Part shown: one piece after another, positions 1 through 64,000 of the stretch
Numbering within the stretch: the first letter of the stretch is position 1
How the letters are laid out: each line of letters opens with the position of its first letter
The notes under the pieces: model-generated
Databases searched by the model: none
What the model was told of the DNA's origin: nothing
What the model saw: only the letters and a program-made list of their open reading frames with translations
Position numbers and translations under genes: made by a program
Origin: a virus
Lineage: Duplodnaviria > Caudoviricetes
Reading direction: 5' to 3' (one strand)
DNA: 64,000 bases
IMG/VR virus record: IMGVR_UViG_3300014204_000188
Span: 2,002 to 66,001 of that record

Positions 1-2
1 TT

Positions 3-521
3 AGGTCTTACTACGTACAAAGAAAAATAAAAATGTTGTTATCCACTCATGAGAGTGGATCTTTATCAGTGAATAATATTAAATCAATCTTAAATTCTTG
101 GGAACGTGCATTTTCATTTTTTCCAGATATAATCATTATTGATTATGCTGATTTATTAATTGCTAATTCTCCAGCAGAATTCAGACATCAACAAAATGAA
201 ATCTGGAGAAATTTACGATCTTTAGCACAGGAAACCAGAGGTTCAGCATTACCCATGGTTATTACAGCTACACAAGCAGATGCTGCAGCTTATGAAAATG
301 GATTGCTTAGATTACATAACTTTTCAGAAGATAAAAGAAAGTATGGTCATGTAACTGCCATGTATGGATTAAATCAAGATCCTCATGATCGAGAAAAAAA
401 GATTGGTTTGATGAGGATTAATGAATTAATCATTCGGGAAGCAGATTTTAGCAATGATAATACGGTTACTATTCTACAGAATTTAAGGCGTGGATTACCA
501 TATATTTCGTCATACTTATAA
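3..521 (+). CDS. dnaB: DnaB-like replicative helicase, C-terminal part (5' truncated by window edge)
   Basis: Walker B-like IIIIDYADLL, VITATQA and later RecA-fold motifs; the frame is open back to the window start. Confidence 0.75.
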   Translation, partial: RSYYVQRKIKMLLSTHESGSLSVNNIKSILNSWERAFSFFPDIIIIDYADLLIANSPAEFRHQQNEIWRNLRSLAQETRGSALPMVITATQADAAAYENGLLRLHNFSEDKRKYGHVTAMYGLNQDPHDREKKIGLMRINELIIREADFSNDNTVTILQNLRRGLPYISSYL

Positions 522-533
522 TCTATTAAAATC

Positions 534-914
534 ATGTTTACCATTAGAAAAGAATTTTCGTTTGAAGCCAGTCACCAATTACTTGGTTTACCGGTGGATC
601 ATCCATGTAGTAAATTACATGGACACTCTTATCGCGTTGTTATAGAATTGCATGGTCAATACATAAATAATGTAGGTATGTTGTATGATTATCGCGAATT
701 GGATAAAATTAAATTATACATTGATAAGATGTTAGATCACAAACATCTAAATGATGTAATTATCGGAAATCCTACAGCAGAAATATTGGCAATGCATCTA
801 TATGAGGTGTGTTTACCAATTTTCCCTGATTTGCTAAATGCAATTGAAATTTATGAAACCACAAAAACATCGGCAAGGTATGAACAACTTAATAGTGAAC
901 GATCTATTTTATAG
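534..914 (+). CDS. queD: 6-carboxy-5,6,7,8-tetrahydropterin synthase
   Basis: FEASHQL, CSKLHGHSYRV, LDHKHLND, NPTAE motifs. Confidence 0.93.
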   Translation: MFTIRKEFSFEASHQLLGLPVDHPCSKLHGHSYRVVIELHGQYINNVGMLYDYRELDKIKLYIDKMLDHKHLNDVIIGNPTAEILAMHLYEVCLPIFPDLLNAIEIYETTKTSARYEQLNSERSIL

Positions 915-1500
915 TTTGCAAGGAGAAGGATATCATGCCGGAGAAGCGGCAGTATTTATTCGACTTGCTGGATGTAATCTTCATTGTCCATATTGTGACA
1001 CTGATTATATTTCTGGAATTGAAATGAGTATGCAACAAATAGATTCTATGCTTCCAGCTAAATGTAAATGGATCGTCTGGACTGGAGGAGAACCTGCACA
1101 ACAATTAACAGAAGAACATATTCAATATTTTCAATCCACGAAGTATTATCAGGCTATTGAAACAAATGGCAGTTTACCAGTGCCAGCTGGGCTTGATTAT
1201 GTATCATGCAGTCCAAAGATTGATTTACTTAAAGTAAAAAGAAATCTTTCTAAATATCAATCCATTGGAGAAACAAGATGTTTAATAGGAATAGATGATG
1301 ATGGAATTAGTCATTTCCCGCCAGATATTAATTTATTACCAAAATCTATTCATTACTATGTTTCACCTATGTTTATTGGAGAAGAACATAAGAAATATGA
1401 ATTGGATAAATCTAATCTACAGAAAGCTATTGAATGGGTTAAATTTGATCCTCGATGGAAATTATCCATTCAGCAGCATAAAATTTGGAATATTCCTTGA
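880..1500 (+). CDS. queE: 7-carboxy-7-deazaguanine synthase (radical SAM)
   Basis: FYSLQGEG, FIRLAGCNLHCPYCDT, TGGEP, IETNG, LSIQQHK; likely start is ATG 880, overlapping queD. Confidence 0.93.
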   Translation: MNNLIVNDLFYSLQGEGYHAGEAAVFIRLAGCNLHCPYCDTDYISGIEMSMQQIDSMLPAKCKWIVWTGGEPAQQLTEEHIQYFQSTKYYQAIETNGSLPVPAGLDYVSCSPKIDLLKVKRNLSKYQSIGETRCLIGIDDDGISHFPPDINLLPKSIHYYVSPMFIGEEHKKYELDKSNLQKAIEWVKFDPRWKLSIQQHKIWNIP

Positions 1501-1510
1501 AAGAAATATA

Positions 1511-1539
1511 TTGAAAGAAATATAGTTTCATTGTATAAT
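1511..1539 (+). promoter_or_regulatory. sigma70-like promoter TTGAAA-N17-TATAAT
   Basis: Near-consensus hexamers with 17-nt spacing in the queE/ORF1576 gap. Confidence 0.5.
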
Positions 1540-1575
1540 AAATACTATTAACATAATTTTTAAAATCTTTACGAA

Positions 1576-2346
1576 ATGAAATTAGTACAAATGATTGATG
1601 CCTGTCAAGAATTAATTGATGTGATGGGCTTAGGTCCTGAAGAAGGATCCGAAGAAATCGCTGATGAAAAAGGCTTGTTACTTATTCCAGATGATATTAC
1701 AGCACCTGGAATATTGACTTTGCTCACCAAGTGTTCGAAAGAGATCAATGAAACTGATGTATTCACTGATGCTACTTTATCTGTTTTAGCTGAATTGAAA
1801 CTTTGGCCTGCTGAATTGAATGAACCTGAAGAAATCAACGAAAACGAAGAGTTGATTCAACAAATTCTTTCTACAGAAAAATTGGCAATTCAGCCTCGTA
1901 TGGTTGCATTGAAAAACATCGTAAAAACCAACCCTTTGTTTGCTTCCATGAGAAAAACCATCGCTGGTAAGTTTGCCATTGATGAAATTCAATCACAGAT
2001 GTTGAATTTATTGCATTTCAAACAAGAAGTTGCCGCAGTTGATGCTAAAACAAAAACTATTCCAGCACCACCTGTAAAACCAGCATCTGTAGCATCTGCC
2101 TCACCAAAGAAATCTGGAGTGATACCAGCAAAGCATGAAGGTTCTCTGGCAGAATTCATTGATAAATTGATTCTTAAAGGAGGTAATTTTGATGTTATAG
2201 CAGATGCTGCAACAAAAGAAGCAGAAAAACGGGGTTTAAAAATTCGGTACAATGAGAAAGGAATTCGTTATCATATCAATTATCGATTGAAACGTAATTC
2301 GGGATGGTTAGGTGAATTGAAAATCACAGAAAAAGGCATTGAGTAA
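1576..2346 (+). CDS. hypothetical protein (acidic N-terminus, Pro/Ala linker, basic C-terminus)
   Basis: Long ORF abutting folE; no recognisable family motif. Confidence 0.7.
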
Positions 2347-2882
2347 TGCAAGAATTAATTAAAAGGCAACTTGCCTTTATTGGAGAGGATCCTGGCCGTG
2401 AAGGGTTGATTGAAACTCCAGCCAGGATCCTTAAATCGTGGGATACATTGTATTCTGGATATAAACAAAATCCTGCAGATATTTTTACTGAATTTAAATC
2501 TGAAGGATATGATCAGATGGTACTCCTTCGAAATATTGAAATGTATTCTATGTGTGAGCATCATATGTTGCCATTTTTTGGTAAAGCTCATGTTGCCTAT
2601 CTTCCCGGAGATAGAATAGTTGGAATTTCTAAACTTGCCAGATTGGTTGATATTTACGCTCGGCGTTTACAAATACAAGAACGTTTAGGAGAACAAATAA
2701 CTACAGCATTGATGGAATATTTACACCCAAAAGGAGCTGCTTGTATAATTGAAGCCCAACATATGTGTATGCTTATGCGCGGTGTTCAAAAACAGAATTC
2801 TATTCTGGTCACATCCAGTTTAAAAGGAGAATTTCTTACTGATGCCACTCTACGTGCAGAATTTATGTCTTTTATAAAATGA
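2346..2882 (+). CDS. folE: GTP cyclohydrolase I
   Basis: [48 protein letters not shown]. Confidence 0.96.
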
Positions 2883-3871
2883 AATTATCAGTAATTTATC
2901 TTACGAGACATTGTCCAAGACATTGTAGTTATTGTGCTATTCGAGATACTCTCAAACCACAGGAAGAATTACAAATGCCTGAATGGAAACATGTTTTTCA
3001 AATATTAAAAACTATTAGGATTGATTTTAATCTAATCCTTGGTAATGAACCTTGGTTGCTTGGAGAAAATCTTTTACCTATCTTACATTCTACAGATGTA
3101 CCTTACGCTTTATATACCGCAGGAATTCCTTCGTTGTTTAAGAAATATCATTTATCATTCTTTGGGTATAATCAGATTAAAAACTTTTCAATTGGAATAG
3201 ATTATCCTTTAGGTTTAGATTTAGTGATAAAAGATGATTCCTATACAAAAGCAATGGATGCTTGGGAGGCTTTACAATACGTTCGTAAATTCTATCCATG
3301 GGTAGAAACTCATGCGACAATAACTGTGCATAAACTGAATTATCAGTATCTTCCACAGTTAGTAAGACAACTACAAAATTTGAACATCAACATAAACATT
3401 AATTTCATTCATTGGAATAATGGAGGTGGTTTTGATTTCTTTCCAAGTTTTAAATGTATAAATCGGTTAATGTTTTCAGAAAATGACTATTCAGAACTTC
3501 AGAAAATACTTGATGAAGTTTTACAAAACATAGAATTCATTCAAAATTCACAGATGTTGAAGCTTCCATTTCCAGAATTATTAGGAATGAAATGGCATTG
3601 TCAGGGCAATCCGTATGGTGGTCCAACTGTTGATGCCGATGGTTCTTTACGAGTGTGTGGGTATCGTAAAGGCATTGAGACATCTAAGTTTTCAATTTTT
3701 GATTTACCATCTAAAACAAAAGAATGGGAAGCTGCAGTAAAAGAAGATGCCTCTCATTGTCCAGGGTGTTCTTGGTCCTGTTCATGGATGTATCATTACT
3801 GGGAAAGAAATAATCCTGAACAAGGAAAACAAATCTTTATCAATCATAACAAAGAAAACAAATGTCAATAG
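2879..3871 (+). CDS. radical SAM protein with C-terminal Cys cluster (SPASM/twitch-like)
   Basis: CPRHCSYC (CxxxCxxC), [24 protein letters not shown]. Confidence 0.85.
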
Positions 3872-4410
3872 ATATGAATACTGCGAGTTCAATCTCTCCA
3901 TTGAAATTAAATCTTGGTTGTAGAAATGAGATATTGGAGGATTATATTAATATTGATATTGATAAACTCAATATTTATGATAAAAATGATCAGATAAAAC
4001 CGGTTGTTATACAAATGAATGCGATGGATATTGATCGCTATTTTATTGTTGGCAGTGTCGATAAGATTATTGCTCGTCATTTCTTTGAACATCTGTCTCA
4101 TGAAGAAATCACTATTCTTTTGTATAAGATATGGTCTATACTAAAAACAAATGGAGAATTATATATCGCAGTCCCTGATTTTCAGAGAATTCTGGAGCAT
4201 TACGTGGCAGAACATAAGATGCAGAATTTTGCTAATGTAGACGTTCTCCATTCTCGATTGTTTGGAATTGCCGACGAAAGTCTGCACAAGACTGTTTGGA
4301 CCTCTGAAATAGGTGTTTTCTATCTAACTCGTGAAAATTTCTTTGTTTTAGATAGTATTGAAAAAGTAGAAGATGAGTTGGAATTAAGATTCTATTGTCA
4401 CAAACAATGA
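3862..4410 (+). CDS. class I SAM-dependent methyltransferase
   Basis: LKLNLGC motif I, INIDI, SVDKIIARHFFEHL, LKTNGELYIAVPD. Confidence 0.8.
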   Translation: MSIDMNTASSISPLKLNLGCRNEILEDYINIDIDKLNIYDKNDQIKPVVIQMNAMDIDRYFIVGSVDKIIARHFFEHLSHEEITILLYKIWSILKTNGELYIAVPDFQRILEHYVAEHKMQNFANVDVLHSRLFGIADESLHKTVWTSEIGVFYLTRENFFVLDSIEKVEDELELRFYCHKQ

Positions 4411-4970
4411 AAACAATGAAAGAAAAGAATTTAGTAATTCTATTTAGTGGTGGTGCGGATAGTACATTGCTTCTTAACTTGGCAATAAAATTACATTACT
4501 TACCATTATGTATTTTAGTTGATTATGGACAATCCCATATTGAAGAACTTTCTTTTGCTAAAGAAAGTTGTATAAAACATAATGTATCATTTCAAGTGGT
4601 AACTTTAGGAAATTTAGAAATTGATTCAAAGTTAACAGGCTCTTGTATTACAGAATACAAAGGAGTTTCTGAATGGCATGTGCCATCTCGAAATTTAATG
4701 TTTATTTCTATCGCTGCCAGTATTGCTGAAAGTCATGGAATTAATTTAATTTGGTATGGGGCGAATTATGAAGATCGAGAGCATCAATTTCCAGATTGTT
4801 ATCAGGAATGGGTGTTTTCAATCAATGAATTACTAAAACGTAATGGGAGTATGCCAATTACTGTAGAAGCTCCTTTATTAGGAATGTCAAAAAATCTAAT
4901 TATGCAATTATTAGAACAGTTTAATATTACAAACGATCAAATCTTTAGTGGTTATGGGAAAGATAAATGA
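4395..4970 (+). CDS. queC: QueC-like ATP pyrophosphatase lacking the C-terminal Zn-binding Cys motif
   Basis: VILFSGGADS PP-loop, VDYGQ, VPSRNLMF, FPDC, APLL; ends IFSGYGKDK. Confidence 0.85.
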   Translation: MSQTMKTMKEKNLVILFSGGADSTLLLNLAIKLHYLPLCILVDYGQSHIEELSFAKESCIKHNVSFQVVTLGNLEIDSKLTGSCITEYKGVSEWHVPSRNLMFISIAASIAESHGINLIWYGANYEDREHQFPDCYQEWVFSINELLKRNGSMPITVEAPLLGMSKNLIMQLLEQFNITNDQIFSGYGKDK

Positions 4971-5355
4971 GGTTGTAGAAGGGAAAAAGAAAACTTTTAC
5001 AAAGTTAGTGGATAAGCATCATAGTCCTTTAATTGTCAGAAAGTATACTCATTGGGGATTTCCAATTTACATTGGATTAATCACAGATAATGATTTATCT
5101 GATTTGGATGATTTTATTGTTAAAATTATTTCCGCAAACGTAAAAGAAGGATGGGTAGAAAACATTCAAACTTTACGAAACTTTGCTGGAGATCTTACTG
5201 AACAATTGAATGAACATTATGATCGATCAGAAGGAATTGCAGTCATTTTCTATGTCGATAAAATGTTTGTAAGTTCATTACATGGAGATTTTATGGTGCA
5301 TGCCGCATGTAAACAAGAATTGTTATTCTTATTAAACATGAGTACTGGAGTATAA
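4948..5355 (+). CDS. hypothetical protein within the modification cluster
   Basis: ORF fills the queC/PIG-L gap; no motif recognised. Confidence 0.6.
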   Translation: MVMGKINEVVEGKKKTFTKLVDKHHSPLIVRKYTHWGFPIYIGLITDNDLSDLDDFIVKIISANVKEGWVENIQTLRNFAGDLTEQLNEHYDRSEGIAVIFYVDKMFVSSLHGDFMVHAACKQELLFLLNMSTGV

Positions 5356-5357
5356 TC

Positions 5358-5828
5358 ATGAGTTATATAGTAATAGCACCACATGCCGATGATGAAATAA
5401 TCGGTTGCTATGAATTGTTGACAAAATGGAATAAAGATATTAAAGTTGTTCTTTTTCCTTCTCAACAAGCCATAGATGAATCAGGTTTAAGTAGTCAAAT
5501 AATGAAGTTTGACCGAGGACATACCGATTATCTACCTACAATAATAACAAAATCTGATGTACTTGTTTTCCCTGATCCAATCTATGAATTACATCCTGAA
5601 CATCGTAAATGGGGGCAGATTGGAGAACAGTATGCTCGATCTGGTCATAAAGTTATATTTTATACTACAAATATGCTTGCTCCATACATCCATGAAGTAG
5701 AATTTTCTTTCGTAAAGAAAGAAGTATTAGATAGAGTTTATTTTGAAAAACAACAACTATGGTTGTATGACCATAAATATTTTTTATTTGAAGGTTATAC
5801 TAGTTGGATTTTATCATGGAACGATTGA
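5358..5828 (+). CDS. PIG-L/LmbE family de-N-acetylase
   Basis: VIAPHADDEIIG (HxDD) and later HPEH. Confidence 0.85.
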   Translation: MSYIVIAPHADDEIIGCYELLTKWNKDIKVVLFPSQQAIDESGLSSQIMKFDRGHTDYLPTIITKSDVLVFPDPIYELHPEHRKWGQIGEQYARSGHKVIFYTTNMLAPYIHEVEFSFVKKEVLDRVYFEKQQLWLYDHKYFLFEGYTSWILSWND

Positions 5829-6760
5829 TTTTCATACCACAATATCCTACATCAATGAGATATCAGGAATGGTGGCTACCCATGTTTCAAGAAAAATTTA
5901 AAACTCATTTTAAGTCGATTTTAACGCTTGGAAAATTGCCAAGTAATAATTTAGCCTTAGGACAAGAATTTGCTCCTTTTACGCAGTCAATTCAATTTGA
6001 ACAGAGTCAAATCGATGAATATCTTTCCTTAGAAATAAGAAAGGATGATATTCTTCTTTTAAATGATTTGAGTTATCCGGGATTATTTGCTCAGATGCTT
6101 TTTCATAAACGACCCAATCGATGCTTTGCAATTTGTCATGCCACTTCAAAAAATAGATATGATTATTTTTCTAAAGATAGAAATAGTAAATATTCTATAG
6201 AAAAATCAGTAGGAAAACTGTTTAAAAAAGTTTTCGTAGCATCAAATTATCATGCTCAAAAATTAAATTGGAATAATCTTGTGATTGCTCCGTTTCCATT
6301 TCAACCTTTTCAATCACCTGAAATTATTGTACCTATTGAAAAAAGAATAAGAAACATTGTTTCTATCTCACGTTCAGGAATTCAGAAAAGAAATCATATA
6401 TTAGAAAGTACAGTTGAAAATTTCATAGGTCAGTCTATTGATACTCCAAAAAATAGAAATACTTGGGATTCTTACAATGCGTTTTTACAATCTTCAAAAG
6501 TTGTTTTAATCACATCTAAGGAAGAAACTTATGGATATCAAGTGATTGATGCTGTAAGAAATGGATGCATCCCAATCGCTCCTGCCACATGTAGTTACCC
6601 CGAATTATTATCAAAAGATTATTTATTTACTGATATTCCTGATTTGATTTTAAAAGTGAATAAAGCTCTTACTGGGCAATTGCCTATTCCAAGATTATTA
6701 GTGGAAGAAAGTCAAAAAGAATTTTTTAATATACTATTTCATGAGTTTGATAATGCTTGA
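5816..6760 (+). CDS. GT-B fold (GT4-like) glycosyltransferase
   Basis: SKEETYGYQVIDAVRNGCIPIAP..SYPEL resembles the E-x7-E(D) signature region. Confidence 0.75.
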   Translation: MERLIFIPQYPTSMRYQEWWLPMFQEKFKTHFKSILTLGKLPSNNLALGQEFAPFTQSIQFEQSQIDEYLSLEIRKDDILLLNDLSYPGLFAQMLFHKRPNRCFAICHATSKNRYDYFSKDRNSKYSIEKSVGKLFKKVFVASNYHAQKLNWNNLVIAPFPFQPFQSPEIIVPIEKRIRNIVSISRSGIQKRNHILESTVENFIGQSIDTPKNRNTWDSYNAFLQSSKVVLITSKEETYGYQVIDAVRNGCIPIAPATCSYPELLSKDYLFTDIPDLILKVNKALTGQLPIPRLLVEESQKEFFNILFHEFDNA

Positions 6761-7784
6761 TTCTGGGGCTTACTCAGCATATACTAAAGGCAAAGCAATT
6801 GATATAAATCAATATGCCCAATTTCTTTTACAAAATTCAAAACATTTTGATTATTGTATTAATCTCGATGTAATACTGAATGCTAAAGCCAGTTATACTA
6901 ATTGGCAATATTTACGTAGTTTAGGATTGAATGTTCTTCCAGTATATCATATTGGAACTGATGAAATCTGGTTAAAGAAATATCTAAAGCAAACAGATTA
7001 TATTGCTCTTGGTGCAGTAGCAAATCTAAGTTCTACACAAAGAATGCAGAGTCTTACTCGAATCTGGGATTCTTACTTAACCAATTCTGAGGGATTTCCT
7101 ATAGTAAATGTTCATGGATTAGGATTAACTGCAATTTCATTAATGTTAAGATATCCATGGTTTTCTGTAGATTCTATCACTCCAATTATTGCTTCTGCGT
7201 ATGGACGGATTTTTTTACCTCAGTATACTAGAAAAAACAATCAAGATACATTTTCTTATTTCAATGGATTTTTTTGTAATGTATCTGATCAATCTAAACA
7301 AAAAGTAGGTACTACAACAAGTTTTCTTGGATTACCAAAATTAATTCAAGAAAAATATATTGATTATATTGAAAGAAATGGATATATCTTAGGTAATCTA
7401 TATCATCAGAAAAAAAGAGCAACAAAAAAAGATAAACATGAAAATAGGAAAGAGCATGCTTCGTTATTTACATTAGATCAATCTATGAAAACTGATGCTC
7501 CAGATACTTTGGCTAATTCATGGAAGCAACGTTTATTATACAATGCCTATGTTTGGAATCAATTAATCTTACGAATGCCTAAATATCCAAGAAAACATAA
7601 TTCAATAATTCCTGCAGAAATTCCAAATCATAATAAAAAAATACATGTATACTATGGAGTTAGTACTTCTACACACATAGATTTTATGAAATGGGTAATT
7701 CCACAGCCAGATATTCTAGTTAGTTACGCATATATGACAGATAAATTGCTTAATACCATTGAATCATATAAAAAAATTAAATAA
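6741..7784 (+). CDS. dpdA: DpdA-like deoxyguanine transglycosylase (TGT fold)
   Basis: MLDSGAYS, NLDVI, LPVYH, YIALG, VHGLG, YPWFSVDS; adjacent to preQ0 synthesis genes. Confidence 0.82.
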   Translation: MSLIMLDSGAYSAYTKGKAIDINQYAQFLLQNSKHFDYCINLDVILNAKASYTNWQYLRSLGLNVLPVYHIGTDEIWLKKYLKQTDYIALGAVANLSSTQRMQSLTRIWDSYLTNSEGFPIVNVHGLGLTAISLMLRYPWFSVDSITPIIASAYGRIFLPQYTRKNNQDTFSYFNGFFCNVSDQSKQKVGTTTSFLGLPKLIQEKYIDYIERNGYILGNLYHQKKRATKKDKHENRKEHASLFTLDQSMKTDAPDTLANSWKQRLLYNAYVWNQLILRMPKYPRKHNSIIPAEIPNHNKKIHVYYGVSTSTHIDFMKWVIPQPDILVSYAYMTDKLLNTIESYKKIK

Positions 7785-7785
7785 C

Positions 7786-8799
7786 ATGATTGTAAATAGA
7801 AACATTCTAAAAGAAGCTTTAGAAATAGTAAAGCCTGCACTTGCTAACAAAGAAATGATTGCCCAATCTTCATCATTTGTTTTTATTGATGATAGAATTA
7901 TTACTTACAATGATGAAATAAGCATATCTTATCCATTTCCAGGATTAGAAATTAAAGGTGCTGTTAAAGCAGAAGAATTTTACGAATTGATTAGTAAAAT
8001 TTCTAAAGAAGAATTTGAAATTGTTATTGAAAACAATGAGTTACGAATAACCGCAGGAAGAATCAAAGCTGGATTGGTCTTACAAAAAGAAGTCCAATTA
8101 CCACTTGAAGAATTAGGAGTCTTAGAACATTGGAAAGCATTGCCTGAACAATTTATTGAAGGTTTAAAGTTCGTACTCCCCTCCTGTTCTACAGATATGA
8201 GTCTATCCATATTAATCTGTGTTCATGTAGATGGATCAATAATTGAAGCTACGGATAATCATCGACTTGCTCATTTCGTTTTGCCTGAAAAAGTCCCTGG
8301 TAAATCATTTTTAATTCCAAGTTCTGCCGTGAAAGAATTAGTTAAAATGAATCCATTATACATAACAGATACTCCAGGATGGATTCATTTTAAAACGGAA
8401 GAAAATACTATTATTTCATGTCGTACTTTTCAAGATAAATTTCCTAATACCAGTAATGTATTACATCATGATGGAGTTCATTTAGTTTTTCCAAAGACAT
8501 TAGATGAAAGTTTAGATAAAGCTCTTGTTTTTGCGAAAAAAACTCAAGTTATGGATGAATTTGTTGTGATTACAATTGAAAACAATAGGATTCAAATAAA
8601 GAGCGAATCAGACACTGGTTGGTATAAAGAAGAAGCTAATCTAAAATATTCAGGGGAACTTATACAATTTACAGTTACTCCATTGTTGTTGAAGGATATT
8701 CTTTCAAAATCAACTATCTGTACCATTAGTAGTAGTTGTGTAACTTTTGAAGGTCCGAATTGGATATATGTAGCAATGTTAAGAATAAATAAAGAATGA
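7786..8799 (+). CDS. dnaN: DNA polymerase III beta-type sliding clamp
   Basis: MIVNRNILKEALEIVKPAL N-terminus, EATDNHRLA motif, clamp-sized ORF. Confidence 0.75.
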   Translation: MIVNRNILKEALEIVKPALANKEMIAQSSSFVFIDDRIITYNDEISISYPFPGLEIKGAVKAEEFYELISKISKEEFEIVIENNELRITAGRIKAGLVLQKEVQLPLEELGVLEHWKALPEQFIEGLKFVLPSCSTDMSLSILICVHVDGSIIEATDNHRLAHFVLPEKVPGKSFLIPSSAVKELVKMNPLYITDTPGWIHFKTEENTIISCRTFQDKFPNTSNVLHHDGVHLVFPKTLDESLDKALVFAKKTQVMDEFVVITIENNRIQIKSESDTGWYKEEANLKYSGELIQFTVTPLLLKDILSKSTICTISSSCVTFEGPNWIYVAMLRINKE

Positions 8800-9998
8800 A
8801 TGGATTTTTTGAACTAAAAGATATTCAATCACAGTCACATCCGAATGGGAAAAGATTTTCCTGTGTATCTTGTGGTTTATATCATTCTGCACGTTCCCCA
8901 AAGATGGAACCGAGTGGATTATTCAAGAAAAAAATTCTAAATATTGGCAGCATTCCCAACGAAATTGAAGATCAATTCAATTGTCATTGGGAAGGATCTT
9001 CCAGTGATGGTCTTAAACGAATTTATAGAAAGTTGGGCATTGATATATATGAAGATTGTTTAAATATTAATGCCATTAATTGTTATCCTGGAGACAATAG
9101 AATAGATATTTCAAAACAGATTGCCTGTTGTAGAAATATGGTTTTACAAACAATCAAACAATATAAACCACAAGTAATCATATTATTTGGTATAGAAGCT
9201 ATACAATCAGTAATAGGCAGTCAATGGAAGAAAAAATTAGGAGATTTAAAACAATGGAGAGGGTGGGCTATACCAGATTTGAATTTTAATGCTTGGATTT
9301 GTCCAGTATTTCATCCAAGGCAGATGGAACAAGTAAATAAAGAAATAGGGACTATATGGTATCAAGATTTAGAAAGGGCGATAAGTAAAGTAAATGTTTC
9401 TTTACCTCATTATCAGGAACCACAGATTGAAATAATTGAAGATTTAAGCGTTTTATATACTCTTAAAGGCACTAATGCATTTGATTATGAAACAACTGGA
9501 ATAAGACCATATTCTACGGGACACAGAATTATCTGTGCATCTATTGCTGATACTATTAATCATGCATATGTATTTATGATGCCTCAAACAAAAAAAGAAA
9601 GAAAACCATTTATTGATTTTTTAGAAAATCAAGAAATTGGTAAGATGGCTCATAATATGAAATACGAAGATACTTGGTCCAAGATACGATTACACACTAC
9701 AGTAAAAAATTGGAAATGGGATTCTATGATTGCTGCTCATATTCTTGATAATAGAGAATTGATTACTGGCTTGAAATTTCAAACATATGTTAATCTTGGA
9801 GTTGCAGATTATGACAGCGAAATAGCTCCTTATTTACATAGTACAGAAAAAAATGGAAATGCAATCAATCAAATTATGGAATTAGTTGCACTTCCAGGTG
9901 GTAAAGAAAAACTCATGACATACTGTGCTTTGGATAGTATTTATGAATTTCGTCTGGCTTCACTTCAAATGGAAAAAATAGGAATATTACCATTCTAA
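8796..9998 (+). CDS. uracil-DNA glycosylase family 4-like domain fused to 3'-5' proofreading exonuclease (N-terminal half of a split PolA)
   Basis: CVSCGL, CCR..LQTIKQYKPQVIILFG, PVFHP; then AFDYETTG (ExoI), AHNMKYE (ExoII), YCALDS (ExoIII). Confidence 0.82.
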   Translation: MNGFFELKDIQSQSHPNGKRFSCVSCGLYHSARSPKMEPSGLFKKKILNIGSIPNEIEDQFNCHWEGSSSDGLKRIYRKLGIDIYEDCLNINAINCYPGDNRIDISKQIACCRNMVLQTIKQYKPQVIILFGIEAIQSVIGSQWKKKLGDLKQWRGWAIPDLNFNAWICPVFHPRQMEQVNKEIGTIWYQDLERAISKVNVSLPHYQEPQIEIIEDLSVLYTLKGTNAFDYETTGIRPYSTGHRIICASIADTINHAYVFMMPQTKKERKPFIDFLENQEIGKMAHNMKYEDTWSKIRLHTTVKNWKWDSMIAAHILDNRELITGLKFQTYVNLGVADYDSEIAPYLHSTEKNGNAINQIMELVALPGGKEKLMTYCALDSIYEFRLASLQMEKIGILPF

Positions 9999-10011
9999 AA
10001 GGAAAATATGA

Positions 10012-19444: not shown

Positions 19445-19690
19445 ATGAAGACAAAAGAACAATTGCTTGCTATGAAAAATCAGATAGAAGCAGCAAAAAC
19501 AAAAGAAGCTGAAAAAAAAGGAAGTTTACATTATCAATTAACTCAACTTAAAGAACAATATGGATGCAATACAATACAAGAAGCTGAAAAAATGCTTGAT
19601 GAATTGGATTCAGAAAATAGGTCACTTCGACAACAGTTTGATAAAGGGGTACAAGAATTGGAAAAGAAATATGACCTCAAAGAGGAGTAA
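19445..19690 (+). CDS. coiled-coil protein (possible SbcC-associated segment)
   Basis: Heptad-rich 81 aa between sbcD and the SbcC C-half. Confidence 0.6.
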   Translation: MKTKEQLLAMKNQIEAAKTKEAEKKGSLHYQLTQLKEQYGCNTIQEAEKMLDELDSENRSLRQQFDKGVQELEKKYDLKEE

Positions 19691-19818
19691 ACGAAAGATT
19701 GTCAAACAGAAGAAAGAAGAAGCTGCCTTTGCAGAGGATTTGTTTCTTTTATCTTTAGGTCTGGCTGCCGCAGCTTATTTTGCAAAAGAAATGTCCAACC
19801 ATTTAAAAACATCTGAAG

Positions 19819-20448
19819 ATGCCCAATCTACAACAGTATCGAAAGTTTCTGGAACAACAGAAAGGTCAGAAAGCGCAGATTGAACAGAATATACATGATT
19901 ATGAAATCAATATAATTCAAAATAAACGATTTCTAAATCAACATAGACAAGCTGCAGCAATATTACGTGAAGCTGGATTAAAAACTCAACAGCTATTAAG
20001 TTTTCATATTTCAGAAATAACAACGTTAGCATTAGAAGCAGTTTTCGATAATCCATATTCCTTAGAAGTCAATTTCATTGAACGACGAAATAAATCAGAA
20101 TGTGATATTTCCTTTGTTCGAGATGGTTTTATATTTAAACCTATGGAAGATTCTGGTGGTGGACCTATTGATATAGCGTCTTTTGCTTTAAGAATTGCTT
20201 CTTGGAGTATGCAGGAACCCGTTTTAGACAATGTTATGATTCTTGATGAACCATTTAAACATTTAAAAGGTGAACAAGCCAATCTTAGAGTACTTGATAT
20301 GATTCATGAATTATCAAAAAAATTAAATTTACAAATTATCATGGTTAGTGATGAACGGGTAAGTCGAGAAGATATTGAAGACAAAGCTGATAGAGTTTTT
20401 GTAATTAAACTAAAACAAAAAGTATCAACGGTAACAGTAACCAAATGA
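19819..20448 (+). CDS. sbcC: SbcC/Rad50-like ATPase, C-terminal half
   Basis: Coiled coil, signature-like DSGGG, Walker B MILDEPF, QIIMVSD at the H-loop position. Confidence 0.82.
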   Translation: MPNLQQYRKFLEQQKGQKAQIEQNIHDYEINIIQNKRFLNQHRQAAAILREAGLKTQQLLSFHISEITTLALEAVFDNPYSLEVNFIERRNKSECDISFVRDGFIFKPMEDSGGGPIDIASFALRIASWSMQEPVLDNVMILDEPFKHLKGEQANLRVLDMIHELSKKLNLQIIMVSDERVSREDIEDKADRVFVIKLKQKVSTVTVTK

Positions 20449-20972
20449 AAAAATCATTTAATTCACCATTGGATATGATTGATAGTATGATTGTTGATCC
20501 TATCTTTAAACAAGAAGTAGATAAGATTATTGCAGATATTGTTTTACGACGTAAAACACGACCATTACCACCTAAAGGATATAAATATAAGACAGATATT
20601 TTTGATCGAATGATCTTTTTAAACATGCTTAATACCCAATTCTTTTTTGAACATGTTAAAGAAATAGTAAAGAAAGAATCCACATTAAGTAGTAAAATTC
20701 GTTCTATAATACAAGAAATATGTAGCATTGCAGTAAATAATACTATGAATTATTATACCAATCTACCCAAGCCAGTAGATACAGTAATGACCATGAAATA
20801 TACTTGTAAAAGATGTCGGGCTTATGATATACACAATTCATGTTCTTCTGCGTGTACTCTTGGATATGATCAGATTAACGGTATTCCCCAACAACCTTGC
20901 CCAAAACCTTTAACTATTGAACAATTGAATATTTCAAAAGAATACATTCATGAAAAAACACAAGAATTATAA
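20445..20972 (+). CDS. hypothetical protein with C-terminal Cys cluster
   Basis: CKRC..CSSAC..CPKP. Confidence 0.55.
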   Translation: MKKSFNSPLDMIDSMIVDPIFKQEVDKIIADIVLRRKTRPLPPKGYKYKTDIFDRMIFLNMLNTQFFFEHVKEIVKKESTLSSKIRSIIQEICSIAVNNTMNYYTNLPKPVDTVMTMKYTCKRCRAYDIHNSCSSACTLGYDQINGIPQQPCPKPLTIEQLNISKEYIHEKTQEL

Positions 20973-21228
20973 AGTAACCGATTTTATTGCATTAACATGT
21001 ATATTACTTACTTTATTGTTTTCTTCCTGCGGTGAAGATCCAATTGATGAGACAGGTTGTTGGGTTTGTGAAACTCATGAAACTGGAAAGAGACTTTCCG
21101 TAGAAATTATTTGTAATACTAATACCGAATTTTTAACAAAATATGTTATAGAAAGAACATGGATTAAAGATAGTATTGTTAGTAAAGATACTATTAAGAT
21201 AGAATCTAATTGTACTTGTTATAAGTAA
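20950..21228 (+). CDS. putative lipoprotein
   Basis: Basic N-terminus, hydrophobic core, lipobox-like FSSC followed by acidic GEDPIDE. Confidence 0.6.
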   Translation: MKKHKNYKVTDFIALTCILLTLLFSSCGEDPIDETGCWVCETHETGKRLSVEIICNTNTEFLTKYVIERTWIKDSIVSKDTIKIESNCTCYK

Positions 21229-21237
21229 AAATAAATT

Positions 21238-21725
21238 ATGAAAAATCTATCTTTCCCGGGTTTGGTTAAAAAATCATACAATGGAATTTCATTATATCTT
21301 GGTTTGAGAAAAACTCAAGATGAAATTAAACAAGAATTATTAAGAAATCCAATAGTAATTGAATATATGAGAACTGCATATATTGAAGGTGAAACACATA
21401 TATTATTTCCAAATAATTCAATGACTTTTGAAAGATTAATTAAATATTTAAAACATTAACTATGATGAGTTATTTAAACGGAAATAAAATAAAATATGTA
21501 TCTGGTGCTTGGTTTTATGAAGATAATAGTCATGTAAATTTGAACTCCATTAAACCATGTCCAAAATGTGGAAAAACTCCAACTTCAGAAGGGCATGATG
21601 CTTGTATTGGTAATCTTCCCGGAGTTAGTTATGCTTGTTGTGGACACGGTAATCATAGAGGTTATATTCAATTTACAAATGGTATTACAATTCGAGGAAA
21701 TTTTGAAATAGAATATCCAATATGA
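21238..21725 (+). CDS. two small hypothetical ORFs (21238-21459; 21462-21725 with CPKC..HDAC..CCGH)
   Basis: Tightly packed ORFs. Confidence 0.55.
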
Positions 21726-21728
21726 AAA

Positions 21729-22034
21729 ATGGAACAATATACAGCTACAGTAATTGCCTTAGATTCACTTCAATCTAAATTACATTTAGATGAATATGAA
21801 TTAGATATAATAGGCAATCATTTGTTCTGTATGTTTGCCGTGGGATTTGATTATGGAAAATGTTATGGTAAAAGTGCTAAACCTGTTGAACAATATAAAG
21901 ATCAGAAATTTATTCATTCTTATGATAGTTTTCATGATGCTGCAAAAGCCATGAAAGTAAATGAGAGAACCATTTCAAAAGCAGTAAACCATGGATATAA
22001 ATGTAAAGGATTTTATTGGAAACTAAAAAAATAA
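21729..22034 (+). CDS. NUMOD1-domain protein (no nuclease domain)
   Basis: VEQY....IHSYDSFHDAAKAMKVNERTISKAVN....CKGFYWK. Confidence 0.7.
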   Translation: MEQYTATVIALDSLQSKLHLDEYELDIIGNHLFCMFAVGFDYGKCYGKSAKPVEQYKDQKFIHSYDSFHDAAKAMKVNERTISKAVNHGYKCKGFYWKLKK

Positions 22035-23558
22035 ATGATATGAAAACCGCAATAACAACAATTACTACTGTACAAGTCGGAATAGACATGTATAGAGATA
22101 TTAAATCAACAAAAATATTTGATGATGATGCTACGATTGGAGAAATAAAGGATTGGATTATTGAATCAGAACAAATTAAAACACAAACCAAAGATCAAAT
22201 AGGGTTATCTGGTGTGATAATTTCAAATGTATTTGATTAATAATAAAAATGATAAGCCATGGGCAAAACGGTAAAAATAAACATTAACTTAGAAATAACT
22301 AATTCGGATATTTTTAAGTGGATTGAAAATTTTCTAACTGAAAGAAGCATCAAAGAGAATCATAGAATATTAATGACACATGAATTTACGAATGATTTGG
22401 CTGATTATTTAATTAATGAAATGAATAAAAAATTATTAAAATAATGAAAAAACTACTTATCCTCTTCATCTTTCTGCCTATATTGGCAGTTGGTCAAAAT
22501 GATGTGGAACGTATTGCAGCGACTAAAGCCAGTTGGGATGAACTTATTCAAGATATTAAATCAATGGGTGTTCATATTACAAATCCATCCATTTATGATA
22601 CTATCCCGGTAATCATGTTGGTATGTGATACCAGCAGGCAAGATTCTGGATTTAGGACAGTGACTTTATATCAAGATACAAATTGTGATTTAATTTTTCA
22701 CCACATATCTGATTCGATACTCACCGATTTATTACTCAGATCTTCTATTGGAAAATCAAAACCAGTAAAATCATGGGATATTATCTATCAGTACGACTAT
22801 ACGGTTTTCTGGATGAAAGGATATGAGGTTGTAATAAGCGGGTTAGGTGAAAATGGTTTATTAACTCGTGAAGAACTTTTTAACACTTTCATTTATCTCA
22901 ATGAAAACAAACAGCCGGTGAAATATCTGGTGTGGATGAGTAAGGAGGTAAAACAATGGGATTAGGAGTAATGGTAGAATGTGATTGGTGCCAAGAATTT
23001 GAAATGTCTTACCACCAAAAAACAGCATCAGCATTAAGAAGATGGCTAAATAAAAACGATTCGTGGAAAACGGTTAGAACTGGAAATAAAGTAACTCTTG
23101 ATTTTTGTTGTCAAAAGTGTTACGAGAATTGGAAGGATGATCAAACTAAACAAAAAACACTAAAAAACGAAGATAAGCCATGAATAATATATTTAGATTT
23201 TTGTTAAAATGGATTGTCCCTATTGGGTTTGTTAAAATTATAGCTAACGATAAAATATTTACGTTGGATGAAATTGAAAAGCAAACATACTGGAGATTAT
23301 CCGACAGTAAAAAACACAAAGGGGCTGAAATATTAATTAGAAGATCGTAATTAAAACCATTAAAACAATTGAGCCATGAGCGAAGAAAGAAATGCCTTTC
23401 TTGAATACAAGCGAATATATAATATGTTATATCCGTTTTGCAAAGACGAAAAGTCAACACACGAGTGTGTTATAAAGACGGTTATTGAGATCAAAAATAA
23501 CTGTCATAGTTACGATAAACAATATTGGAATTTGGTACTTAAACAAGCAAAACCATGA
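22016..23558 (+). CDS. run of small hypothetical ORFs (22016-22240, 22259-22444, 22444-22965 with signal peptide, 22956-23183, 23376-23558)
   Basis: Abutting ORFs; 22444 begins MKKLLILFIFLPILAVGQ. Confidence 0.5.
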
Positions 23559-23923
23559 GTAAAATTATCTCAATTAAACCCGGATTATATTGTTTGTTTT
23601 ACGAGCATTTAAAACTAATTGCTAAAGAATACGGGTATAATTTACTCGTTAACGGTAGTATGAACCGTGATTTAGATTTAGTTGCTGTTCCTTGGATAGA
23701 TAAACCTCGGCCAGAGCAAGAGATGATACGTGATTTTTATGAATATCTGACAGGAATGGTATCTGAAAGGCCAGATAAAAGTATTCCATTCACCATACTT
23801 CCCGGTAACCGTCATGGATATGTTATTGACTTAAACCGAGGCGACAAAAGGGGTGAATGGGTACGATTTGCCGATGAGGAATATTATTTAGACATTTCAG
23901 TAATACAAATAATAAAACCATGA
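23555..23923 (+). CDS. Pol-beta-superfamily nucleotidyltransferase-like protein
   Basis: LLVNGSMNRDLDLVAVP resembles the hGS..DxD motif. Confidence 0.45.
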   Translation: MSKIISIKPGLYCLFYEHLKLIAKEYGYNLLVNGSMNRDLDLVAVPWIDKPRPEQEMIRDFYEYLTGMVSERPDKSIPFTILPGNRHGYVIDLNRGDKRGEWVRFADEEYYLDISVIQIIKP

Positions 23924-24540
23924 GTAAAACAATTCAATCCCTCCGGATCGGAGATTTAGTCTATGTTCCGACTGTTAATGAAATTCTAAGTTATCCAGTT
24001 GAAAGACTGGAATTAGAGGACAATGATAAGATGAGAATTAAAGGAGCTGTAAGCATTGTAAGTACTGATAATTATTGCCTTCCCAATAAATTACAAACCA
24101 CCTGGAATTCTGAATCTGGTCGTACTGTGTGTGTTAACCTGGACGAAGCCTTAATTATCCAGCATCAGATGCGAGTAGAAGCTCTCCAGGTTATTATTGC
24201 AGATTTGAATAAAAAGGTGGGCACCTTAACCAATAAAATGTTAGAATGGTTTACTCCTAAACTACCAGAAGAAGATGAGGGGAAAAATGAAATCACAAAT
24301 GAATAGTATAAACTTAATATTAACCATTTAAATTAATAAATTATGATAGGTGGATATGACTCGCACGGAATTTATTATCCGAACGTAACCGATGGGATAA
24401 ACGCTGAGATAAACGGTGAGATAAACGGTGAGATATCGTATGAACAGCAACGATCTTCAAATGACGAAGAAATTCATCGTTTATGGAGTAAAATACAGGA
24501 ACTTGAAGAACGTATTGCAATTTTGGAACACAAAATTTAA
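23920..24540 (+). CDS. two hypothetical ORFs (23920-24306; 24343-24540)
   Basis: ORF track; last genes before the convergent terminator. Confidence 0.55.
24396..24435 (+). repeat. 12-bp tandem repeat gataaacg(c/g)tga x3.3
   Basis: Encodes INAE-INGE-INGE-I in ORF 24343. Confidence 0.85.
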
Positions 24541-24651
24541 TAATATGGAACTACATTAACCTATAAACATCAAAAGTCAATGAAAGTTGAACTGGAAGTA
24601 AAAGCCCGAAAACTTAAAGAACTTCAAAAAAGAATACAAATACGATCTAAT

Positions 24652-24689
24652 AAAAAAGCGGGAAGCATCCTCATAAAATGCATTCCCGC
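24652..24689 (-). terminator. rho-independent terminator of the structural/lysis operon
   Basis: GCGGGAATGCAT/ATGCTTCCCGC hairpin followed by T6 on the - strand, 25 nt past the endolysin stop. Confidence 0.8.
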
Positions 24690-24714
24690 CTAAACACCAC
24701 CTTTCAGAAAGCAA

Positions 24715-25128
24715 CTAAATTAATTCATGATGTCCCGTATCTTGAAATTTTTGATCAGTTAACAATTCTCCATCATTATCCCAGTTTGCTCCCCACCGGA
24801 TTGAATATCCAAGTTCTATAGCAATACTACGGAATAATCCAGCTAAATAAGCCATATAAACTAATTCCCAATTTTCTTTTCCATTAACCCATGCATATAC
24901 ATCAATGGCAATGGAGGGATTAGTCTGATGTTTACTTTTGTTAACAACTCCATCTTTTTCAGATTTACCGGCGGCATAAACAGCTTGTTGTTCAGCATCT
25001 GATCTATGACCACAGGCAATCCCAAAATCAATGACAGATCGTTGAATTGCTAATCTCATTATTTTTTGCCAACGATAATCGCAAGTCAACAATCGGGCTT
25101 CGGAAGTTCTGCTAAATCGGTAATACAT
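24715..25128 (-). CDS. endolysin, M15 L-Ala-D-Glu peptidase-like
   Basis: GHRSDAEQ, SKH, AIDV, WGANW, DTGHHEL. Confidence 0.88.
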   Translation of the reverse strand: MYYRFSRTSEARLLTCDYRWQKIMRLAIQRSVIDFGIACGHRSDAEQQAVYAAGKSEKDGVVNKSKHQTNPSIAIDVYAWVNGKENWELVYMAYLAGLFRSIAIELGYSIRWGANWDNDGELLTDQKFQDTGHHELI

Positions 25129-26121
25129 TTATTCTGAAGTAACGGCATCCTTTTTTGCCTTAATTAATTCGTATATTATCCCGACTAAATCCATGCCCAA
25201 AACTAAAATGGTATCTACATTACCATCAATTAAAGCGTCAAAAAATTCACGACATTTTGCCGTTAATTCTGCCGGTACTTTATTTTCTGCCAAATTATCA
25301 TCGGCATACAAAAAGATAGCTTTAATAGCTAATACAATGAATAAAACCATCATTGGTTTTTGATCTTTCAAGAGGTCTTTCACTTTTGCGATAGCCCATT
25401 CTTGTGTTTTAGAGGAGAAAAATCCTTTGTCCATAATAATAAGAATTTAAAAATGATTAATAAATAAAAAAATTACTTTGTCGTTTCTTTTTCCGGATTA
25501 TATGTAGGAGGAACTTTTGTAGGATTAAATGTATATGTGGTTAATTCCTTGCCCAAAGCTAATAATAAATTTACTCCCAATACTAACAACCCTTTTACCA
25601 AAATAGATGGAATAGGTAATGTTACAAGAGTTGCAGAAACAATTGGCATAGCCCAAACTAATCCCTTTCCTACTTTTTTCCAAAAAGGGGGAGTTGGCTT
25701 TCCTTTGTTTTCCTTTTTAAAGCTGGTTTTATTTCCATTTATATTCATTAGTACCTCCTCTCTCTGTTAGTTTACGATCTTTCATAATTAAATCCAATTG
25801 TCTTTGTAATTCACTTTTACTTGATTCAATATTATTTTTCAACTCCATTTTATCTTCACTGGCCTTTGCTTTAATATCAGAGATTTGAGTGTTAAATACT
25901 TCATACATTAAAGTCTGAGTATCTGAAACTGATTTTAAAGCAGTAACAGCTTTTGAAGATTCTCGGGAAGTTGAAAATCCTTGGGCAATCACAATTCCCC
26001 CAACAGTTACTATAATCCCAACGGATACTTTAATAATTACCATCACATTATGTGAAGTTTTTTTCATTTTATTATATAAAGCTTCCATTTTTTGTAAGAA
26101 TTCAATTTCATGTTCACTCAT
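25129..26121 (-). CDS. three lysis-region membrane/holin-like ORFs (25129-25434, 25473-25748, 25729-26121)
   Basis: Hydrophobic segments, small size, directly upstream of the endolysin. Confidence 0.5.
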
Positions 26122-26140
26122 GGCTTATAAAATTAATAAG

Positions 26141-26533
26141 TTAATATTTTTTTCGTTCTGCTCTAATGGTTTTCCATTGGTTAAATTCATTAGAAGCATT
26201 CTTTAGTAAATCTACTTTGTATTGCAATTGTTCAATTCGTTTAATCATTTCTGCCGTGGAAATAGTTGTATCCGCAACCAAGGTTACTTGTTTTATTATT
26301 TCTGCTTTTAATTCAATTTGTTTTTCTTTATAATACCTAAAGGTACTATCAATTTCTTTAAAATACATTATTTTACCGTTAATTACCGTATCTGGAATAA
26401 ATTGAATTACTGTGATTTTTCCACGTTGAGTTTTCCCGGTTCCTGTAACTTTTTCAAGTTTAACAGAATGTTCCTGTGCAAATGTAGTAGCACAAAGAAA
26501 AATTGATAAGATTACAAATAATATTTTTTTCAT
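26141..26533 (-). CDS. secreted-type coiled-coil protein
   Basis: Signal peptide MKKILFVILSIFLCATTFA-QE. Confidence 0.65.
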   Translation of the reverse strand: MKKILFVILSIFLCATTFAQEHSVKLEKVTGTGKTQRGKITVIQFIPDTVINGKIMYFKEIDSTFRYYKEKQIELKAEIIKQVTLVADTTISTAEMIKRIEQLQYKVDLLKNASNEFNQWKTIRAERKKY

Positions 26534-26545
26534 AATATGTTTTAT

Positions 26546-28729
26546 TTAAGGAGTTATTATCCATCCAGTAGTATTACTTCCAGTACTATGAGTAGCGTAC
26601 CAATTCCATGAATATCCAATTCGATTGAATGTTTTTATTGAAGAATAAGGAATTCCATTTGCTTTATTTACATTTGCAAATAATTTTTTATTGATTGATT
26701 TTGCTCCAAAATATCCTTTTACATCAGAATCTGTTATTGTCATATAATCACAAGTTACGTCTCCTGGAATGTTTTTAATAAAATGATGTTTAGAACCTGC
26801 AGTAACTGATTTTAAAGTAATTCCAGATCCAGATTCTCCTGTAGCTGTAAAATTATCAACTACCCAAGTATCTGTGGATCTAATTCGTACTTTTCTACCT
26901 TTTTCAATACTAAAAGAATAACAAGAATCTACATAATTTGTAGTAGTCCCCCCTCCTATATTTACATCAATAGTTCCCGAATGGTTTCCACCACAAACAA
27001 AATTATAAAATTTTCTAACTCCTTGATATTGTGAAGTTACGGCATTCGCCCCGGAAACTGGAGCAATTACAAAAGTAGAAGTACCAAAATTATGAGTACC
27101 TGTTGTCCCGCTACTTAATACCACTCCAGATATTCCAGTAACTGTAATAGTACTATTATTCCATTGAATATTTCGGGAACCTGCATTAGATACCGCAGCA
27201 GCAGAACAAGTAATATTATAACCGTTTGAATCAAAATTTCTACCATATTGCATCAAAAATCCATTATTCATAACTACATTAGATAATAATTCTGCGTCTT
27301 GTATAGATCCAGAATTAACTCCTTCAATTGTTACATTGTAATAATTACCCAAACCAAAATACATATTCAAAGTACCTTCTTTATGTAATACTAAAGAATA
27401 ATACTTTGAATAACTTTGAGTAATTTGGCCGTTTAATAAGTAATTTCCAAATACTTTTAAATTAATATTTTCAGTATTACATAGATTAACATACCAACTA
27501 AGAGTCTGATCTACAGCTGAAAAATCAATATCTGTTCCTAACAAAGGCATATCAATAGTTATAGTAGAAGTCCCATCAAAAGAATCTCCATCTCCAATAG
27601 CATTATCTTGTGGTAAAGGAACTCTGCCCGCTCCTCCGGTCCCATTTGGACCCAAGAACCATTTACCTGCATTACTCCATGATCCACTGCCCTCATGCCA
27701 ATAATTGGTTTGTCCGGCTACAAAAGTAATTCCAGAATTATCCCCGGCATTACCACATAATTCTGCAGTTAAATCCCAATCCCCAGTTCCTGCTCCAGTA
27801 ATACTTTCAAAATCAGCATATTGTATAGATACATTTGCTGCCGTTATTGTTCTATTCGTTCCAAATATGGATGAAAATAAAAACCATCTGGCATAAGTAT
27901 CATTATATCCAACCACTGTAAAATTATTAGTTATGGTCATACCTATTGCCAATTGTAATCCCTGAGAACAAGTATTAGTCCCAGTACATAATACATCATA
28001 AAATGTAGTTACCCCAGTACCTCCATAAATACAGTATCCCGTAGTAGCGGGTTTAAATTCAACAACTGAAGTATTTGGATTAAAAGTAAATCCTGTAGGG
28101 GCATTGTTGTACCATGATACCAAAGTAATGGTATTATCAGATACTACTAATGATTTAGTCCCCGTTTGCGTCATTATTGAAGCAAACTGACAATTAAAAC
28201 CATTAGTATCAAATGTTCCATTATATAGATATATTATAGTATTTACCCACGTTGGGGAATCCCCCAAAGTTACAGTAATTCCAGAACCATTAATCTGTAA
28301 ATATGATCCACATTGCTGTGAAGAATTAGAAGTAATAACACTATTAGCGTTAACTAATACATAAGATACTGAAAGATAAAAATTAGAACAACATGTAATA
28401 TTTCCAGAAACAGTTAAAGTAGAATAACCATCTATTCTACATCCTGTATCATCTACAGTTGAAGCATTAAGGGATTTACAATATGCTGTAGAATTTACAG
28501 AACACCGTTGACCTGAACCATTAAAACTTGCAGCCGTAAAATAAACATCCATTGTAGCATCCGGAACACTGGAACCTCCAGCTCCTCCATCACTTGTGGA
28601 CCAATGATTTATATCTGACCAAAGTCCTGTACCTGTGGGAGTAGCTCCTGAAACTACCCAATATCTACTTACTGAATATCCTTCAATATTTATTAAAAAC
28701 AAACAAAATATAAATATCAATTTTTTCAT
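26546..28729 (-). CDS. signal-peptide beta-solenoid/adhesin-like protein, 727 aa
   Basis: MKKLIFIFCLFLINIEGYS; duplicated YW..G.G.WS...W...GG.G..VP module; Thr/Asn/Gly rich. Confidence 0.65.
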   Translation of the reverse strand: MKKLIFIFCLFLINIEGYSVSRYWVVSGATPTGTGLWSDINHWSTSDGGAGGSSVPDATMDVYFTAASFNGSGQRCSVNSTAYCKSLNASTVDDTGCRIDGYSTLTVSGNITCCSNFYLSVSYVLVNANSVITSNSSQQCGSYLQINGSGITVTLGDSPTWVNTIIYLYNGTFDTNGFNCQFASIMTQTGTKSLVVSDNTITLVSWYNNAPTGFTFNPNTSVVEFKPATTGYCIYGGTGVTTFYDVLCTGTNTCSQGLQLAIGMTITNNFTVVGYNDTYARWFLFSSIFGTNRTITAANVSIQYADFESITGAGTGDWDLTAELCGNAGDNSGITFVAGQTNYWHEGSGSWSNAGKWFLGPNGTGGAGRVPLPQDNAIGDGDSFDGTSTITIDMPLLGTDIDFSAVDQTLSWYVNLCNTENINLKVFGNYLLNGQITQSYSKYYSLVLHKEGTLNMYFGLGNYYNVTIEGVNSGSIQDAELLSNVVMNNGFLMQYGRNFDSNGYNITCSAAAVSNAGSRNIQWNNSTITVTGISGVVLSSGTTGTHNFGTSTFVIAPVSGANAVTSQYQGVRKFYNFVCGGNHSGTIDVNIGGGTTTNYVDSCYSFSIEKGRKVRIRSTDTWVVDNFTATGESGSGITLKSVTAGSKHHFIKNIPGDVTCDYMTITDSDVKGYFGAKSINKKLFANVNKANGIPYSSIKTFNRIGYSWNWYATHSTGSNTTGWIITP

Positions 28730-28731
28730 TT

Positions 28732-29952
28732 CTATTTAATTTCTGCATTAGCAAGTTCTGGTTTAAACAATATAATATGAGCAGCAATTGCCATACCCAT
28801 ATATTGGGATACCGCATTCACTGCTACCGGAATAGTAGCAGTTACCGCTCCCCCGATACCACTTAAATATAAAGGATTCCCGGCAGTAAAACTATATCTA
28901 TCATCATCACGTATTAATCCATAAATCAACCATAATACAGCATCCCCATCATTTCCGGATCCTAAAGCAACAAAAGTTCCACATGATGTAGAATAAGCAT
29001 CTCCATCAGTTAATAAAACTTTTCCTCCCGATCCTAAATATCCTACTTGTCCAAAAGCTACTGTTTCACCGGCTGGTAATGAAATAGTTACTCCAGACCA
29101 TCCATGATCCGTTCCTGGAGCAGTTAAATTTATATTTGCTTGATTTAATATTCCTGAATGTAAAGTAGCAGTTCCATCACTTATAATATCCCCAGCAGTT
29201 GCTGGAGTTAAAGTGGTAGAAGTGCGTTGCCAATACTGAGGAGGAGAAGAAGCCGTAAATGAAATTATATGATCTCCAGATATATCCATAGTCATATTAG
29301 CCCCTTCTAACAATAAAACAGAATCTTTACTTCCATCAGAACCCAATATTTTTACATATGCTCCATTAGCAGCTTCAATTACTTGCATTGTATAAGTGGC
29401 TCCGCTTCCACCCGCAGCCGCATTAAACGTCATTGTATTAGCATCCGTACGTACTATGCTGGTCATATTAGTTCCCGCTGCTAATTTTACGGAATCTTTA
29501 CTTCCATCAGAACCCAATATTTTTACATATGCTCCACCAACTCCTGTTTCCACAGAAAGTGTATAAGTAGCCCCCGCTGAGGTACTTGAAATAGTAATAG
29601 AATCAGGTTTTGCAATAGTAATTGAAATATTATCTCCTTCTTCAAGAAATATAGAATCTTTACTTCCATCATCGGCACTAATCTTAATCCAACTTCCATT
29701 AGGATCCGCTACTACTTCCAAATTAGCCAATATTTGAGTTAATAATTTACGACTTAATTCGGTACTATCTATTACATACATATCATGATTTCGTTCATAC
29801 AATCGAAGTCCATTGTTTGGAGCCGATGGAATAACAGAATTATGTTTAAATTCTGTAAACTTTTCCAAAAATATCTTAGAAAAATTACTATTCTGAGAAT
29901 AACCAGACCCTACACATAACAATAAAAATATAAACAATATTATTTTTTTCAT
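28732..29952 (-). CDS. signal-peptide fibre-like protein with internal repeats, 406 aa
   Basis: MKKIILFIFLLLCVGSGYS-Q; three (G)DGSKDS repeats; C-terminus similar to phage fibre modules. Confidence 0.6.
   Translation of the reverse strand: MKKIILFIFLLLCVGSGYSQNSNFSKIFLEKFTEFKHNSVIPSAPNNGLRLYERNHDMYVIDSTELSRKLLTQILANLEVVADPNGSWIKISADDGSKDSIFLEEGDNISITIAKPDSITISSTSAGATYTLSVETGVGGAYVKILGSDGSKDSVKLAAGTNMTSIVRTDANTMTFNAAAGGSGATYTMQVIEAANGAYVKILGSDGSKDSVLLLEGANMTMDISGDHIISFTASSPPQYWQRTSTTLTPATAGDIISDGTATLHSGILNQANINLTAPGTDHGWSGVTISLPAGETVAFGQVGYLGSGGKVLLTDGDAYSTSCGTFVALGSGNDGDAVLWLIYGLIRDDDRYSFTAGNPLYLSGIGGAVTATIPVAVNAVSQYMGMAIAAHIILFKPELANAEIK
29321..29672. repeat. internal repeats of the 406-aa gene
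   Basis: 45-bp identical copies at 29321-29365 and 29492-29536; a third partial copy near 29655. Confidence 0.85.
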
Positions 29953-32900
29953 GACTTATAACGAATTAAAGTAAGATTAATATCAAACAATACTTCTGAA
30001 TCTGATCCTAAATCAAAATATACAATAGTTTCAGAAGTAGTAATAGGAAAAACTTTTCCACAGTATATTGAAACCGGATCATTTATAATTAAATCATCTA
30101 CATTTGTTTCCACAATAACATCTTGTCCACCATAAGTTAAACCTACTTTTATTATTCCGGCAACTCCAGATTTTAATGTAATTACAATATCTAATATTCT
30201 AAAATCATTAGCATAAGTAGTAACATCAATTTCTTGCTCCATAGAAACATCAATAAGCTCAAAATTCTTAATAGATTCTCCAAATATTTCTGGTTTATTC
30301 TTAATATAATCCAATGCCAAAGAATTTGTTTGTGCCCAATCAGATTGAATCTGTTCTGCTATATTACAAATAAATCTAATTGATTTTGTTTGAGCATCCG
30401 CAATAAGACTCATTCCTGCTCCACTAAATAAATTCAATGTATCATTATAATAAGAAGCCGTCACCGCTAAATCATCCCAAGTACATGATATTTCAGGATC
30501 TATGGCAATTGTTTTAAATGCTTTTACTGGTAAATTAGAAGATATCATATAAATGGTATGCCATTGAACTCCGTCCGATTGAAATCCACGAACTTCTCCT
30601 TCTGTAATATATTCTACTCCTACAGCGGCATCAATATCATCTATATTTCCTCCCGCACTAATCACGGTAACTGAATAAGTAATATCAATTGCTTTTACTA
30701 TATATATTCTACGTTTACACGTAGCGGCATTCGGTAATGTAATAATACACACATTGTTTAAAGCATTGACAAGAACTGTGTAATGCCCAATATTTAAACT
30801 GAGGCTGTCCGTTACTGTTACTATACTCTTTCCATGTGAACCTTCCACATCAAAAGTGGATAAAAGAGAAGCTACTCCGACACCTACTTTATCCGTTAAA
30901 ACCTTAGGATATAATTCTCCATCCACGGCATCTCTATCCCAATTACATTCTCCTCCTCCTGAAGAACCTCCTATTAACCACCACTGAACTCCGTCTGATT
31001 GAAAAAAGTATTCTTGATATTTAGTAGTAAATACAATTCCATCTCCAGCAGCTACATCATCAATACTTCCATAAGCACTAATTACTTTAACTTCATAAGT
31101 AATATCAACGGCTTTTACTCCATAAATTCTTCGAGTACTGTTAATTGCATTTGGTAAAGTAATGATTACCGGAGCAGCAGAAGCATCTACTAATACAAAA
31201 TAATGAGTTTCATCTAATGAAGTATCTATATTAACCCGTTCAATACTTCTACCATTGGAGCCTTCTACATCAAGAGTAGATTGTGCTAACTCAATTCCAA
31301 TTCCAACATAATTATTTATATCCCGGGGATGTAATCTATTATGAGCTTCTGAATTCCCATCTATTTCCAGTTTCCATAAACAATCTCCAAACGAAATAAT
31401 CCACCACTGAACGCCATCCGATTGAAAAGAATATACTTGATTTACTTCACGGTAAATAATAACCGCCCCAGATCCTAAATCTTCTATATTACCACCATTA
31501 CTAATTACTGTTATTTCATTAGTTACATTAATGGCTTTAATAGTATATATTCTACGTTTACAAGTAACGGCATCTGGTAAAACCACAGTAATTGGTCCAT
31601 CACTTGAATCCACCAGTACCACACTAAGAAAATCATCTAATACATAAGTATCAGAATCCGCAAATATTGTTTTAATTGACTTTCCAAAAGATCCAATTAC
31701 GTCTAATGTAGAGAGTGCTTTCTGATTTATTAAATCTTCAGAATCCGCAGTTTCAGGATTTTCAATACCTACATGAACCCAATCATCATCCACTCGAGGA
31801 GAAAGCTCATGATTAATATTATTTCTTTTCCAATTACAACCTCCAGGAACGGACTCCCCCACTATATGCCATTGTTCCCCATCTGATTGAAACCAAATAG
31901 TTTGACCTTCTTCAGTAAAAGCAAGTTCTCCATTAGAATCAGCCCCTTCAATAACATCCATCTGACTATCTATACTTGCCAACATAGATATTGGATGAGA
32001 ATCTATATTAATAGCCTTTACTCCATATATCCTTCTATTACAGGTACTGGATAATGGTAATTGGATATACATAGGTCCCCAAAAAGCATTGACTAATACC
32101 ATGTAATCATACTCACTTAAAAGAATTACTTGACTTGAAATAGCTGTTTTTTCGTCAATAGTTCTTCCAATAGATCCAATCACATCAAAAGTAGAAAGAG
32201 CCCGTTCTTGTCGATAATCTGGATGAGTTTCTGTAACCAATGCTGGATCTCTAATACCAATATGCATCCAATCTATTCTATTTACCGGAAATACTTCATG
32301 AGAAACAGTATCCCGGTCAAATGGGCTAATCAATGCTCCCATTGATTTTAAACCATTTGAAGACCCCCCACCCCCAGCAGCAGAAGAAGAAGAAGTTTTA
32401 TATTTTGTTGCATTTTCGGTAATTAATTCCATTTTAGTTTTAGTATCAGTAGTATCACTAATTGGAACCATTATACCTTTAATCTCATAAGCATTTCCGG
32501 ACCACTGTCCCTTTGCTACATCAAATTCCATATCCATAGGTAATACTTTAATATTACCCATCCAAGGAACTTGTAACGTATTATGATAATTCATATTAGC
32601 ACGCACAACTCCGCGAAATACAGCAGTAGGAAATTCATTATCTTCCCAACCATCTATAATCCATTCAGCTAATCTTTTGATTTTATCCGATTCTCCTTTT
32701 TTCCACCAATATTCACTTTTTTCACCAAGTACATAAAGTCCACCAAGATACGCAGCCTCAGTATTTAGAGAAGATAAATAATCATTAGGATCACTCAATC
32801 CTAATACATATTCTACATCAATATTATTACTATAATTTATTAATGTAACAGTTTCTTTTGTTTCCGCATAAGTAACTCCTCCATCATCTGCGGAAGCATG

Positions 32901-34346
32901 TAAAAGAATTACATCATCTAAAAAGAATGTAGCTTTTTTTCCATTAACTCCATAATATCCTGGATCATATATAATTAACCGTAAAGTACCTCCTGCTGGT
33001 AATGCCGATATTTTTATTTCAAGTTTTTGTAAATTATCATAAGATGTAGCAATTGGAGGGTCGTATTGACTTGAAAAAAACCGAGTAGATCCTCGTACCC
33101 CATCTGAACCATCTGTCCAAATACCATTCCAAAAATAAATAGTAGTTCCAATATGAGTATTAACAGATAATTCCATCTTAATTCCATTTCCAGTAACTCC
33201 AGTATCTGTTCCAGAATTATAAAAAAATCCACAATTTAATTGTAATATAAATATTTCTCCAGCATTAACTTCTACTTCTGGAGACATCAAATACCAACTT
33301 TCTGCAAAACCATCCTGATTATATCTTGATTCACAAGACATACAATAATTATCACCAGAACGTCGTCGAATAAATTTTGATCCTAAAGAAATACTCCAAT
33401 GTCTTGGAGTTGGATCATCATCACTTACAAATTCATATTTTGGAAATGAAAATCCAGTAAATAATGATTGTCTTTTATTAAAATCTTCAATAACCGTAAT
33501 TTGTCGATATTCTGGCAATGTTTCAGCCGTTGCAATAGTTAATACTGCACAATCTGATTGGTTTAATACAATTTCAGGAACGTAACTTCCATTTGGAATA
33601 GGATAAGGTTCCCCACTATCCAATATAAATTGCCTATATTCAATAGTAGGATCTCCCATATCTACTACTCGTTGAATCCAAAGCCACCCATCTGATTGAA
33701 ATAACCGTGCCTTAAAAACTCTTAATATTTTTTCAATCATAGAATAACAACTACCAGGAATTAACTCAGAAGTTGCATTACATAATTGTTCTAAATATGT
33801 TTGTTTAAGAGGATCTTGGTCATCAGCCATATCCATATTAATCTCAAATAAATTAACAGCACATCGTAAAGGACATTCCAAACCCGACCAACTTAACGCT
33901 TTTCCAATTATAGTTATAGCATCTAACATACCTTCATATGCAATAGTTTCATTTAAATGATATGCTGAATAAGGTATATCATTTAACGTCCCCAATCTAT
34001 CTGATGCTACTATAGTATAAGTGGGCATATATTGCAACTGACGACTACATTTTCCGGGTAAAACGAATCCTTGCCACCATATATGACCTTCAAAAAATTC
34101 AGAATCTTTTCTAACTAATGTTACATGGTAATCTCCAGAATTAGCTTGATTAAAAAAACTTAAATCTTCATCAGTTACTACATTGATTGTAATTTCTGAT
34201 CCTACAATTGATTTTAATTCATCTCCGGCCCATCTAACTTTAATAGCGGGAACTCCTAACTTAACATGGAAATGATTAGTAGTTCCAATGCTAAGATCCC
34301 ATTGGACATGAAATTCATCAAAGAATGTGCATTTTATTCCAGCCAT
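29949..34346 (-). CDS. large tail protein (hub/tip-like N-half, four ~150-aa repeats)
   Basis: Follows the tape measure; repeats STxDVxGS..VLVxA...LPxA....RRIYxVKA...FQSDGxQW. Confidence 0.7.
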   Translation of the reverse strand: MAGIKCTFFDEFHVQWDLSIGTTNHFHVKLGVPAIKVRWAGDELKSIVGSEITINVVTDEDLSFFNQANSGDYHVTLVRKDSEFFEGHIWWQGFVLPGKCSRQLQYMPTYTIVASDRLGTLNDIPYSAYHLNETIAYEGMLDAITIIGKALSWSGLECPLRCAVNLFEINMDMADDQDPLKQTYLEQLCNATSELIPGSCYSMIEKILRVFKARLFQSDGWLWIQRVVDMGDPTIEYRQFILDSGEPYPIPNGSYVPEIVLNQSDCAVLTIATAETLPEYRQITVIEDFNKRQSLFTGFSFPKYEFVSDDDPTPRHWSISLGSKFIRRRSGDNYCMSCESRYNQDGFAESWYLMSPEVEVNAGEIFILQLNCGFFYNSGTDTGVTGNGIKMELSVNTHIGTTIYFWNGIWTDGSDGVRGSTRFFSSQYDPPIATSYDNLQKLEIKISALPAGGTLRLIIYDPGYYGVNGKKATFFLDDVILLHASADDGGVTYAETKETVTLINYSNNIDVEYVLGLSDPNDYLSSLNTEAAYLGGLYVLGEKSEYWWKKGESDKIKRLAEWIIDGWEDNEFPTAVFRGVVRANMNYHNTLQVPWMGNIKVLPMDMEFDVAKGQWSGNAYEIKGIMVPISDTTDTKTKMELITENATKYKTSSSSAAGGGGSSNGLKSMGALISPFDRDTVSHEVFPVNRIDWMHIGIRDPALVTETHPDYRQERALSTFDVIGSIGRTIDEKTAISSQVILLSEYDYMVLVNAFWGPMYIQLPLSSTCNRRIYGVKAINIDSHPISMLASIDSQMDVIEGADSNGELAFTEEGQTIWFQSDGEQWHIVGESVPGGCNWKRNNINHELSPRVDDDWVHVGIENPETADSEDLINQKALSTLDVIGSFGKSIKTIFADSDTYVLDDFLSVVLVDSSDGPITVVLPDAVTCKRRIYTIKAINVTNEITVISNGGNIEDLGSGAVIIYREVNQVYSFQSDGVQWWIISFGDCLWKLEIDGNSEAHNRLHPRDINNYVGIGIELAQSTLDVEGSNGRSIERVNIDTSLDETHYFVLVDASAAPVIITLPNAINSTRRIYGVKAVDITYEVKVISAYGSIDDVAAGDGIVFTTKYQEYFFQSDGVQWWLIGGSSGGGECNWDRDAVDGELYPKVLTDKVGVGVASLLSTFDVEGSHGKSIVTVTDSLSLNIGHYTVLVNALNNVCIITLPNAATCKRRIYIVKAIDITYSVTVISAGGNIDDIDAAVGVEYITEGEVRGFQSDGVQWHTIYMISSNLPVKAFKTIAIDPEISCTWDDLAVTASYYNDTLNLFSGAGMSLIADAQTKSIRFICNIAEQIQSDWAQTNSLALDYIKNKPEIFGESIKNFELIDVSMEQEIDVTTYANDFRILDIVITLKSGVAGIIKVGLTYGGQDVIVETNVDDLIINDPVSIYCGKVFPITTSETIVYFDLGSDSEVLFDINLTLIRYKS

Positions 34347-36832
34347 TAATTTCTTTTTAAGAATTTTTCTTCATTATTTAGAATAAATTTCAAAGCTCGA
34401 CCATCTACTTCACAAGTCAATACCCCACCGCCCGTTCCTATAGTGGATAATACTGTTTGAACTTGAGAATTAGAAGCATTTATTCTACTATTATTTTTAC
34501 TAATATTTTCTGGACTAATTAGATCCACAATTGATTGAAAACTATTTGTTAATGCTGCAATAGGAGCCGTCAAAACTCCTTTCATTTGTTCACTATTAAG
34601 AATCCATTCTCCTTTTCTATCCACAGAATCTCCTACCATTGCTACAGTTGGAGTATCTACATAAGCTCCTTTACCAAACTTGGGAATAGCAGTGCCTAAT
34701 AAACCCGCTGCTAAAGATCCTGCTAATGCCGCAATCCCTACCCCAATTGGTCCCAGTTTTCCAGAAGGACCAGCAAGGGTCTGAGTAATTGCTGCTGCTA
34801 TACCTTCTGCAATCAAACCTAAAATTGTAGAACGAATTGCATTAGCAGCAGCTTTTCCAAAATCAGCCCAACTATCAGCTCCTTGAGAAAGTTGTTGTCC
34901 CAATCCACGTAAACTCTCTTTTAAAACAATTAACATATTAGACGCCTTTTCTGACCCTGCTTCTAAATCTGAAAAAATTCCATTTATATCTAAAGCAAAT
35001 CCACCATCTTGCCCCAAATCTTTTAATTTTTTAATTGGATTTAAAACCGCATTATCCAATGTCCATCCAAAAGTAGCGGCATTTTTAATAGCTTCTTTTT
35101 GAGCATCAGAATAATTATTTACTTGTGTAATTAATGGTTTTACATTAGCCAATGGAATGCTTATTCCTACATTCTCACCACGAATTGATTTTTCAAGATC
35201 TATTTGTTTTTGTTTTTTATCAATTAAACTTTGAATCCGTGTTATTTCACTACGAGTAGTTGCAATACTTAATTTTTCAGTTAATTGTTTTTGTTCTCTT
35301 TCCATCCTTTCCAAAGATCCAATAGAAACACCTAAAGTATCCAAAACAGTTATTCTATCTTGATATACTTTATTTTTACTTCTTAATGAAGCGATAATAG
35401 ATGGATCATTAGAAGCATTGATTATCTTATTGTTTGCTTCAATAGCAGCATTCAAACTATCATAACTGGCAGTTGATAAATCCATCTGAGAATTTGATTT
35501 TTCTCTAAGATTTATTTCTGCTTGTAAAGAAGCTCGAACGGTTTCTGTTTCTTTTCGCTGAGCATCACTTAACGTTCCTAAAATAACTCCACGACCACTA
35601 AGAACCATATTAACATCTTTCAATTCTTGTTTTAATTGACTAAGTGTTAATAAATCCAATGATTTATTTGTTTTTCCAACAGCTAAATCAATAGTTCCAA
35701 AAGCTTCAGCATATTGTTTCATAGGTTCAATAGAAACCAATATTTGATCTCGCATAGCTTTGGTTTCTTTAATCCATGAAATAAAACTTGGAATACAAAT
35801 CAATGCTGCCGCTCCTATTCCTGTCAACAACGCGCCTACTGGATTAGCTGCAATTGCTACAGATAAAAACTTTACTGCCGCAGAAACTTTTGCCAATCCA
35901 ATGGCTGTATAACCCAACCCAGTAAGTAAAGGCCCTATTGCCGCCACCACAGCAGCTACAGTTAATACAATTTTTTTAGTTTCCGTATCCCATCTTCCAA
36001 TAACTTGAATAAGTTCGTTTATCTTCTTTATTACCGGAGTAATTACTGGGAGTAATACTGATCCAAATGCCGCACTGGTCTCCTTCAAAGACTCTTTAAA
36101 CAATCGCATTTGGTTAGCAGCACCTTCAGAAGTTCGTAAGAAATCCCCCTGAGCGTTGGTTGTCACGCTCATTACATAGTTATATCGCAACTGAACTTTT
36201 TCAGCCTGAGTCATTGAATCAATACTTTTTGTAATTCCTGTCTTAAAAGCATATTCTTTCAATGTTGTCTCAGTCATTACGATACCCAACCGTTTCAATG
36301 ATTCCGTTTCACCAGTAAAAATCCCCGATAAGGCTGTTTGGGCTTGTTCAATTCCAATATTTTTGAATGAAGATAAATCTGCACCTAAACCTACTAAAGC
36401 CATAGATAACTTAGCAGCTTCTTTTGTATTTAATCCCATACTGGTAGCCATATCTCCATACAAAGAAGCAGCATCCAACGCAGAACTTTGAGCCAACCCA
36501 AACGAAACTAAAGTAGTTTTACTCCAAGCTTTTACTTCATCCGAAGCATCCTTGAAAGCCACTTCTGTTTTATTAATATTCTCATTTAGATCAGAAGCAC
36601 TTTTAAAAGCCATAGTTAACCCGGTAACTATTGGAGTAGTAACAAATAAACTCATTTTCTTTCCCACAGAAGCCATGGTTTGTCCAACTTTTTTTATTTG
36701 ATTTTCTACTTTATAGAATTCATCAGACATAGTTTTTCCAGCATCGTGAACCGCCTTTTCAGCTCCCGCCATACCTTCTTGAAGAGGTCCAATATCTGCT
36801 CGAATTTTCGCAGTCAATTCACCAATATTCAT
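34346..36832 (-). CDS. tape measure protein
   Basis: 828 aa, Ala/Gly-rich helical; ADLSSFKN..GETESLKRLG core; position after the tail chaperones. Confidence 0.88.
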   Translation of the reverse strand: MNIGELTAKIRADIGPLQEGMAGAEKAVHDAGKTMSDEFYKVENQIKKVGQTMASVGKKMSLFVTTPIVTGLTMAFKSASDLNENINKTEVAFKDASDEVKAWSKTTLVSFGLAQSSALDAASLYGDMATSMGLNTKEAAKLSMALVGLGADLSSFKNIGIEQAQTALSGIFTGETESLKRLGIVMTETTLKEYAFKTGITKSIDSMTQAEKVQLRYNYVMSVTTNAQGDFLRTSEGAANQMRLFKESLKETSAAFGSVLLPVITPVIKKINELIQVIGRWDTETKKIVLTVAAVVAAIGPLLTGLGYTAIGLAKVSAAVKFLSVAIAANPVGALLTGIGAAALICIPSFISWIKETKAMRDQILVSIEPMKQYAEAFGTIDLAVGKTNKSLDLLTLSQLKQELKDVNMVLSGRGVILGTLSDAQRKETETVRASLQAEINLREKSNSQMDLSTASYDSLNAAIEANNKIINASNDPSIIASLRSKNKVYQDRITVLDTLGVSIGSLERMEREQKQLTEKLSIATTRSEITRIQSLIDKKQKQIDLEKSIRGENVGISIPLANVKPLITQVNNYSDAQKEAIKNAATFGWTLDNAVLNPIKKLKDLGQDGGFALDINGIFSDLEAGSEKASNMLIVLKESLRGLGQQLSQGADSWADFGKAAANAIRSTILGLIAEGIAAAITQTLAGPSGKLGPIGVGIAALAGSLAAGLLGTAIPKFGKGAYVDTPTVAMVGDSVDRKGEWILNSEQMKGVLTAPIAALTNSFQSIVDLISPENISKNNSRINASNSQVQTVLSTIGTGGGVLTCEVDGRALKFILNNEEKFLKRN

Positions 36833-36841
36833 AACTTATTA

Positions 36842-37183
36842 TTATTTCTTTTTTAATTTTCCAAATGAAAATGACGAAAAACTATTTAATAACTTTAGTT
36901 TCATATCTTCCACCGTTTGTTTTGTATCTTGTTCCCATGGAAATTTTTCAATATCTTTAACATCCTGAATCCAATTCTTAGCAATTTTTCCTTGCATAAA
37001 ATACATATGACGTGTTTGCCAACGAGCTACTTCATATTGAGTTTGAATATCATTCTTACACGTTTCATTATAAACTTCAATAGCATGTATAAATTCAACA
37101 GGAATCAAATCATAAAAATCAAAAGCAGATATATGTAATTTTGCAATTGCATTACCACATAATTCAGATAAATCTAAAGACAT
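36842..37183 (-). CDS. tail assembly chaperone, frameshift-extension (T/GT-like) ORF
   Basis: Lies in the -1 frame relative to the upstream chaperone, directly before the TMP. Confidence 0.7.
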   Translation of the reverse strand: MSLDLSELCGNAIAKLHISAFDFYDLIPVEFIHAIEVYNETCKNDIQTQYEVARWQTRHMYFMQGKIAKNWIQDVKDIEKFPWEQDTKQTVEDMKLKLLNSFSSFSFGKLKKK

Positions 37184-37185
37184 TA

Positions 37186-37548
37186 TTATTCCGAACCAGG
37201 TTTTCGGGGTATCCCCTTTTTTGATTCACCTTCAACTTTCTGATTTTCTTTTGTTTGTTCTTTGTTTGATTTTTGAGTACTTAAAAATTCTGGAATATAT
37301 GAAAGAAATTCAAAAAAGCATTCTTCCAAAATCTCACGCATCTGATCCCGGGTATAAGGCATCGATTTTTTCTGATACATATATCCAGATTCCAATGAAT
37401 AAAACAATAAAGATTCATAAACAGAATAATCATCTGTTAGATTTTCAATACTATACTTTGCTCCTTGTTCTGCCTGAAGTTGAGCCATAGCAAAGTAAGA
37501 TAATCTAACAGGAAGCTTTTTACCTTCATAATTAAGAAATCGTATCAT
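37186..37548 (-). CDS. tail assembly chaperone (G-like)
   Basis: Located between the major tail gene and the TMP. Confidence 0.72.
   Translation of the reverse strand: MIRFLNYEGKKLPVRLSYFAMAQLQAEQGAKYSIENLTDDYSVYESLLFYSLESGYMYQKKSMPYTRDQMREILEECFFEFLSYIPEFLSTQKSNKEQTKENQKVEGESKKGIPRKPGSE
37191..37222 (-). other. -1 programmed frameshift signal A AAA AAG plus downstream hairpin
   Basis: In-frame TCA AAA AAG; the -1 frame reads without a stop into ATG 37183; CCGAA/TTCGG hairpin 8 nt downstream. Confidence 0.75.
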
Positions 37549-37582
37549 GATTATTTTTTTAAAAATTATTTTTCAAAAAACA

Positions 37583-37603
37583 AAAAATCCTTGATTAGGA
37601 TTA
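37583..37603 (-). terminator. 21-bp hairpin motif after the major tail gene
   Basis: TAATCCTAATCAAGGATTTTT; identical to 44918-44938. Confidence 0.55.
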
Positions 37604-37612
37604 AATTGTAGA

Positions 37613-38089
37613 TTATGGAGTTACCCACCAATCCGTTCCAGTAGGATCAATAGTAGGACCTCCAGAATCCCCATCGTAAACGATAGGTTTCCCAGTCACC
37701 ATAATGCTAACATTTGCAGACACTTTATCTCCAACTGAAGTAGATAAAGGACATTCAACTACATACCCTTCAAATTCTACAGTTGTCAACAAAGGATCCG
37801 GAAAAACTACACAATAATTCTGTCGTACGTCACTCTCAAAGTCAGCATTCATAGTATTAAATGTACTTCTTGTGAAATTCATTGATAATGCTACAGTACC
37901 TCCTTTACGAAGTCCTGGAATAACCTCTTCATAACCTCCTTCAGAATCTAACGCAGTTACTTCTATTGTTGCTCTGGTTTTTTGAGGACCATCAACAGAA
38001 GTAATTTCCGATTGTACATCCCAAGTACCCGTACCGACATTCCATCGATAAAACTTGGTTCCCATACCTGAAATAGCATTGCTGCTCAT
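37613..38089 (-). CDS. major tail tube protein
   Basis: ITSVDGPQKTRATIEVTALDS, GLRKGGTV, VEFEGYV pattern of siphovirus tube proteins. Confidence 0.82.
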   Translation of the reverse strand: MSSNAISGMGTKFYRWNVGTGTWDVQSEITSVDGPQKTRATIEVTALDSEGGYEEVIPGLRKGGTVALSMNFTRSTFNTMNADFESDVRQNYCVVFPDPLLTTVEFEGYVVECPLSTSVGDKVSANVSIMVTGKPIVYDGDSGGPTIDPTGTDWWVTP

Positions 38090-38094
38090 AATTG

Positions 38095-39746
38095 TTACCT
38101 CCTTTGTGTTTCAAAATTAATAACTATAACGGCTCTGTTATTACTATCCCATTCCAATAGAGCAGGACCACTGGAACAATAGATAACAGAATATAATGTA
38201 CCATTCCATGTTTCTTGTGCCCGACCATGTAATGATATCATTATCATTTGAGCTAATTGATAACCTGTCAAATAATCTTTATCCCGAATTCTTATTTGAA
38301 CAGAATCATAAAAATAATTCTCTCCAGGAGTTAAAGTCAACATTGGTGGACTCCCAGGAGTGTCAAAAATAACAACAGTATTATTTGGAAGAGATGGCTG
38401 TTTTCCTACAAATAAATTTTGACCAAAAATTAATCCTAAATTACTTTCGGCTTCCAATATATCTTTTATATCAATACTTGTTGCATTCATTTTTATTGTA
38501 TTTTTGCACTATCCGCAATTGCTCGCAAAATTGCATTTTTATTTCGTTTTAATGCTGCTTCAAGAAACTTTGCCCCGGCTCCAGGACGTTGAAATATTGC
38601 ATCAACCATCTCATGAACCCATAAAGCATAATTTGCTGAAAATCCTAAAATTAATACTGGGTCAGAATCCTGATCTACATCTTGTTTAGCGTCAGTAATT
38701 GAAATGGCATGATCAATAGCCATTTTAGCAGCATCATCACCAATAAAAGCCATTGTAACTACTGGAGCTTCTAACCGGGTCACCGTAAACCAACTAGCCC
38801 GTAAATTACCTAAATCAATTGGAATCAAGGGTTCTGTTTCTTCCATACTTCTACGCACAATAATAGCACTTACTATCAAACCCGAAAAAATACGAATTTG
38901 CATAGCTTTGAATTCTTTATTTATATTCTTAAGAACATCCTCAATTCCAATTAGTTCAACTGATTTTTTCATTCTATACTTTATACGTGCTTAAACTTAC
39001 TGTTCTAACAAATTGAGTTAATGATTTTATCATACTAACTTTACTTACTGTTAATATTTCATAGGCTGTTTCCACTTGATCTGGAGTTGGGTAAATTTGT
39101 CCTGATTCTAATATATAATTAGAATCTGTCAAATCATCCAAAGTTCCTAAAAACAAATATCCTCCTAAATCTAAATCTTCTGTAACTAATACCGTCACAT
39201 CCGTATTAATCTCCTGCCCATTCTGAGATAATACTGTTCTGGTTTTATAATCCCATCGACATTTGATTTCAACAGGATCAGTATAACTCATTCTACCAGC
39301 CCCCAAATTAACAGGAGATCCCCAGTAAACTGCCGTTTGAACGCAAACTTTCCTGATAAAACTTTCTATACTCATTATTCAAATTCTTTAATCGCATGAA
39401 TACTTGCTGCCTTTAGATTGGTGGATGCCATTAATCCTGTATTATCTAAAGTCATTACCATCTGTCCATAACTAGTACTGGATAAACCCATGCCGAACTC
39501 TCCAGCATATTCAATAGATGCTCCACCAGCACCTTCTTTTTTTGCTTGACGTTCTCGAGTAATAGCAATTAGATGAGCCGCCAACCATCTTTCAATTTCA
39601 ATCAAAATAGGATCTGTTGTACTCACTCCCAGAATGTTATTTACCATCCTATTAGCCGCCAAAATATAAGTATTCACAATAGTATCAGATAACGTAACAT
39701 TATCCATTACTAACAAAACTTCTGCTGGTGTTGTTCTCATTATCAA
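38095..39746 (-). CDS. neck genes: tail terminator-like (38095-38490), HK97 gp10-like (38493-38972), head closure (38974-39375), head-tail adaptor (39375-39746)
   Basis: Canonical order and sizes; GAGAKFLE..L in the gp10-like ORF; WLAAHLI in the adaptor. Confidence 0.7.
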
Positions 39747-40416
39747 TATGTTTAAACAAACGAGTTTCTAAATATTTCACAATTCCAGTATTCCAAGATA
39801 ATCCCAACCATTCTAACATGTCATATATTTGCTCCAAATTTCCATGTGCCATTCGTTCTGGCCACACTACTTTCACATTTAATCCAGTTTCTATCATTTT
39901 TACAAATAATTTTTCATGCTCATGAACCCACCACAACCAACCTTCCCGTTCAGAATCAACCCCTACTGATTGTTGAACTATCTTATCACCATAAGCATTC
40001 ATATAATCAGTATGTAAACAGCTATGTAATACATCAGCTGTTCTACGTCTAACTATAATCCATTTAGCATTTGGATAAGTATAATTCCAAACTGACCAAG
40101 TTTGTGCAATTCGACTACTTTTATATAACCATAATCTATCTTTTGAATAACCTTCAGATCGAATTAATTTATAAATCCGTTCATTCCAATCAACAGGAAT
40201 CATTAATTTTTCTGACGGTAATGGGTATTGCCCACGTATATCTGCTTCTATACTATAATAATACTCATCAAGAAACTCTTTAATCTTAAGATTTTCTTGC
40301 ATGGAAGTGCATTGCCCAGTAAAAACTCCAGACATAGAAATAATCTTTGCAATTAAACTGCACCCGGAACGTTCAATTCCGGTAACAAAGATTGGATATT
40401 GTGATTTATCGTTCAT
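39700..40416 (-). CDS. sulfotransferase-fold protein
   Basis: PIFVTGIERSGCS (5'-PSB loop-like), KWIIVRR..DV..S; likely start ATG 40416. Confidence 0.7.
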   Translation of the reverse strand: MNDKSQYPIFVTGIERSGCSLIAKIISMSGVFTGQCTSMQENLKIKEFLDEYYYSIEADIRGQYPLPSEKLMIPVDWNERIYKLIRSEGYSKDRLWLYKSSRIAQTWSVWNYTYPNAKWIIVRRRTADVLHSCLHTDYMNAYGDKIVQQSVGVDSEREGWLWWVHEHEKLFVKMIETGLNVKVVWPERMAHGNLEQIYDMLEWLGLSWNTGIVKYLETRLFKHIDNENNTSRSFVSNG

Positions 40417-41743
40417 TTCTATACTTATTGGCAATTTCTAAACTTGTTTGCTGTAATTGATTTTTAAATAGTACAGATTGTTGTTTATCATGTCTTCTAT
40501 AATAAGCCAAAATACTATTACAATAACCTAATTTATATCCAGCATGTAAACAACGCAGATTGAATTCATACTCCTCTGAATTAGTTAACGTTTCATCAAA
40601 ACCCCCCAACTTATCAAATATCGTTTTTCGATACATTGTTGTTGCACTGTGAATATGATTGTGACTTAACAAATCTTGTATAGATACGTTTTTAACCTGT
40701 GGAATATATACTCGATTAGATCCATTAGACATATGTAATTCTACGGCCATCCCATGAATAAAATCTACATTAAGAGTTTCCAAAACATTAATTGAATCCC
40801 GAATACAATTTTCAGATAACATATCATCATCATGCAAATATTTAACATACTCCCCTTCAACTTGATTCAATACTTTATTAAAATTTTGAGGCCAATTGCC
40901 TTCACCTTGACTAACTAATAACTGTACGTCAGGAGGTACCGAATTAATAGCTTCCTGTAACCACCCACGATCTGTTTTATAAGGAATGATTACAGTTACT
41001 TTTGATTTTCCAATTCTATAAACAGTTTCACCATTGACATATTTCTGCACCCAATCATACAATGTTGCTGCAAATGGAATGCGTGGATTCCCGTGAAAAC
41101 ATACTACAGAAATGTATGATGGTACTTGAGTTAATATTCGTTTACCCTCGACACTTATCTTGAAAGAAGTTATTTTACTGGTGAATTTCTGCCAATAATC
41201 AGTATTCCCTTTCAATACTTCACAAATAAACCCTTGATCCCCTCCTTTGTTATGCATAGCAGTAATAATAGAAACAGGATCCGAATTCCACGCTTCCCAT
41301 ACTTTTTTAATCTTTTCATTCATTGTTGGAAACCACATCATCCCAGATTGTAATCCGTTAGTCGTATCTGGCCGAAAAAATCCACCCAACGTGATAAACT
41401 TATCTATATAATCATCCGGTGGAGGTAGAATGCCCTGTAAATCATGAACTATTGCAGTATCCAAATCCAAATATAAAAACGGACGATACTTTTCCATTCT
41501 TGGATCAAACAAATTCATTTTTGTCCACCACCCTGGCCATGTTTTATTGAACGTTGGGATTAGAGTAACCTCTGATAGACGTGTTTCATTATCTACCTTA
41601 TCGTATAAACAAAGAATTCGTAATTTTCGATTTCCATGATATTGTTTATGTAGATGAGAGCATAATAATTCCACATCTGAAAAATGAAAATCACCTCCAG
41701 ATTTTAAACATAAAACAACAGTATCAAATTCTTGATTATTCAT
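40406..41743 (-). CDS. two-domain glycosyltransferase (GT8-like + GT2)
   Basis: WWTKM.LF, YLDLD, GGDQG, FHGNP; then VIIP, YLHDDD, FDE....EEYEF. Confidence 0.8.
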   Translation of the reverse strand: MNNQEFDTVVLCLKSGGDFHFSDVELLCSHLHKQYHGNRKLRILCLYDKVDNETRLSEVTLIPTFNKTWPGWWTKMNLFDPRMEKYRPFLYLDLDTAIVHDLQGILPPPDDYIDKFITLGGFFRPDTTNGLQSGMMWFPTMNEKIKKVWEAWNSDPVSIITAMHNKGGDQGFICEVLKGNTDYWQKFTSKITSFKISVEGKRILTQVPSYISVVCFHGNPRIPFAATLYDWVQKYVNGETVYRIGKSKVTVIIPYKTDRGWLQEAINSVPPDVQLLVSQGEGNWPQNFNKVLNQVEGEYVKYLHDDDMLSENCIRDSINVLETLNVDFIHGMAVELHMSNGSNRVYIPQVKNVSIQDLLSHNHIHSATTMYRKTIFDKLGGFDETLTNSEEYEFNLRCLHAGYKLGYCNSILAYYRRHDKQQSVLFKNQLQQTSLEIANKYRNER

Positions 41744-41756
41744 GATTATTTCTTTT

Positions 41757-42365
41757 TCAAATATAAAGCATCCCCCAACTTTGTGGTGTTCTATCAGTTA
41801 AAACTCGTTTAAATCCAAATGTAGATAAAAATGAATCTAACTGCTCTACTTGAACACATCCTTTATATACTTGTTCATAATTAATCTCCGTGTATATAAT
41901 ATCAATATGTTTTAATGTTTCTACTGCCCCTTTAAACACCTCCAGTTCATACCCCTGTACATCAATATTAATCATGTTGAATTGAGTCCTATCAAACTGA
42001 ATTTGATCCAACCGCACCATAGTAACCAATTCTTTTGATTCAAACTTAATATCAGGATACTTCTTTAGATGAGTTCCCGGTTCTAAACAACTGCAAGATT
42101 GTCCATTATTAGCAGTTTCAACAAACATGTCAATCTTGGTAAAATGATTTCCTAAAGCGACATTAATAGTACGTATATTATTCGTATGTGGAACAGCCAA
42201 TTGTAATCGACGATAATTTGAAGCTATTGGTTCAAAAAATATCATGTTTTTAATTCCTGATTTATGATAATCACAATATTCTTCTCCCCAGTGTGCTCCA
42301 ACATGAATCACCCCTTGTATCTTCAAATGGTAATCCTCTATTATATCTTTCAATTTGATTAACAT
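41757..42365 (-). CDS. FkbM-family methyltransferase
   Basis: IHVGAH.GE, FEP, NVALG, NIDVQGYELEVFKG. Confidence 0.85.
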   Translation of the reverse strand: MLIKLKDIIEDYHLKIQGVIHVGAHWGEEYCDYHKSGIKNMIFFEPIASNYRRLQLAVPHTNNIRTINVALGNHFTKIDMFVETANNGQSCSCLEPGTHLKKYPDIKFESKELVTMVRLDQIQFDRTQFNMINIDVQGYELEVFKGAVETLKHIDIIYTEINYEQVYKGCVQVEQLDSFLSTFGFKRVLTDRTPQSWGMLYI

Positions 42366-42366
42366 A

Positions 42367-42888
42367 CTACATATCTATTGTTGCGATAAGAATATCCTTT
42401 GGTTCCACTCCAAATACATATCGAATCTTATACTCAGAATTTATTGATAAAATTAACTCTTCAATCTTTTTCTTATCCAAAACTCCCCAACTAGTATTTC
42501 CACCAACTCCTACTGCGCGCATGTCATCAATTATAATCGTATGCGTTTTAATTTCATGTTTAGAAATTATTTCTAATTCTTCCATCATCGGAACAGAAAT
42601 AATTCCAGTAGCAGTATCTCCACCACTGTAATGAGCATCAATCCAAAATGTACATCTCTCATGAATGTCTTTAATCACTTCTGGAAGCATTACTACCGAA
42701 TCACCTAAAACTAACTCAACTCTTGAATCATCTTTAAATCTATCTTTACAAATTCCATAGTAATAAGAAGATAATTCAATCGATATTACCTTGGAAAATC
42801 CAGAATACAATGCTGCCTGAATACCATCTCCCAAATAAGATCCAGTTTCAATAAATACTGGATTTAGATATGGTCTAAAATCATGTTT
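42367..42888 (-). CDS. class I SAM methyltransferase-like protein
   Basis: FIETGSYLGDG, SIELS, GDS, FWIDAH, IIIDD; likely start MKHDF at 42888. Confidence 0.72.
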   Translation of the reverse strand, partial: KHDFRPYLNPVFIETGSYLGDGIQAALYSGFSKVISIELSSYYYGICKDRFKDDSRVELVLGDSVVMLPEVIKDIHERCTFWIDAHYSGGDTATGIISVPMMEELEIISKHEIKTHTIIIDDMRAVGVGGNTSWGVLDKKKIEELILSINSEYKIRYVFGVEPKDILIATIDM

Positions 42889-43664
42889 CATAATGCTTTC
42901 CAATCTTTTGGTAAATGAGCAATTTTTTCTTGAACTCGAAAAGTTCTTTTTGGAGCCCACAGTTTTGGATAAATAACTATTCTTTCTGGTTTTTGATTTA
43001 GAAATGCTGCAAACATTGAAAAACTACTGTTTGCAATTATATGATGAGTACATCTGGACATTAGATCGAAAGATAAATAATCCACTAAATCCACAAATAA
43101 AACTTTTCGATTGAAATACCCTGGAAGAATCATTTGTTTACACCAGACAATATCATCAGAAAATATTAATATATTTCCAGGTATCTGAATAATAGATTCC
43201 AAATAATACCGTAAATTTTGTGTGCAAAATCCAGGAGTATTTAAATAATCCCCTCTACGTACATGTACAGATACCGTACAATTAGTTTCAATAAGTTTTC
43301 TTAATGTTAGATATTCTTTAGTATAAAATATATGCCTTATCTGCAGAATACTCTTAAATCGACTTAAACAAGGCGTATAATAATCTAAATATTGCCAATA
43401 TCCAACGAAATTACAATCCTTCATTTCAAAATATCGTAAACTATACCCTCTTTCATACACTGTTTTTTGAGAAAGAAACTCACTTATTGAAACTTCAATA
43501 TCAAAAACATTCAACCTATATTCCCGATGTATATTACTACTGGAATGATTCTCAAACCAAGATACATCATAAGCTACATTCATACCATGGTTTTCCATTA
43601 TCTGCCCAAAGGCATACTGGAATAATTGATTCCCCAATCCACCCATGATACGAATCACATTCAT
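42888..43664 (-). CDS. GT11 alpha-1,2-fucosyltransferase-like protein
   Basis: GGLGNQLFQYA, VHVRRGDY, FSDD, IIANSSFS..AA.L. Confidence 0.88.
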   Translation of the reverse strand: MNVIRIMGGLGNQLFQYAFGQIMENHGMNVAYDVSWFENHSSSNIHREYRLNVFDIEVSISEFLSQKTVYERGYSLRYFEMKDCNFVGYWQYLDYYTPCLSRFKSILQIRHIFYTKEYLTLRKLIETNCTVSVHVRRGDYLNTPGFCTQNLRYYLESIIQIPGNILIFSDDIVWCKQMILPGYFNRKVLFVDLVDYLSFDLMSRCTHHIIANSSFSMFAAFLNQKPERIVIYPKLWAPKRTFRVQEKIAHLPKDWKAL

Positions 43665-43764
43665 TACTTTTTTCCTCCAAAGAAATTATCTAAATACCGT
43701 TTTAGAATTACAACAGATATAATCCAAACAACTGCTATAATTGCAAATATTATTTCCATTGTTT

Positions 43765-44445
43765 TCATAACTTAATATCTTGAAATGCCATCTTTGGAAA
43801 ACATGTTAAAGCACTTTCTGGATTAGCATTAATCACTTCTACCTTATTGATTAAAGCAGACGCTATCTTTGGAAATCCATTCATAAACGAATCGAACACA
43901 GAATTAACCACTTTAACAGGAGTAGTATAATATTTATGCCAATGTTGATTATTCTGTTCATCAAGTTTCATATCAAATCCTAATAAGATAATTCTTGTTG
44001 CTCCAAACAATACAGCAAGATTAATCGCAGCAGCCCCACTATTTCCATGCCAACAAAGTGCTGTTGGATCCCAACTAATACCACGATTATTAGTTTGATC
44101 TCTTTTCAATATATGTACTAATCCGGAACATTCTGGATTTCTATCAGCACATGATATTCGTAATCCTTTCCATGCTAAAATATCAGAATAAAACCGTTTT
44201 ATAAATCCTGAATCTCCAAAAAACAATACATCACTTAATTCACTTATCTTAAAAGACATATTAACGGCAATAACATGCCTCATAAAAACAGACTCCATAT
44301 AAGAAGCATAAACATCTGGACCTTGTTTTCCTGCTATCACAGATGCAATAACCGATTCAGGCACCTTGAATTGCCGCGGCATAGATATACCCCCTCCAAG
44401 TATAATGCAAGTCTCCCCGGGCCATATTCTTGGAACTGTCCACAT
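43765..44445 (-). CDS. Maf/DUF115-like (GT29-related fold) protein
   Basis: IILGGG.S, IAVN, NSG..AINLA..GA..IILLGFD. Confidence 0.6.
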   Translation of the reverse strand: MWTVPRIWPGETCIILGGGISMPRQFKVPESVIASVIAGKQGPDVYASYMESVFMRHVIAVNMSFKISELSDVLFFGDSGFIKRFYSDILAWKGLRISCADRNPECSGLVHILKRDQTNNRGISWDPTALCWHGNSGAAAINLAVLFGATRIILLGFDMKLDEQNNQHWHKYYTTPVKVVNSVFDSFMNGFPKIASALINKVEVINANPESALTCFPKMAFQDIKL

Positions 44446-44450
44446 AATTT

Positions 44451-44906
44451 CTATACATTTACTGCAGATTGTAAAGCAATCGCAGATTCATAAGTTAATG
44501 GGACTTCATTTAATGCCTTCTTAGAAGCAGCATTTACTACAAACCATTTACCAGATTCTTTTTCCAATAATTCAAATATTACTTCCTTCACATCATATAC
44601 TTTCTTCGGAAGTTCTGCAGCTTTCTGAACAATTGGTGAATCAATGCATTGAAGTAAATCTTTAAACGCCTCTGGAATATCTTCTGGGTACGATTGAAAC
44701 CGTTCATTTGGTTTGATAATTCGCCCTTGAAACCGCAAACTACCCCCACCCAATTTTCGATACCACAATTTCTTACGAACAGGAATTACCAAGTCCGTTT
44801 CTGATTCTGCCGATTTTAAAACTTTTTCAGAAACAGGATTTATAGTTGAAACAACTTTCAAATCTTTTCCTGGTAAAGGTTCTATAGATACTTTCTTTCT
44901 TTCCAT
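44451..44906 (-). CDS. hypothetical head-region protein
   Basis: Directly downstream of the major capsid gene. Confidence 0.6.
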   Translation of the reverse strand: MERKKVSIEPLPGKDLKVVSTINPVSEKVLKSAESETDLVIPVRKKLWYRKLGGGSLRFQGRIIKPNERFQSYPEDIPEAFKDLLQCIDSPIVQKAAELPKKVYDVKEVIFELLEKESGKWFVVNAASKKALNEVPLTYESAIALQSAVNV

Positions 44907-44917
44907 GTCTTTAGAAT

Positions 44918-44938
44918 AAAAATCCTTGATTAGGATTA
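44918..44938 (-). terminator. 21-bp hairpin motif after the major capsid gene
   Basis: Identical to 37583-37603; AATCCT/AGGATT stem plus T-run. Confidence 0.55.
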
Positions 44939-44954
44939 TTTATCAATTTGAATG

Positions 44955-46046
44955 CTACGCGATAAATGTAGCATGAGTAATTCCTGAATGACCTTCCTGA
45001 TCGGAACGCATTTGAGGAACCTGAATAGTCAGTACTTTGTACTTAGTGACAAAATTGCCTTCTTCCCCCCAGGATACATTTTGTAAACCCATACCACGCA
45101 CCAAACGAACGGTATCCGTAGTCATCTGAACTAACAAAATGTTATCAGCTGGAAGTTTATCAGCAATCTTAATCGCACTAATACCATTGATTTCCAAAAT
45201 ACGAGCCCGGATTGTTCCACCACGGTAATCGTTATAATCTTCATCAATGATTGTTTCATAAGCAGTTGGAATATACAGAATAAACGGTCCGTAATGCTTA
45301 GCAGCAATACTGGCAGCCTTCATAGCAGCTACATCTTTCACAATCTGCTTTCCAGTAACCCCTGAATTACTCCATTTAGAGTCCAAAGGTACCAAATTCC
45401 GATGTGGATAATTAATATAACTGTAAATGATTCCGTTTCCAAACTTATACATATTTGCTGTTGGGGTGAACAACAAACTTTCCAAATACTCGGCAACTGC
45501 CAAACCAGCCAAAGCAGCTGAAGTGGTATCCAATGGATTTCCCAAATTTCTACTCGTAGAAAGAACCCGGGCATTAATCTCATAATCGCTATGGATTATA
45601 GGGATTGGCAAATAATGACTTCCGAATTCCGGACGATCATTCTTCCCTCTGGTCACACCATCCATAGTCATTACTGCTTCCATAGCGTTACTAATATCCT
45701 GAGTTTCCAGAACAGTAGTTCCCATTCCATTCCCAAGATTGTAGACCAGGTTCTTATCAATCAGATCTTGAATGGCCACCAAACGTTCCCGGGCAACCGG
45801 AATTAATGCTTCGTCCAATTGAATCCATTCATCTCGCCGTAAAGTGGCATTAGTCACTAATTGGCTTTGATAACTATCTTCCGATCCCCGATCCCCATGA
45901 CCGGAATACGTGGAAATGTAACACTTACCATCTTCATCAATGAATGGGCGTAATACACCAGTATCCATATTCTGAGTTAACAGTTTTGCAACAGAACCCT
46001 GACCAGCACCACCAAGACCGATAATATCCATACTTACATTTGCCAT
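44955..46046 (-). CDS. major capsid protein (HK97 fold, linocin/encapsulin-like group)
   Basis: 363 aa; LRRDEWIQLDEA, PIPIIHSDY; strong SD; follows scaffold/protease and cement genes. Confidence 0.82.
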   Translation of the reverse strand: MANVSMDIIGLGGAGQGSVAKLLTQNMDTGVLRPFIDEDGKCYISTYSGHGDRGSEDSYQSQLVTNATLRRDEWIQLDEALIPVARERLVAIQDLIDKNLVYNLGNGMGTTVLETQDISNAMEAVMTMDGVTRGKNDRPEFGSHYLPIPIIHSDYEINARVLSTSRNLGNPLDTTSAALAGLAVAEYLESLLFTPTANMYKFGNGIIYSYINYPHRNLVPLDSKWSNSGVTGKQIVKDVAAMKAASIAAKHYGPFILYIPTAYETIIDEDYNDYRGGTIRARILEINGISAIKIADKLPADNILLVQMTTDTVRLVRGMGLQNVSWGEEGNFVTKYKVLTIQVPQMRSDQEGHSGITHATFIA

Positions 46047-46072
46047 AATAAACCTCCTTTCTTTTTCTTAAA

Positions 46073-46531
46073 TTAAACAATACGAATTGCAATTCTACCT
46101 GTAGGATCTGCTCCCGATGAATCGGTCATATCCACTTCTTCAATGGCTTGACCAACTATCTGAAGACCAACATTTGTAACAGATCCACTATCTGGTACAT
46201 GAACTTGTAAAGTCCCATCACCAGCAGACTCAAGGAATGACCCAATGTATGCGTGTTCCCCGTTTTTCAAAATAGCCAGAACCTCTTCCCCCGGAACAGG
46301 CATCCAGCATTGTACTGGATAAGTAGCTACATAAGCATCGTCAATACCTTTGCCCCATAATTCATCTTCCAGAGCAAAGATTTTTGCCGCTTTTCCACCA
46401 GCAGTAGAATGTACTTGTACAGTTTCACTACTAGTTAACTCAATAAGATGTCCCGGAGTAATTGCGGCAGCTGCCTTATACTCATTAGTAATATTGACAT
46501 ACTTTTTGAGCTTAATTGTGTGCTTTGCCAT
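46073..46531 (-). CDS. head decoration/cement protein
   Basis: Small beta-rich ORF (ITPGHLIEL) between the protease and MCP. Confidence 0.65.
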   Translation of the reverse strand: MAKHTIKLKKYVNITNEYKAAAAITPGHLIELTSSETVQVHSTAGGKAAKIFALEDELWGKGIDDAYVATYPVQCWMPVPGEEVLAILKNGEHAYIGSFLESAGDGTLQVHVPDSGSVTNVGLQIVGQAIEEVDMTDSSGADPTGRIAIRIV

Positions 46532-46561
46532 AACTTCTATTTTTTAAATTAATCATTTCAA

Positions 46562-48073
46562 TTATTTCGCACTAGTAGCCGTAACTCCTACTGGCAGTAA
46601 CGGCCGTACTTTCTTATCAGAATTAACCTGTAAAATCCTTCCTGCACCTTGACCAACATAATTTTCCTGAGGTTTAAACTGTTTTGAGAGCTTTTCCAGC
46701 ATATCTGTATCCTGAAGTTGAAGTTCAGCCTCAGTCCAAACACCTGGTTGTGAATTAGTCAAAATTGCTTGTACTAATTCAGATCTATGTTCCTTATGCA
46801 ATACTAATCCAGAACGAAATTGGTCACGCAATTCTGCGGGAACCGTTTCCAAAAATTCTTCTGGTGTATTGTATTTCTTAGTCTGAGCATTTACTACCGG
46901 AGCAGTTACTGACGGTACGATAGGTGCCTGGGCAGGTGCTGCCGGTGGAACTACAGCAGGAGCTGTATCCTCTGGTTGTAACTTGTCCAGTTGCTCTGCA
47001 GATAAAGTCATTAACCATGCCTCATCTTCGCCAGTAAATTTAGTGGCCTTATTGTTAATCAAAGCAACCACTTTTTCCAGGCAACAAGGCTTTTTTGTTT
47101 CATTTGCCATGTCTTTTGTTTTTGAATTGTTAAAAATTGTCCGACGAACACCACTGGTGTTATTTACTTGAGTGTAACTTACATTACGAGTAACTTTAAT
47201 TGGATTGCCTTGAAATTCTACATTCCCTTCTGAATCCAATTGATAAGACTGCCGGAAATAACCAATTGAATTATCTCCAGTCTTGTTCCGTACACGGATA
47301 ATCAAAAAGTCATCATACATCTCTTCAAGCATGTGATAGCTCATTGCATTATCCATAGAATCAAGTTTACTACGAACTTGCTCTAACATTGTTATATAAC
47401 CCTGCTGATTATCCAACAATGCCTGTTGAGCTAATGAATCGTATGCCTCTTGCTTCTGCAGTAAGATTTCTTCTTCATTCATTTCATTGTCATCAGTTTT
47501 ATTTGTTTTTAAACTATTACGCACTCCACAACCAGCATTCCAAGAACAGGCACCTATCTCGTCGGGCAGAAGAGCCAGATGATCTGGTCTTAGATTAACT
47601 GCTATTGCTTTGTATCTTTTATTATTATATATCCCACCTGTTTTTATTTCCCCAGTAAAACAACCTGTACTAACCTCCAAAGGTTGTCCAGCTTTAACAA
47701 TAGCTAACGTCTTAGTAGAAATATTCTGAAGTTTTAGTTCATCTAACCAGGCTTCTGCTTTTAATGACCCGTTTACAATCTGCGTATTCTGCACTATACC
47801 TACTGAATTTACCAATACTTCAGGAACAGTAGCACTCACATCTACCCCATTTACTTGTGGGTGACTTATCATGATGGGAATATTATTCCAGCCTTGCGGA
47901 TTTTTACTTAACTCAGCTGCAGTATGTAACAAAGGACCACGACTTCCAGTATGAACACCGGGTACCATCATTACCACTGGCACTACCAAGTATTTTCTAC
48001 CTTGATGCATCTTATACTGCACAGTATATGGTGTAGATGGATTAACATATGTTATTAGATTACTAGTTTCCAT
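46562..48073 (-). CDS. DUF2213-like prohead protease/scaffold
   Basis: VPVVMMVPGV, HP, EVSTG, DHLALL..GACS..GCG; low-complexity C-terminal scaffold. Confidence 0.75.
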   Translation of the reverse strand: METSNLITYVNPSTPYTVQYKMHQGRKYLVVPVVMMVPGVHTGSRGPLLHTAAELSKNPQGWNNIPIMISHPQVNGVDVSATVPEVLVNSVGIVQNTQIVNGSLKAEAWLDELKLQNISTKTLAIVKAGQPLEVSTGCFTGEIKTGGIYNNKRYKAIAVNLRPDHLALLPDEIGACSWNAGCGVRNSLKTNKTDDNEMNEEEILLQKQEAYDSLAQQALLDNQQGYITMLEQVRSKLDSMDNAMSYHMLEEMYDDFLIIRVRNKTGDNSIGYFRQSYQLDSEGNVEFQGNPIKVTRNVSYTQVNNTSGVRRTIFNNSKTKDMANETKKPCCLEKVVALINNKATKFTGEDEAWLMTLSAEQLDKLQPEDTAPAVVPPAAPAQAPIVPSVTAPVVNAQTKKYNTPEEFLETVPAELRDQFRSGLVLHKEHRSELVQAILTNSQPGVWTEAELQLQDTDMLEKLSKQFKPQENYVGQGAGRILQVNSDKKVRPLLPVGVTATSAK

Positions 48074-48234
48074 GGTTTATTTTATTAACCGTTTCATAGC
48101 TTCTAGAAACTGAGCGTATGTTTTAATCGTACCTTTATGTATCTTATCCCGTAAAGCTAACTGATCCTGTACAGACAAATTGATAAACATTGAATTCAAT
48201 GTCATCTGACCTATTTTTCTACTATCTTCTGCTG

Positions 48235-49971
48235 TCATTTTAATACGTTTAATGCGGTTCTATTTAAAACAATATAGAATGTACCATTGTTTACTTCGAC
48301 GTTTGGTATTCGTATAACGTCATACCCTTTTAACATGGCAAACCTACCTGGATCCTTCAGCATTACTTCCAAACGTGACCAGTTACCTACTTCTACCTCT
48401 GTCAAAACACCGTTTTTTACAGCTGCTGTCAGTTTTGAATATGACGCCGGCCCTTCTTGATTAGCCAGTTCTTCCCAAACCATCTTATTTATATCATTAT
48501 AATCAATAATCCTTACTCCTTTCTTTAACTTAAACTGAATTACATTATCTTTGTTTTTCAAAGCATAATCTTCCGCTGTCCTAAAAGCCCATCCAGGATC
48601 CCCTCCTGCTACTGCGTACATGCCACTACCAAACATACCTGTTCCTCCAAAATATTCCCCTGTCTTAAACTGAGTAACAAATTCGCTTTTACATGTACCT
48701 CGGTATATAATATCCCCTTCCAGTTTGTCAAATTCCGCCTTACTAAATAATGTCGGTTTCTTATCAAATCCCTGTAATTTTGCTAATTTTTCTAACCAAC
48801 CATCTGCTCTTGTTTGAGAAGATCCCTCAGTCAAAACAAATCTATCTAATGGGTTTGATAAGATCTCTAATATATCTTTATCCTTTGTTATATCTATATT
48901 GGATCGATCTACTCCCGTACTTTTCCATTCCACCGTCCCAATCCCCTCTTCCAACGGAGTATTATCCACCTTAGTCCCCTCAGGCATTGTTGGGAGCGCA
49001 ATACAGCGACATTGCGGGTGAACTGGTATAAGGTTCTCTATCTCATCCAAAGTATAGATTTTACCCTGTAAACTAGCACATTTTGGACACACCCTTCCAT
49101 CCCCAGCAGTAGCAAACTCAGCCTGTACTCTAACTCCAGCAACAGCATAATTACGATACTCTTGTATGGTAGCAGCGTGATGGGCCCGGATAACCTCCGT
49201 ACGTGCTATAATTTCGGCCCGGCGTTTGGCAGGGATAAACCGACCTAACTTATCCGTAATGCCTAATTCGCCTGTAGGACCCTGAATTGTATTTACTAGT
49301 TTACGAGCCATGTCCCGAGGCCCATCACCATCTGCCATGCCTTGTGCCAAAATACGACTAAGTTGACTATCCATTGAAGCAGTCACACCCTTCAATTCCT
49401 GGAAAGTTCGAGTATATAATAACCCCACCCGATCCATGTGCATTGGTAAATTCATAGAAGCTTGAATTCCACCAGTCTTTTCTAACGAGGGTATTGGAAA
49501 TCCAGCCTTTTTCATCTCGTATCGAGCACGTATAACTCCACGTTTATACGTATCTTCAATATATTTATCCGTCCAGGCCTGGTTTGCTGCCTCACCTAAC
49601 TGCCTCACCTGACGCACCTGAAGTATGCCTTTATCTGATTGTTCTTTAATCCAATCCATAAACGCAGTCACCTTATCCTGACTGGTCATGAACTGAAATG
49701 CTTTTGGTCCAGGTAATCCCATGTCCTTACGCCCACCTGATGAAACAGCATACGTAGTAATCTGTTCTTGTTTAACCAAACCAAAACAATCTTGATCCAC
49801 TATCGCCTGACGAATTAACTTACATAAATCAACAAACCGCCTATCCAGATCATGTACAAAAGCATTACTAATAGATGCCGTACGAGTAGGATCATATCTA
49901 TTCAATCCATTTACTACTAACATCTCAGTAGTATGCGTATGAGTACAAATATGTTGTGCAGCAGTTTCCAT
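48235..49971 (-). CDS. MuF (SPP1 gp7-like) minor head protein with ADP-ribosyltransferase-like C-terminal extension
   Basis: RAEIIARTE, VCPKC, PVHPQCRC; then IYRG, FGSGMY, GYDVI, YIVLNR. Confidence 0.75.
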   Translation of the reverse strand: METAAQHICTHTHTTEMLVVNGLNRYDPTRTASISNAFVHDLDRRFVDLCKLIRQAIVDQDCFGLVKQEQITTYAVSSGGRKDMGLPGPKAFQFMTSQDKVTAFMDWIKEQSDKGILQVRQVRQLGEAANQAWTDKYIEDTYKRGVIRARYEMKKAGFPIPSLEKTGGIQASMNLPMHMDRVGLLYTRTFQELKGVTASMDSQLSRILAQGMADGDGPRDMARKLVNTIQGPTGELGITDKLGRFIPAKRRAEIIARTEVIRAHHAATIQEYRNYAVAGVRVQAEFATAGDGRVCPKCASLQGKIYTLDEIENLIPVHPQCRCIALPTMPEGTKVDNTPLEEGIGTVEWKSTGVDRSNIDITKDKDILEILSNPLDRFVLTEGSSQTRADGWLEKLAKLQGFDKKPTLFSKAEFDKLEGDIIYRGTCKSEFVTQFKTGEYFGGTGMFGSGMYAVAGGDPGWAFRTAEDYALKNKDNVIQFKLKKGVRIIDYNDINKMVWEELANQEGPASYSKLTAAVKNGVLTEVEVGNWSRLEVMLKDPGRFAMLKGYDVIRIPNVEVNNGTFYIVLNRTALNVLK

Positions 49972-49972
49972 A

Positions 49973-51430
49973 CTAATCTTTAGTTATTTCAATCCTCCTC
50001 AACTTCTTTGGAATAATATTTGTTGCCGGAATTTCTACAGGCACTTCATTCTCATCCACCTCATCTTCCTCCGGATTTTGTAAAGATTCACGTAACTCCT
50101 CTTCCCGCATCTTCATAATAACCTCAATCGCATCATCATCCAACCCCAGAAAATAAGAACAAAATGCCTTTGGAACTATTACTTCAGAAGCCTCTGGATT
50201 AGCAAAATAATCACGCAATGCGGCAGACCGTTTAGCTCCAATAGTCACTTTTGCATCTTCTGACTCAGCATATAAATCCTGCCATTCTACAGAATAATCA
50301 TCCATTGGTTTGGGCAGAACACCAACTTCAATCATTCTATCTACGAAAGGTCTAATTATTTCTGGTTCAACAAACTCAGTGCGTCTATTAGTTACATATC
50401 CATCCCATTCATCAGCATCTTGCCCAGAAGACAATTCTCCGCGTTCACTACCCGTTAGAATTCGCTTTGGAATAGTTGTTGTGGTACTTACCATCTGAAT
50501 TAATACATCCACTATATCCGATGGACTAACAATCTGCTGTTTTGTCTCCTGCAAGGTAATCCCACGTAAAATCAAGAATCTTCTCAACCCATGTTCTAAC
50601 TCATCAAACTGTTCTAATGTTTCAGCTTCTGCCGTAGGAGATAGATTGTAATCATTATCTACCTTTCCTCCCATAGGAGGTCGAGCTCCTCGCCAAAACA
50701 TTTCTGCTGAACCTCCTATCACCTTATCGAAATCTTGCAACCGATTATAAACCACCTCCAGTCGAGGAGTTCCTTCCACCTCGTTTTCTAACTGCCCTTC
50801 TACAACATGTAATATTCGTGTATGATGTACCATCAATGATGAAGTAGAAACTTGAGATCCAGTACCCATACTGGAAGGTTCTTTCAATGTTACATTATAA
50901 GTTAACGGTAATCCATATCTTTCGTTGGCTGTATCTGTTTCCCAAGTAGCAATAACTGCACTGGATTCCCCTAACGGTTTTACATATAACAATTCACGTT
51001 TACCAGAATTCACCGGAAGTTGCCAACTTTCATTACTTGTAATATCATTGAATCCTAACAATAATGCTCCATATCTGCCTAATCCAGTAAGTTTATCAAG
51101 ACGAATAAACTTTGTTTTTAATTTCAACTTTTTTTCCAAATCTTCAAATGCTTTTTCAAACACTGTTTCATTTGGATTATTGCTTTCAATCACTTTCAAT
51201 GGACCAGTCCACGTGGCTTTCACTGGACGGGAGATTATGGCTTCTGCGATATCCTGCCTTTTAAAGACTGCAAGAAAATCATCGTACCCAATGGTCCTAT
51301 TGTATCCTAATGCCTCGTATAAATCCCGTTTCCCATCGAATGACATACCTAATAGGTTAGCCAATTTAAACCTATTAGCTATAGTAGATGCCAATGTATT
51401 TAATTCACCAGGTTTATTATGTCTAATCAT
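49973..51430 (-). CDS. portal protein (DUF1073-like)
   Basis: 485 aa after TerL; RLDKL.GLG.YG, HHTRILH, IPKRILTG. Confidence 0.8.
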   Translation of the reverse strand: MIRHNKPGELNTLASTIANRFKLANLLGMSFDGKRDLYEALGYNRTIGYDDFLAVFKRQDIAEAIISRPVKATWTGPLKVIESNNPNETVFEKAFEDLEKKLKLKTKFIRLDKLTGLGRYGALLLGFNDITSNESWQLPVNSGKRELLYVKPLGESSAVIATWETDTANERYGLPLTYNVTLKEPSSMGTGSQVSTSSLMVHHTRILHVVEGQLENEVEGTPRLEVVYNRLQDFDKVIGGSAEMFWRGARPPMGGKVDNDYNLSPTAEAETLEQFDELEHGLRRFLILRGITLQETKQQIVSPSDIVDVLIQMVSTTTTIPKRILTGSERGELSSGQDADEWDGYVTNRRTEFVEPEIIRPFVDRMIEVGVLPKPMDDYSVEWQDLYAESEDAKVTIGAKRSAALRDYFANPEASEVIVPKAFCSYFLGLDDDAIEVIMKMREEELRESLQNPEEDEVDENEVPVEIPATNIIPKKLRRIEITKD

Positions 51431-51432
51431 TA

Positions 51433-52998
51433 TTAAGCCCTTTCCATCTTATGTAATGGACCAGCCATCCGTTTAGAAGTTAGTTTAGCAAAACAAGCTC
51501 CCGCTGAATCTACCTGATCTTTATACTTACCGAATGGGAAATCCCGATGTTCCGTAATAAAATCTTCATTCCAAGAAGCTTCTAACAATAAAACATTCCC
51601 ATTATTCACTTGTACTGAATATGGATCTGCCCGATAAATCTTATCTCCATGTGGTAAATCTCGTTCCCCAACAAATCCAGCCAGATTCTTTGTAGTAGCT
51701 TCTGCACTTTCTTTACCACCAGAACCAGGCTCCTGTTCATAATATATAGCACATTCTATTCCATCAGCCTCAGCAGTCTCACGAATAATATCTTCCCGTT
51801 CTTCAGCATCCCATCTACCTCGTTTTACATCAGCAACTATCCACTTTCCGTTCTTCAACTTTATCATCTTAGTCCCTACAGTATAACAAGGTCCATTCTT
51901 TGAGTTTAATATCTCTTTTGTACCAGCCTTATCCCAATACCGAGCTACAGACTCCCAATTAATAGAACTTGGTAATGCTTGAATCTTGATAAAATGATCC
52001 ACTTTAAACATCCCACCTGCTGGTGGTGTGGGTGACTGACCCACTTGGCCTGCAAATCCATATTGACCAAGATCAGCCATCAAATCATCTAAGATAGTAC
52101 GGCTTAATCTAACAGGATCCAACAATCCATCTACATAATACTTTTTCAATTCTGCAGGTTCTACCAAATTACCATATCTACCATCCAACAACCCAGGCAA
52201 TACGATACATTTAAGATTTTGTTTATGTTTTTTTCGTTGATGTTCTGTTGGATCATTCACTGCCAACCGTTGCATGATACCAATTACAACAGACACCTCT
52301 TTATCCACCTTCCTGGTAGGCATTGTTTGATCCAGAAAATCATTCGCTGTTTGTAGAGCTGTTATACTCACTGCCTCATGTGGATTGATAATATCATCCC
52401 AAATCAAAATATGTCCATGGAATCCTGTACCCTTCCCATCTATGCCTGTACTAAGCCGAGTACCCCCGTTTAGAATCCTCGGCAAACGGCCTGGGTGTAC
52501 TTGAACTTTCTTGATTATACGGAAGTTCCCTTTAGCATCTTTGTCTTGTTTTATCTCTAATTCCGGATAAATCACTCGAAACCGCTCACTGCGAACAATT
52601 TCCCTACTATACTCCGCAGATTCCCAACTTAAGTCTGCACTATAGCTCCAACAAATAAACTTCATCCAATACCACCGAGTCCAACACCATACTGGAAACA
52701 TAATAGAACATATCGCAGTTTTCGTTGTTCCTGGAGGAATATTAACAATCAAATCATAAGCCTTTGGATCATGTCTTCCTACTCTTTCTGCTATTTCTTG
52801 TAACTCATCACATAAATACTTGATATGCCAATTATCTCGAAATGGTTCCATACTATAATCAGGCCAGAAATATTTTAGAAAATGATAAAAGCTCCTATTG
52901 TTTAACTCTCTCACCAATAACTGTGGATGAGCTATTGCAAATTGAAGCACCTGTTTTTTAGGTGGGTATTTTCTAACTATTTTAGTTTCTGGAAACAT
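51433..52998 (-). CDS. terL: terminase large subunit
   Basis: NIPPGTTKT Walker A, LIWDD, YWDKAGT, EQEPGSGG, DQVDS. Confidence 0.9.
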   Translation of the reverse strand: MFPETKIVRKYPPKKQVLQFAIAHPQLLVRELNNRSFYHFLKYFWPDYSMEPFRDNWHIKYLCDELQEIAERVGRHDPKAYDLIVNIPPGTTKTAICSIMFPVWCWTRWYWMKFICWSYSADLSWESAEYSREIVRSERFRVIYPELEIKQDKDAKGNFRIIKKVQVHPGRLPRILNGGTRLSTGIDGKGTGFHGHILIWDDIINPHEAVSITALQTANDFLDQTMPTRKVDKEVSVVIGIMQRLAVNDPTEHQRKKHKQNLKCIVLPGLLDGRYGNLVEPAELKKYYVDGLLDPVRLSRTILDDLMADLGQYGFAGQVGQSPTPPAGGMFKVDHFIKIQALPSSINWESVARYWDKAGTKEILNSKNGPCYTVGTKMIKLKNGKWIVADVKRGRWDAEEREDIIRETAEADGIECAIYYEQEPGSGGKESAEATTKNLAGFVGERDLPHGDKIYRADPYSVQVNNGNVLLLEASWNEDFITEHRDFPFGKYKDQVDSAGACFAKLTSKRMAGPLHKMERA

Positions 52999-53572
52999 CC
53001 GTGTTGGCCCCTTGGGTTAATCCTAACTTCAATGCCCATTCCAATTCTTCAGTACTATATTGTTTTGGATCACTTAAGTTTTCTTGCAACAAATTAATAT
53101 CCACCTGACCTTCCATCGTAATATTGATTTGGCTTTGTTGTACATCTGCCCATTTTTCACGCTGACGAACTTGTAGCCATTTCTGAGCAGCAAATGGATT
53201 AGGTGGAAAATACTTTATAATAGGTATAACTAAAGCTTCTGTATGTTCTGTTACTTCCCTGGTTTCTATATTGAAAGTACGTACTCTATTACTTAGAATA
53301 TGAATATCAGGATGTGTAAACCCATTAGCTAACTTATAATAACTATGTGCCACATTCATATCTGCCTCTATTTTGCCTCTCTTTAAAGCTGCAGTAAAAA
53401 CAGGATTAGTTTGTTTCCAATAGGTAATGGTTGTAACATCTACTTCAAAGAAATCTGCTATCTCTTTTTCTGTCGCCCCCAGTAATGCTAACTTATAAGT
53501 TTGTTTTTCAAACTCAGGCCTCCATCTTCCTTTAGCACCCACTCCATGTGGATTGTATCTACGGACGTACAT
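52982..53572 (-). CDS. terS: terminase small subunit
   Basis: N-terminal HTH (GATEKEIADFFEVDVTTITYW), AAQKWL..R..EKW; overlaps terL. Confidence 0.8.
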   Translation of the reverse strand: MYVRRYNPHGVGAKGRWRPEFEKQTYKLALLGATEKEIADFFEVDVTTITYWKQTNPVFTAALKRGKIEADMNVAHSYYKLANGFTHPDIHILSNRVRTFNIETREVTEHTEALVIPIIKYFPPNPFAAQKWLQVRQREKWADVQQSQINITMEGQVDINLLQENLSDPKQYSTEELEWALKLGLTQGANTDVSRN

Positions 53573-53747
53573 TGTTTTATGTTTTATTTGAATAAAACAT
53601 AAAATTAAAGTAATTATTTCATATAATCCAAAAATATTTCCAAATATTTTTACTTTAATTCTATTTTATTTTAAAAAATATTTTTAATTTTGTGTTTATA
53701 TAAATACATTACAAGAAAAATTATAACTAACTTTATTATACATAACC

Positions 53748-54071
53748 ATGGAAACAATACATCGCAGAATTCAAACAGAACTAACCAAACAGAAAATTTC
53801 AAAAGCACTTACTGGAAAAAAACATACCCCAGAACATAAACAAAGAATTAGTGAAAGTTTGTTAGGAAAACCTAAAACAAAACAAACCATTCGAAAAATG
53901 AGCTTGGCTAAACGTAACATGTCCGACCTTACTAAATATCGAATGAGTCTAGCTAAACGTGGAAAGAATCATCCTCTGTATGGAATAACCGGCCCAGCCA
54001 ATCCCAGATGGGGAAAAAAGTACCCAAAGAAAATTATTCAGAAAAACTCTTCAGATATATCCATTGTATAG
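53748..54071 (+). CDS. stand-alone NUMOD3-repeat protein
   Basis: GKKHTPEHKQRISES, KTKQTIRKMS, TKYRMSLAKRG..HPLYG, NPRWG. Confidence 0.75.
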   Translation: METIHRRIQTELTKQKISKALTGKKHTPEHKQRISESLLGKPKTKQTIRKMSLAKRNMSDLTKYRMSLAKRGKNHPLYGITGPANPRWGKKYPKKIIQKNSSDISIV

Positions 54072-54274
54072 TCTCACTTTACAAAGCCTATTTGTTGCGT
54101 TTGCTAAGATGTCTATACTATGGTTTGAACGATTTTCTAAACAAAATCGCTGTTTTTTCACACCAAACAGTAGAAACTTCACTGTAAAACACTCTGATTT
54201 CAACAGATTTTGTCTATAACTTATTGAATATGAATAAGAAAAAAATTTAAAAAAATTTTGTTAAAAAACGTAGG

Positions 54275-54305
54275 TTTGTTAAAAATCTATTTATATTTAT
54301 ATGTG
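54275..54305 (+). promoter_or_regulatory. possible Bacteroidota-type -33/-7 promoter (TTTG-N19-TATATGTG)
   Basis: One mismatch to TAnnTTTG; lies just upstream of the structured RNA. Confidence 0.3.
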
Positions 54306-54328
54306 TTTAAGTTGTTTGAAATTTTGGA

Positions 54329-54708
54329 AATTTTGAGACGGAAAGAGGAAATCTTCGACAGTCTGGAGTTCTAAAGTGTTTTAACTAACTGATTGAAAGG
54401 GTGTTAAAGTCGAGCCAGATCTCAAAATTGTACCATGAGAAGGCAAATCCGAGTATTAGACCGTTTACGGTTATGCGAATATGTTGATGCCATTTAGTAT
54501 ATGGACAAAGCCTTACGCCAGCAAACCTGGTAGCATTAGAGCGTATCAGTAGGGTGGACATATTATTACGCATAGCAATCGAACTAAATAATACGGTTGG
54601 AAGTTGAAACACAATCCTTTGACTTCTATATATCGCTTGGTAATTTGGGCCAAGCAGTATTGACTACGGCGGACGCTTTCACTTTGGTTCGACTCCAAAG
54701 GTAGCCAC
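54329..54708 (+). ncRNA. large structured non-coding RNA ending in a T-loop tRNA-like domain
   Basis: Multiple long-range helices (e.g. 54329-38/54420-29; 54472-84/54558-74) and TTTGG-TTCGACT-CCAAA arm. Confidence 0.7.
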
Positions 54709-54736
54709 AGTATAAACAATTCTAAAACTTACTGTC

Positions 54737-54931
54737 ATGAACAACACAAGAAGAAAACAAATCAGTGATTTGCTCAGTAAACTGAATGAAATGAAATCAG
54801 AGTTAAAAACTATTCAAAATGATGAACAGAAATACTTTAATAACGTTCCAGAAAACCAACAGGATAGTGTACGTTATTACAATTCAGAATCCATACTAAC
54901 ACAATTGGATGAAGCTTGTTTTTTACTTTGA
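54737..54931 (+). CDS. early hypothetical protein
   Basis: MNNTRRKQI...QNDEQ..FNNVPEN.Q pattern common in phages. Confidence 0.6.
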   Translation: MNNTRRKQISDLLSKLNEMKSELKTIQNDEQKYFNNVPENQQDSVRYYNSESILTQLDEACFLL

Positions 54932-54957
54932 ACATATGATAGAAAATCTCCAGGAAA

Positions 54958-55018
54958 TTATATCATTCCACTGATAAGACTTTAATAGTTGAAACCGGAA
55001 TTTATTCCAGTCTATAAC
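54958..55018 (+). ncRNA. degenerate type I hammerhead ribozyme
   Basis: CTGATAA (G8 to A), stem II GACT/AGTT, GAAAC, stem III with a mismatch, GTC; weak stem I. Confidence 0.5.
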
Positions 55019-55022
55019 ATAT

Positions 55023-55107
55023 GGCTTTGCTCCTCGGGATGATAGCCCCGTGAGAGTCCCGGAACCAGGTTTAGACTTGGATGGTGGTCCGAATCCGCCC
55101 ATTGCCA
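55023..55107 (+). ncRNA. tRNA-like element without D arm
   Basis: Acceptor-like GGCTTTG/CATTGCC+A, T arm GGTGG-TCCGAAT-CCGCC, hairpins CGGGAT/GTCCCG and CCAGGT/ACTTGG. Confidence 0.55.
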
Positions 55108-55131
55108 CTATAAAAACTAAATCTTAATTCA

Positions 55132-55443
55132 ATGAAAACAACATCCACTGAGTTAAACAGCACAGAACTTATTATTCTACAGGCTATTAAACTTGCTCAT
55201 AAAAACGCCGGCGGGGATTTTACTTACGCTGATGAAGTTCTATCAGAAGTAAATCAAATTCTCCTTACAAATCAAACCGCCCAACCCACTCATCTAACTT
55301 ATCCACAAGTTAAAGGATACCTTAGTCAATTATCCCAGAAAGGATATATCTCAATTGACCCCTACGAATTTCATCAAATTAATTTTTGTAAAAAAGCCTT
55401 AGAAATTTATCCAGATTTGGAAAAAACTTGTCAAATTTACTAA
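55132..55443 (+). CDS. winged-helix-like DNA-binding protein
   Basis: LTYPQVKGYLSQLSQKGYISID resembles a wHTH recognition helix and wing. Confidence 0.5.
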   Translation: MKTTSTELNSTELIILQAIKLAHKNAGGDFTYADEVLSEVNQILLTNQTAQPTHLTYPQVKGYLSQLSQKGYISIDPYEFHQINFCKKALEIYPDLEKTCQIY

Positions 55444-55497
55444 GTTACACTGACGAGATTTTATGAATCGAAACCGGAATTCGTTCCGGTCTGTAAC
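55444..55497 (+). ncRNA. type I hammerhead ribozyme
   Basis: GTTACA CTGACGA GATT-ttatg-AATC GAAA CCGGAA-ttcg-TTCCGG TC TGTAAC; predicted cleavage 3' of C55491. Confidence 0.93.
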
Positions 55498-55515
55498 AAA
55501 CTAAATCTTAATATC

Positions 55516-55923
55516 ATGTCAAGTATTAACAAAGAACGGGAAGAATACCGTGAAGATTGTTCCGGTGGAGAAACGACCGGGATGAACAAGACTGATTTAA
55601 AACAAAGTTATTCAAATCATTTGGCTATAAAAGACGTTGATGATGATCCCCGAAAAGAACCCATTCCTAAAGATCAAGACCAAAATCCCAAGGTATCTGA
55701 ATTTCAAAAACTAATTGACCAAGCAATCAAAGCAATCGTGACCTATGAAACCCTGTCTCCTCAGATTGGTTACACTCGAACTTATCAAACAAATGCTATT
55801 CAAGCTGAAAGGTTTATTAGAAGTCTTTCAGTCTATAAATACCATAAAGTTTGGGCCGAAATCCACTCCCACATTGTTTCTTATTACGATAGCCTGGCTC
55901 CTGAACTTAATTCAAAATCTTAA
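55516..55923 (+). CDS. early hypothetical protein
   Basis: ORF with A-rich initiation region. Confidence 0.6.
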   Translation: MSSINKEREEYREDCSGGETTGMNKTDLKQSYSNHLAIKDVDDDPRKEPIPKDQDQNPKVSEFQKLIDQAIKAIVTYETLSPQIGYTRTYQTNAIQAERFIRSLSVYKYHKVWAEIHSHIVSYYDSLAPELNSKS

Positions 55924-56009
55924 AAGTGGAGCTATATATTTTGAAAGTGCTCGATTAATTTGTACTAAACCATAAACGGCTGCCCTATCGGCTACACGGG
56001 GATTGTAAA

Positions 56010-56150
56010 ATGAGATACATTAGACCAAAAAACGAACTTATTGTAAGAGAAAAGAAACTTACAAAGAAGCAGAGAAAAGAAACAGAAGAAAAAGAAGAAT
56101 TTTTGCGTAAAAACCAAAACGGTGTATTTGGTAGTATTTTTTAGAATAAA
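56010..56150 (+). CDS. small charged protein (46 aa)
   Basis: Manually read MRYIRPKNELIVREKK...FGSIFLE*. Confidence 0.5.
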
Positions 56151-56154
56151 ACTA

Positions 56155-56196
56155 ACCCATTTTGGAACTGCCCCGGTTCGATTCCGGAGATGGGTT
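56155..56196 (+). ncRNA. tRNA minihelix-like element (acceptor + T arm)
   Basis: AACCCATT/GATGGGTT stem with CCGG-TTCGATT-CCGG arm; 9-nt linker. Confidence 0.6.
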
Positions 56197-56249
56197 CGAA
56201 CAATAAATTTATCATTTTCAAAAATTAATAATTTTAAATCTTAAACATT

Positions 56250-56549
56250 ATGAACGAAAATTTAGTTTTAAAAATGGATGAAAATCAAGAAACTATTCCC
56301 AGTGTTCTTGGAATTTCTAATGAAAGAGCAAAAGAATTAATAGAATTATGTAGAACGTCTCTCAAAAGTACAGATACTTTTACTGAAAGTATCAAAGAAG
56401 TTTCTGAGAAAACAGAAACGCTTGAGGAATTGGCATTCATTTGTTTTGAACTTGGAATGGTAATCGGTGTTACAAAAGGAATGAGGATAAGCACTAGTCC
56501 GTTAGCTTCATTGGTCCATCAAATGATGCAGGGGGGATCTGAGGAATAA
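56250..56549 (+). CDS. early protein, paralog A
   Basis: Clear similarity to 56644-56892. Confidence 0.7.
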   Translation: MNENLVLKMDENQETIPSVLGISNERAKELIELCRTSLKSTDTFTESIKEVSEKTETLEELAFICFELGMVIGVTKGMRISTSPLASLVHQMMQGGSEE

Positions 56550-56605
56550 GATTTACTGATGAGGCTTCAATAGCCGAAACCCGGAGTGTACTCCGGGTCT
56601 AAATC
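56550..56605 (+). ncRNA. type I hammerhead ribozyme
   Basis: GATTTA CTGATGA GGCT-tcaat-AGCC GAAA CCCGGAG-tgta-CTCCGGG TC TAAATC; predicted cleavage 3' of C56599. Confidence 0.93.
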
Positions 56606-56643
56606 AAAAATTATTTCTTATTTACAAATAAATTTCAAACACC

Positions 56644-56892
56644 ATGGACAAAAATCTAATTTTAAAAACAGACGAAACAAAAGAAAAAATTTCTGAAGTT
56701 CTTGGAATTTCTGATGAAAGAGAACAAAAATTACTTAAAGATGTCGACAAGAGCTTACGGCGAGAAGAAAATATTACTTTAGCTTTAAAAAAAGTAATTG
56801 ATCAAACACAAACTCTGGAAGAAGCTGTTTTTGCCACTTTTCAAATTGGAGCAGAAATTGGATACAATAAAGGTTTTTCTAAATCTTTATGA
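56644..56892 (+). CDS. early protein, paralog B
   Basis: NL.LK.DE..E.I..VLGIS.ER...TLEE..F..F..G..IG..KG shared with 56250. Confidence 0.7.
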   Translation: MDKNLILKTDETKEKISEVLGISDEREQKLLKDVDKSLRREENITLALKKVIDQTQTLEEAVFATFQIGAEIGYNKGFSKSL

Positions 56893-56944
56893 AACTTACT
56901 GACGAGGCTTCAATAGCCGAAACCGGGCTTGCCCGGTCTAAGTT
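56893..56944 (+). ncRNA. type I hammerhead ribozyme
   Basis: AACTTA CTGACGA GGCT-tcaat-AGCC GAAA CCGGG-cttg-CCCGG TC TAAGTT; predicted cleavage 3' of C56938. Confidence 0.93.
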
Positions 56945-56966
56945 AAACTAAAAACAATAAAATATC

Positions 56967-58906
56967 ATGGAAACCAAATTGTTTAAAGTGACATCAAATC
57001 AACATGAAGGTCATTTATTTAAAATAGGAGAAGTAGTTGAATTAGTAACAGAAACATTCCTTTTCAACCGACTAAAACGATACAAAAGTGTTGAAAGTAA
57101 AATGGAACAATACTTATTTCCAGAAGAAATTGAACCTATTAACTCTACACAATTATGAAACCAATTCCAAAAAATATCAAAGCGGCTAAAAAGCTGATTG
57201 AAAAATATCGTGAAATCACGATTGAAGACATGAACTTAAACATACCAGTTAAATATTTAGCAAACACACTTACTGGGTTTGGTTCTTATCAAACCTGTAC
57301 ATTATGTACAAATACCCTTCCGTGGAATACATTGACTCCATCTAATTTGAAACGTCAAATAGCGTGTGATTTATGTATTTATTATGTAAATGAGAACCAC
57401 CGACCCGCGGTTATGTATTGTACCGATCATATAACATATCAAAACATAGTTAATGCTCGAACAAAAAAACAACTACTAAAAGCTTTCAAAGAGCGTGCTG
57501 ATTATATTGAAAAAATATTGATTGATAACAATTGGAAAAATGAACAATAAATGAAAACAATCAAACTAATCTTACAATTACTTATGGCATTCCTTGGAAT
57601 GCTATGTATTTTCTATGGCCATGGATTTCATGAATCCATAATATTCTTTCTTGGAGTAATACTAATCATACCTTTTCTTTACAGAATCATTAAATCATCA
57701 AAATGAAAACCTACCCACGTCCGATTTACATAATTGCTGCTGAAATTAAAGCAGATTGGAAAAATATATGGTATGGTGCTAAACCATATCTACAAGCTAT
57801 GTCTCAACTAGATTCTATTGAAGATACCTACGGCGAATCATCTGCAAAAAGTATTATTTTATACTTCCTTAGTAACGCAGAATATTGGCGAGGAAATACC
57901 GCCCAACGAATCAAGAAAGAGTTAAACACTTTAATCAAATAATCCACTAACTATTAAAACAATACACACAATGTCAAAAAAAATTCGTAAATCAATCCAA
58001 GCTGTAACAGCTGAAATTGAAGCAAAACACCCTATCATTCCAGAACCAAAAATAATAACCAGAACTGTTTTGTCACAGAACTCTACAGAAGCGAAAATGA
58101 TTTTAGCAAAAGCAGAAAAGCCACTGGCTGGCCCAAAGAAACTTGCCGCAGCTATCAAAAACAATGCTCCTAAATCTATTCCAACAACTCACACCGAAAT
58201 GATTGAAAAAGTTATAGGTGCTACTAAGAAAATTCCAATGGCCAAAGAGATTGACCCAGTTATTCTAAAAACAGGACCTTGGGAAGAAATATTACCAAAG
58301 ATCCTGGAAATTACATCTGCCCGTAAATCAAAAATGATCTATACTAAAGGAACAGTTAAAACGCACATCAAGTACAGACAAAACCAGAATGATATTCGTT
58401 TCAACAACTATGATACAGATAAAAACGGTGTTTTTGTTAATCAACAAAAATAACCATTGATTTTTTGGTATTTAAAAAGAAATATCTTTAATTTTATATC
58501 TTTAATTTCTAAGTTTTTAACCTTTAAAAATCAATTGCTTATGAAAACATTCAATTTTCTTCTGGGTTTATGCTTGCTTTGTCTTTTTAGCATGACAATA
58601 ACAGAATCCACAAGTAAACCAACCTGGGATGGAGGACCAGGAATTACCATTGTTACTAATTCTATTATAAACAATGATTTACAACTTCCAACAACGCTCT
58701 CCATTTCCAATCCTGAAGTATCAAATTACACTTTAACTACCAAGAAGGAAACAATGGGATCCGGAGAATTAAGATATCAACCTAATTTTCTATATACTAG
58801 TTACTTTACAAATGATTTAAATTACAATCACTCAAAGAAAACTAATTCGCAGTTAAAACAAAGAAAAGTGAGGTGTTTACTAATCTTTGACTCATTCATT
58901 GTTTAA
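56967..58906 (+). CDS. early hypothetical ORFs (56967-57158, 57155-57550 Cys-rich, 57703-57942, 57971-58453, 58540-58906 signal-peptide-like)
   Basis: ORF track; 57703 has the conserved-looking AKPYLQAM..L.SI.D.YG..SA.SI..YFL.NA..WRG pattern. Confidence 0.55.
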
Positions 58907-58930
58907 CAATATATAGAGAAAGATGCAGAA

Positions 58931-58962
58931 AAGGGAGTCATTCCAGTGACTCCCTTTATTTT
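58931..58962 (+). terminator. rho-independent terminator
   Basis: AAGGGAGTCA-ttccag-TGACTCCCTT then TATTTT. Confidence 0.8.
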
Positions 58963-59052
58963 CGAGAGAATAGTTTAAATCGGTAAAATTAAAAACCAAC
59001 AAATTTTTAGATAGAAGTTCAAATCTTCTTTCTCTCACTAATCATTAATCAC

Positions 59053-60702
59053 ATGATTCCCAAAACTAATAAAACGGTAAACTTACTATCCGGTGAAAAA
59101 TCTCAAATAAAAATTTTATGTCCTTTGGATAAAATAGAAATCACCCGGATTCGAAGTATTACAGGCAGTAAATTCTATTGGAATAATCAACATGGATATT
59201 GGATAACCCCTCTTACTTATAATTCTTTAAAACGGCTTAAATCATGGGGATATATTTTAGATGAACCGTTAAACAATCTTCTAAATAAAAGTAACAAATC
59301 ACTTCCATCAAAACTAAACCATGATATTTACATTCCAGGGTTAAAACATGAACTACGCCCATTTCAAAAGATAGCAGTGAATTTTCTCGAATATACTGAT
59401 GGAAACGCCCTCATTGCTGATGAAATGGGACTTGGGAAAACGATTGAAGCCATTGCCTATCTACAATTACATCCTGAACTAAAACCAGTCATAATTGTAT
59501 GCCCAGGATCACTAAAAGAAAACTGGAAACAAGAAATACTAAAATGGATGACTTTTCCAAAAGTTAGAATACTAAACGGACAAACCCCAACGAAAACTCT
59601 AATAGGAAATATATTTATTATCAATTATGATATTATACATTCCTGGAGAAAAATACTAAAAAAACTAAATGCTCAGATACTTATTGCCGACGAATGTCAT
59701 TTTTTCAAAAACAATAGTGCTGATCGTACTCAAACAATCAAACGCTTAACAAAAACAATCCCACATATCATTGGATTATCTGGTACACCAATAGAAAACA
59801 GACCTTTAGATATCTTCAATATTGCTAATATTCTTGATCCTATTACTTTTCCAGATAGAGTACAATTCTGCGTACGTTACTGTGATAGAAAGTATAGTAA
59901 ATTAGGATGGGATGATAGTGGAGCTTCTAATACTATTGAACTTCATGAGAAGCTAATCAATTCTATTATGATCCGACGAAAGAAAAAAGATGTATTGCCA
60001 GAACTTCCTGATAAAACATATTCATATGTACCAATTGAACTCGATAATAAAAAAGAGTATCAAGAAGCACAAATGGATTTTATCAACTTTGTTGAAAAAA
60101 ATAAAGGTGCCATTGCTGCGGAAAAAGCATTACGAGCACAAGCATTAACCAAAATAGAAACCTTAAAACAACTTGCAATCAAAGGTAAATTTAAACATGC
60201 CATAAACTGGATTAAAGAATTTTTAGAAGTAGAAAATAAACTGGTAATCATATGTATTCACACAGAAATAATTACCGGAATAATATCTGCCTTCCCTGAT
60301 ATTTCTGTGAAAATAGATGGTTCAATTGCCACGAACAAAAGACAATCCATCGTACACAAATTTCAAACTGATCCATCTATCAAACTTTGTATTATCAACG
60401 TAGAAGCTGGTGGTGTTGGGATTACCTTAACTGCAGCGTATAACGTGGCTGTACTTGAATTACCTTGGAATCCTGGAAAACTAACTCAAGCCATTGATAG
60501 AATACACAGAATTGGTCAACTTAAAGGAGTGTTAGTTCATTTCCTTCTGGCAGTAAATACTATTGAACAACGATTAGCATGGATATTAGATAGAAAAACA
60601 AAAATAAGTAATGAAATACTTAACGGGGAACCATTAGAAAAAGAAGTATTACTAACCGAATTAATACAATCATATACTACTCAAACATTATGGAAAACTT
60701 AA
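59053..60702 (+). CDS. SNF2/SWI2-family helicase (HARP-like)
   Basis: LIADEMGLGKT, IADECH, LSGTPIEN, GGVGITLT, QAIDRIHRIGQ. Confidence 0.92.
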   Translation: MIPKTNKTVNLLSGEKSQIKILCPLDKIEITRIRSITGSKFYWNNQHGYWITPLTYNSLKRLKSWGYILDEPLNNLLNKSNKSLPSKLNHDIYIPGLKHELRPFQKIAVNFLEYTDGNALIADEMGLGKTIEAIAYLQLHPELKPVIIVCPGSLKENWKQEILKWMTFPKVRILNGQTPTKTLIGNIFIINYDIIHSWRKILKKLNAQILIADECHFFKNNSADRTQTIKRLTKTIPHIIGLSGTPIENRPLDIFNIANILDPITFPDRVQFCVRYCDRKYSKLGWDDSGASNTIELHEKLINSIMIRRKKKDVLPELPDKTYSYVPIELDNKKEYQEAQMDFINFVEKNKGAIAAEKALRAQALTKIETLKQLAIKGKFKHAINWIKEFLEVENKLVIICIHTEIITGIISAFPDISVKIDGSIATNKRQSIVHKFQTDPSIKLCIINVEAGGVGITLTAAYNVAVLELPWNPGKLTQAIDRIHRIGQLKGVLVHFLLAVNTIEQRLAWILDRKTKISNEILNGEPLEKEVLLTELIQSYTTQTLWKT

Positions 60703-61160
60703 ATCTAATCAGAAAAATTGCATGGTCATTCCATCAATCCACAGGTATTGATTATAATGAATTATTCAGTGAAGCCTGTCTGGCATACTGTGAAGCTTTA
60801 CAATCATTTAATCAAGAAAAAAGTTCACTAAGTTACTACTCTTGGATAGTAATAACCAGCCAACTGAAAAACTTTATAAGAAAAGAAAAAAAACAAAAAT
60901 GCATCTATCTGGAGGATAGATTGCCCAAAGGATGTGTTTGCTATCAGAAAACTCCATTCTCTGATATCTTTAATTCGTTGACACCATCTTGTCAGGAATT
61001 AGTAACATTTATTCTACAACATATTGATTCTATACCTGATGAAATTCCACCTAAGATGGCCCGAGGAAGAATTATAAGATTACTAAGACAAAACGGTTGG
61101 AAATGGCAAAAAATTGAAACAAGCATGAAAAAATTAAAGATAGAATTGAATAAGATATAA
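60690..61160 (+). CDS. sigma-70 region 2-containing phage sigma-like factor
   Basis: NLNLIRKIAW....IDYNELFSEA.LA...A...FN..K..LSYY. Confidence 0.65.
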   Translation: MENLNLIRKIAWSFHQSTGIDYNELFSEACLAYCEALQSFNQEKSSLSYYSWIVITSQLKNFIRKEKKQKCIYLEDRLPKGCVCYQKTPFSDIFNSLTPSCQELVTFILQHIDSIPDEIPPKMARGRIIRLLRQNGWKWQKIETSMKKLKIELNKI

Positions 61161-61180
61161 ATAATTTTTATTATAATTCT

Positions 61181-62089
61181 ATGGATATAATTCAACTTTA
61201 CGAAGATTATAACATTCCAACAGCACCTATAGGACATAAACATTCTCGTCCAGGTTGGGTTAATGTAGAATGCCCCTTCTGTATAATTGAACATCCTGGA
61301 TATCATCTGGGAGCAACATTAGATGGAAAAATCTTTTACTGTTGGAAATGTGGAATTCATTGGCCCGGCGAAAGTATTGCCAAATTACTTAGTGTAACTC
61401 AATATGAGGCAGATAGACTTATTAAAGAATATTCAGGTACCTCAATACCACGCACCATTGAAAAAGTTAGGATTCAACCTACTATCCAACAATTACCAAG
61501 TGATGTACTTCCTTTACTTCAATCACATAAAACCTACCTTCAAAACAAAAGAAATTTTGATGCCGAAAAAATTGAAAGATTATGGAATCTAGTAAGTACT
61601 GGACCCGTGTCTTATCTGGGAAAAACTAATTATGGACATAGGATCTTAGCACCTATCTATTGGGAAAATCAAAGAGTTACTTTTCAAGCCCGAGATGTTA
61701 CTGAAAAACATCCGAAAAAATATTTAGCATGCCCTGAAGATTATGAGATTATTAAACATAAACACATAATTTACAAACATCCTAATTTTCATGAATTAAC
61801 TACTATCTGTGTAGAAGGTATTACCGATGTATGGAGATTCGGTACATCTGCAGTAGCCACATTTGGAATTGAATATACCAACCAACAAGTCAGATTATTA
61901 TCCCAACTGTATACCCGTATTGGTGTATGCTTCGATGGTAATGAAATTACTGCCAAACGACAAGCCGATAAACTAATATCTGATTTACGATTTAGAAAAG
62001 TAGATTCCTTTCGTATAGATATTACTGGAGATCCTGGCGGATTATCCCAAGAAGAAGCTGATTATATTGTTAAACAAATAATACCATGA
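61181..62089 (+). CDS. DNA primase (Zn finger + TOPRIM)
   Basis: CPFC..H..CWKC, CVEGITD, CFDG, DPG. Confidence 0.85.
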   Translation: MDIIQLYEDYNIPTAPIGHKHSRPGWVNVECPFCIIEHPGYHLGATLDGKIFYCWKCGIHWPGESIAKLLSVTQYEADRLIKEYSGTSIPRTIEKVRIQPTIQQLPSDVLPLLQSHKTYLQNKRNFDAEKIERLWNLVSTGPVSYLGKTNYGHRILAPIYWENQRVTFQARDVTEKHPKKYLACPEDYEIIKHKHIIYKHPNFHELTTICVEGITDVWRFGTSAVATFGIEYTNQQVRLLSQLYTRIGVCFDGNEITAKRQADKLISDLRFRKVDSFRIDITGDPGGLSQEEADYIVKQIIP

Positions 62090-63302
62090 GAACAGAAAAA
62101 GAATTACTGATTGTTTTACGAGATCATTTAGAAACCATTAAAAAACAAAATGAACAAAACGGGTTAAATCCTAATTTTATAGAGTATGGTTTCTGCCATG
62201 AAATAGACGTATTACAGAATATAGGAGTATTTACAGACGGTGAACAAGTAGATTTAATGAATTACCTGGATAGTCATCGACCAAAACGAGGAAAACATTA
62301 TGATCATTCCCATCGTAATTGTTCATATTGGTGGACCAGAACATTATTAAAACCCAGATTAGCTTGGTTAAATGATCAAATTAAAAATTATCATAAACCT
62401 AAAACAAAATAGTATGAAAACAATATTAATTAAACGCGTGATTATCAATTCTGAGTTTTATGATGTGATAGATTATAAAAGTATCACCGACCACCTTTAT
62501 CTTTTAGTAATCAATGCGGATAAAAGTAAAGAATTTTGGATTAATATTTCTGACTGCCGGATTTGGGATATGGAAGTAATACCAATAAAATTAAAATAAT
62601 ATGGATACTTGGGCAACTTTTATAATGGTAATGTTTCTTATTCAAAAAATGAGTGAATTATCCCCGGAAGAATTATCAAAATTCATAGAAAATTCTATCA
62701 AAAAATCAAAACAATAAATTAAACTAAGTAATATGAGAACAGAAAAAAAACTATTAGTTTTAGTTCGTGATGAACTTAAAACAAATCCTAAAAGTTTAAC
62801 ACATGGACTTTGTTCATTTTGTAAAGACCTTTTAGTATGTAATAAGATTACTTACTATGAATTCAGAATATTACTACGCTATATAAGTTCACATGAACCT
62901 AAGAAAAAGTATGTGTATAATAACAACTATTATTGGTGCCCGGGAGAAGTAAAACCAAGACTCAACTGGCTAAATCATCAAATTAAATTTCATTGGTTTT
63001 ATTCATAAAAAAAGATGATTCATGTTTATAAAATTACATTGTAAGTAAAACAATAAACTTATAACCACAAAAACTGAAAAAAGAATTACTAATTTTAATA
63101 CTAAAATATAACTATTATGGATTCTTCTAACAGTAAAAACCTAAAAGAAACTCATTCAATCCCAATGGATGACAATTTTCTAAACAAAGTTGGAAATTCT
63201 TACTATACCAAATGGAAAGAATTAAACAAAGTTCAAAAAAAGGAGTTTAAAAAAGAAATTCTTTGGTGGATCAAGTTGCTTAATAAAAATTTAACTTTTT
63301 GA
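62086..63302 (+). CDS. small ORFs incl. RTEK-family paralogs (62086-62412, 62733-63008) and others (62372-62599, 63117-63302)
   Basis: MRTEK.LL..LRD.L...G.C....YW....KPRL.WLN.QIK shared. Confidence 0.6.
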
Positions 63303-63378
63303 AATTCAACGATTTAAAAAATAATTATGAAAAATATTTTTTTTATTCTAAAATACTTTTTATAATTATATTCGAATT

Positions 63379-63509
63379 AAAGATTTTTGCGAAATGTACA
63401 AAAACATTTACATAAAAATATTGCCTTCACTGGTGGACTGCTACATTTGTACATCTTACCTCGCAAGTAATCTTTCTAACCGTACTTTCTACTGGTGAAG
63501 GCTTTTTAT
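63379..63509 (+). promoter_or_regulatory. structured 5' leader (pseudoknot or alternative helices) of the replication gene
   Basis: Helices 63394-402/63446-54, 63387-92/63461-66, 63379-85/63469-75, and 15-bp 63423-37/63488-502 followed by a T-run. Confidence 0.55.
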
Positions 63510-63512
63510 ACT

Positions 63513-64000
63513 ATGGCTAAAAGATTCATGGATACGGATAAATATAAGGATCCATTCATTAGAAGCCTTCCTGGAGCATATAAACTGTTATGGGATTATA
63601 TTAACCTCACTTGTGATCATGCTGGAATATGGATTGTTGATTTCGAAATCGCACAGTTGTATCTGGGACAAGATATGCCTATTGATGCTACAACAGCATT
63701 AACATTGTTTAATAAGAATGAAATTCATATAATTGTATCATCTGATAATTCAAGATGGTTTATTCCATCATTTGTTGAATATCAGTATGGTGAATTAGAT
63801 GAAAAAAATAGGGTTCATAATTCAGTAATAGAACTCTTGAAAAAGTATGATTTTTTAAATAAAATAGAAAGTAAAAATAAGCCCCTTAAAAGCCCCTTAG
63901 AAGGGGCTAAGGATAAGGATAAGGATAAAGACAAGGATAATTCTTTAATTGAAAAGATCATTCTTCTTCCAGAATTCATATCATGGAATTTATCCATGCC
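63513..64000 (+). CDS. phage replication-initiator/replisome-organiser-like protein (3' truncated)
   Basis: Manually read MAKRFMDTDKYKDPFIRSL..YKLLWDYI..CDHAGIW; linker KPLKSPLEGAKDKDKDKDKD; open to the window end. Confidence 0.6.
   Translation, partial: MAKRFMDTDKYKDPFIRSLPGAYKLLWDYINLTCDHAGIWIVDFEIAQLYLGQDMPIDATTALTLFNKNEIHIIVSSDNSRWFIPSFVEYQYGELDEKNRVHNSVIELLKKYDFLNKIESKNKPLKSPLEGAKDKDKDKDKDNSLIEKIILLPEFISWNLSM
63879..63938. repeat. iteron-like direct/inverted repeats in the initiator gene
   Basis: AAGCCCCTTA x2 (63879, 63890), inverted AAGGGGCT (63901), aaggat-type x5. Confidence 0.6.

Follow-up and report, generated by a model that had tools for sequence, protein, structure and literature searches.

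A phage 7-deazaguanine gene cluster predicted to specify an amino-sugar-bearing base in DNA

Gene content of the 7-deazaguanine operon

The source phage is an uncultured phage with a complete genome of 66 kb, of which a stretch of 64,000 nucleotides (hereafter the window) was analysed. Positions 534-7784 are occupied by 11 genes, all on the + strand, which form a single co-oriented run in the order QueD, QueE, a 256-aa protein, FolE, a radical SAM/SPASM-like protein, a methyltransferase, QueC, a 135-aa T-fold protein, an LmbE/PIG-L protein, a GT-B glycosyltransferase and DpdA (Table 1). Every gene named in the original prediction was found in place on this strand, and the 256-aa ORF was additional to its list. 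Most neighbours overlap or abut as it had described, except at the sole intergenic gap, which is 75 nt long (1501-1575). The operon is located in the replication module, where clamp, polymerase and helicase genes adjoin it.

Table 1. Genes of the operon, with positions in the window and the basis of each assignment
Feature	Position	Strand	Basis
QueD (6-carboxy-tetrahydropterin synthase)	534..914	+	PF01242 E 1e-25; CxxxHGH motif as CSKLHGH
QueE (7-carboxy-7-deazaguanine synthase, radical SAM)	838..1500	+	phrog_2076 E 5.9e-30; TIGR04508 E 7.9e-32
256-aa protein, no assigned function	1576..2346	+	N-terminal part acidic, C-terminal part basic and conserved
FolE (GTP cyclohydrolase I)	2346..2882	+	PF01227 E 2.9e-73
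Second radical SAM protein, SPASM/twitch-like Cys-rich C-terminal part	2879..3871	+	CxxxCxxC, residues 12-19
Class I SAM-dependent methyltransferase	3862..4410	+	PF08241 (Methyltransf_11) E 1.3e-4, over gathering cut-off
QueC-family PP-loop ATPase, short, Zn-less	4395..4970 (likely start 4407)	+	PF06508 E 1.6e-30
T-fold (tunnelling-fold) protein, new virus-only family, 135 aa	4948..5355 (likely start 4954)	+	AF2 model and structural matches
LmbE/PIG-L-type metal-dependent de-N-acetylase, minimal, 156 aa	5358..5828	+	motifs and 30-sequence profile
GT-B, GT4-like (BshA/MshA-like) glycosyltransferase	5804..6760 (likely start 5816)	+	family PF00534 and fold
DpdA-type DNA guanine transglycosylase	6741..7784	+	phrog_887 E 4.6e-44

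The description of the deazaguanine genes as canonical did not hold for QueC, which lacks the Zn motif; for QueE, 880 is an alternative start. DpdA matched 205 phage records by tblastn; its LDSGAY and SVDS motifs are invariant among 18 homologues, and the closest annotated DpdA/TGT proteins, from Pseudomonas, Vibrio and Rhizobium siphophages, are about 32% identical. DpdL was ruled out as the identity of the QueD gene by its CxxxHGH motif, in place of which DpdL has LxxxHRHxF (PMC10516641).

The same FolE-QueD-QueE-QueC-DpdA core is present in the DpdA1 systems of Escherichia phage CAjan and Pseudomonas Queuovirinae (PMC6884629, PMC10484667), in which DpdA belongs to the same PHROG and the operon is likewise in the replication module. 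Unlike those systems, the present operon has a QueC without the Zn motif and six extra interleaved genes, which encode the T-fold, LmbE, GT-B, radical SAM/SPASM, methyltransferase and 256-aa proteins. None of the six matches the known accessory proteins QueF, Gat-QueC, ArcS, DpdL, DpdM or DpdN. Further, domain and profile searches of the cluster found no QueF, ArcS, GATase or formyltransferase domain, in agreement with the original prediction, and a QueF HMM gave a single match in the whole genome, inside FolE.

The short QueC and the adjoining accessory proteins

QueC aligned with residues 1-172 of the QueC structures 3bl5 and 2pg3. All of the CDG (7-carboxy-7-deazaguanine) and ATP motifs are retained (SGGxDS, YGQxHxxE, VPSRN and FPDC), and at the C-terminus ...SGY plus four residues replaces SCY...C(x)8CxxCxxC. 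About 24 relatives end in the same manner and, judged from these sequences, QueC without the Zn knuckle but with intact CDG/ATP motifs is a conserved clade. The missing region is needed for preQ0 formation (PMC13329287); preQ0 may therefore not be produced at all. QueC-family enzymes that couple CDG to an amine, such as Cap9, are known (PMC13279940, PMC13329287).

The ORF following QueC, which had been listed as unknown, is present and can now be assigned: by its AF2 model (pLDDT 85), it is a T-fold protein with a GTP cyclohydrolase I/QueF-like fold. The VIA Z scores were 11.5 and 10.1 for GTP cyclohydrolase I (GCH-I), 9.2 for QueF-L and 8.7 for QueF, and the best Foldseek matches were GCH-I. 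The protein is the most conserved of the accessory proteins, and its family is nearly missing from cellular genomes (5 MAG contigs among 185,579 species). The ligands of T-fold enzymes are purines and pterins, and three other such enzymes already belong to the 7-deazaguanine pathway; the model suggests that the ligand here is likewise a purine or pterin. Given this fold, the statement that the cluster has no QueF is true by sequence only.

The matches to QueF-L and QueF raise the alternative that the T-fold protein is a cryptic analogue of these enzymes, which would convert preQ0 into a preQ1-like amine or amidine that is then glycosylated or methylated, as in the formation of mdPreQ1 by DpdM. 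The near-invariant residues Cys121 and His118 and the location of the gene directly after QueC are consistent with this role, and the known phage bases mdPreQ1 and fdPreQ1 derive from preQ1 (PMC10516641). We nevertheless regard it as improbable, since GCH-I outscored QueF, the QueF HMM did not match the T-fold ORF, and Cys121 lies on the C-terminal helix of the model and is missing in two homologues. Further, with a QueC that lacks the region needed for preQ0, the nitrile substrate may not exist.

The calls of a PIG-L deacetylase and a GT-B glycosyltransferase were confirmed; the former keeps its catalytic metal motif, and the latter has a BshA/MshA-like fold. The single-sequence Pfam match of the deacetylase was weak (E 1.3e-4, under the cut-off), and its assignment is firm through the 30-sequence profile and the motifs. 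None of 30 homologues departs from H9-x-D11-D12 or H79-P-x-H82, the two motifs that supply the metal and base residues, and the profile matched the diacetylchitobiose deacetylases 3we7 and 8bgn across both motifs, with a modest E value (2e-4). HxDD plus H is the motif as PMC4101496 defines it. The spacer between the metal ligands is 66-69 residues long, shorter than in every characterised member (97-148; PMC4101496).

The single-sequence match of the glycosyltransferase was similarly weak (E 2e-3), but the assignment is firm by family and fold: PF00534 was matched by 25 of the 27 family members, and the AF2 model has a pLDDT of 91. Its best Foldseek matches in the PDB were BshA (6n1x, 6d9t, 3mbo and 5d01; E 4e-9 to 3e-8), followed by MshA, and T4 alpha-glucosyltransferase (1y6f) was also among the matches. 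BshA transfers GlcNAc from UDP-GlcNAc and is paired with BshB, an LmbE enzyme. At the place of the GT4 EX7E motif, the family has an invariant E-x7-D (TSKEET..D segment). The best viral structural match was the glycosyltransferase of Acidovorax phage ACP17 (Foldseek E 8.8e-17, TM 0.77).

Distribution of the accessory genes among phages

The gene-neighbourhood survey covered 23 distinct IMG/VR lineages of ~60-75-kb PolA phages (class A) and 12 lineages of jumbo PolB phages (class B), which have no replication genes in common with the source phage. In both of these unrelated groups, the glycosyltransferase, LmbE and T-fold genes, with or without a short QueC, stay with QueE and a DpdA-type gene; the glycosyltransferase and LmbE occur together in 22/23 class A and 12/12 class B lineages. 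Two close relatives retain every operon ORF (46-97% identity), and the gene order was the same across the 23 lineages from IMG/VR and in long contigs from ENA and Logan. Judged from these genomes, the array is no accident of gene placement: 23 distinct viral lineages share its order, with unbroken ORFs that are 40-90% identical at the amino acid level. In the genomes compared, the module can do without the Zn-less QueC, since two lineages (L047 and L050) use a canonical Zn-containing QueC alongside the same T-fold/LmbE/GT set, and a complete jumbo genome (G004) carries that module without a clear QueC.

In class A, the module is invariably flanked by QueC on one side and DpdA on the other, adjacent genes overlap at their stop and start codons, and DpdA always directly follows the glycosyltransferase. 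In class B, the GT/LmbE pair adjoins QueE (phrog_2076 E 1.7e-29) and a conserved protein of 457-474 aa. This protein has a TGT-type DSGGFQ motif and, in three genomes, weak matches to phrog_887, which suggest that it is a putative DpdA-like protein; for this reading, hhalign of the ~460-aa protein gave E 0.0044 with just 8% probability, and PF01702 did not match it. Whole-genome searches of five class B genomes detected the T-fold protein in 5/5, QueC in 4/5 (three of them short) and QueD in 3/5.

The FolE/QueD/QueE/QueC/DpdA core is enough for known modifications (PMC6884629, PMC10516641), and the acceptors of GT4 enzymes are very diverse. The DNA could accordingly contain only a simple known 7-deazaguanine (dADG or dCDG most likely, given the Zn-less QueC, or dPreQ0), while the glycosyltransferase, LmbE and T-fold proteins serve another target, which could be a different base in DNA, a protein of the virion or the host, or a glycan of the host envelope. 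This is unlikely in view of the tight placement of the module between QueC and DpdA in class A and the fact that in the unrelated jumbo phages it is again associated with QueE, QueC and a DpdA-like gene. A related glycosyltransferase is found inside the ACP17 deazaguanine cluster, the T-fold protein suggests a purine/pterin ligand, and no hydroxymethyl-pyrimidine synthase was seen in the cluster, all of which also argue against such a separate target.

PreQ0-glycoside natural products are known from actinomycetes. The accessory genes might likewise make a free deazapurine-amino-sugar resembling huimycin or dapiramicin, which could for instance inhibit a host enzyme or defence system, with DpdA independently using a simple base. 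A glycosyltransferase, an LmbE enzyme and an ATP-dependent ligase indeed follow the logic of small-molecule thiol biosynthesis (PMC4101496). We give this little credence, because the genes belong to the replication module and occur in genomes that are strictly viral, the T-fold family is so scarce in cellular ones, and DpdA invariably follows the glycosyltransferase in class A.

The remaining accessory genes were less constant. The second radical SAM protein has invariant C-terminal cysteines (C241, C260, C294 and C297); its profile matched SkfB in the PDB (E 4.5e-6), its Atlas neighbours were radical SAM/SPASM clusters, mainly viral, and it has at least 248 metagenome homologues. The methyltransferase conserves motif I, LNLGC(R/G)N, and an FEHL motif. 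A methyltransferase is present in about half of the lineages, in two unrelated types; lineages without the present type have the unrelated one at the site or none. The methylated product of the original prediction thus stands as a lineage-variable decoration. The radical SAM, SDR, methyltransferase and Nudix genes, which vary from lineage to lineage across these genomes, are putative tailoring genes. The 256-aa protein, which had no Pfam, NCBIfam or firm PHROG match, is kept at the same position in 14/23 class A lineages.

Predicted product and related systems

We predict, with moderate confidence, that guanine in the phage DNA is replaced by a 7-deazaguanine carrying an amino sugar or hexosamine. 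The glycosyltransferase fold, the PIG-L motif and the linkage to deazaguanine genes support, at the sequence level, the earlier expectation of a probably sugar-bearing product beyond dPreQ0, dG+ and dADG. By homology, FolE, QueD and QueE convert GTP to CDG. The BshA/MshA-like enzyme would transfer an N-acetyl-hexosamine from a host UDP-sugar, and the LmbE-type enzyme would remove the acetyl group to leave a free amine. The Zn-less QueC would bind CDG and ATP, adenylate the CDG carboxylate and make an amide, either with ammonia, yielding ADG that is glycosylated afterwards, or, as we favour, with the sugar amine, yielding an amide-linked sugar. The T-fold protein may hold the deazapurine moiety at one step, and the SPASM-type radical SAM protein and the methyltransferase, like the SDR and Nudix proteins of relatives, may tailor the sugar or base. 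By homology, DpdA swaps guanine in DNA for a 7-deazaguanine base, and the sugar could be added before or after this insertion. The sugar, linkage and acceptor atom proposed here are guesses. The amide-linked model still requires an aglycone for the glycosyltransferase, and either the DpdA pocket must take a bulky base or duplex DNA must be the substrate of three to five enzymes. If the prediction is correct, the hypermodified base would shield phage DNA from host nucleases. We found no paper describing an amino-sugar-bearing purine in DNA or such a cluster.

The sugar-amine version mirrors the action of MshC/BshC after MshA-MshB/BshA-BshB, and the coupling of CDG to a protein amine by Cap9. 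In the bacillithiol and mycothiol pathways (BshA-BshB-BshC; MshA-MshB-MshC), the action of a GT4 GlcNAc transferase precedes that of an LmbE-family de-N-acetylase, as proposed here, and the sugar amine so released is acylated by an ATP-dependent ligase; the deacetylation of 2'-N-acetylparomamine by BtrD is a further LmbE-type comparison. The phage operon departs from these pathways in its candidate ligase, a QueC-family PP-loop enzyme that would use CDG as the acyl group, in its far smaller LmbE protein and in the presumed destination of the product, DNA. Cap9 (type IV CBASS) and QatC are QueC scaffolds that adenylate CDG, which is passed to an amine other than ammonia (PMC13279940, PMC13329287). 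At ~185 aa, Cap9 is short too, and its CDG and ATP motifs are canonical. However, both proteins retain the Zn motif that the phage QueC lacks, their acceptor is a protein N-terminus, and they belong to host defence, not to phages.

Acidovorax phage ACP17 and Cellulophaga phage phiST have the DpdL/DpdA3 cluster, associated with dDG (PMC10516641). In ACP17, a cultured phage, a distant homologue of the glycosyltransferase (20.6% identity over 287 aa by blastp; 51.7 bits with the family HMM) lies between a putative DpdA3 gene and a DpdL-like gene. By blastp, no QueC and no homologue of the T-fold or LmbE protein was detected in ACP17, which also differs in its DpdA subfamily and in using a QueD paralogue as a putative decarboxylase. 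Finally, bases in phage DNA are decorated by T4 alpha-glucosyltransferase and the arabinosyl-5hoC glycosyltransferases of DLP3 and RB69 (PMC13326640), which are of the GT-B type and have structural matches of the BshA/MshA kind. Those enzymes act on hydroxymethyl- or hydroxy-pyrimidines made by thymidylate-synthase homologues, whereas the glycosyltransferase gene here is partnered with a purine pathway, that of 7-deazaguanine, and is always accompanied by a deacetylase gene.

Gene content and setting of the cluster

The source record (IMG/VR, 66,001 bp, of which the window covers bases 2002-66001) has direct terminal repeats, and its completeness is rated 100%. The GC content of the window is ~32%. 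The cluster at 534-7784 is located at the left-hand end of a replication module encoded on the + strand and is filled by 11 ORFs, all on that strand. A helicase-like ORF lies upstream, and a sliding clamp, a UDG-like/3'-5' exonuclease protein, a family A polymerase and a clamp-loader-like AAA+ protein lie downstream. A near-identity search of the cluster DNA against 50,697 phage records gave no match, and a promoter/terminator scan returned counts that did not differ from those of shuffled sequences.

The replicative polymerase is split at 8796-11412 into an ORF with a UDG-like domain and 3'-5' exonuclease and a separate ORF with the PolA palm and fingers, a layout kept in all loci of class A (~60-75-kb PolA phages). 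A paper on UDG-fused PolA treats large SP15-like polymerases and not the present phage group (PMC13697223). ARAGORN detected a single tRNA of undetermined identity with a four-base anticodon (aaca) at 58964-59038.

HMM searches recovered the core genes that had been read from the sequence: QueD (PF01242, E 1e-25), QueE (phrog_2076, E 5.9e-30; TIGR04508, E 7.9e-32) and FolE (PF01227, E 2.9e-73), the complete set for synthesis of 7-carboxy-7-deazaguanine (CDG). QueD, the only PTPS-family gene here, carries the catalytic CxxxHGH motif as CSKLHGH. DpdA was likewise confirmed (phrog_887, E 4.6e-44; ~32% identity to annotated phage transglycosylases). When DpdA was used in tblastn, 205 phage records annotated as TGT/DpdA were matched, and the DSG and VDS motifs were invariant among homologues. 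Judged by its genes, the cluster is predicted to be a phage DpdA-type 7-deazaguanine DNA modification system. As shown by homology, FolE, QueD and QueE convert GTP to CDG, and DpdA swaps guanine in DNA for a deazaguanine.

All accessory ORFs of the original prediction were present (see table), and its statement that QueF, ArcS and glutamine amidotransferase are absent was upheld: the cluster contains no such domain, nor a formyltransferase domain. The sole match of the QueF HMM across the whole genome was the known cross-hit within FolE. The table also lists a 256-aa ORF that the original prediction had missed. The N-terminal half of this protein is very acidic and its C-terminal 70 residues are basic and conserved; it has no family assignment, and in class A phages it keeps a constant place (14 of 23 lineages).

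Accessory features of the cluster (window coordinates)
Feature	Position	Strand	Characteristics
256-aa ORF	1576-2346	+	Between queE and folE
Second radical SAM enzyme	2879-3871	+	CxxxCxxC plus C-terminal Cys set
Class I methyltransferase	3862-4410	+	Class I motifs
135-aa ORF, previously listed as unknown	4948-5355	+	T-fold by AF2 model
PIG-L-like ORF	5358-5828	+	Pfam E 1.3e-4 on single sequence, below Pfam cut-off
GT1-like ORF	5804-6760	+	E 2e-3 on single sequence, below Pfam cut-off

The accessory enzymes known for such systems are QueF, Gat-QueC, ArcS, DpdL, DpdM and DpdN (Cui et al. 2023; PMC10516641); by sequence, the present cluster has none of them. DpdL, a QueD paralogue with an LxxxHRHxF motif, was ruled out: the PTPS gene carries the QueD motif and the T-fold ORF lacks HxH.

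Short QueC and the accessory proteins

The assignment of QueC held in part. The protein matched PF06508 (E 1.6e-30), aligned with residues 1-172 of solved QueC structures and retained the CDG/ATP motifs as FSGGADS, YGQSHIEE, VPSRN and FPDC (SGGxDS, YxQxHxxE, VPxRN and YPDC in canonical QueC), but it is not a canonical enzyme, as the C-terminal Zn motif is missing. At the YPDC position, a Y-to-F change keeps partial activity (PMC13329287). The phage protein stops 4 residues past SGY, where canonical QueC has SCY followed by a C(x)8CxxCxxC zinc motif, and the same early end was found in ~24 relatives from class A and class B (jumbo PolB phages). A 2026 study found Y189 in the Zn region to be essential for preQ0 formation by QueC (PMC13329287). 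Cap9, described as a minimal QueC that attaches CDG to an amine of a protein (PMC13329287, PMC13279940), keeps a Zn motif, whereas the phage short QueC has none, and the phage clade is therefore distinct from Cap9. The Zn-less form is not obligatory for the module, because two loci (L047 and L050) retain the canonical Zn motif and one complete jumbo genome (G004) has no clear QueC.

The AF2 model of the 135-aa protein, built from 28 homologues (pLDDT 85), has the secondary structure E-E-H-H-E-E, which is the beta-beta-alpha-alpha-beta-beta core of the tunnelling fold. VIA gave Z scores of 11.5 (4uqf) and 10.1 (4du6) for GTP cyclohydrolase I (GCH-I), 9.2 for archaeosine synthase QueF-L (5jyx), 8.7 for QueF (4f8b) and 7-9 for dihydroneopterin aldolases, FolX and PTPS/QueD; the best Foldseek matches were GCH-I too. 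By this model, the protein is a member of the T-fold superfamily. T-fold enzymes have purines or pterins as ligands. Those of this pathway are FolE, QueD, QueF and, as proposed, DpdL (PMC10516641). We consider it quite improbable that the 135-aa protein is a cryptic enzyme of the QueF type whose product enters a preQ1-like route, a reading to be set beside both the QueF scores and the higher GCH-I scores.

Of the accessory proteins, the T-fold protein shows the strongest conservation, with 60-70% identity inside class A. K23, R31, D47, D54, Q74, R77, E95, D104, K105, D114 and E124 are its invariant polar residues, and H118 and C121 are near-invariant. C121 is the only conserved Cys to set beside the thioimide-forming catalytic Cys of QueF and QueF-L. 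It had no tblastn match in cultured phages even at E 1, and an Atlas search returned unnamed clusters only. Among 185,579 species genomes, the family occurred in just five contigs, all from metagenome-assembled genomes.

In the 156-aa PIG-L-like protein, H9-x-D11-D12 and H79-P-x-H82 were invariant in 30/30 LmbE-like homologues. HxDD plus H is the metal/general-base motif that defines LmbE-like enzymes, and the extra His of the phage protein matches BshB His110 and MshB His144 (PMC4101496). The family profile matched the deacetylases 3we7, 8bgn and 3wl4 (E 2e-4 to 7e-4), among them archaeal diacetylchitobiose deacetylases with both motifs spanned (E 2e-4). The spacer between metal ligands is 66-69 residues in the phage proteins versus 97-148 in known enzymes (PMC4101496). 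Judged by motif and profile, the 156-aa protein is a minimal member of the LmbE/PIG-L metallo-deacetylase superfamily. Single-sequence PDB searches with this protein, DpdA and the second radical SAM enzyme gave no useful match.

The glycosyltransferase (GT) model (pLDDT 91) adopts the GT-B fold, with two Rossmann domains and a GT1/GT4 C-terminal donor domain, and 25/27 family members matched PF00534. BshA from three species headed the Foldseek PDB matches (E 3.9e-9 to 3e-8), followed by GlgM and MshA, and pterin glucosyltransferase and T4 alpha-glucosyltransferase were found lower down. There were 327 PDB matches at E <= 1e-3 and, among the matches listed, nearly all were GT-B. E240, E241 and D249 are invariant, giving E-x7-D where the GT4 motif is EX7E. 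BshA and MshA are UDP-GlcNAc transferases, and the LmbE enzymes BshB and MshB deacetylate what they produce. The GT family comprises more than 288 metagenome protein clusters (90% identity) with members of ~310 aa, and tblastn against cultured phages gave marginal matches only. The tRNA queuosine mannosyltransferase QTMAN/GTDC1, considered for a putative resemblance in the C-terminal motif, was rejected, since a search of the whole genome with QTMAN_N (PF12038) at a threshold as loose as E 10 gave nothing.

In the second radical SAM enzyme, C12, C16 and C19 (CxxxCxxC) and the C-terminal C241, C260, C294 and C297 are invariant. Its profile was nearest to SPASM/twitch enzymes in the PDB (SkfB, E 4.5e-6), and PF13186 was found in 12-100% of the members of its Atlas neighbours; by these comparisons, the enzyme is SPASM/twitch-like. 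The family contains at least 248 metagenome clusters (90% identity). Compared by motif, it does not appear to be DpdM: CPRHCSYCA lacks the fourth Cys of CxxxCxxCC, and there was no PHROG match. The methyltransferase is plausibly an active class I enzyme; its place is taken in other lineages by an unrelated methyltransferase or by none.

Distribution in two phage backbones

Two related IMG/VR contigs carried all of the ORFs in the same order, with 46-97% amino-acid identity. In 75-kb ENA contigs the order was helicase, QueD, QueE, unknown, FolE, SDR, radical SAM, methyltransferase, short QueC, 125 aa, 156 aa, GT, DpdA, Nudix, clamp, UDG/exo and PolA. To survey the cluster, 56 IMG/VR loci were fetched by the GT profile and scored with the window proteins, and GTs with at least 90% identity were merged, resulting in 42 lineages.

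Class A comprised 23 lineages, with a window-type DpdA directly 3' of the GT. The LmbE-like and 135-aa genes were each present in 22/23 and QueC and the second radical SAM enzyme each in 21/23; the few absences fell in partial loci. SDR (12/23), the methyltransferase (11/23, of two unrelated types) and Nudix (7/23) were also counted. Close relatives (L003, at 7684-8004, and L002, at the corresponding position) have an extra 106-aa gene, absent from the window, that follows folE and precedes the gene for the second radical SAM enzyme; its N-terminus (MRMWNIDP...HLLGEHLE) may resemble the endonuclease V/pyrimidine-dimer glycosylase family.

Class B comprised 12 lineages in which the GT and LmbE-like genes occur together; most are jumbo phages of 90-312 kb whose polymerase belongs to family B. 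They have none of the replication genes of the window phage in common. QueE lies 6-7 kb downstream (phrog_2076, E 1.7e-29; the best NCBIfam matches were also QueE), and a conserved 457-474-aa protein, with a DSGGFQ motif of the TGT type, is encoded 5.5-10.5 kb downstream. This protein gave weak phrog_887 matches in three genomes; PF01702 (TGT) had no match in five class B genomes, and blastp against the putative DpdA3 of Acidovorax phage ACP17 was not significant. When the ~460-aa family was aligned with class A DpdA by hhalign, E was 0.0044 and the probability only 8%, and for this low value we grade the protein as no more than a probable divergent DpdA-like enzyme. When the five class B genomes were searched as whole records, the 135-aa protein was found in 5/5 (E ~1e-55; 1.6-11 kb from QueC), QueC in 4/5 (three of them short), QueD in 3/5 and FolE in 0/5.

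Just 5' of the genes for the T-fold protein or the GT, two class B loci (L034 at 7360-8166 and L007 at 8433-8855) carry a gene for a Zn-ribbon protein that contains a nucleoside-deoxyribosyltransferase/YAcAr-like segment. Close by in L007 there are also genes for a dGTP diphosphohydrolase-like protein, a deoxyribosyltransferase and a methyltransferase of the TylF type.

By gene content, the GT, LmbE and 135-aa proteins (plus QueC) form a module joined to QueE/DpdA-type genes in two unrelated phage backbones. This association is our main argument that the module acts on a deazaguanine. We consider unlikely the alternative that the base produced is simply a known one and that the sugar module has another target. 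The module is common, being carried by hundreds of uncultured phages that belong to two or more unrelated lineages.

Predicted modification and a cultured phage with a related GT

From these genes, we consider it somewhat probable that the phage DNA comes to contain a deazaguanine bearing a sugar. A GlcNAc-type sugar would be transferred by the GT and then deacetylated by the LmbE enzyme, and the short QueC would adenylate CDG and make an amide. In one sub-model, the nucleophile would be the sugar amine, as in MshA-MshB-MshC and BshA-BshB-BshC; loss of the Zn region would then be explained, because an N-substituted amide cannot proceed to the nitrile. In the other, ammonia would yield ADG, which would be glycosylated either as the base or once in DNA, and deacetylation would leave a cationic amine. 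The T-fold protein may hold the deazapurine at one of the amide or sugar steps, and the radical SAM, SDR, methyltransferase and Nudix proteins would provide lineage-specific tailoring. The same enzymes could instead make a free deazapurine-amino-sugar metabolite, which we regard as very unlikely.

The most specific version of the DNA-modification reading, drawn by analogy, is one that we hold only tentatively and as rather doubtful. Here the Zn-less QueC would be a CDG:amino-sugar ligase, and guanine in DNA would be replaced by a hexosamine-bearing 7-deazaguanine-7-carboxamide. The amide nitrogen would be the C2 amine of a hexosamine that the BshA-like GT and the LmbE deacetylase would supply. 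The deazapurine would be handled by a new T-fold enzyme, and the sugar tailored by the radical SAM and methyltransferase enzymes.

A full-text literature search, including phage DNA modification papers from 2024-2026, found no published description of the module. Base J is a sugar-modified pyrimidine in DNA. The DNA sugar modifications in the literature cited are all on pyrimidines (glucosyl- or arabinosyl-5hmC or 5hoC and glycosylated thymidine derivatives), and the eight 7-deazaguanines known in DNA bear small groups only (PMC10516641). If confirmed, the base would represent a DNA modification of a new class and, in the amide-ligase version, the first purine in DNA to carry a sugar. In the major groove, a deazaguanine with a hexosamine attached would be bulky and might be cationic, with consequences for restriction, CRISPR and DNA-glycosylase defences and for metagenome sequencing bias against such phages. 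It would also offer a purine-directed DNA glycosyltransferase, a Zn-less QueC ligase and a new T-fold enzyme as tools.

The best viral structural match of the GT, far above the others, was an unannotated GT-B protein of Acidovorax phage ACP17 (KY979132; Foldseek E 8.8e-17, TM 0.77), encoded at 84803-85831 of the record (L068 8804-9832). It is flanked by a 424-aa phrog_10773 protein, which we take to be the putative DpdA3, and a 127-aa protein in which the DpdL motif reads SPHRHLF; QueD and FolE are encoded upstream of the GT and QueE downstream. The dpdL and dpdA genes of ACP17 were used by Cui et al., who did not discuss the GT (PMC10516641). ACP17 is a cultured phage of the DpdL/DpdA3 group with a GT inside its deazaguanine cluster; its DNA may carry modifications beyond dDG, and it provides a partial experimental handle on the module.

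Follow-up and report, generated by a model that had tools for sequence, protein, structure and literature searches.

Ribozymes and tRNA mimics at the gene boundaries of a phage operon probably cut one message into single-gene pieces

RNA elements lie at the boundaries of a run of small co-oriented ORFs

The window analysed here is a 64,000-nt stretch of a complete 66-kb phage genome from a landfill metagenome. At 54.3–57.0 kb of this window, small co-oriented ORFs alternate with RNA elements that sit at the ORF boundaries, all on the + strand. The features are as follows, together with a tRNA gene further downstream.

54318–54712, + strand: structured leader RNA, ~390 nt, 5′ end approximate
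54661–54707, + strand: minihelix at the leader 3′ end, acceptor UGACUAC/GUAGCCA, 6 of 7 pairs
54737–54931, + strand: ORF1, 64 aa, phrog_4068 (E = 2e-15)
54964–55018, + strand: decayed type I hammerhead, hypothetical cut after 55012
55023–55107, + strand: tRNA-like element (TLE), 85 nt, 11-member alignment with covariation
55132–55443, + strand: ORF2, 103 aa
55444–55497, + strand: HH1, type I hammerhead, predicted cut after C55491, RF03152 25.3 bits
55516–55923, + strand: ORF3, 135 aa
55924–56009, + strand: gap without a recognised element; its 3′ part is the ORF4 leader
56010–56144, + strand: ORF4, 44 aa, Lys/Glu-rich
56154–56196, + strand: tRNA minihelix, 43 nt, acceptor/T-arm fold, family in other phages
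56250–56549, + strand: ORF5, 99 aa, paralogue of ORF6 (44% identity, E = 4e-22)
56550–56605, + strand: HH2, type I hammerhead, predicted cut after C56599, RF03152 32.7 bits (E = 0.0067)
56644–56892, + strand: ORF6, 82 aa, paralogue of ORF5
56893–56944, + strand: HH3, type I hammerhead, predicted cut after C56938, RF03152 27.2 bits
56967–57158, + strand: ORF7, 63 aa, phrog_10201
58964–59037, + strand: true tRNA gene, Rfam tRNA 52 bits, in line with the operon

A first-pass annotation of this DNA had counted an RNA element in six of the seven intergenic gaps, and this tally is correct. Checking each gap for its fold and for Rfam matches or covariation indicated that the elements are genuine conserved RNA structures at gene boundaries; homologues of all four element types were found elsewhere, with covariation or conserved architecture, and syntenic relatives retain elements at the corresponding boundaries. 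The ORF1 homologue in contig L087 is followed by an intact hammerhead and a TLE, the ORF2 homologue in L048/L099 by a decayed hammerhead and a TLE, and in L099 a hammerhead syntenic with HH3 lies between ORF5-like and ORF7-like genes. In several unrelated phage contigs, hammerheads and tRNA-like minihelices share one slot, composed of a stop codon, the element, a leader of ~20 nt and an ATG. Among orthologous gene pairs at about 120 loci, no replacement of a hammerhead by a minihelix, or the reverse, was found in one slot, and the variation was that of an element versus a plain hairpin or of an element versus nothing.

No terminator-like site was found on the + strand between 54.3 and 57.5 kb. 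The gap at 55924–56009 gave no fold signal (z = +0.49). Diverged copies of ORF4 are present in other metagenome contigs; the resemblance of several such contigs to the window begins at 55968, inside that gap, and further matches begin at 56153. The true tRNA gene lies 57 nt past a stop codon and 15 nt ahead of a helicase ATG, and ARAGORN assigned it an unusual anticodon loop; other odd tRNA-like sequences of the phage lie at 14635–14830. The SD-poor, A-rich leaders described previously are real, an SD-like 4-mer preceding only 9 of the 73 ORFs. Seven copies of the A-rich motif AAATCTTAA were counted across the window, a number that exceeds chance only marginally (6 of 100 shuffles yielded at least as many); four of them fall within 55.1–56.3 kb, three at 5–6 nt ahead of an ATG (55119, 55503 and 56236) and the fourth forming the end of ORF3.

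Three intact type I hammerheads directly follow stop codons

The type I core was defined as C3-U4-G5-A6-N7-G8-A9 ... G12-A13-A14 with an A15.1-U16.1 pair and cleavage after H17 (not G), and HH1–HH3 all carry CUGA(C/U)GAG ... CGAAAC ... GUC. The MFE folds of HH1 and HH3 consist of stems I (6 bp), II (4–5 bp) and III (6–7 bp); in HH2, stems II and III appear in the MFE fold and a 6-bp stem I is obtained via direct pairing, and stem I is open-ended in all three copies, as in type I. The hammerhead pattern matched three times in the whole 66-kb genome, each time on the + strand, versus 0 matches for a control pattern. The earlier placement of the intact ribozymes, directly abutting the preceding stop codon, is confirmed, as the stop codons end at 55443, 56549 and 56892; the cleavage sites proposed earlier, 55491, 56599 and 56938, coincide with those predicted here.

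Across 35 related phage sequences, compensatory changes were observed in all 6 pairs of stem I and in 3 of 4 pairs of stem II, while stem III forms in all phage copies with differing sequences and aligned poorly in MAFFT. RF03152 (RAGATH-1) is the top Rfam match of all three window hammerheads, yet their scores of 25–33 bits (32.7, 27.2 and 25.3) lie below its gathering threshold of 56.3, as does that for RF00008 (17.8 versus 48.5). Because every core base is present in HH1–HH3, we read these scores as a limit of the models. RAGATH-1 and type I (RF00163) hammerheads share the core of the window copies, CUGAUGAG-ACUU...CGAAAC, and the GUC cut site, but the extra 5′ hairpin of RAGATH-1 is absent here. 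The placement is general: the distance from stop codon to hammerhead is ≤3 nt in 27 of 39 phage hammerheads of this subtype (median 0), and the next ATG follows within 30 nt of the hammerhead end in 30 of 37 (median 19).

From this arrangement, the + strand from about 54.3 kb onward would be transcribed as one multi-gene message of small genes, in which, at three boundaries, a type I hammerhead is predicted to fold during transcription and to cut itself after GUC. The upstream RNA would then retain nearly the whole ribozyme as a structured 3′ end with a 2′,3′-cyclic phosphate, and the downstream gene would receive a 5′-OH end and an A-rich leader of 24–44 nt.

A family of tRNA minihelices occupies the same kind of slot

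The 43-nt minihelix downstream of ORF4 is real, as the first-pass annotation had claimed, but its spacing had been misjudged: the start at 56154 lies 9 nt, not 5 nt, past the TAG at 56142–56144. The acceptor (AACCCAU/AUGGGUU) forms 7 of 7 pairs, the linker is UUUGGAACUG, and the 6-bp T stem (CCCCGG/CCGGAG, with one C·A mismatch) is closed by the loop UUCGAUU; the 3′ end is followed by C, with no CCA. A strict minihelix scan over about 1 Mb returned 12 matches versus 1 in the reversed control, and 7 of the 12 constitute one family with an AAC.../...GUU acceptor, a UGGWRC linker and a UUCGAUU loop. Beyond the window, members that share this architecture and linker were found in L107, L019 (two copies), L035 and L038 (two copies); in L019, L035 and L038 a minihelix and a hammerhead lie on one strand. 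Its members sit 0–10 nt past a stop codon and mostly about 20–25 nt ahead of the next ATG; the base at −1 is U in most, and none encodes CCA.

Neither ARAGORN nor the Rfam tRNA model called a canonical tRNA at 55023–55107, 56154–56196 or 54661–54707. A T arm on an acceptor (UUCRANY loop, 7-bp acceptor) was found in the minihelix (7/7 pairs), the leader end (6/7) and the TLE (5/7). The minimal architecture of an RNase P/RNase Z substrate is present, namely a coaxial acceptor/T-arm helix flanked on both sides by single-stranded sequence (5′ leader and 3′ trailer), here with a linker bulge of 10–14 nt.

The elements, conserved, covarying and regular in their slot positions, suggest the following model. 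At other boundaries, the same slot is taken by a stripped-down tRNA, that is, the 43-nt minihelix, the 85-nt TLE or the leader-end minihelix, and further on by a true tRNA. Since the acceptor/T-arm shape is recognised by host tRNA-trimming enzymes, the host would cut at these mimics, and we infer RNase P on the 5′ side and RNase Z or RNase E on the 3′ side as the likely enzymes. That the + strand message from ~54.3 kb falls apart at its gene boundaries through both hammerheads and tRNA mimics is, in our estimate, a slightly better than even prospect. The earlier reading of a message cut by two chemistries stands insofar as genuine conserved elements mark the boundaries of a co-oriented, terminator-free run, but its hammerhead half is not new. 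The 10-nt linker bulge of the minihelix, which the classical model substrate lacks, counts against the model.

In 3 of the 7 family members the upstream stop codon overlaps the first acceptor bases, so that RNase P, if it cut on the 5′ side, would trim the stop codon, and a 3′-side cut or no cut is therefore favoured. This overlap would suit an alternative that we consider improbable, in which the elements serve as 3′-end caps and translation insulators and not as cut sites for host tRNA enzymes. A stable structure past the stop codon would shield the upstream cistron from 3′ exonucleases and uncouple the next cistron, the hammerhead acting by self-cutting and the minihelix and TLE as stable folds or after a 3′-side cut by RNase E or RNase Z. 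Consistent with such caps, a type I hammerhead leaves almost all of itself on the upstream RNA, and orthologues of genes followed by a hammerhead or minihelix have, in other phages, a plain GC-rich hairpin or nothing behind them. However, a plain hairpin would suffice for this purpose, whereas the conserved T loop, 7-bp acceptor and GG-containing linker point to tRNA recognition, and the in-line true tRNA needs excision anyway.

The TLE and the leader RNA exceed the needs of a cleavage signal

The degenerate hammerhead claimed ahead of the TLE was confirmed by alignment as a true homologue of HH1 and of the intact L087 hammerhead. Its core reads CUGAUAAG (G8→A), only 3 of 6 stem I pairs remain, stem III has one mismatch, and no Rfam match to 54964–55018 was obtained at E ≤ 10. 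In L087 an intact hammerhead precedes the TLE by 4 nt, and the one in this position decayed independently in the window phage and in its close relatives L048/L099; its cutting therefore appears dispensable there.

The TLE itself had likewise been recognised correctly. Its T arm (GGUGG-UCCGAAU-CCGCC, a 5-bp stem with a 7-nt loop) is followed by A73 and C74, and its acceptor (GGCUUUG/CAUUGCC) forms 5 of 7 pairs with two U·U, and all 7 in L065 and L083. Between the acceptor 5′ strand and the T arm lie hairpin A, with 8 bp and an invariant 10-nt loop GAUGAUAGCC, a conserved linker YCNGGAAC, and a variable hairpin B, which has no anticodon loop and across the family carries a tetraloop or is absent. 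In the 11-member family 85.7% of cells are paired, the T arm 100%, with 13 covarying pairs, which was reached in 0 of 500 shuffles; the TLE model R1 scores 102 bits at 55023–55107. Ten of the 11 members have U at −1, and the TLE is always intergenic between co-oriented ORFs, usually 13–37 nt ahead of an ATG.

The ornate RNA with a T-loop end reported upstream of ORF1 also withstood scrutiny. It lies just downstream of a divergent AT-rich promoter region, contains no credible ORF, has an MFE z of −2.0 and ends in a 47-nt minihelix with a 14-nt linker containing GGAC, a 6-bp T stem and the loop UUCGACU; the acceptor is perfect in L087 (UGACUAC/GUAGUCA), and model R1 matches this minihelix weakly (14.2 bits, E = 0.05). 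Homologues of the leader share about 87% (L074/L046) and 78% (L087) identity, and in IMG/VR it occurs in this clade only. RNAalifold on three sequences yielded 117 pairs, 97% paired, with 17 compensatory pairs versus 0–2 in slid controls and 0 of 500 shuffles. No Rfam match to the leader was obtained at E ≤ 10, even with a search space of just 426 nt. Short stretches of the leader (UUCGAC, GGACG and UGAAAGGGUG) may resemble tmRNA or RNase P RNA but do not amount to a test; ARAGORN reported no tmRNA, and no Rfam family appeared at E ≤ 10.

The TLE may have a function of its own as a small RNA, because its invariant sequence blocks exceed the needs of a cleavage signal. Its 5′ strand AUGGCUUUGCUC, the GAUGAUAGCC loop and the YCNGGAAC linker are kept across phages otherwise without common content, and the first two also count against a purely processing role. 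This leads to a rather unlikely alternative, in which the tRNA-like elements, the TLE and leader in particular, are small RNAs with their own job, released by the neighbouring hammerhead and host RNases, and the cutting of the message is a side effect. Such an RNA might act as a CCA-tailed effector, or as a decoy or sponge that occupies either a host tRNA-binding enzyme or a tRNA-targeting defence nuclease. Supportively, the TLEs of L063 and L083 encode ...GCC-A-CCA, and some TLEs are preceded, like independent genes, by a promoter-like AT-rich stretch (L089, L100 and L102) or a terminator-like hairpin (L063, L083 and L095), which again counts against the cutting model. The L087 hammerhead would define the 5′ end of its TLE, as theta ribozymes flank phage tRNAs (PMC10879173), and the leader is far bigger than a cleavage signal requires. 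On the other hand, the 43-nt minihelices conserve hardly any sequence outside the tRNA top half and lie precisely in slots of the hammerhead type, the TLE, too, always has an ORF close behind it, and such an RNA is without a known partner protein or target.

The decay of the TLE-adjacent hammerhead, the odd sequences at 14635–14830 and the aberrant anticodon loop of the true tRNA could be taken to mean that only the hammerheads function and that the tRNA-like pieces are debris, whether in the form of decayed phage tRNA genes, remnants of tRNA-derived attachment sites or passengers of mobile cassettes. The metagenome matches beginning at 56153, next to the minihelix start at 56154, suggest module shuffling and would agree with this. 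We nevertheless regard it as very improbable, and already disfavoured because of the covariation: compensatory changes preserve every TLE helix and the minihelix stems across distant phages. Furthermore, the acceptor has both of its strands, for which a remnant of an attachment site would have no need, and the spacing to stop and start codons is constant. The cutting of one message at its gene boundaries remains our preferred reading.

Relation to known systems

In mitochondria, tRNAs between the ORFs of polycistronic transcripts are reportedly excised by RNase P and RNase Z (Ojala et al. 1981). The phage arrangement resembles this punctuation in having tRNA-shaped elements between reading frames with almost no spacer, and the stop/acceptor overlap of some minihelices is reminiscent of the incomplete stop codons of animal mitochondria. 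The phage elements differ from the mitochondrial ones in being interspersed with self-cleaving ribozymes, in belonging to a bacterial virus and in being mostly not functional tRNAs, because the anticodon arm is missing. If the model is true, it describes a viral counterpart of mitochondrial tRNA punctuation. The early polycistronic mRNA of phage T7 is cut between cistrons at dedicated structured sites, double-stranded RNA hairpins, by host RNase III; a phage message cut between cistrons at structured sites would be common to both, but the chemistry and enzymes differ.

The ribozyme part of the arrangement has precedents in phages. Clusters of hammerheads around single prophage genes were described by Perreault et al. 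(2011; PMC3088659), who proposed processing into single-gene mRNAs and found ~2-kb native transcripts to be cleaved in vitro and, in one case, in E. coli. Their prophages, with tested examples from Clostridium, Azorhizobium and Agrobacterium, resemble the window in carrying several hammerheads within 1–2 kb, between small phage genes of varying identity, but tRNA-like elements in equivalent slots and strict stop-codon abutment are not described there. The mixed arrangement, taken previously as undescribed, is accordingly new only in part: its hammerhead half dates from that study, whereas the tRNA mimics are conserved RNA families that we did not find in the literature, and which probably help to cut one message into single-gene pieces.

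Model hairpins that consist of an acceptor stem and a T arm are efficient substrates of RNase P (McClain, Guerrier-Takada and Altman 1987, as reviewed in PMC11143913). The phage elements share with them the 7-bp acceptor, T stem, T loop, single-stranded leader and mostly U at −1, but in the phage elements a linker of 10–14 nt separates the 5′ acceptor strand from the T stem, and a 3′ CCA is absent. Theta (HDV-like) ribozymes adjoin tRNAs in gut phages, where trimming was proposed (Kienbeck et al. 2024; PMC10879173). There, too, a self-cleaving ribozyme abuts a tRNA-shaped RNA in a phage, but it is of another class and lies downstream of real suppressor tRNAs, whereas in the window a hammerhead precedes a mimic that has no anticodon. 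VIPR guide-RNA arrays with interspersed hammerheads (bioRxiv 10.64898/2026.04.26.720920), whose vrRNAs are alternating GGY/NN motifs, were rejected as a match, with no run of ≥3 GGYNN units on either strand of the window.

The role of bacterial and phage hammerheads has been a standing question since their discovery in 2011. The present analysis adds that hammerheads keep to a strict order of stop codon, ribozyme, ~20 nt and start codon, and that elements shaped like tRNAs take up slots of the same kind; together, these two findings turn the statement that hammerheads may process mRNAs into a specific testable hypothesis. It also defines the TLE, the minihelix and the leader RNA as three families without an Rfam entry. 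The host's universal tRNA-trimming enzymes may be recruited by phages to the same end as hammerheads. The broader proposal, that phages of several lineages use hammerheads and host-cut anticodon-less tRNA mimics as interchangeable punctuation, with the TLE and leader as new families acting in trans, e.g. as decoys for tRNA-binding host factors, is tentative and, in our judgement, somewhat short of an even chance. Natural separators of both kinds, ribozymes and tRNA mimics, could also serve in engineering as ready-made insulators between the genes of a construct. The same hammerhead subtype occurs in the early region of cultured Pelagibacter phages, and experiments are therefore feasible.

Genomic setting of the element-punctuated ORF run

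The IMG/VR record is a complete genome of 66,001 bp with direct terminal repeats, of which the window (~32% GC) spans bases 2002-66001. Nearly the whole stretch was found in one run only, a landfill metagenome that is probably its source, and relatives were detected in groundwater runs. Between 24 and 54 kb the genes are on the minus strand, the last of them being that for the large terminase (51433-52998). A plus-strand run begins at ~54.3 kb with seven small ORFs (ORF1-ORF7; 64, 103, 135, 44, 99, 82 and 63 aa) and continues with close-packed ORFs, a tRNA and a helicase gene at 59053. The RNA elements of the small-ORF run are as follows.

54318-54712: leader RNA, ~390 nt, structured
54964-55018: decayed hammerhead, would-be cut after 55012
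55023-55107: 85-nt tRNA-like element (TLE)
55444-55497, plus strand: intact type I hammerhead HH1
56154-56196: 43-nt acceptor/T-arm minihelix
56550-56605, plus strand: intact type I hammerhead HH2
56893-56944, plus strand: intact type I hammerhead HH3

These RNA elements exist, are conserved and are placed in gene-boundary slots, a slot being a stop codon, an RNA element, a short leader and the next ATG. The run of small ORFs punctuated by RNA elements that the first-pass annotation had described was confirmed; of its interpretation as a self-segmenting early transcript, the conserved elements in gene-boundary slots were supported, and the terms 'early' and 'one transcript' are drawn from the layout. 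Neither Pfam nor PHROGs yielded a function for the small ORFs, no plus-strand terminator-like site was found in 54.3-57.5 kb, and GenBank phages gave no DNA match to the 3-kb region or the TLE. A sigma-70 promoter scan scored the real sequence no better than shuffles, and a Bacteroidota-type -33/-7 promoter in the conserved upstream stretch was rejected by eye, as the usual spacing was not matched. An SD-like 4-mer, even loosely defined, precedes 9 of the 73 ORFs of at least 100 aa, and start regions are A-rich and G-poor, so that the SD-independent host proposed earlier is a fair reading.

None of the runs recorded as RNA contains the stretch. One wastewater run, whose RNA-Seq label is a guess, which is available as contigs only and which may hold DNA, yielded a 416-nt contig that matches 54595-55009 exactly; this contig, which cannot show RNA ends, carries the leader minihelix uncut and ends 3 nt before the would-be cut of the decayed hammerhead.

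Several minor features accompany the run. The motif AAATCTTAA occurs on the plus strand at 55119, 55503 and 56236, 5-6 nt ahead of where ORF2, ORF3 and ORF5 start, and also in leaders of the relatives L048, L087 and L099; a further plus-strand copy at 55915 lies at the ORF3 end with no start codon after it. The gap 55924-56009 gave no fold signal, and a possible small pseudoknot (GGCUG..CGGCU with CCC..GGG) was noted at 55978-56005. The segment 55968-56214, comprising ORF4, its leader and the minihelix, resembles a mosaic module: resemblance to the window begins or ends at 55968, 56078, 56153 and 56204-56214 in several metagenome contigs (three runs), and depth over the segment is 3-4x that of its flanks.

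Intact hammerheads obey a slot rule

The pattern CTGANGA...GAAAC gave 4 matches from 3 elements vs 0.63 matches expected, all on the plus strand and inside 1.5 kb, and these elements, HH1, HH2 and HH3, were the sole three found by the pattern in the whole genome. All three carry the full hammerhead core. The minimum-energy fold of HH1 and HH3 is a three-way junction with stem I open, and that of HH2 yields stems II and III, to which a 6-bp stem I was added by direct pairing; the predicted cuts, after 55491, 56599 and 56938, coincide with those of the first-pass annotation. The top Rfam match was RAGATH-1-hammerhead, at 32.7, 27.2 and 25.3 bits; the window copies lack the extra hairpin of that family and therefore fall short of its gathering score (56.3). 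The exact core with stem II (CTGAYGAGGCTTCAATAGCCGAAAC) was found in 38 IMG/VR contigs, many with 2-4 hammerheads inside 0.3-2 kb, and a 35-copy alignment revealed compensatory changes in 6/6 pairs of stem I and 3/4 pairs of stem II. Cultured Pelagibacter podophages have a hammerhead of the same subtype in their early region.

In Pelagibacter phage HTVC019P (NC_020483; L124), a hammerhead of this subtype, GCAAAA-CUGACGAG-GCUUUAAUAGCC-GAAA...GUA-UUUUGC, lies at 2948-3009 (plus strand; core at 2954-2978) in an unannotated early-region gap, with a possible second near 994 (about 989-1060, plus strand). The core is common to six further Pelagibacter phage records.

Among hammerheads with an upstream ORF in contigs carrying the exact core and stem II, 27/39 start at most 3 nt from the upstream stop codon (median 0), several with the stop codon inside stem I, and the next ORF starts at most 30 nt past the ribozyme end in 30/37 (median 19). 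The three window hammerheads obey this rule exactly, beginning at +1 after the stop and followed by the next ATG 18, 38 and 22 nt further for HH1, HH2 and HH3, respectively. ORF5 and ORF6 share 44% identity and are paralogous, and ORF5-HH2 and ORF6-HH3 therefore represent a duplicated gene-plus-ribozyme unit; in L099 the order is an ORF5-like gene, a hammerhead and an ORF7-like gene.

To compare orthologous slots, each ORF preceding an element was searched by blastp against the full ORF set of about 120 loci, which gave 12 hammerhead-hammerhead, 2 minihelix-minihelix, 25 hammerhead-none and 7 minihelix-none pairs, and no hammerhead-minihelix pair. Where an element is missing, the orthologous slot is empty or carries a plain GC-rich hairpin. 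Such occupancy also fits a simpler reading in which the elements serve as a 3′ cap or insulator.

Minihelices form a family in the same slots

In the minihelix at 56154-56196 all 7 bp of the acceptor are formed, the linker measures 10 nt, and the T stem, of 6 bp with one C.A mismatch, carries the loop UUCGAUU. A strict structural scan covered the window and about 1 Mb of fetched loci and returned 12 matches vs 1 in reversed-sequence controls, and seven of the 12 constitute one family: the window copy, L107, L019 (two), L035 and L038 (two). Its members share AAC.../...GUU acceptor ends, a linker starting NU-UGGWRC, a UUCGAUU loop (one copy reads UUCGAAU) and C-U after the acceptor, features that lay outside the requirements of the scan; one member was shifted by MAFFT in the family alignment (A6). 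All lie 0-10 nt after a stop codon, three overlapping it, and in most the next ATG is ~20-25 nt further. In L019, L035 and L038, minihelices and a hammerhead occur on the same strand in the same small-ORF run, and since these loci were fetched by the hammerhead motif alone, the co-occurrence was unselected.

A U at -1, present in most minihelices, fits processing by RNase P. Stop-codon overlap in three family members disfavours a 5′ cut there. RNase Z would fit the lack of CCA and the C-U conserved behind the acceptor.

A conserved GC-rich stretch (CUCUGCUCACGCAGGCUCGUAAAUGCAACGAGGGGAGGGG...) follows three minihelices (L019:3404-3470 and 4469-4540, plus strand; L038, minus strand, 4169-4240) and resembles an additional structured RNA more than a short leader.

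A conserved tRNA-like element behind a decaying hammerhead

Further TLEs were found in IMG/VR and metagenomes with a pattern from two conserved blocks, and 11 distinct members align well (A3). When counted on the structure that we proposed, 85.7% of cells are paired and both-side changes occur in 13/26 pairs; this was reached by 0/500 shuffles, and slid controls gave 1-6 pairs. The T arm is 100% paired. The acceptor 5′ strand GGCUUUG is invariant and its partner strand varies, the acceptor being perfect in L065 and L083 and carrying two U.U mismatches in the window. Conservation extends to the loop GAUGAUAGCC (10 nt) and the linker YCNGGAAC; the arm at the anticodon position is a variable tetraloop hairpin or missing. 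The acceptor is followed by A then C, with a full CCA encoded in L063 and L083. These invariant blocks, and the location of some TLEs behind terminator-like or promoter-like sequences, suggest that the TLE acts as a functional small RNA, in addition to or in place of a processing signal.

ARAGORN and Rfam did not recognise the TLEs. The TLE covariance model (R1) found a single TLE in the window, at 102 bits, and more distant tRNA-like elements, uncalled by ARAGORN, in four hammerhead-bearing contigs. The 14 pattern matches in prokaryote genomes were due to chance, and R1 confirmed 0 of them as a TLE; its sole match in these genomes, in L116, is at a different place from that of the pattern. 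No clue to the host came from this search. The four distant elements, at L034:7767-7909 (minus strand), L029:4455-4597 (plus strand), L028:199-283 (minus strand) and L038:12277-12368 (minus strand), score 22-36 bits, and two have a 50-60-nt insertion. Those in L034, L029 and L028 lie ~2 kb downstream of a same-strand hammerhead, and that in L038 ~2.9 kb upstream of one.

The decayed hammerhead aligns full length with HH1, an intact hammerhead in L087 and a second decayed copy in L048/L074/L099. In the window copy stem I is broken, stem III has a mismatch and the core carries G8->A, and the L074 copy has G12->A and stem mismatches; the two decayed separately from one ancestral ribozyme. The TLE lies 4 nt downstream of the hammerhead, decayed or intact, in all three lineages, and decay in two of them shows that the ribozyme ahead of the TLE is dispensable there.

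A clade-specific leader RNA

The region 54318-54712 has no credible ORF and a fold z of -2.0. Homologues were found in L074 and L046 (both at 87% identity) and in L087 (78%). The consensus fold, derived from the same three sequences on which it was scored, has 117 pairs, 97% paired, and 17 compensatory pairs vs 0-2 in slid controls. The 3′ end of the leader RNA forms a 47-nt minihelix (54661-54707) similar to those above; it has one A.C mismatch, at which L087 has a proper pair. Within IMG/VR, a core motif is confined to the clade of the window phage. No match to Rfam families, tmRNA or an RNase P model was obtained, leaving identification as tmRNA, RNase P RNA, ROOL or GOLLD without support.

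Candidate processing scheme and known systems

In the scheme that we favour, the plus-strand run would be one transcript, HH1, HH2 and HH3 would cut it co-transcriptionally, and the host would cut the tRNA mimics and the in-line tRNA. A type I hammerhead stays on the upstream fragment, so the upstream cistron would end folded with a cyclic phosphate and the downstream one would start with a 5′-OH. Native multi-gene transcripts are cleaved by clustered prophage hammerheads (PMC3088659), and RNase P cuts acceptor/T-arm hairpins well, its substrates also including phage RNAs and operon mRNAs (PMC11143913). In its hammerheads the run is a further case of the arrangement described by Perreault 2011. 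Literature searches turned up no account of tRNA mimics lacking an anticodon at the gene boundaries of phages, nor of the TLE or the leader RNA. Theta ribozymes (PMC10879173) are the closest phage precedent for a ribozyme beside a tRNA, and VIPR arrays are absent here. The candidate punctuated operon is checkable by simple biochemistry.

Other tRNA-like RNAs

14635-14830, plus strand: tRNA-like RNA of ~196 nt in the gap that precedes the ORF starting at 14847
L106 1640-1760, minus strand: tRNA-like element in a 44-kb phage contig
L104:310-345 and L108:1330-1365, plus strand: mini tRNA mimic of other design in 59-kb and 165-kb phage contigs
58964-59037, plus strand: true tRNA (Rfam, 52 bits)

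The RNA at 14635-14830 combines an acceptor (AGGAUGC/GCAUCCU), a D-arm-like GCG...CGC and a T arm (CCGGG-UUCGAAU-CCCGG) with about 110 extra nt in place of the anticodon arm (fold z = -2.2). It was unmatched in Rfam, ARAGORN and GenBank phages and may represent a tRNA mimic that is expanded or carries an intron. The L106 element, not called by ARAGORN, has ACCCCAA/UUGGGGU as its acceptor, an internal hairpin of 6 bp whose loop is 13 nt long, UGGAAC, and CCGG-UUCGAUU-CCGG as its T arm; another T-arm-like hairpin lies ahead of it. The L104/L108 mimic reads GGAAC-ACC-[CCGG UUCGAUU CCGG]-GCA-GUUCC, then an encoded ACCA, and in L108 a second T-loop hairpin lies ~15 nt past it. The anticodon arm of the tRNA at 58964-59037 scores poorly, and the 4-base 'anticodon' aaca called by ARAGORN corresponds to an 8-nt loop without U33; this tRNA may act as a decoder of frameshift type or of some other unusual kind.

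Follow-up and report, generated by a model that had tools for sequence, protein, structure and literature searches.

Genomic setting and extent of the RNA

The window, that is the whole 64,000-nt stretch of DNA analysed in this work, corresponds to bases 2002–66001 of a complete IMG/VR virus record of 66,001 nt with direct terminal repeats, derived from an uncultivated 66-kb phage. Within it, a structured RNA region of ~385 nt occupies positions 54325–54707 of the + strand, a refinement of the extent of 54329–54708 (~390 nt) proposed in an earlier note on this DNA. The GC content within the RNA is 0.36–0.43, against 0.24 upstream and 0.30 downstream, in keeping with the enrichment over the flanks described in that note. 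On one side of the RNA lies a leftward block containing terL and a terS-like gene, and on the other a rightward run of small co-oriented ORFs, which the RNA heads and which carries hammerhead cores and tRNA-like minihelices between its ORFs. The features surrounding the RNA are as follows.

51433–52998, minus strand: terL, in the leftward block
52982–53572, minus strand: terS-like gene, in the leftward block
53748–54071, plus strand: ORF of 107 aa with NUMOD3 DNA-binding motifs only and no nuclease domain
54261–54300, plus strand: conserved AT-rich block, candidate promoter
54325–54707, plus strand: structured RNA
54737–54931, plus strand: first downstream small ORF, 64 aa, outside the RNA and given for context only

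The NUMOD3-only ORF directly precedes the RNA, in the same orientation, and is kept in all relatives that carry the RNA. The two are separated by an AT-rich spacer of 257 nt, within which the block at 54261–54300 is kept across all five sequences aligned below and the rest of the spacer diverges. This block, 30–70 nt upstream of the RNA, consists of an A-run followed by CGTAGGTTT, AAAATC and TATATTTA, and in one homologue (L167) it is separated from the first helix by a 39-nt insertion. A search upstream of the RNA for a sigma-70 consensus promoter found none, and the AT-rich block does not match that consensus. The earlier placement of the RNA as the first element after a candidate promoter is thus plausible given the conserved block, but lacks a sigma-70 consensus and carries the caveat that the NUMOD3 ORF stands further upstream on the same strand. 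The 64-aa ORF downstream has neither relatives beyond this genome nor a Pfam family, and the RNA is therefore not tied to a conserved partner gene.

Covariation among homologues supports the fold

A TerL-guided search of IMG/VR, JGI metagenomes and a large assembly collection recovered four full-length homologues and one partial homologue on landfill and other metagenome contigs, with 78–94% identity to the window. Two pairs within the set are closer to each other than to the window.

L011: full-length homologue, 94% identical to the window
L167: full-length homologue, 82% identical
L013: full-length homologue, 79% identical
L158: full-length homologue, 78% identical
L002: partial homologue

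The window and the four full-length homologues were aligned (alignment A4, five sequences) and folded with RNAalifold, which returned 119 consensus pairs in 20 helices, with standard pairs in 96.6% of the cells. When the partners were slid by 1–3 columns, only 33–43% of cells paired. Double compensatory changes were found in 20 pairs, against 0–4 pairs in the slid controls, and none of 500 shuffles attained the observed values; because the five sequences represent approximately three lineages, the 20 compensatory pairs are not independent events. The covariation signal extends across nine helices and every part but the 3’ module. Folded on its own, the sequence has an unexceptional energy (z = –1.5), so that the related sequences had to decide, and the support for the fold comes from covariation rather than from single-sequence energy. 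Covariation among collected homologues was one of the checks that the earlier note had put forward for its claim of an ornate non-coding RNA, and it is present.

Open frames differ between the five sequences in strand and position, none being conserved, and the indels that distinguish the homologues are of 1, 2 or 3 nt, which bears out the absence of a credible + strand ORF noted earlier. Only the + strand accommodates the frequent G·U pairs, the T loop and the hammerheads nearby. On this comparative sequence evidence, 54325–54707 is a structured non-coding RNA whose fold has been kept by compensating mutations.

Modular architecture of the RNA

The RNA consists of six consecutive parts, all on the plus strand.

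54325–54435: 5’ domain, with 10 pairs showing double compensatory changes; the most variable domain, with pairing kept
54436–54452: linker, with the invariant motif AAAUCCGA and a weakly predicted local small hairpin
54453–54594: central multi-junction domain, with 5 covarying pairs and invariant junctions and loops
54598–54628: 11-bp hairpin (54598–608/54618–28), with 4 compensatory pairs and pairing in all cells
54630–54660: 11-bp hairpin, abutting the tRNA-like domain with zero spacer
54661–54707: tRNA top-half mimic, 47 nt, near-invariant

The 5’ domain is closed by a helix formed by 54325–27/54433–35 and 54329–36/54422–29, which encloses the hairpin 54339–57, the helix 54362–66/54415–19 and the hairpin 54380–85/54403–08. 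The closing pairing AATTTTGA/TCAAAATT seen by the earlier reader shows two covarying pairs over 54329–36/54422–29, but the last 2 bp of that reader’s version are not kept. The TCTGG/CCAGA helix at 54362–66/54415–19 carries a U–A to C–G change, and the hairpin 54380–85/54403–08, which was absent from the earlier description, covaries at all six of its pairs. In the linker, the predicted hairpin (helix 7) pairs in only 84% of cells and shows zero covariation.

The central domain is formed by a closing helix (54453–58/54589–94), a long helix (54470–85/54557–76), a further helix at 54510–16/54549–55, and the hairpins 54488–94/54500–07 and 54518–21/54527–30. Three covarying pairs fall within the long helix, in agreement with the earlier pairing of TATGCG+AATATGT with ACATAT+CGCATA, and two within the CCAG/CTGG helix. 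The CCAT/ATGG and GCCTTAC/GTAGGGT helices are compatible with pairing and invariant in their letters across A4. The putative ACCG-ttta-CGGT hairpin competes with a supported extension of the long helix (54470–77/54569–76), and a pseudoknot once suggested between AAGGC and GCCTT is contradicted by uncompensated changes of AA to UU and of C to A or G. A search of the alignment for additional long-range covarying stacks or tertiary pairings yielded nothing convincing. A covariance model of the central domain (R1) identified a single copy within the window. Both 11-bp hairpins, known previously from their GAAGT/ACTTC and GCTTGG/CCAAGC segments, were upheld, the first by its four covarying pairs and the second by one compensatory pair together with three one-sided changes from G–C to G·U.

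Conservation differs sharply between the domains, the share of variable columns falling from 40% (5’ domain) through 23% (core) to 4% (tRNA-like module). Together with the homologue L167, in which a window-like 5’ domain is joined to an L013-like 3’ part in a manner that suggests recombination between modules, and with the similar minihelices that stand alone elsewhere in the operon, this could be read as a composite of independent modules without joint function, in which the 47-nt minihelix is the first processing signal of the operon and the upstream 335 nt are one or more unrelated small RNAs. Such a composite is distinctly unlikely, given that neither the order nor the spacing of the modules differs among the homologues in A4, none of which lacks a module, and that no other copy of the central domain was found among 93 sources, mostly related-phage loci.

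A tRNA top-half mimic at the 3’ end

The tRNA-like 3’ domain recognised in the earlier note was confirmed as a conserved module. Its acceptor stem of 7 bp is formed by UGACUAC (54661–67) with GUAGCCA (54701–07) and is followed by a mini-hairpin of 3 bp with the loop GGAC (GGC-GGAC-GCU, 54668–77). The T arm (54682–54700) has a 6-bp stem (54682–87/54695–700) and the loop UUCGACU (54688–94). The module thus possesses a canonical 7-nt T loop, a G–C closing pair and an acceptor/T stack of 12–13 bp, and ends in a discriminator-like, unpaired-looking A (54707), after which the sequence reads CA. The gap between the 5’ strand of the acceptor stem and the T arm is only 14 nt, with neither a D arm nor an anticodon arm, and no cloverleaf tRNA was called at the module by ARAGORN or matched by RF00005.

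Two of the 47 columns vary (96% invariant) and both changes improve pairing, one from A·C to A–U and the other from G·U to G–C; the A·C of the window is A–U in three homologues. The near-invariance of the module, stems included, suggests a constraint beyond that on a generic RNase P substrate.

The module displays structural and positional features by which t-element-type processing signals are recognised: its acceptor stem stacks on the T arm, the T loop has 7 nt, there is no anticodon arm, and it lies at a boundary on the sense strand, its end being 30 nt short of the next ORF. The acceptor stem is directly preceded by the hairpin 54630–60, without a single-stranded leader, and the 3’ tail is CA rather than CCA. 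An abutting hairpin without a leader and a CA tail are less than ideal for bacterial RNase P. The complete phage genome contains no CCA-adding enzyme gene.

Comparison with known RNA families and DNA elements

The window and three related loci were searched with cmscan against Rfam 15 (4227 families, among them tmRNA, RNase P, GOLLD, ROOL, T-box, group I/II introns and small ribozymes) at gathering scores and at E ≤ 10, and no match at E ≤ 10 was obtained at the RNA locus. The earlier note had left a choice between a GOLLD/ROOL-like RNA and a new class, with a search against GOLLD, ROOL, tmRNA and RNase P as the check; as all four are negative, the new-class branch stands and the GOLLD/ROOL branch does not. 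ARAGORN detected no tmRNA at thresholds of 100% and 80%, and at 60% returned an implausible permuted tmRNA call spanning two different T arms.

Individual candidates were rejected as follows. A tmRNA is contradicted by an acceptor stem that is local instead of end-to-end, a C–G pair in place of G·U at position 3:70, the absence of a conserved tag frame and of a pseudoknot ring, and the negative Rfam and ARAGORN results. Bacterial, archaeal and other RNase P models were unmatched, as were the GOLLD and ROOL covariance models at E ≤ 10 for both the window and its homologues. For a T-box leader there is no Rfam match, and the AGGGUGG sequence lies within the helices 54549–55 and 54557–63 rather than in a bulge. 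A YrlA-type Y RNA has no Rfam match either, and the phage genome encodes no TROVE/Ro gene. The complete genome is likewise without a reverse transcriptase and without an integrase or resolvase of the tyrosine or serine recombinase type; the absence of these three kinds of gene removes the Y RNA, retron or DGR template, and attP core readings, respectively. Between the RNA and the rest of the genome no complementarity of at least 12 nt was found, so that an antisense role against phage genes is not apparent.

That the RNA is a strongly diverged member of one of the known families (tmRNA, RNase P RNA, YrlA-type Y RNA, GOLLD/ROOL, T-box or group I intron) might still be argued from the length, which is typical of tmRNA or RNase P RNA, from the CGGACGC that precedes the T arm as it does at tmRNA 3’ ends (phage tmRNA-like match L131), from AGGGUGG, which we take to be a motif of T-box elements, and from the tRNA-like domain that YrlA also has. 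[quoted passage not shown]

An element acting at the level of DNA (an attP core, an origin or a pac site), or conservation without an RNA function, was weighed in the same way. The locus adjoins terS/terL, attP cores are typically tRNA 3’ halves, and tandem repeats occupy the equivalent slot of more distant relatives (L159, described below). Compensatory changes with strand-specific G·U pairs are not expected of such an element, however, and in addition to the missing recombinases, a search of 185,579 species genomes found no identical copy of the T-arm segment. A DNA-level explanation is accordingly considered highly improbable.

The RNA is most like two known kinds combined, the tRNA-linked ornate phage RNAs (GOLLD/ROOL) and tRNA-like processing signals. 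With GOLLD and ROOL it shares a phage origin, a length of several hundred nucleotides, many covarying helices and an association with tRNA. It differs from both in the absence of any sequence or covariance-model similarity, and from GOLLD in its smaller size and in carrying a half-tRNA mimic rather than a full tRNA; the linker region of GOLLD sometimes carries a covalently linked tRNA (bioRxiv 10.1101/2024.12.08.627333). Like the t-elements of plant mitochondria and MALAT1/mascRNA, it has an acceptor/T-arm module without an anticodon arm at the boundary of an RNA unit on the sense strand, in the same kind of slot as the hammerheads of this operon. The module, a candidate for cleavage, departs from these signals in that it is joined directly to a structured RNA of 335 nt and hardly varies in sequence.

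The resemblance to tmRNA lies in a T arm with a canonical loop, a reduced D-arm analogue with GG, the CGGACGC sequence before the T arm and a length of ~380 nt, whereas the acceptor stem is local and G3·U70, a tag reading frame and a pseudoknot ring are missing. YrlA-type Y RNAs are similarly modular non-coding RNAs with a domain that mimics the tRNA elbow, and some bacterial ones are reported to be phage-encoded (PMC4201824). YrlA is, however, shorter and pairs with the Ro60/Rsr protein, whereas this genome has no TROVE gene and the RNA is negative in Rfam. By the searches and comparisons made here, the RNA belongs to no described family and is taken to represent a new one, of ornate phage RNAs into which a half-tRNA is built.

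Hammerhead-like cores and minihelices in the downstream operon

The rightward operon contains further RNA elements in its intergenic gaps.

55013–55097, plus strand: tRNA-like minihelix
~55444–55496, plus strand: hammerhead-like core with complete CUGAnGA, GAAA and GUC
56155–56197, plus strand: tRNA-like minihelix
~56560–56604, plus strand: hammerhead-like core with complete CUGAnGA, GAAA and GUC
~56895–56943, plus strand: hammerhead-like core with complete CUGAnGA, GAAA and GUC

The three hammerhead cores score 25–33 bits against the RAGATH-1 hammerhead model, below its threshold. A fourth, degenerate hammerhead-like copy is located near 54970–55002. The minihelix at 55013–55097 has an anticodon-like 7-nt loop (AUGAUAG) and a variable-arm hairpin, and its T stem covaries among the window, L011 and L013. 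Elements of the same type were found in L011 (~3480–3590), L013 (minus strand, ~400–560), L027 and L033, and extend to phages whose TerL is only 55–56% identical. Further downstream, a tRNA gene at 58964–59038 scores 52 bits against RF00005 and has an anticodon loop of 8 nt; ARAGORN reports a four-base anticodon (‘aaca’) without assigning an amino acid, and this phage tRNA may resemble frameshift suppressors or be unusual in another way.

Possible processing and function of the RNA

The reading that we favour, tentatively and with slightly less than even confidence, is that of an RNA of ~385 nt and a new family that is transcribed rightward, processed by way of its tRNA-like end and active in trans; of this proposal, we infer the transcription, the cleavage sites and the action in trans. 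The RNA would be the first folded element to be transcribed from an early-type operon and would comprise a variable scaffold (the 5’ domain and the two hairpins), a conserved multi-junction core and the near-invariant 3’ module. Host tRNA-processing enzymes may recognise the tRNA-like module, with predicted cuts by RNase P 5’ of G54662 and by RNase Z after A54707. Cleavage would separate the folded RNA from the downstream mRNA, as the hammerheads and the other minihelices would do for the later genes. Through being either cut out or capped, the product would be a compact, nuclease-resistant RNA with defined and protected ends, the invariant core loops of which could act in trans on a host or phage partner. 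Shine–Dalgarno sequences are missing from the ORFs, a hint that the host may belong to Bacteroidota.

The same position would also suit a cis-acting 5’ leader that stays on the early transcript and controls it, whether through read-through by RNA polymerase, shielding of the 5’ end from RNases or gating of the downstream ORFs. The put RNAs of phage HK022, for example, modify RNA polymerase for read-through. The RNA opens a long operon of co-oriented genes, immediately downstream of the conserved promoter-like block, and a single contig from a wastewater run labelled RNA-Seq cDNA (which may be DNA) spans 54595–55009 unbroken, crossing the tRNA-like module into the first ORF; if this contig represents RNA, some molecules at least are uncut at the module, and the positions that the run leaves bare count neither way. 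Set against a leader are the downstream ORF, which is not conserved alongside the RNA, and the length of ~385 nt, which to our knowledge far exceeds that of known cis antiterminator RNAs. The tRNA top-half mimic at the junction and the self-cleaving motifs elsewhere in the operon likewise favour separation, and a cis-acting leader is considered unlikely.

In a broader reading, itself unlikely, the RNA would be the first representative of a new class of large phage RNAs whose built-in tRNA mimic serves to engage the host tRNA or translation machinery. In that case the RNA would be more than a processed leader and might sequester or divert RNase P, the CCA-adding enzyme or the ribosome, or might form an RNA-only particle displaying tRNA-like ends, an arrangement that has been proposed for GOLLD. 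Non-coding RNAs of such size and intricate folding are rare, and the few known, GOLLD, ROOL, OLE and raiA, have proved to be of unexpected architecture. The RNA described here adds a new and well-supported phage example, in which an ornate body is fused directly to a half-tRNA, and offers a test case for the use of host tRNA-processing enzymes on phage transcripts and for the role of ornate phage RNAs.

Distribution and related loci

Full-length copies of the RNA were confined to three sources: a metagenome assembly from a landfill, JGI sample 3300037067 and a single Logan run. The form present in the window, or a close variant of it, occurs in runs from landfill, groundwater and wastewater; where contigs from one of the landfill runs and from two groundwater runs differ from the window, the differences match known homologue variants. 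A blastn search against 50,697 phage records gave zero matches to the RNA, two scans of 185,579 species genomes returned nothing, and exact-pattern scans of IMG/VR for the core motifs recovered near-identical contigs only. A degenerate pattern for the 3’ end gave 67 matches, nearly all of them chance matches without a T arm and none a homologue. When the loci of TerL relatives were searched with nhmmer and the covariance model R1, the RNA was found at none where TerL is ≤67% identical. The family is narrow and specific to a small clade of uncultivated phages.

More distant relatives are without the ornate RNA; upstream of their terS/terL, and on the strand equivalent to that of the RNA, other tRNA-like elements are present. 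L023 (~618), L036 (~672) and L049 (~1722) carry, all on the minus strand, a family of ~70-nt tRNA-like elements without a D arm, with a hairpin that has a covarying stem and a conserved 10-nt loop (GAAAUAAUAA) and with a discriminator base followed by CAAA. In a phage group whose TerL is 55% identical, represented by L060 (2834–3198, minus strand), L065, L168 and L169, the slot upstream of terS/terL that corresponds to that of the RNA is occupied by a GC-rich, ORF-free stretch of ~300 nt that ends in an acceptor/T-arm minihelix. This stretch has zero sequence similarity to the RNA, and its copies are too invariant for a test of the fold.

Other observations concern individual relatives. In L159 (4050–4420, minus strand), tandem repeats of ~21 nt lie upstream of terS in a slot equivalent to that of the RNA, and the array may represent iterons or a packaging or replication site. 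A 51-kb relative, L161, contains ~3 kb without called genes (388–3463) in which TAG triplets are numerous, and stop-codon reassignment may have occurred in this phage. Finally, the close relative L165 encodes at 4413–6896 a Mu F-like head-morphogenesis protein of 827 aa that also matches ADP-ribosyltransferase families, namely ART and, weakly, ADPrib_exo_Tox.

Follow-up and report, generated by a model that had tools for sequence, protein, structure and literature searches.

Three intact type I hammerhead ribozymes and a decayed copy at gene junctions in the early region of a phage genome

Described hammerhead clusters and the present locus

Clusters of hammerhead ribozymes flanking small phage genes have been known since 2011, and the locus described here is a well-documented ordinary case of such an arrangement. 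The nearest known examples are the prophage and phage clusters of Clostridium scindens, Azorhizobium caulinodans and Agrobacterium tumefaciens (PMC3088659). Processing of phage transcripts was proposed as the role of clustered prophage hammerheads by Perreault et al. 2011 (PMC3088659), who also reported in vitro cleavage at every ribozyme of three clustered arrangements. A 2019 review gives polycistronic processing as a suggested role (PMC6765202), and the transcript-processing reading has been repeated as unproven (PMC6155905, PMC6765202). A previous sequence-only reading of the DNA analyzed here held that phage hammerheads are known and that their function is poorly understood, in agreement with these sources (PMC3088659, PMC6155905, PMC6765202).

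The stretch that we analyzed (the window, 64,000 nt) runs from base 2002 to base 66001 of an IMG/VR virus record of 66,001 bp, which is complete and has direct terminal repeats (DTR). [quoted passage not shown] The published cases are mostly prophages of other phyla in which types I, II, and III are mixed (PMC3088659), whereas the hammerheads of the window all belong to a single uniform type I subclass, and their phage has a free, complete DTR genome and a probable Bacteroidota host; a further copy in the window has decayed beside a tRNA-like module. The locus leaves knowledge of the ribozyme itself unchanged, and provides a clean, fully annotated example: a complete genome with one relic alongside three intact copies. 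Only the fusion of the ribozymes to stop codons, the 6-bp stem I with its A caps, and the presence of a decayed copy next to a tRNA mimic go beyond the literature consulted. Our main reading, with a probability of about 0.8, is that HH1-3 are active hammerheads that cut an early polycistronic transcript into gene-length mRNAs.

The window has a G+C content of 33%. A minus-strand structural module extends up to ~53572, beyond which a plus-strand early/replication module begins, and HH1-3 are all on the strand of their flanking genes (Table 1). The large terminase is nearest to those of Croceibacter and Cellulophaga phages (34-38% identity), and the host therefore probably belongs to the Flavobacteriia/Bacteroidota. 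The small proteins encoded around HH1-3 (64, 103, 135, 99, 82, and 63 aa) have no functional assignment in Pfam or PHROGs. No terminator-like sites were found on the plus strand between the hammerheads. The promoter scan covered promoters other than those of the presumed Bacteroidota host, and internal promoters may exist in the operon.

A blastn search of 55100-57200 against cultured phage genomes gave no match, no related loci were found for the 99-aa protein among viral contigs or for the 135-aa protein among metagenomes, and the 3' end of the RNA lying upstream in the operon retrieved L004 as the sole related locus. In the helicase relatives L005-L008, either the region or the hammerheads are absent. 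A 107-aa ORF (53748-54071) consists of NUMOD3 repeats only (Pfam E 2.6e-17). Its PHROG homing-endonuclease matches fall in the interior of longer proteins, and the ORF looks like what is left of a homing endonuclease when the DNA-binding part stands alone, without the nuclease domain.

Table 1. Coordinates of ribozymes, tRNA-like elements, and neighboring genes in the window
Feature	Position	Strand	Description
Non-coding stretch, about 400 nt	54290-54710		Richer in G+C
Hammerhead relic (HH0*)	54970-55013	+	22 bits, R1 model positions 7-48
tRNA-like module	55019-55108	+	Acceptor-like stem, two arms, T-arm GGUGG-UCCGAAU-CCGCC
103-aa ORF	55132-55443	+	Upstream of HH1; without family match
HH1	55444-55497	+	Intact type I hammerhead; 59.3 bits, E 1.6e-12 (model R1)
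ORF downstream of HH1	55516-55923	+	Start codon 55516
Mini tRNA-like element	56150-56203		AACCCAU...CCGG-UUCGAUU-CCGG...AUGGGUU; in gap before ORF 56250-56549
99-aa ORF	56250-56549	+	Upstream of HH2; paralog of ORF 56644-56892
HH2	56550-56605	+	Intact type I hammerhead; 65.6 bits, E 4e-14 (model R1)
82-aa ORF	56644-56892	+	Between HH2 and HH3
HH3	56893-56944	+	Intact type I hammerhead; 64.5 bits, E 7.5e-14 (model R1)
tRNA gene	58964-59038		Rfam 52 bits; 8-nt anticodon loop; 14 nt before SNF2 helicase gene

Three complete hammerheads and their viral class

Judged by sequence, HH1-3 are genuine hammerheads of type I, and the consensus core is complete in each. Each contains the 5' core strand C3-U4-G5-A6-N7-G8-A9 (CUGACGA in HH1 and HH3, CUGAUGA in HH2), G12-A13-A14, an A15.1-U16.1 pair, and a residue other than G at position 17 (H17), in a GUC cleavage triplet. 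The helices around the core, a 6-bp stem I, a 4-bp stem II opening with G10.1-C11.1, and a GC-rich stem III of 6-8 bp, have 0 mismatches, and the topology is that of type I, with the 5' and 3' ends held in stem I and with stems II and III closed by loops. HH1 consists of stem I GUUACA/UGUAAC, stem II GAUU-UUAUG-AAUC, GAAA, and stem III ACCGGAA-UUCG-UUCCGGU; C17 is at 55491, and cleavage is predicted between 55491 and 55492 (GUC followed by UGUAAC). For HH2 (stem I GAUUUA/UAAAUC, stem II GGCU-UCAAU-AGCC, stem III ACCCGGAG-UGUA-CUCCGGGU), the corresponding C17 is at 56599, with predicted cleavage between 56599 and 56600. HH3 has the same stem II as HH2, stem I AACUUA/UAAGUU, stem III ACCGGG-CUUG-CCCGGU, and C17 at 56938, with cleavage predicted between 56938 and 56939.

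A strict descriptor comprising the core, GAA, A15.1-U16.1, H17, and the three stems was run on both strands of the window and matched exactly three times, at HH1-3, whereas 200 dinucleotide-preserving shuffles gave a mean of 0.005 matches per window and a maximum of 1. A loose core-only pattern was uninformative (22 matches versus 14 expected), and the full descriptor was used instead. Minimum free energy folding of HH1 and HH3 recovered the three-stem hammerhead. R1, a covariance model derived from 107 hammerheads that lie on other IMG/VR contigs among the matches listed, with the window excluded, matched HH1-3 over its full length (model positions 1-55). In the window the next match was the relic and everything else scored at most 14 bits; the whole 66-kb genome contains no further intact copy by this model, with nothing else above 22 bits. 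The sequence-only reading had claimed three intact type I hammerheads with the core CUGANGA/GAAA/GUC, a 6-bp stem I, a 4-bp stem II with a 5-nt loop, and stem III caps UUCG, UGUA, and CUUG; the three descriptor matches and R1 scores of 59-66 bits bear this out, and all of these elements are present, the caps in HH1, HH2, and HH3, respectively.

All three ribozymes carry A(-1), A(+1), and A(+2) around stem I, and stem I, at 6 bp, is two base pairs longer than stem II, which has 4 bp and a 5-nt loop. [quoted passage not shown] A tertiary contact of this kind may form in HH1-3, in which no Watson-Crick pseudoknot was seen by eye.

IMG/VR was searched with a pattern comprising the core, four loop II/stem II positions, and the base of stem III, with stem I left free, and at least 120 contigs matched. 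Among the matches listed, a perfect 6-bp stem I is present in all 109 distinct raw matches (chance per site, 0.3%), a paired 4-bp stem II in 108, and A at -1 and +1 in 105. In the 107 class members among the matches listed from which R1 was made, a set seeded by a pattern fixing loop II and part of stem III and partly picked for pairing, 99.9% of cells are paired compared with ~35% when the partner is slid; the stem I that the search had not requested, found in 109/109 raw matches, guards against this selection. Compensatory changes are seen in 13 of 15 pairs across the same 107 members. Nearly every copy among the matches listed has a stem I of 6 bp and a stem II of 4 bp with a 5-nt loop, and unpaired A residues are found at -1 in 158, at +1 in 158, and at +2 in 136 of 164 copies. 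HH1-3 agree with every regularity of the class. Two to five copies occur in 35 of the 119 loci among the matches listed, each locus being ~10 kb or less. Some loci (L013, L089, L038, and L091) have 4-5 hammerheads inside ~3 kb.

The class is largely missed by Rfam at its gathering cut-offs. The Rfam hammerhead covariance search that the sequence-only reading had put forward as a check left HH1-3 under the cut-offs: no hammerhead was reported in the window by Rfam 15 at gathering thresholds. RF00163 (Hammerhead_1, type I) has the core and topology in common with HH1-3, with stem I open and stems II and III capped; its model (cut-off 34 bits) did not report HH1-3 at gathering score and was not listed for the window. 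Permissive scans gave sub-threshold RF03152 and RF00008 matches only. The best family was RF03152 (RAGATH-1 hammerhead), whose scores of 32.7, 27.2, and 25.3 bits fall short of its 56.3-bit cut-off. RF03152 shares with HH1-3 stem I UUA/CUGAUGAG, CGAAAC, a long GC stem III, and GUC-UAA, whereas its minimal stem II and extra 5' hairpin are absent from HH1-3. When eight related or class loci with more than 20 class hammerheads were scanned, one hammerhead passed (L132, RF00163, 39.1 versus 34 bits), and the miss is therefore a property of how the Rfam models are made up, not of the HH1-3 sequences. Rfam gathering cut-offs thus overlook most members of an abundant viral class, which matters for automatic annotation.

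Gene junctions and their turnover in relatives

Each of HH1-3 begins on the base right after the stop codon of the upstream ORF, so that the cap A(-1) is the final base of that stop codon: TAA for HH1 (cap A at 55443, ORF 55132-55443), TAA for HH2 (ORF 56250-56549), and TGA for HH3 (ORF 56644-56892). The next start codons, at 55516, 56644, and 56967, follow the ribozyme ends by 18, 38, and 22 nt. Among the matches listed, 148 of 161 class members are preceded by an open frame of 50 codons or more that reaches the ribozyme or enters it. The last base of its stop codon falls at -1 in 25 members, at +1 in 20, within bases 4-6 of stem I in 24, within the core UGA in 30, and within loop II in about 24, and the next ORF begins a median of 21 nt past stem I. 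The class has testable regularities: the ribozyme is joined directly to the upstream ORF, whose stop codon it often supplies, stem I has 6 bp in nearly every copy and is capped by A residues, and a start codon follows ~20 nt downstream.

The flanking genes themselves are not constant. The 292 class-flanking ORFs among the matches listed (median 83-87 aa) fall into 203 clusters, of which the largest has 5 members. The small proteins flanking HH1-3 have no relatives among these 292 ORFs, and a shared family of ribozyme-associated genes was therefore rejected.

The stop codon geometry raises the alternative that cleavage is gated by translation, with the terminating ribosome unfolding stem I and cutting reporting that the upstream ORF had been translated. 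The stop codons ending at -1 in HH1-3, and in the class at -1, at +1, and in stem I, the core UGA, and loop II, would fit such coupling. However, tight gene packing together with stop triplets within the consensus would yield the same geometry, and the conserved A(-1) may serve a tertiary contact and not the stop codon; we regard gating as unlikely.

The ORFs preceding HH2 (99 aa) and HH3 (82 aa) are paralogous (44% identity, E 4e-22), which argues that HH2 and HH3 arose by tandem duplication of a gene plus its ribozyme. Between the two units, the coding DNA is identical at 142 of 234 positions (61%) and the downstream leaders at 42%, whereas the core, stem II, and GAAAC of the ribozymes are identical at 25 of 26 positions, the sole difference being at the free N7. 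Stems I and III of HH2 and HH3 differ by paired changes. Including the copies in the related loci L131 and L132, compensatory changes are found in 13 of 18 pairs among five related copies. The sequence-only reading had pointed to stems that differ in sequence and still pair, as compensatory variation within one genome; the compensation stands, and its placing within one genome holds in part only, given the old tandem duplication.

At the positions equivalent to those of HH3 and HH1, L131 has an intact hammerhead before the homolog of the 63-aa gene, and L132 has one directly after the homolog of the 103-aa gene. Both have other stem sequences with pairing kept. From these comparisons the motif of HH1-3 is under purifying selection. 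It could be supposed that the motifs are inherited passengers, selfish or neutral and without a present role for the phage, and their patchy presence among relatives and the existence of decayed copies are what such elements would leave. This reading is very unlikely given the conservation of the HH2/HH3 core against diverged coding and leader DNA, the compensatory changes by which orthologous copies retain pairing, and the striking uniformity of the class across at least 120 contigs.

The junction occupied by HH1 shows turnover. A hammerhead follows the homologs of the 103-aa ORF in L004/L131 as well as in L132, and the L004/L131 copy has decayed, with G12A and two stem mismatches. No hammerhead is present at this junction in L133-L135, and L130 (476-530) has only a GC-rich hairpin (GGGCCGC-CUCG-CGCGGCC); the junction element appears to have been swapped. 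Because the junction is a hairpin in L130, empty in L133-L135, and decayed in L004/L131, the hammerhead is dispensable on an evolutionary timescale. A single gene junction offers a natural comparison of an intact ribozyme, a decayed ribozyme with a tRNA-like module, and a plain hairpin.

Proposed transcript processing and the tRNA-like elements

If HH1-3 process the early transcript as we propose, each motif of ~54 nt would, after passage of RNA polymerase, fold and cut itself 3' of GUC, at the predicted sites 55491/2, 56599/600, and 56938/9. Since the topology is type I, the whole ribozyme would remain on the upstream fragment, which would carry the stop codon and the entire ribozyme body and would end in the GC-rich stem III hairpin and a 2',3'-cyclic phosphate. 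The RNA beyond the cut would start with a 5'-OH, followed by the six stem I bases, AA, a short leader, and the next start codon. The RNAs between the sites would be about 1108 nt and 339 nt long, the latter carrying the 82-aa ORF freed by the cuts at HH2 and HH3. The resulting gene-length mRNAs would then be free to differ in stability and translation; we infer cleavage in vivo, co-transcription of the genes, and an effect on mRNA fate.

The ends left by such cleavage could in principle be rejoined, the 339-nt and 1108-nt segments being circularized or spliced in the manner of retrozymes and viroid-like RNAs. After type I cleavage the 2',3'-cyclic phosphate end is on the ribozyme body, an arrangement suited to ligation (discussed in PMC3088659), and HH2 and HH3, together with their genes, form a tandem repeat. 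However, the stem I strands of neighboring copies are incompatible (AACUUA with UAAAUC gives 4 of 6 pairs), RtcB was not found in the phage, the genome has no further copies of the units, and spliced or circular products were sought for clustered phage hammerheads and none were found (Perreault et al., PMC3088659). The stem I mismatch, the lack of RtcB, and the outcome reported by Perreault et al. make ligation extremely improbable, and circularization was ruled out as the main reading by the first two of these.

A fourth copy had been overlooked in the sequence-only reading. This relic has the core CUGAUAA, in which G8A breaks the consensus, a G-U wobble as the first stem II pair, a C.A mismatch in stem III, and an unpaired 5' strand of stem I, and folding gives no hammerhead (z -0.79). 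It lies directly 5' of the tRNA-like module, whose acceptor-like stem has two U.U mismatches and which includes an arm with a conserved 8-nt loop (AUGAUAGC) and a variable-arm-like hairpin. ARAGORN made no tRNA call on the module. The module is conserved in L004/L131, with its counterpart at L004 3499-3588, and 8 of 24 pairs are compensatory between the window and that lineage, a comparison of two sequences.

Further tRNA-like elements occur along the operon. The non-coding stretch at the start of the series, nearly identical in L004 and L131 and without an Rfam match even at E<=5, ends (54650-54710) in a tRNA-like acceptor/T-arm minihelix (UGACUAC...CUUUGG-UUCGACU-CCAAAG-GUAGCCA), and the mini element sits in a type of junction used elsewhere in the operon by hammerheads. 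All junctions in 54708-56967 bear either a hammerhead or a tRNA-like element, in the order tRNA-like end 54650-54710, relic plus module 54970-55108, HH1, mini element, HH2, and HH3. The tRNA gene farther downstream was called by ARAGORN as an undetermined tRNA with the four-base anticodon 'aaca'.

In mitochondrial tRNA punctuation and in MALAT1/mascRNA, tRNA-shaped elements serve as processing signals. By analogy only, the tRNA-like elements of the operon, which alternate with ribozymes, could mark cleavage sites between cistrons; unlike tRNA punctuation, hammerheads act without any protein. An extension of the processing reading, which does not replace it, is that hammerheads and anticodon-less tRNA-like modules can stand in for each other as processing signals between cistrons, with self-cleavage or host RNase P/Z segmenting the early transcript from the roughly 385-nt RNA at 54329-54708 to ~57000. 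Consistent with this are the presence of one of the two kinds of element at each junction, the tRNA gene that precedes the helicase gene, and the compensatory changes through which the module holds its fold. Each of the two hammerheads that abut the module carries its own inactivating core mutation, G8A in the window and G12A in L004/L131, whereas all five that do not abut it are intact. However, the 2/2 versus 0/5 distribution comes from two lineages only, both relics may share an older loss of function, and recognition of the modules by RNase P is a supposition. We regard the interchangeability of the two kinds of signal as a tentative proposal.

We are similarly cautious about the narrower suggestion that a hammerhead 5' of the tRNA-like module was made redundant by host RNase P and decayed independently in two lineages, which is possible but on balance doubtful. 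If true, nature would have supplied genetic evidence that phage hammerheads simply serve to make an RNA end at a gene boundary. Among the matches listed, the other class loci have no hammerhead near a tRNA or T-arm motif: ARAGORN found no same-strand tRNA within 300 nt of class hammerheads, and a T-arm motif search confined hammerhead-T-arm adjacency to the window lineage. The idea of decay beside a tRNA mimic is therefore not generalizable.

A short sequence motif recurs in the same interval as these elements. Copies of AAAUCUUAA lie on the plus strand at 55119, 55503, 55915, and 56236, and the motif is present in L004 and L131 too. Window-wide it occurs 7 times versus 3.7 expected, which is not significant, and four of the copies cluster at 55119-56244. 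Three copies are placed 13-14 nt before the start codons of early genes and the fourth overlaps the stop codon of ORF 55516-55923; in this phage lineage, AAAUCUUAA may serve as a signal in the leader or for translation.
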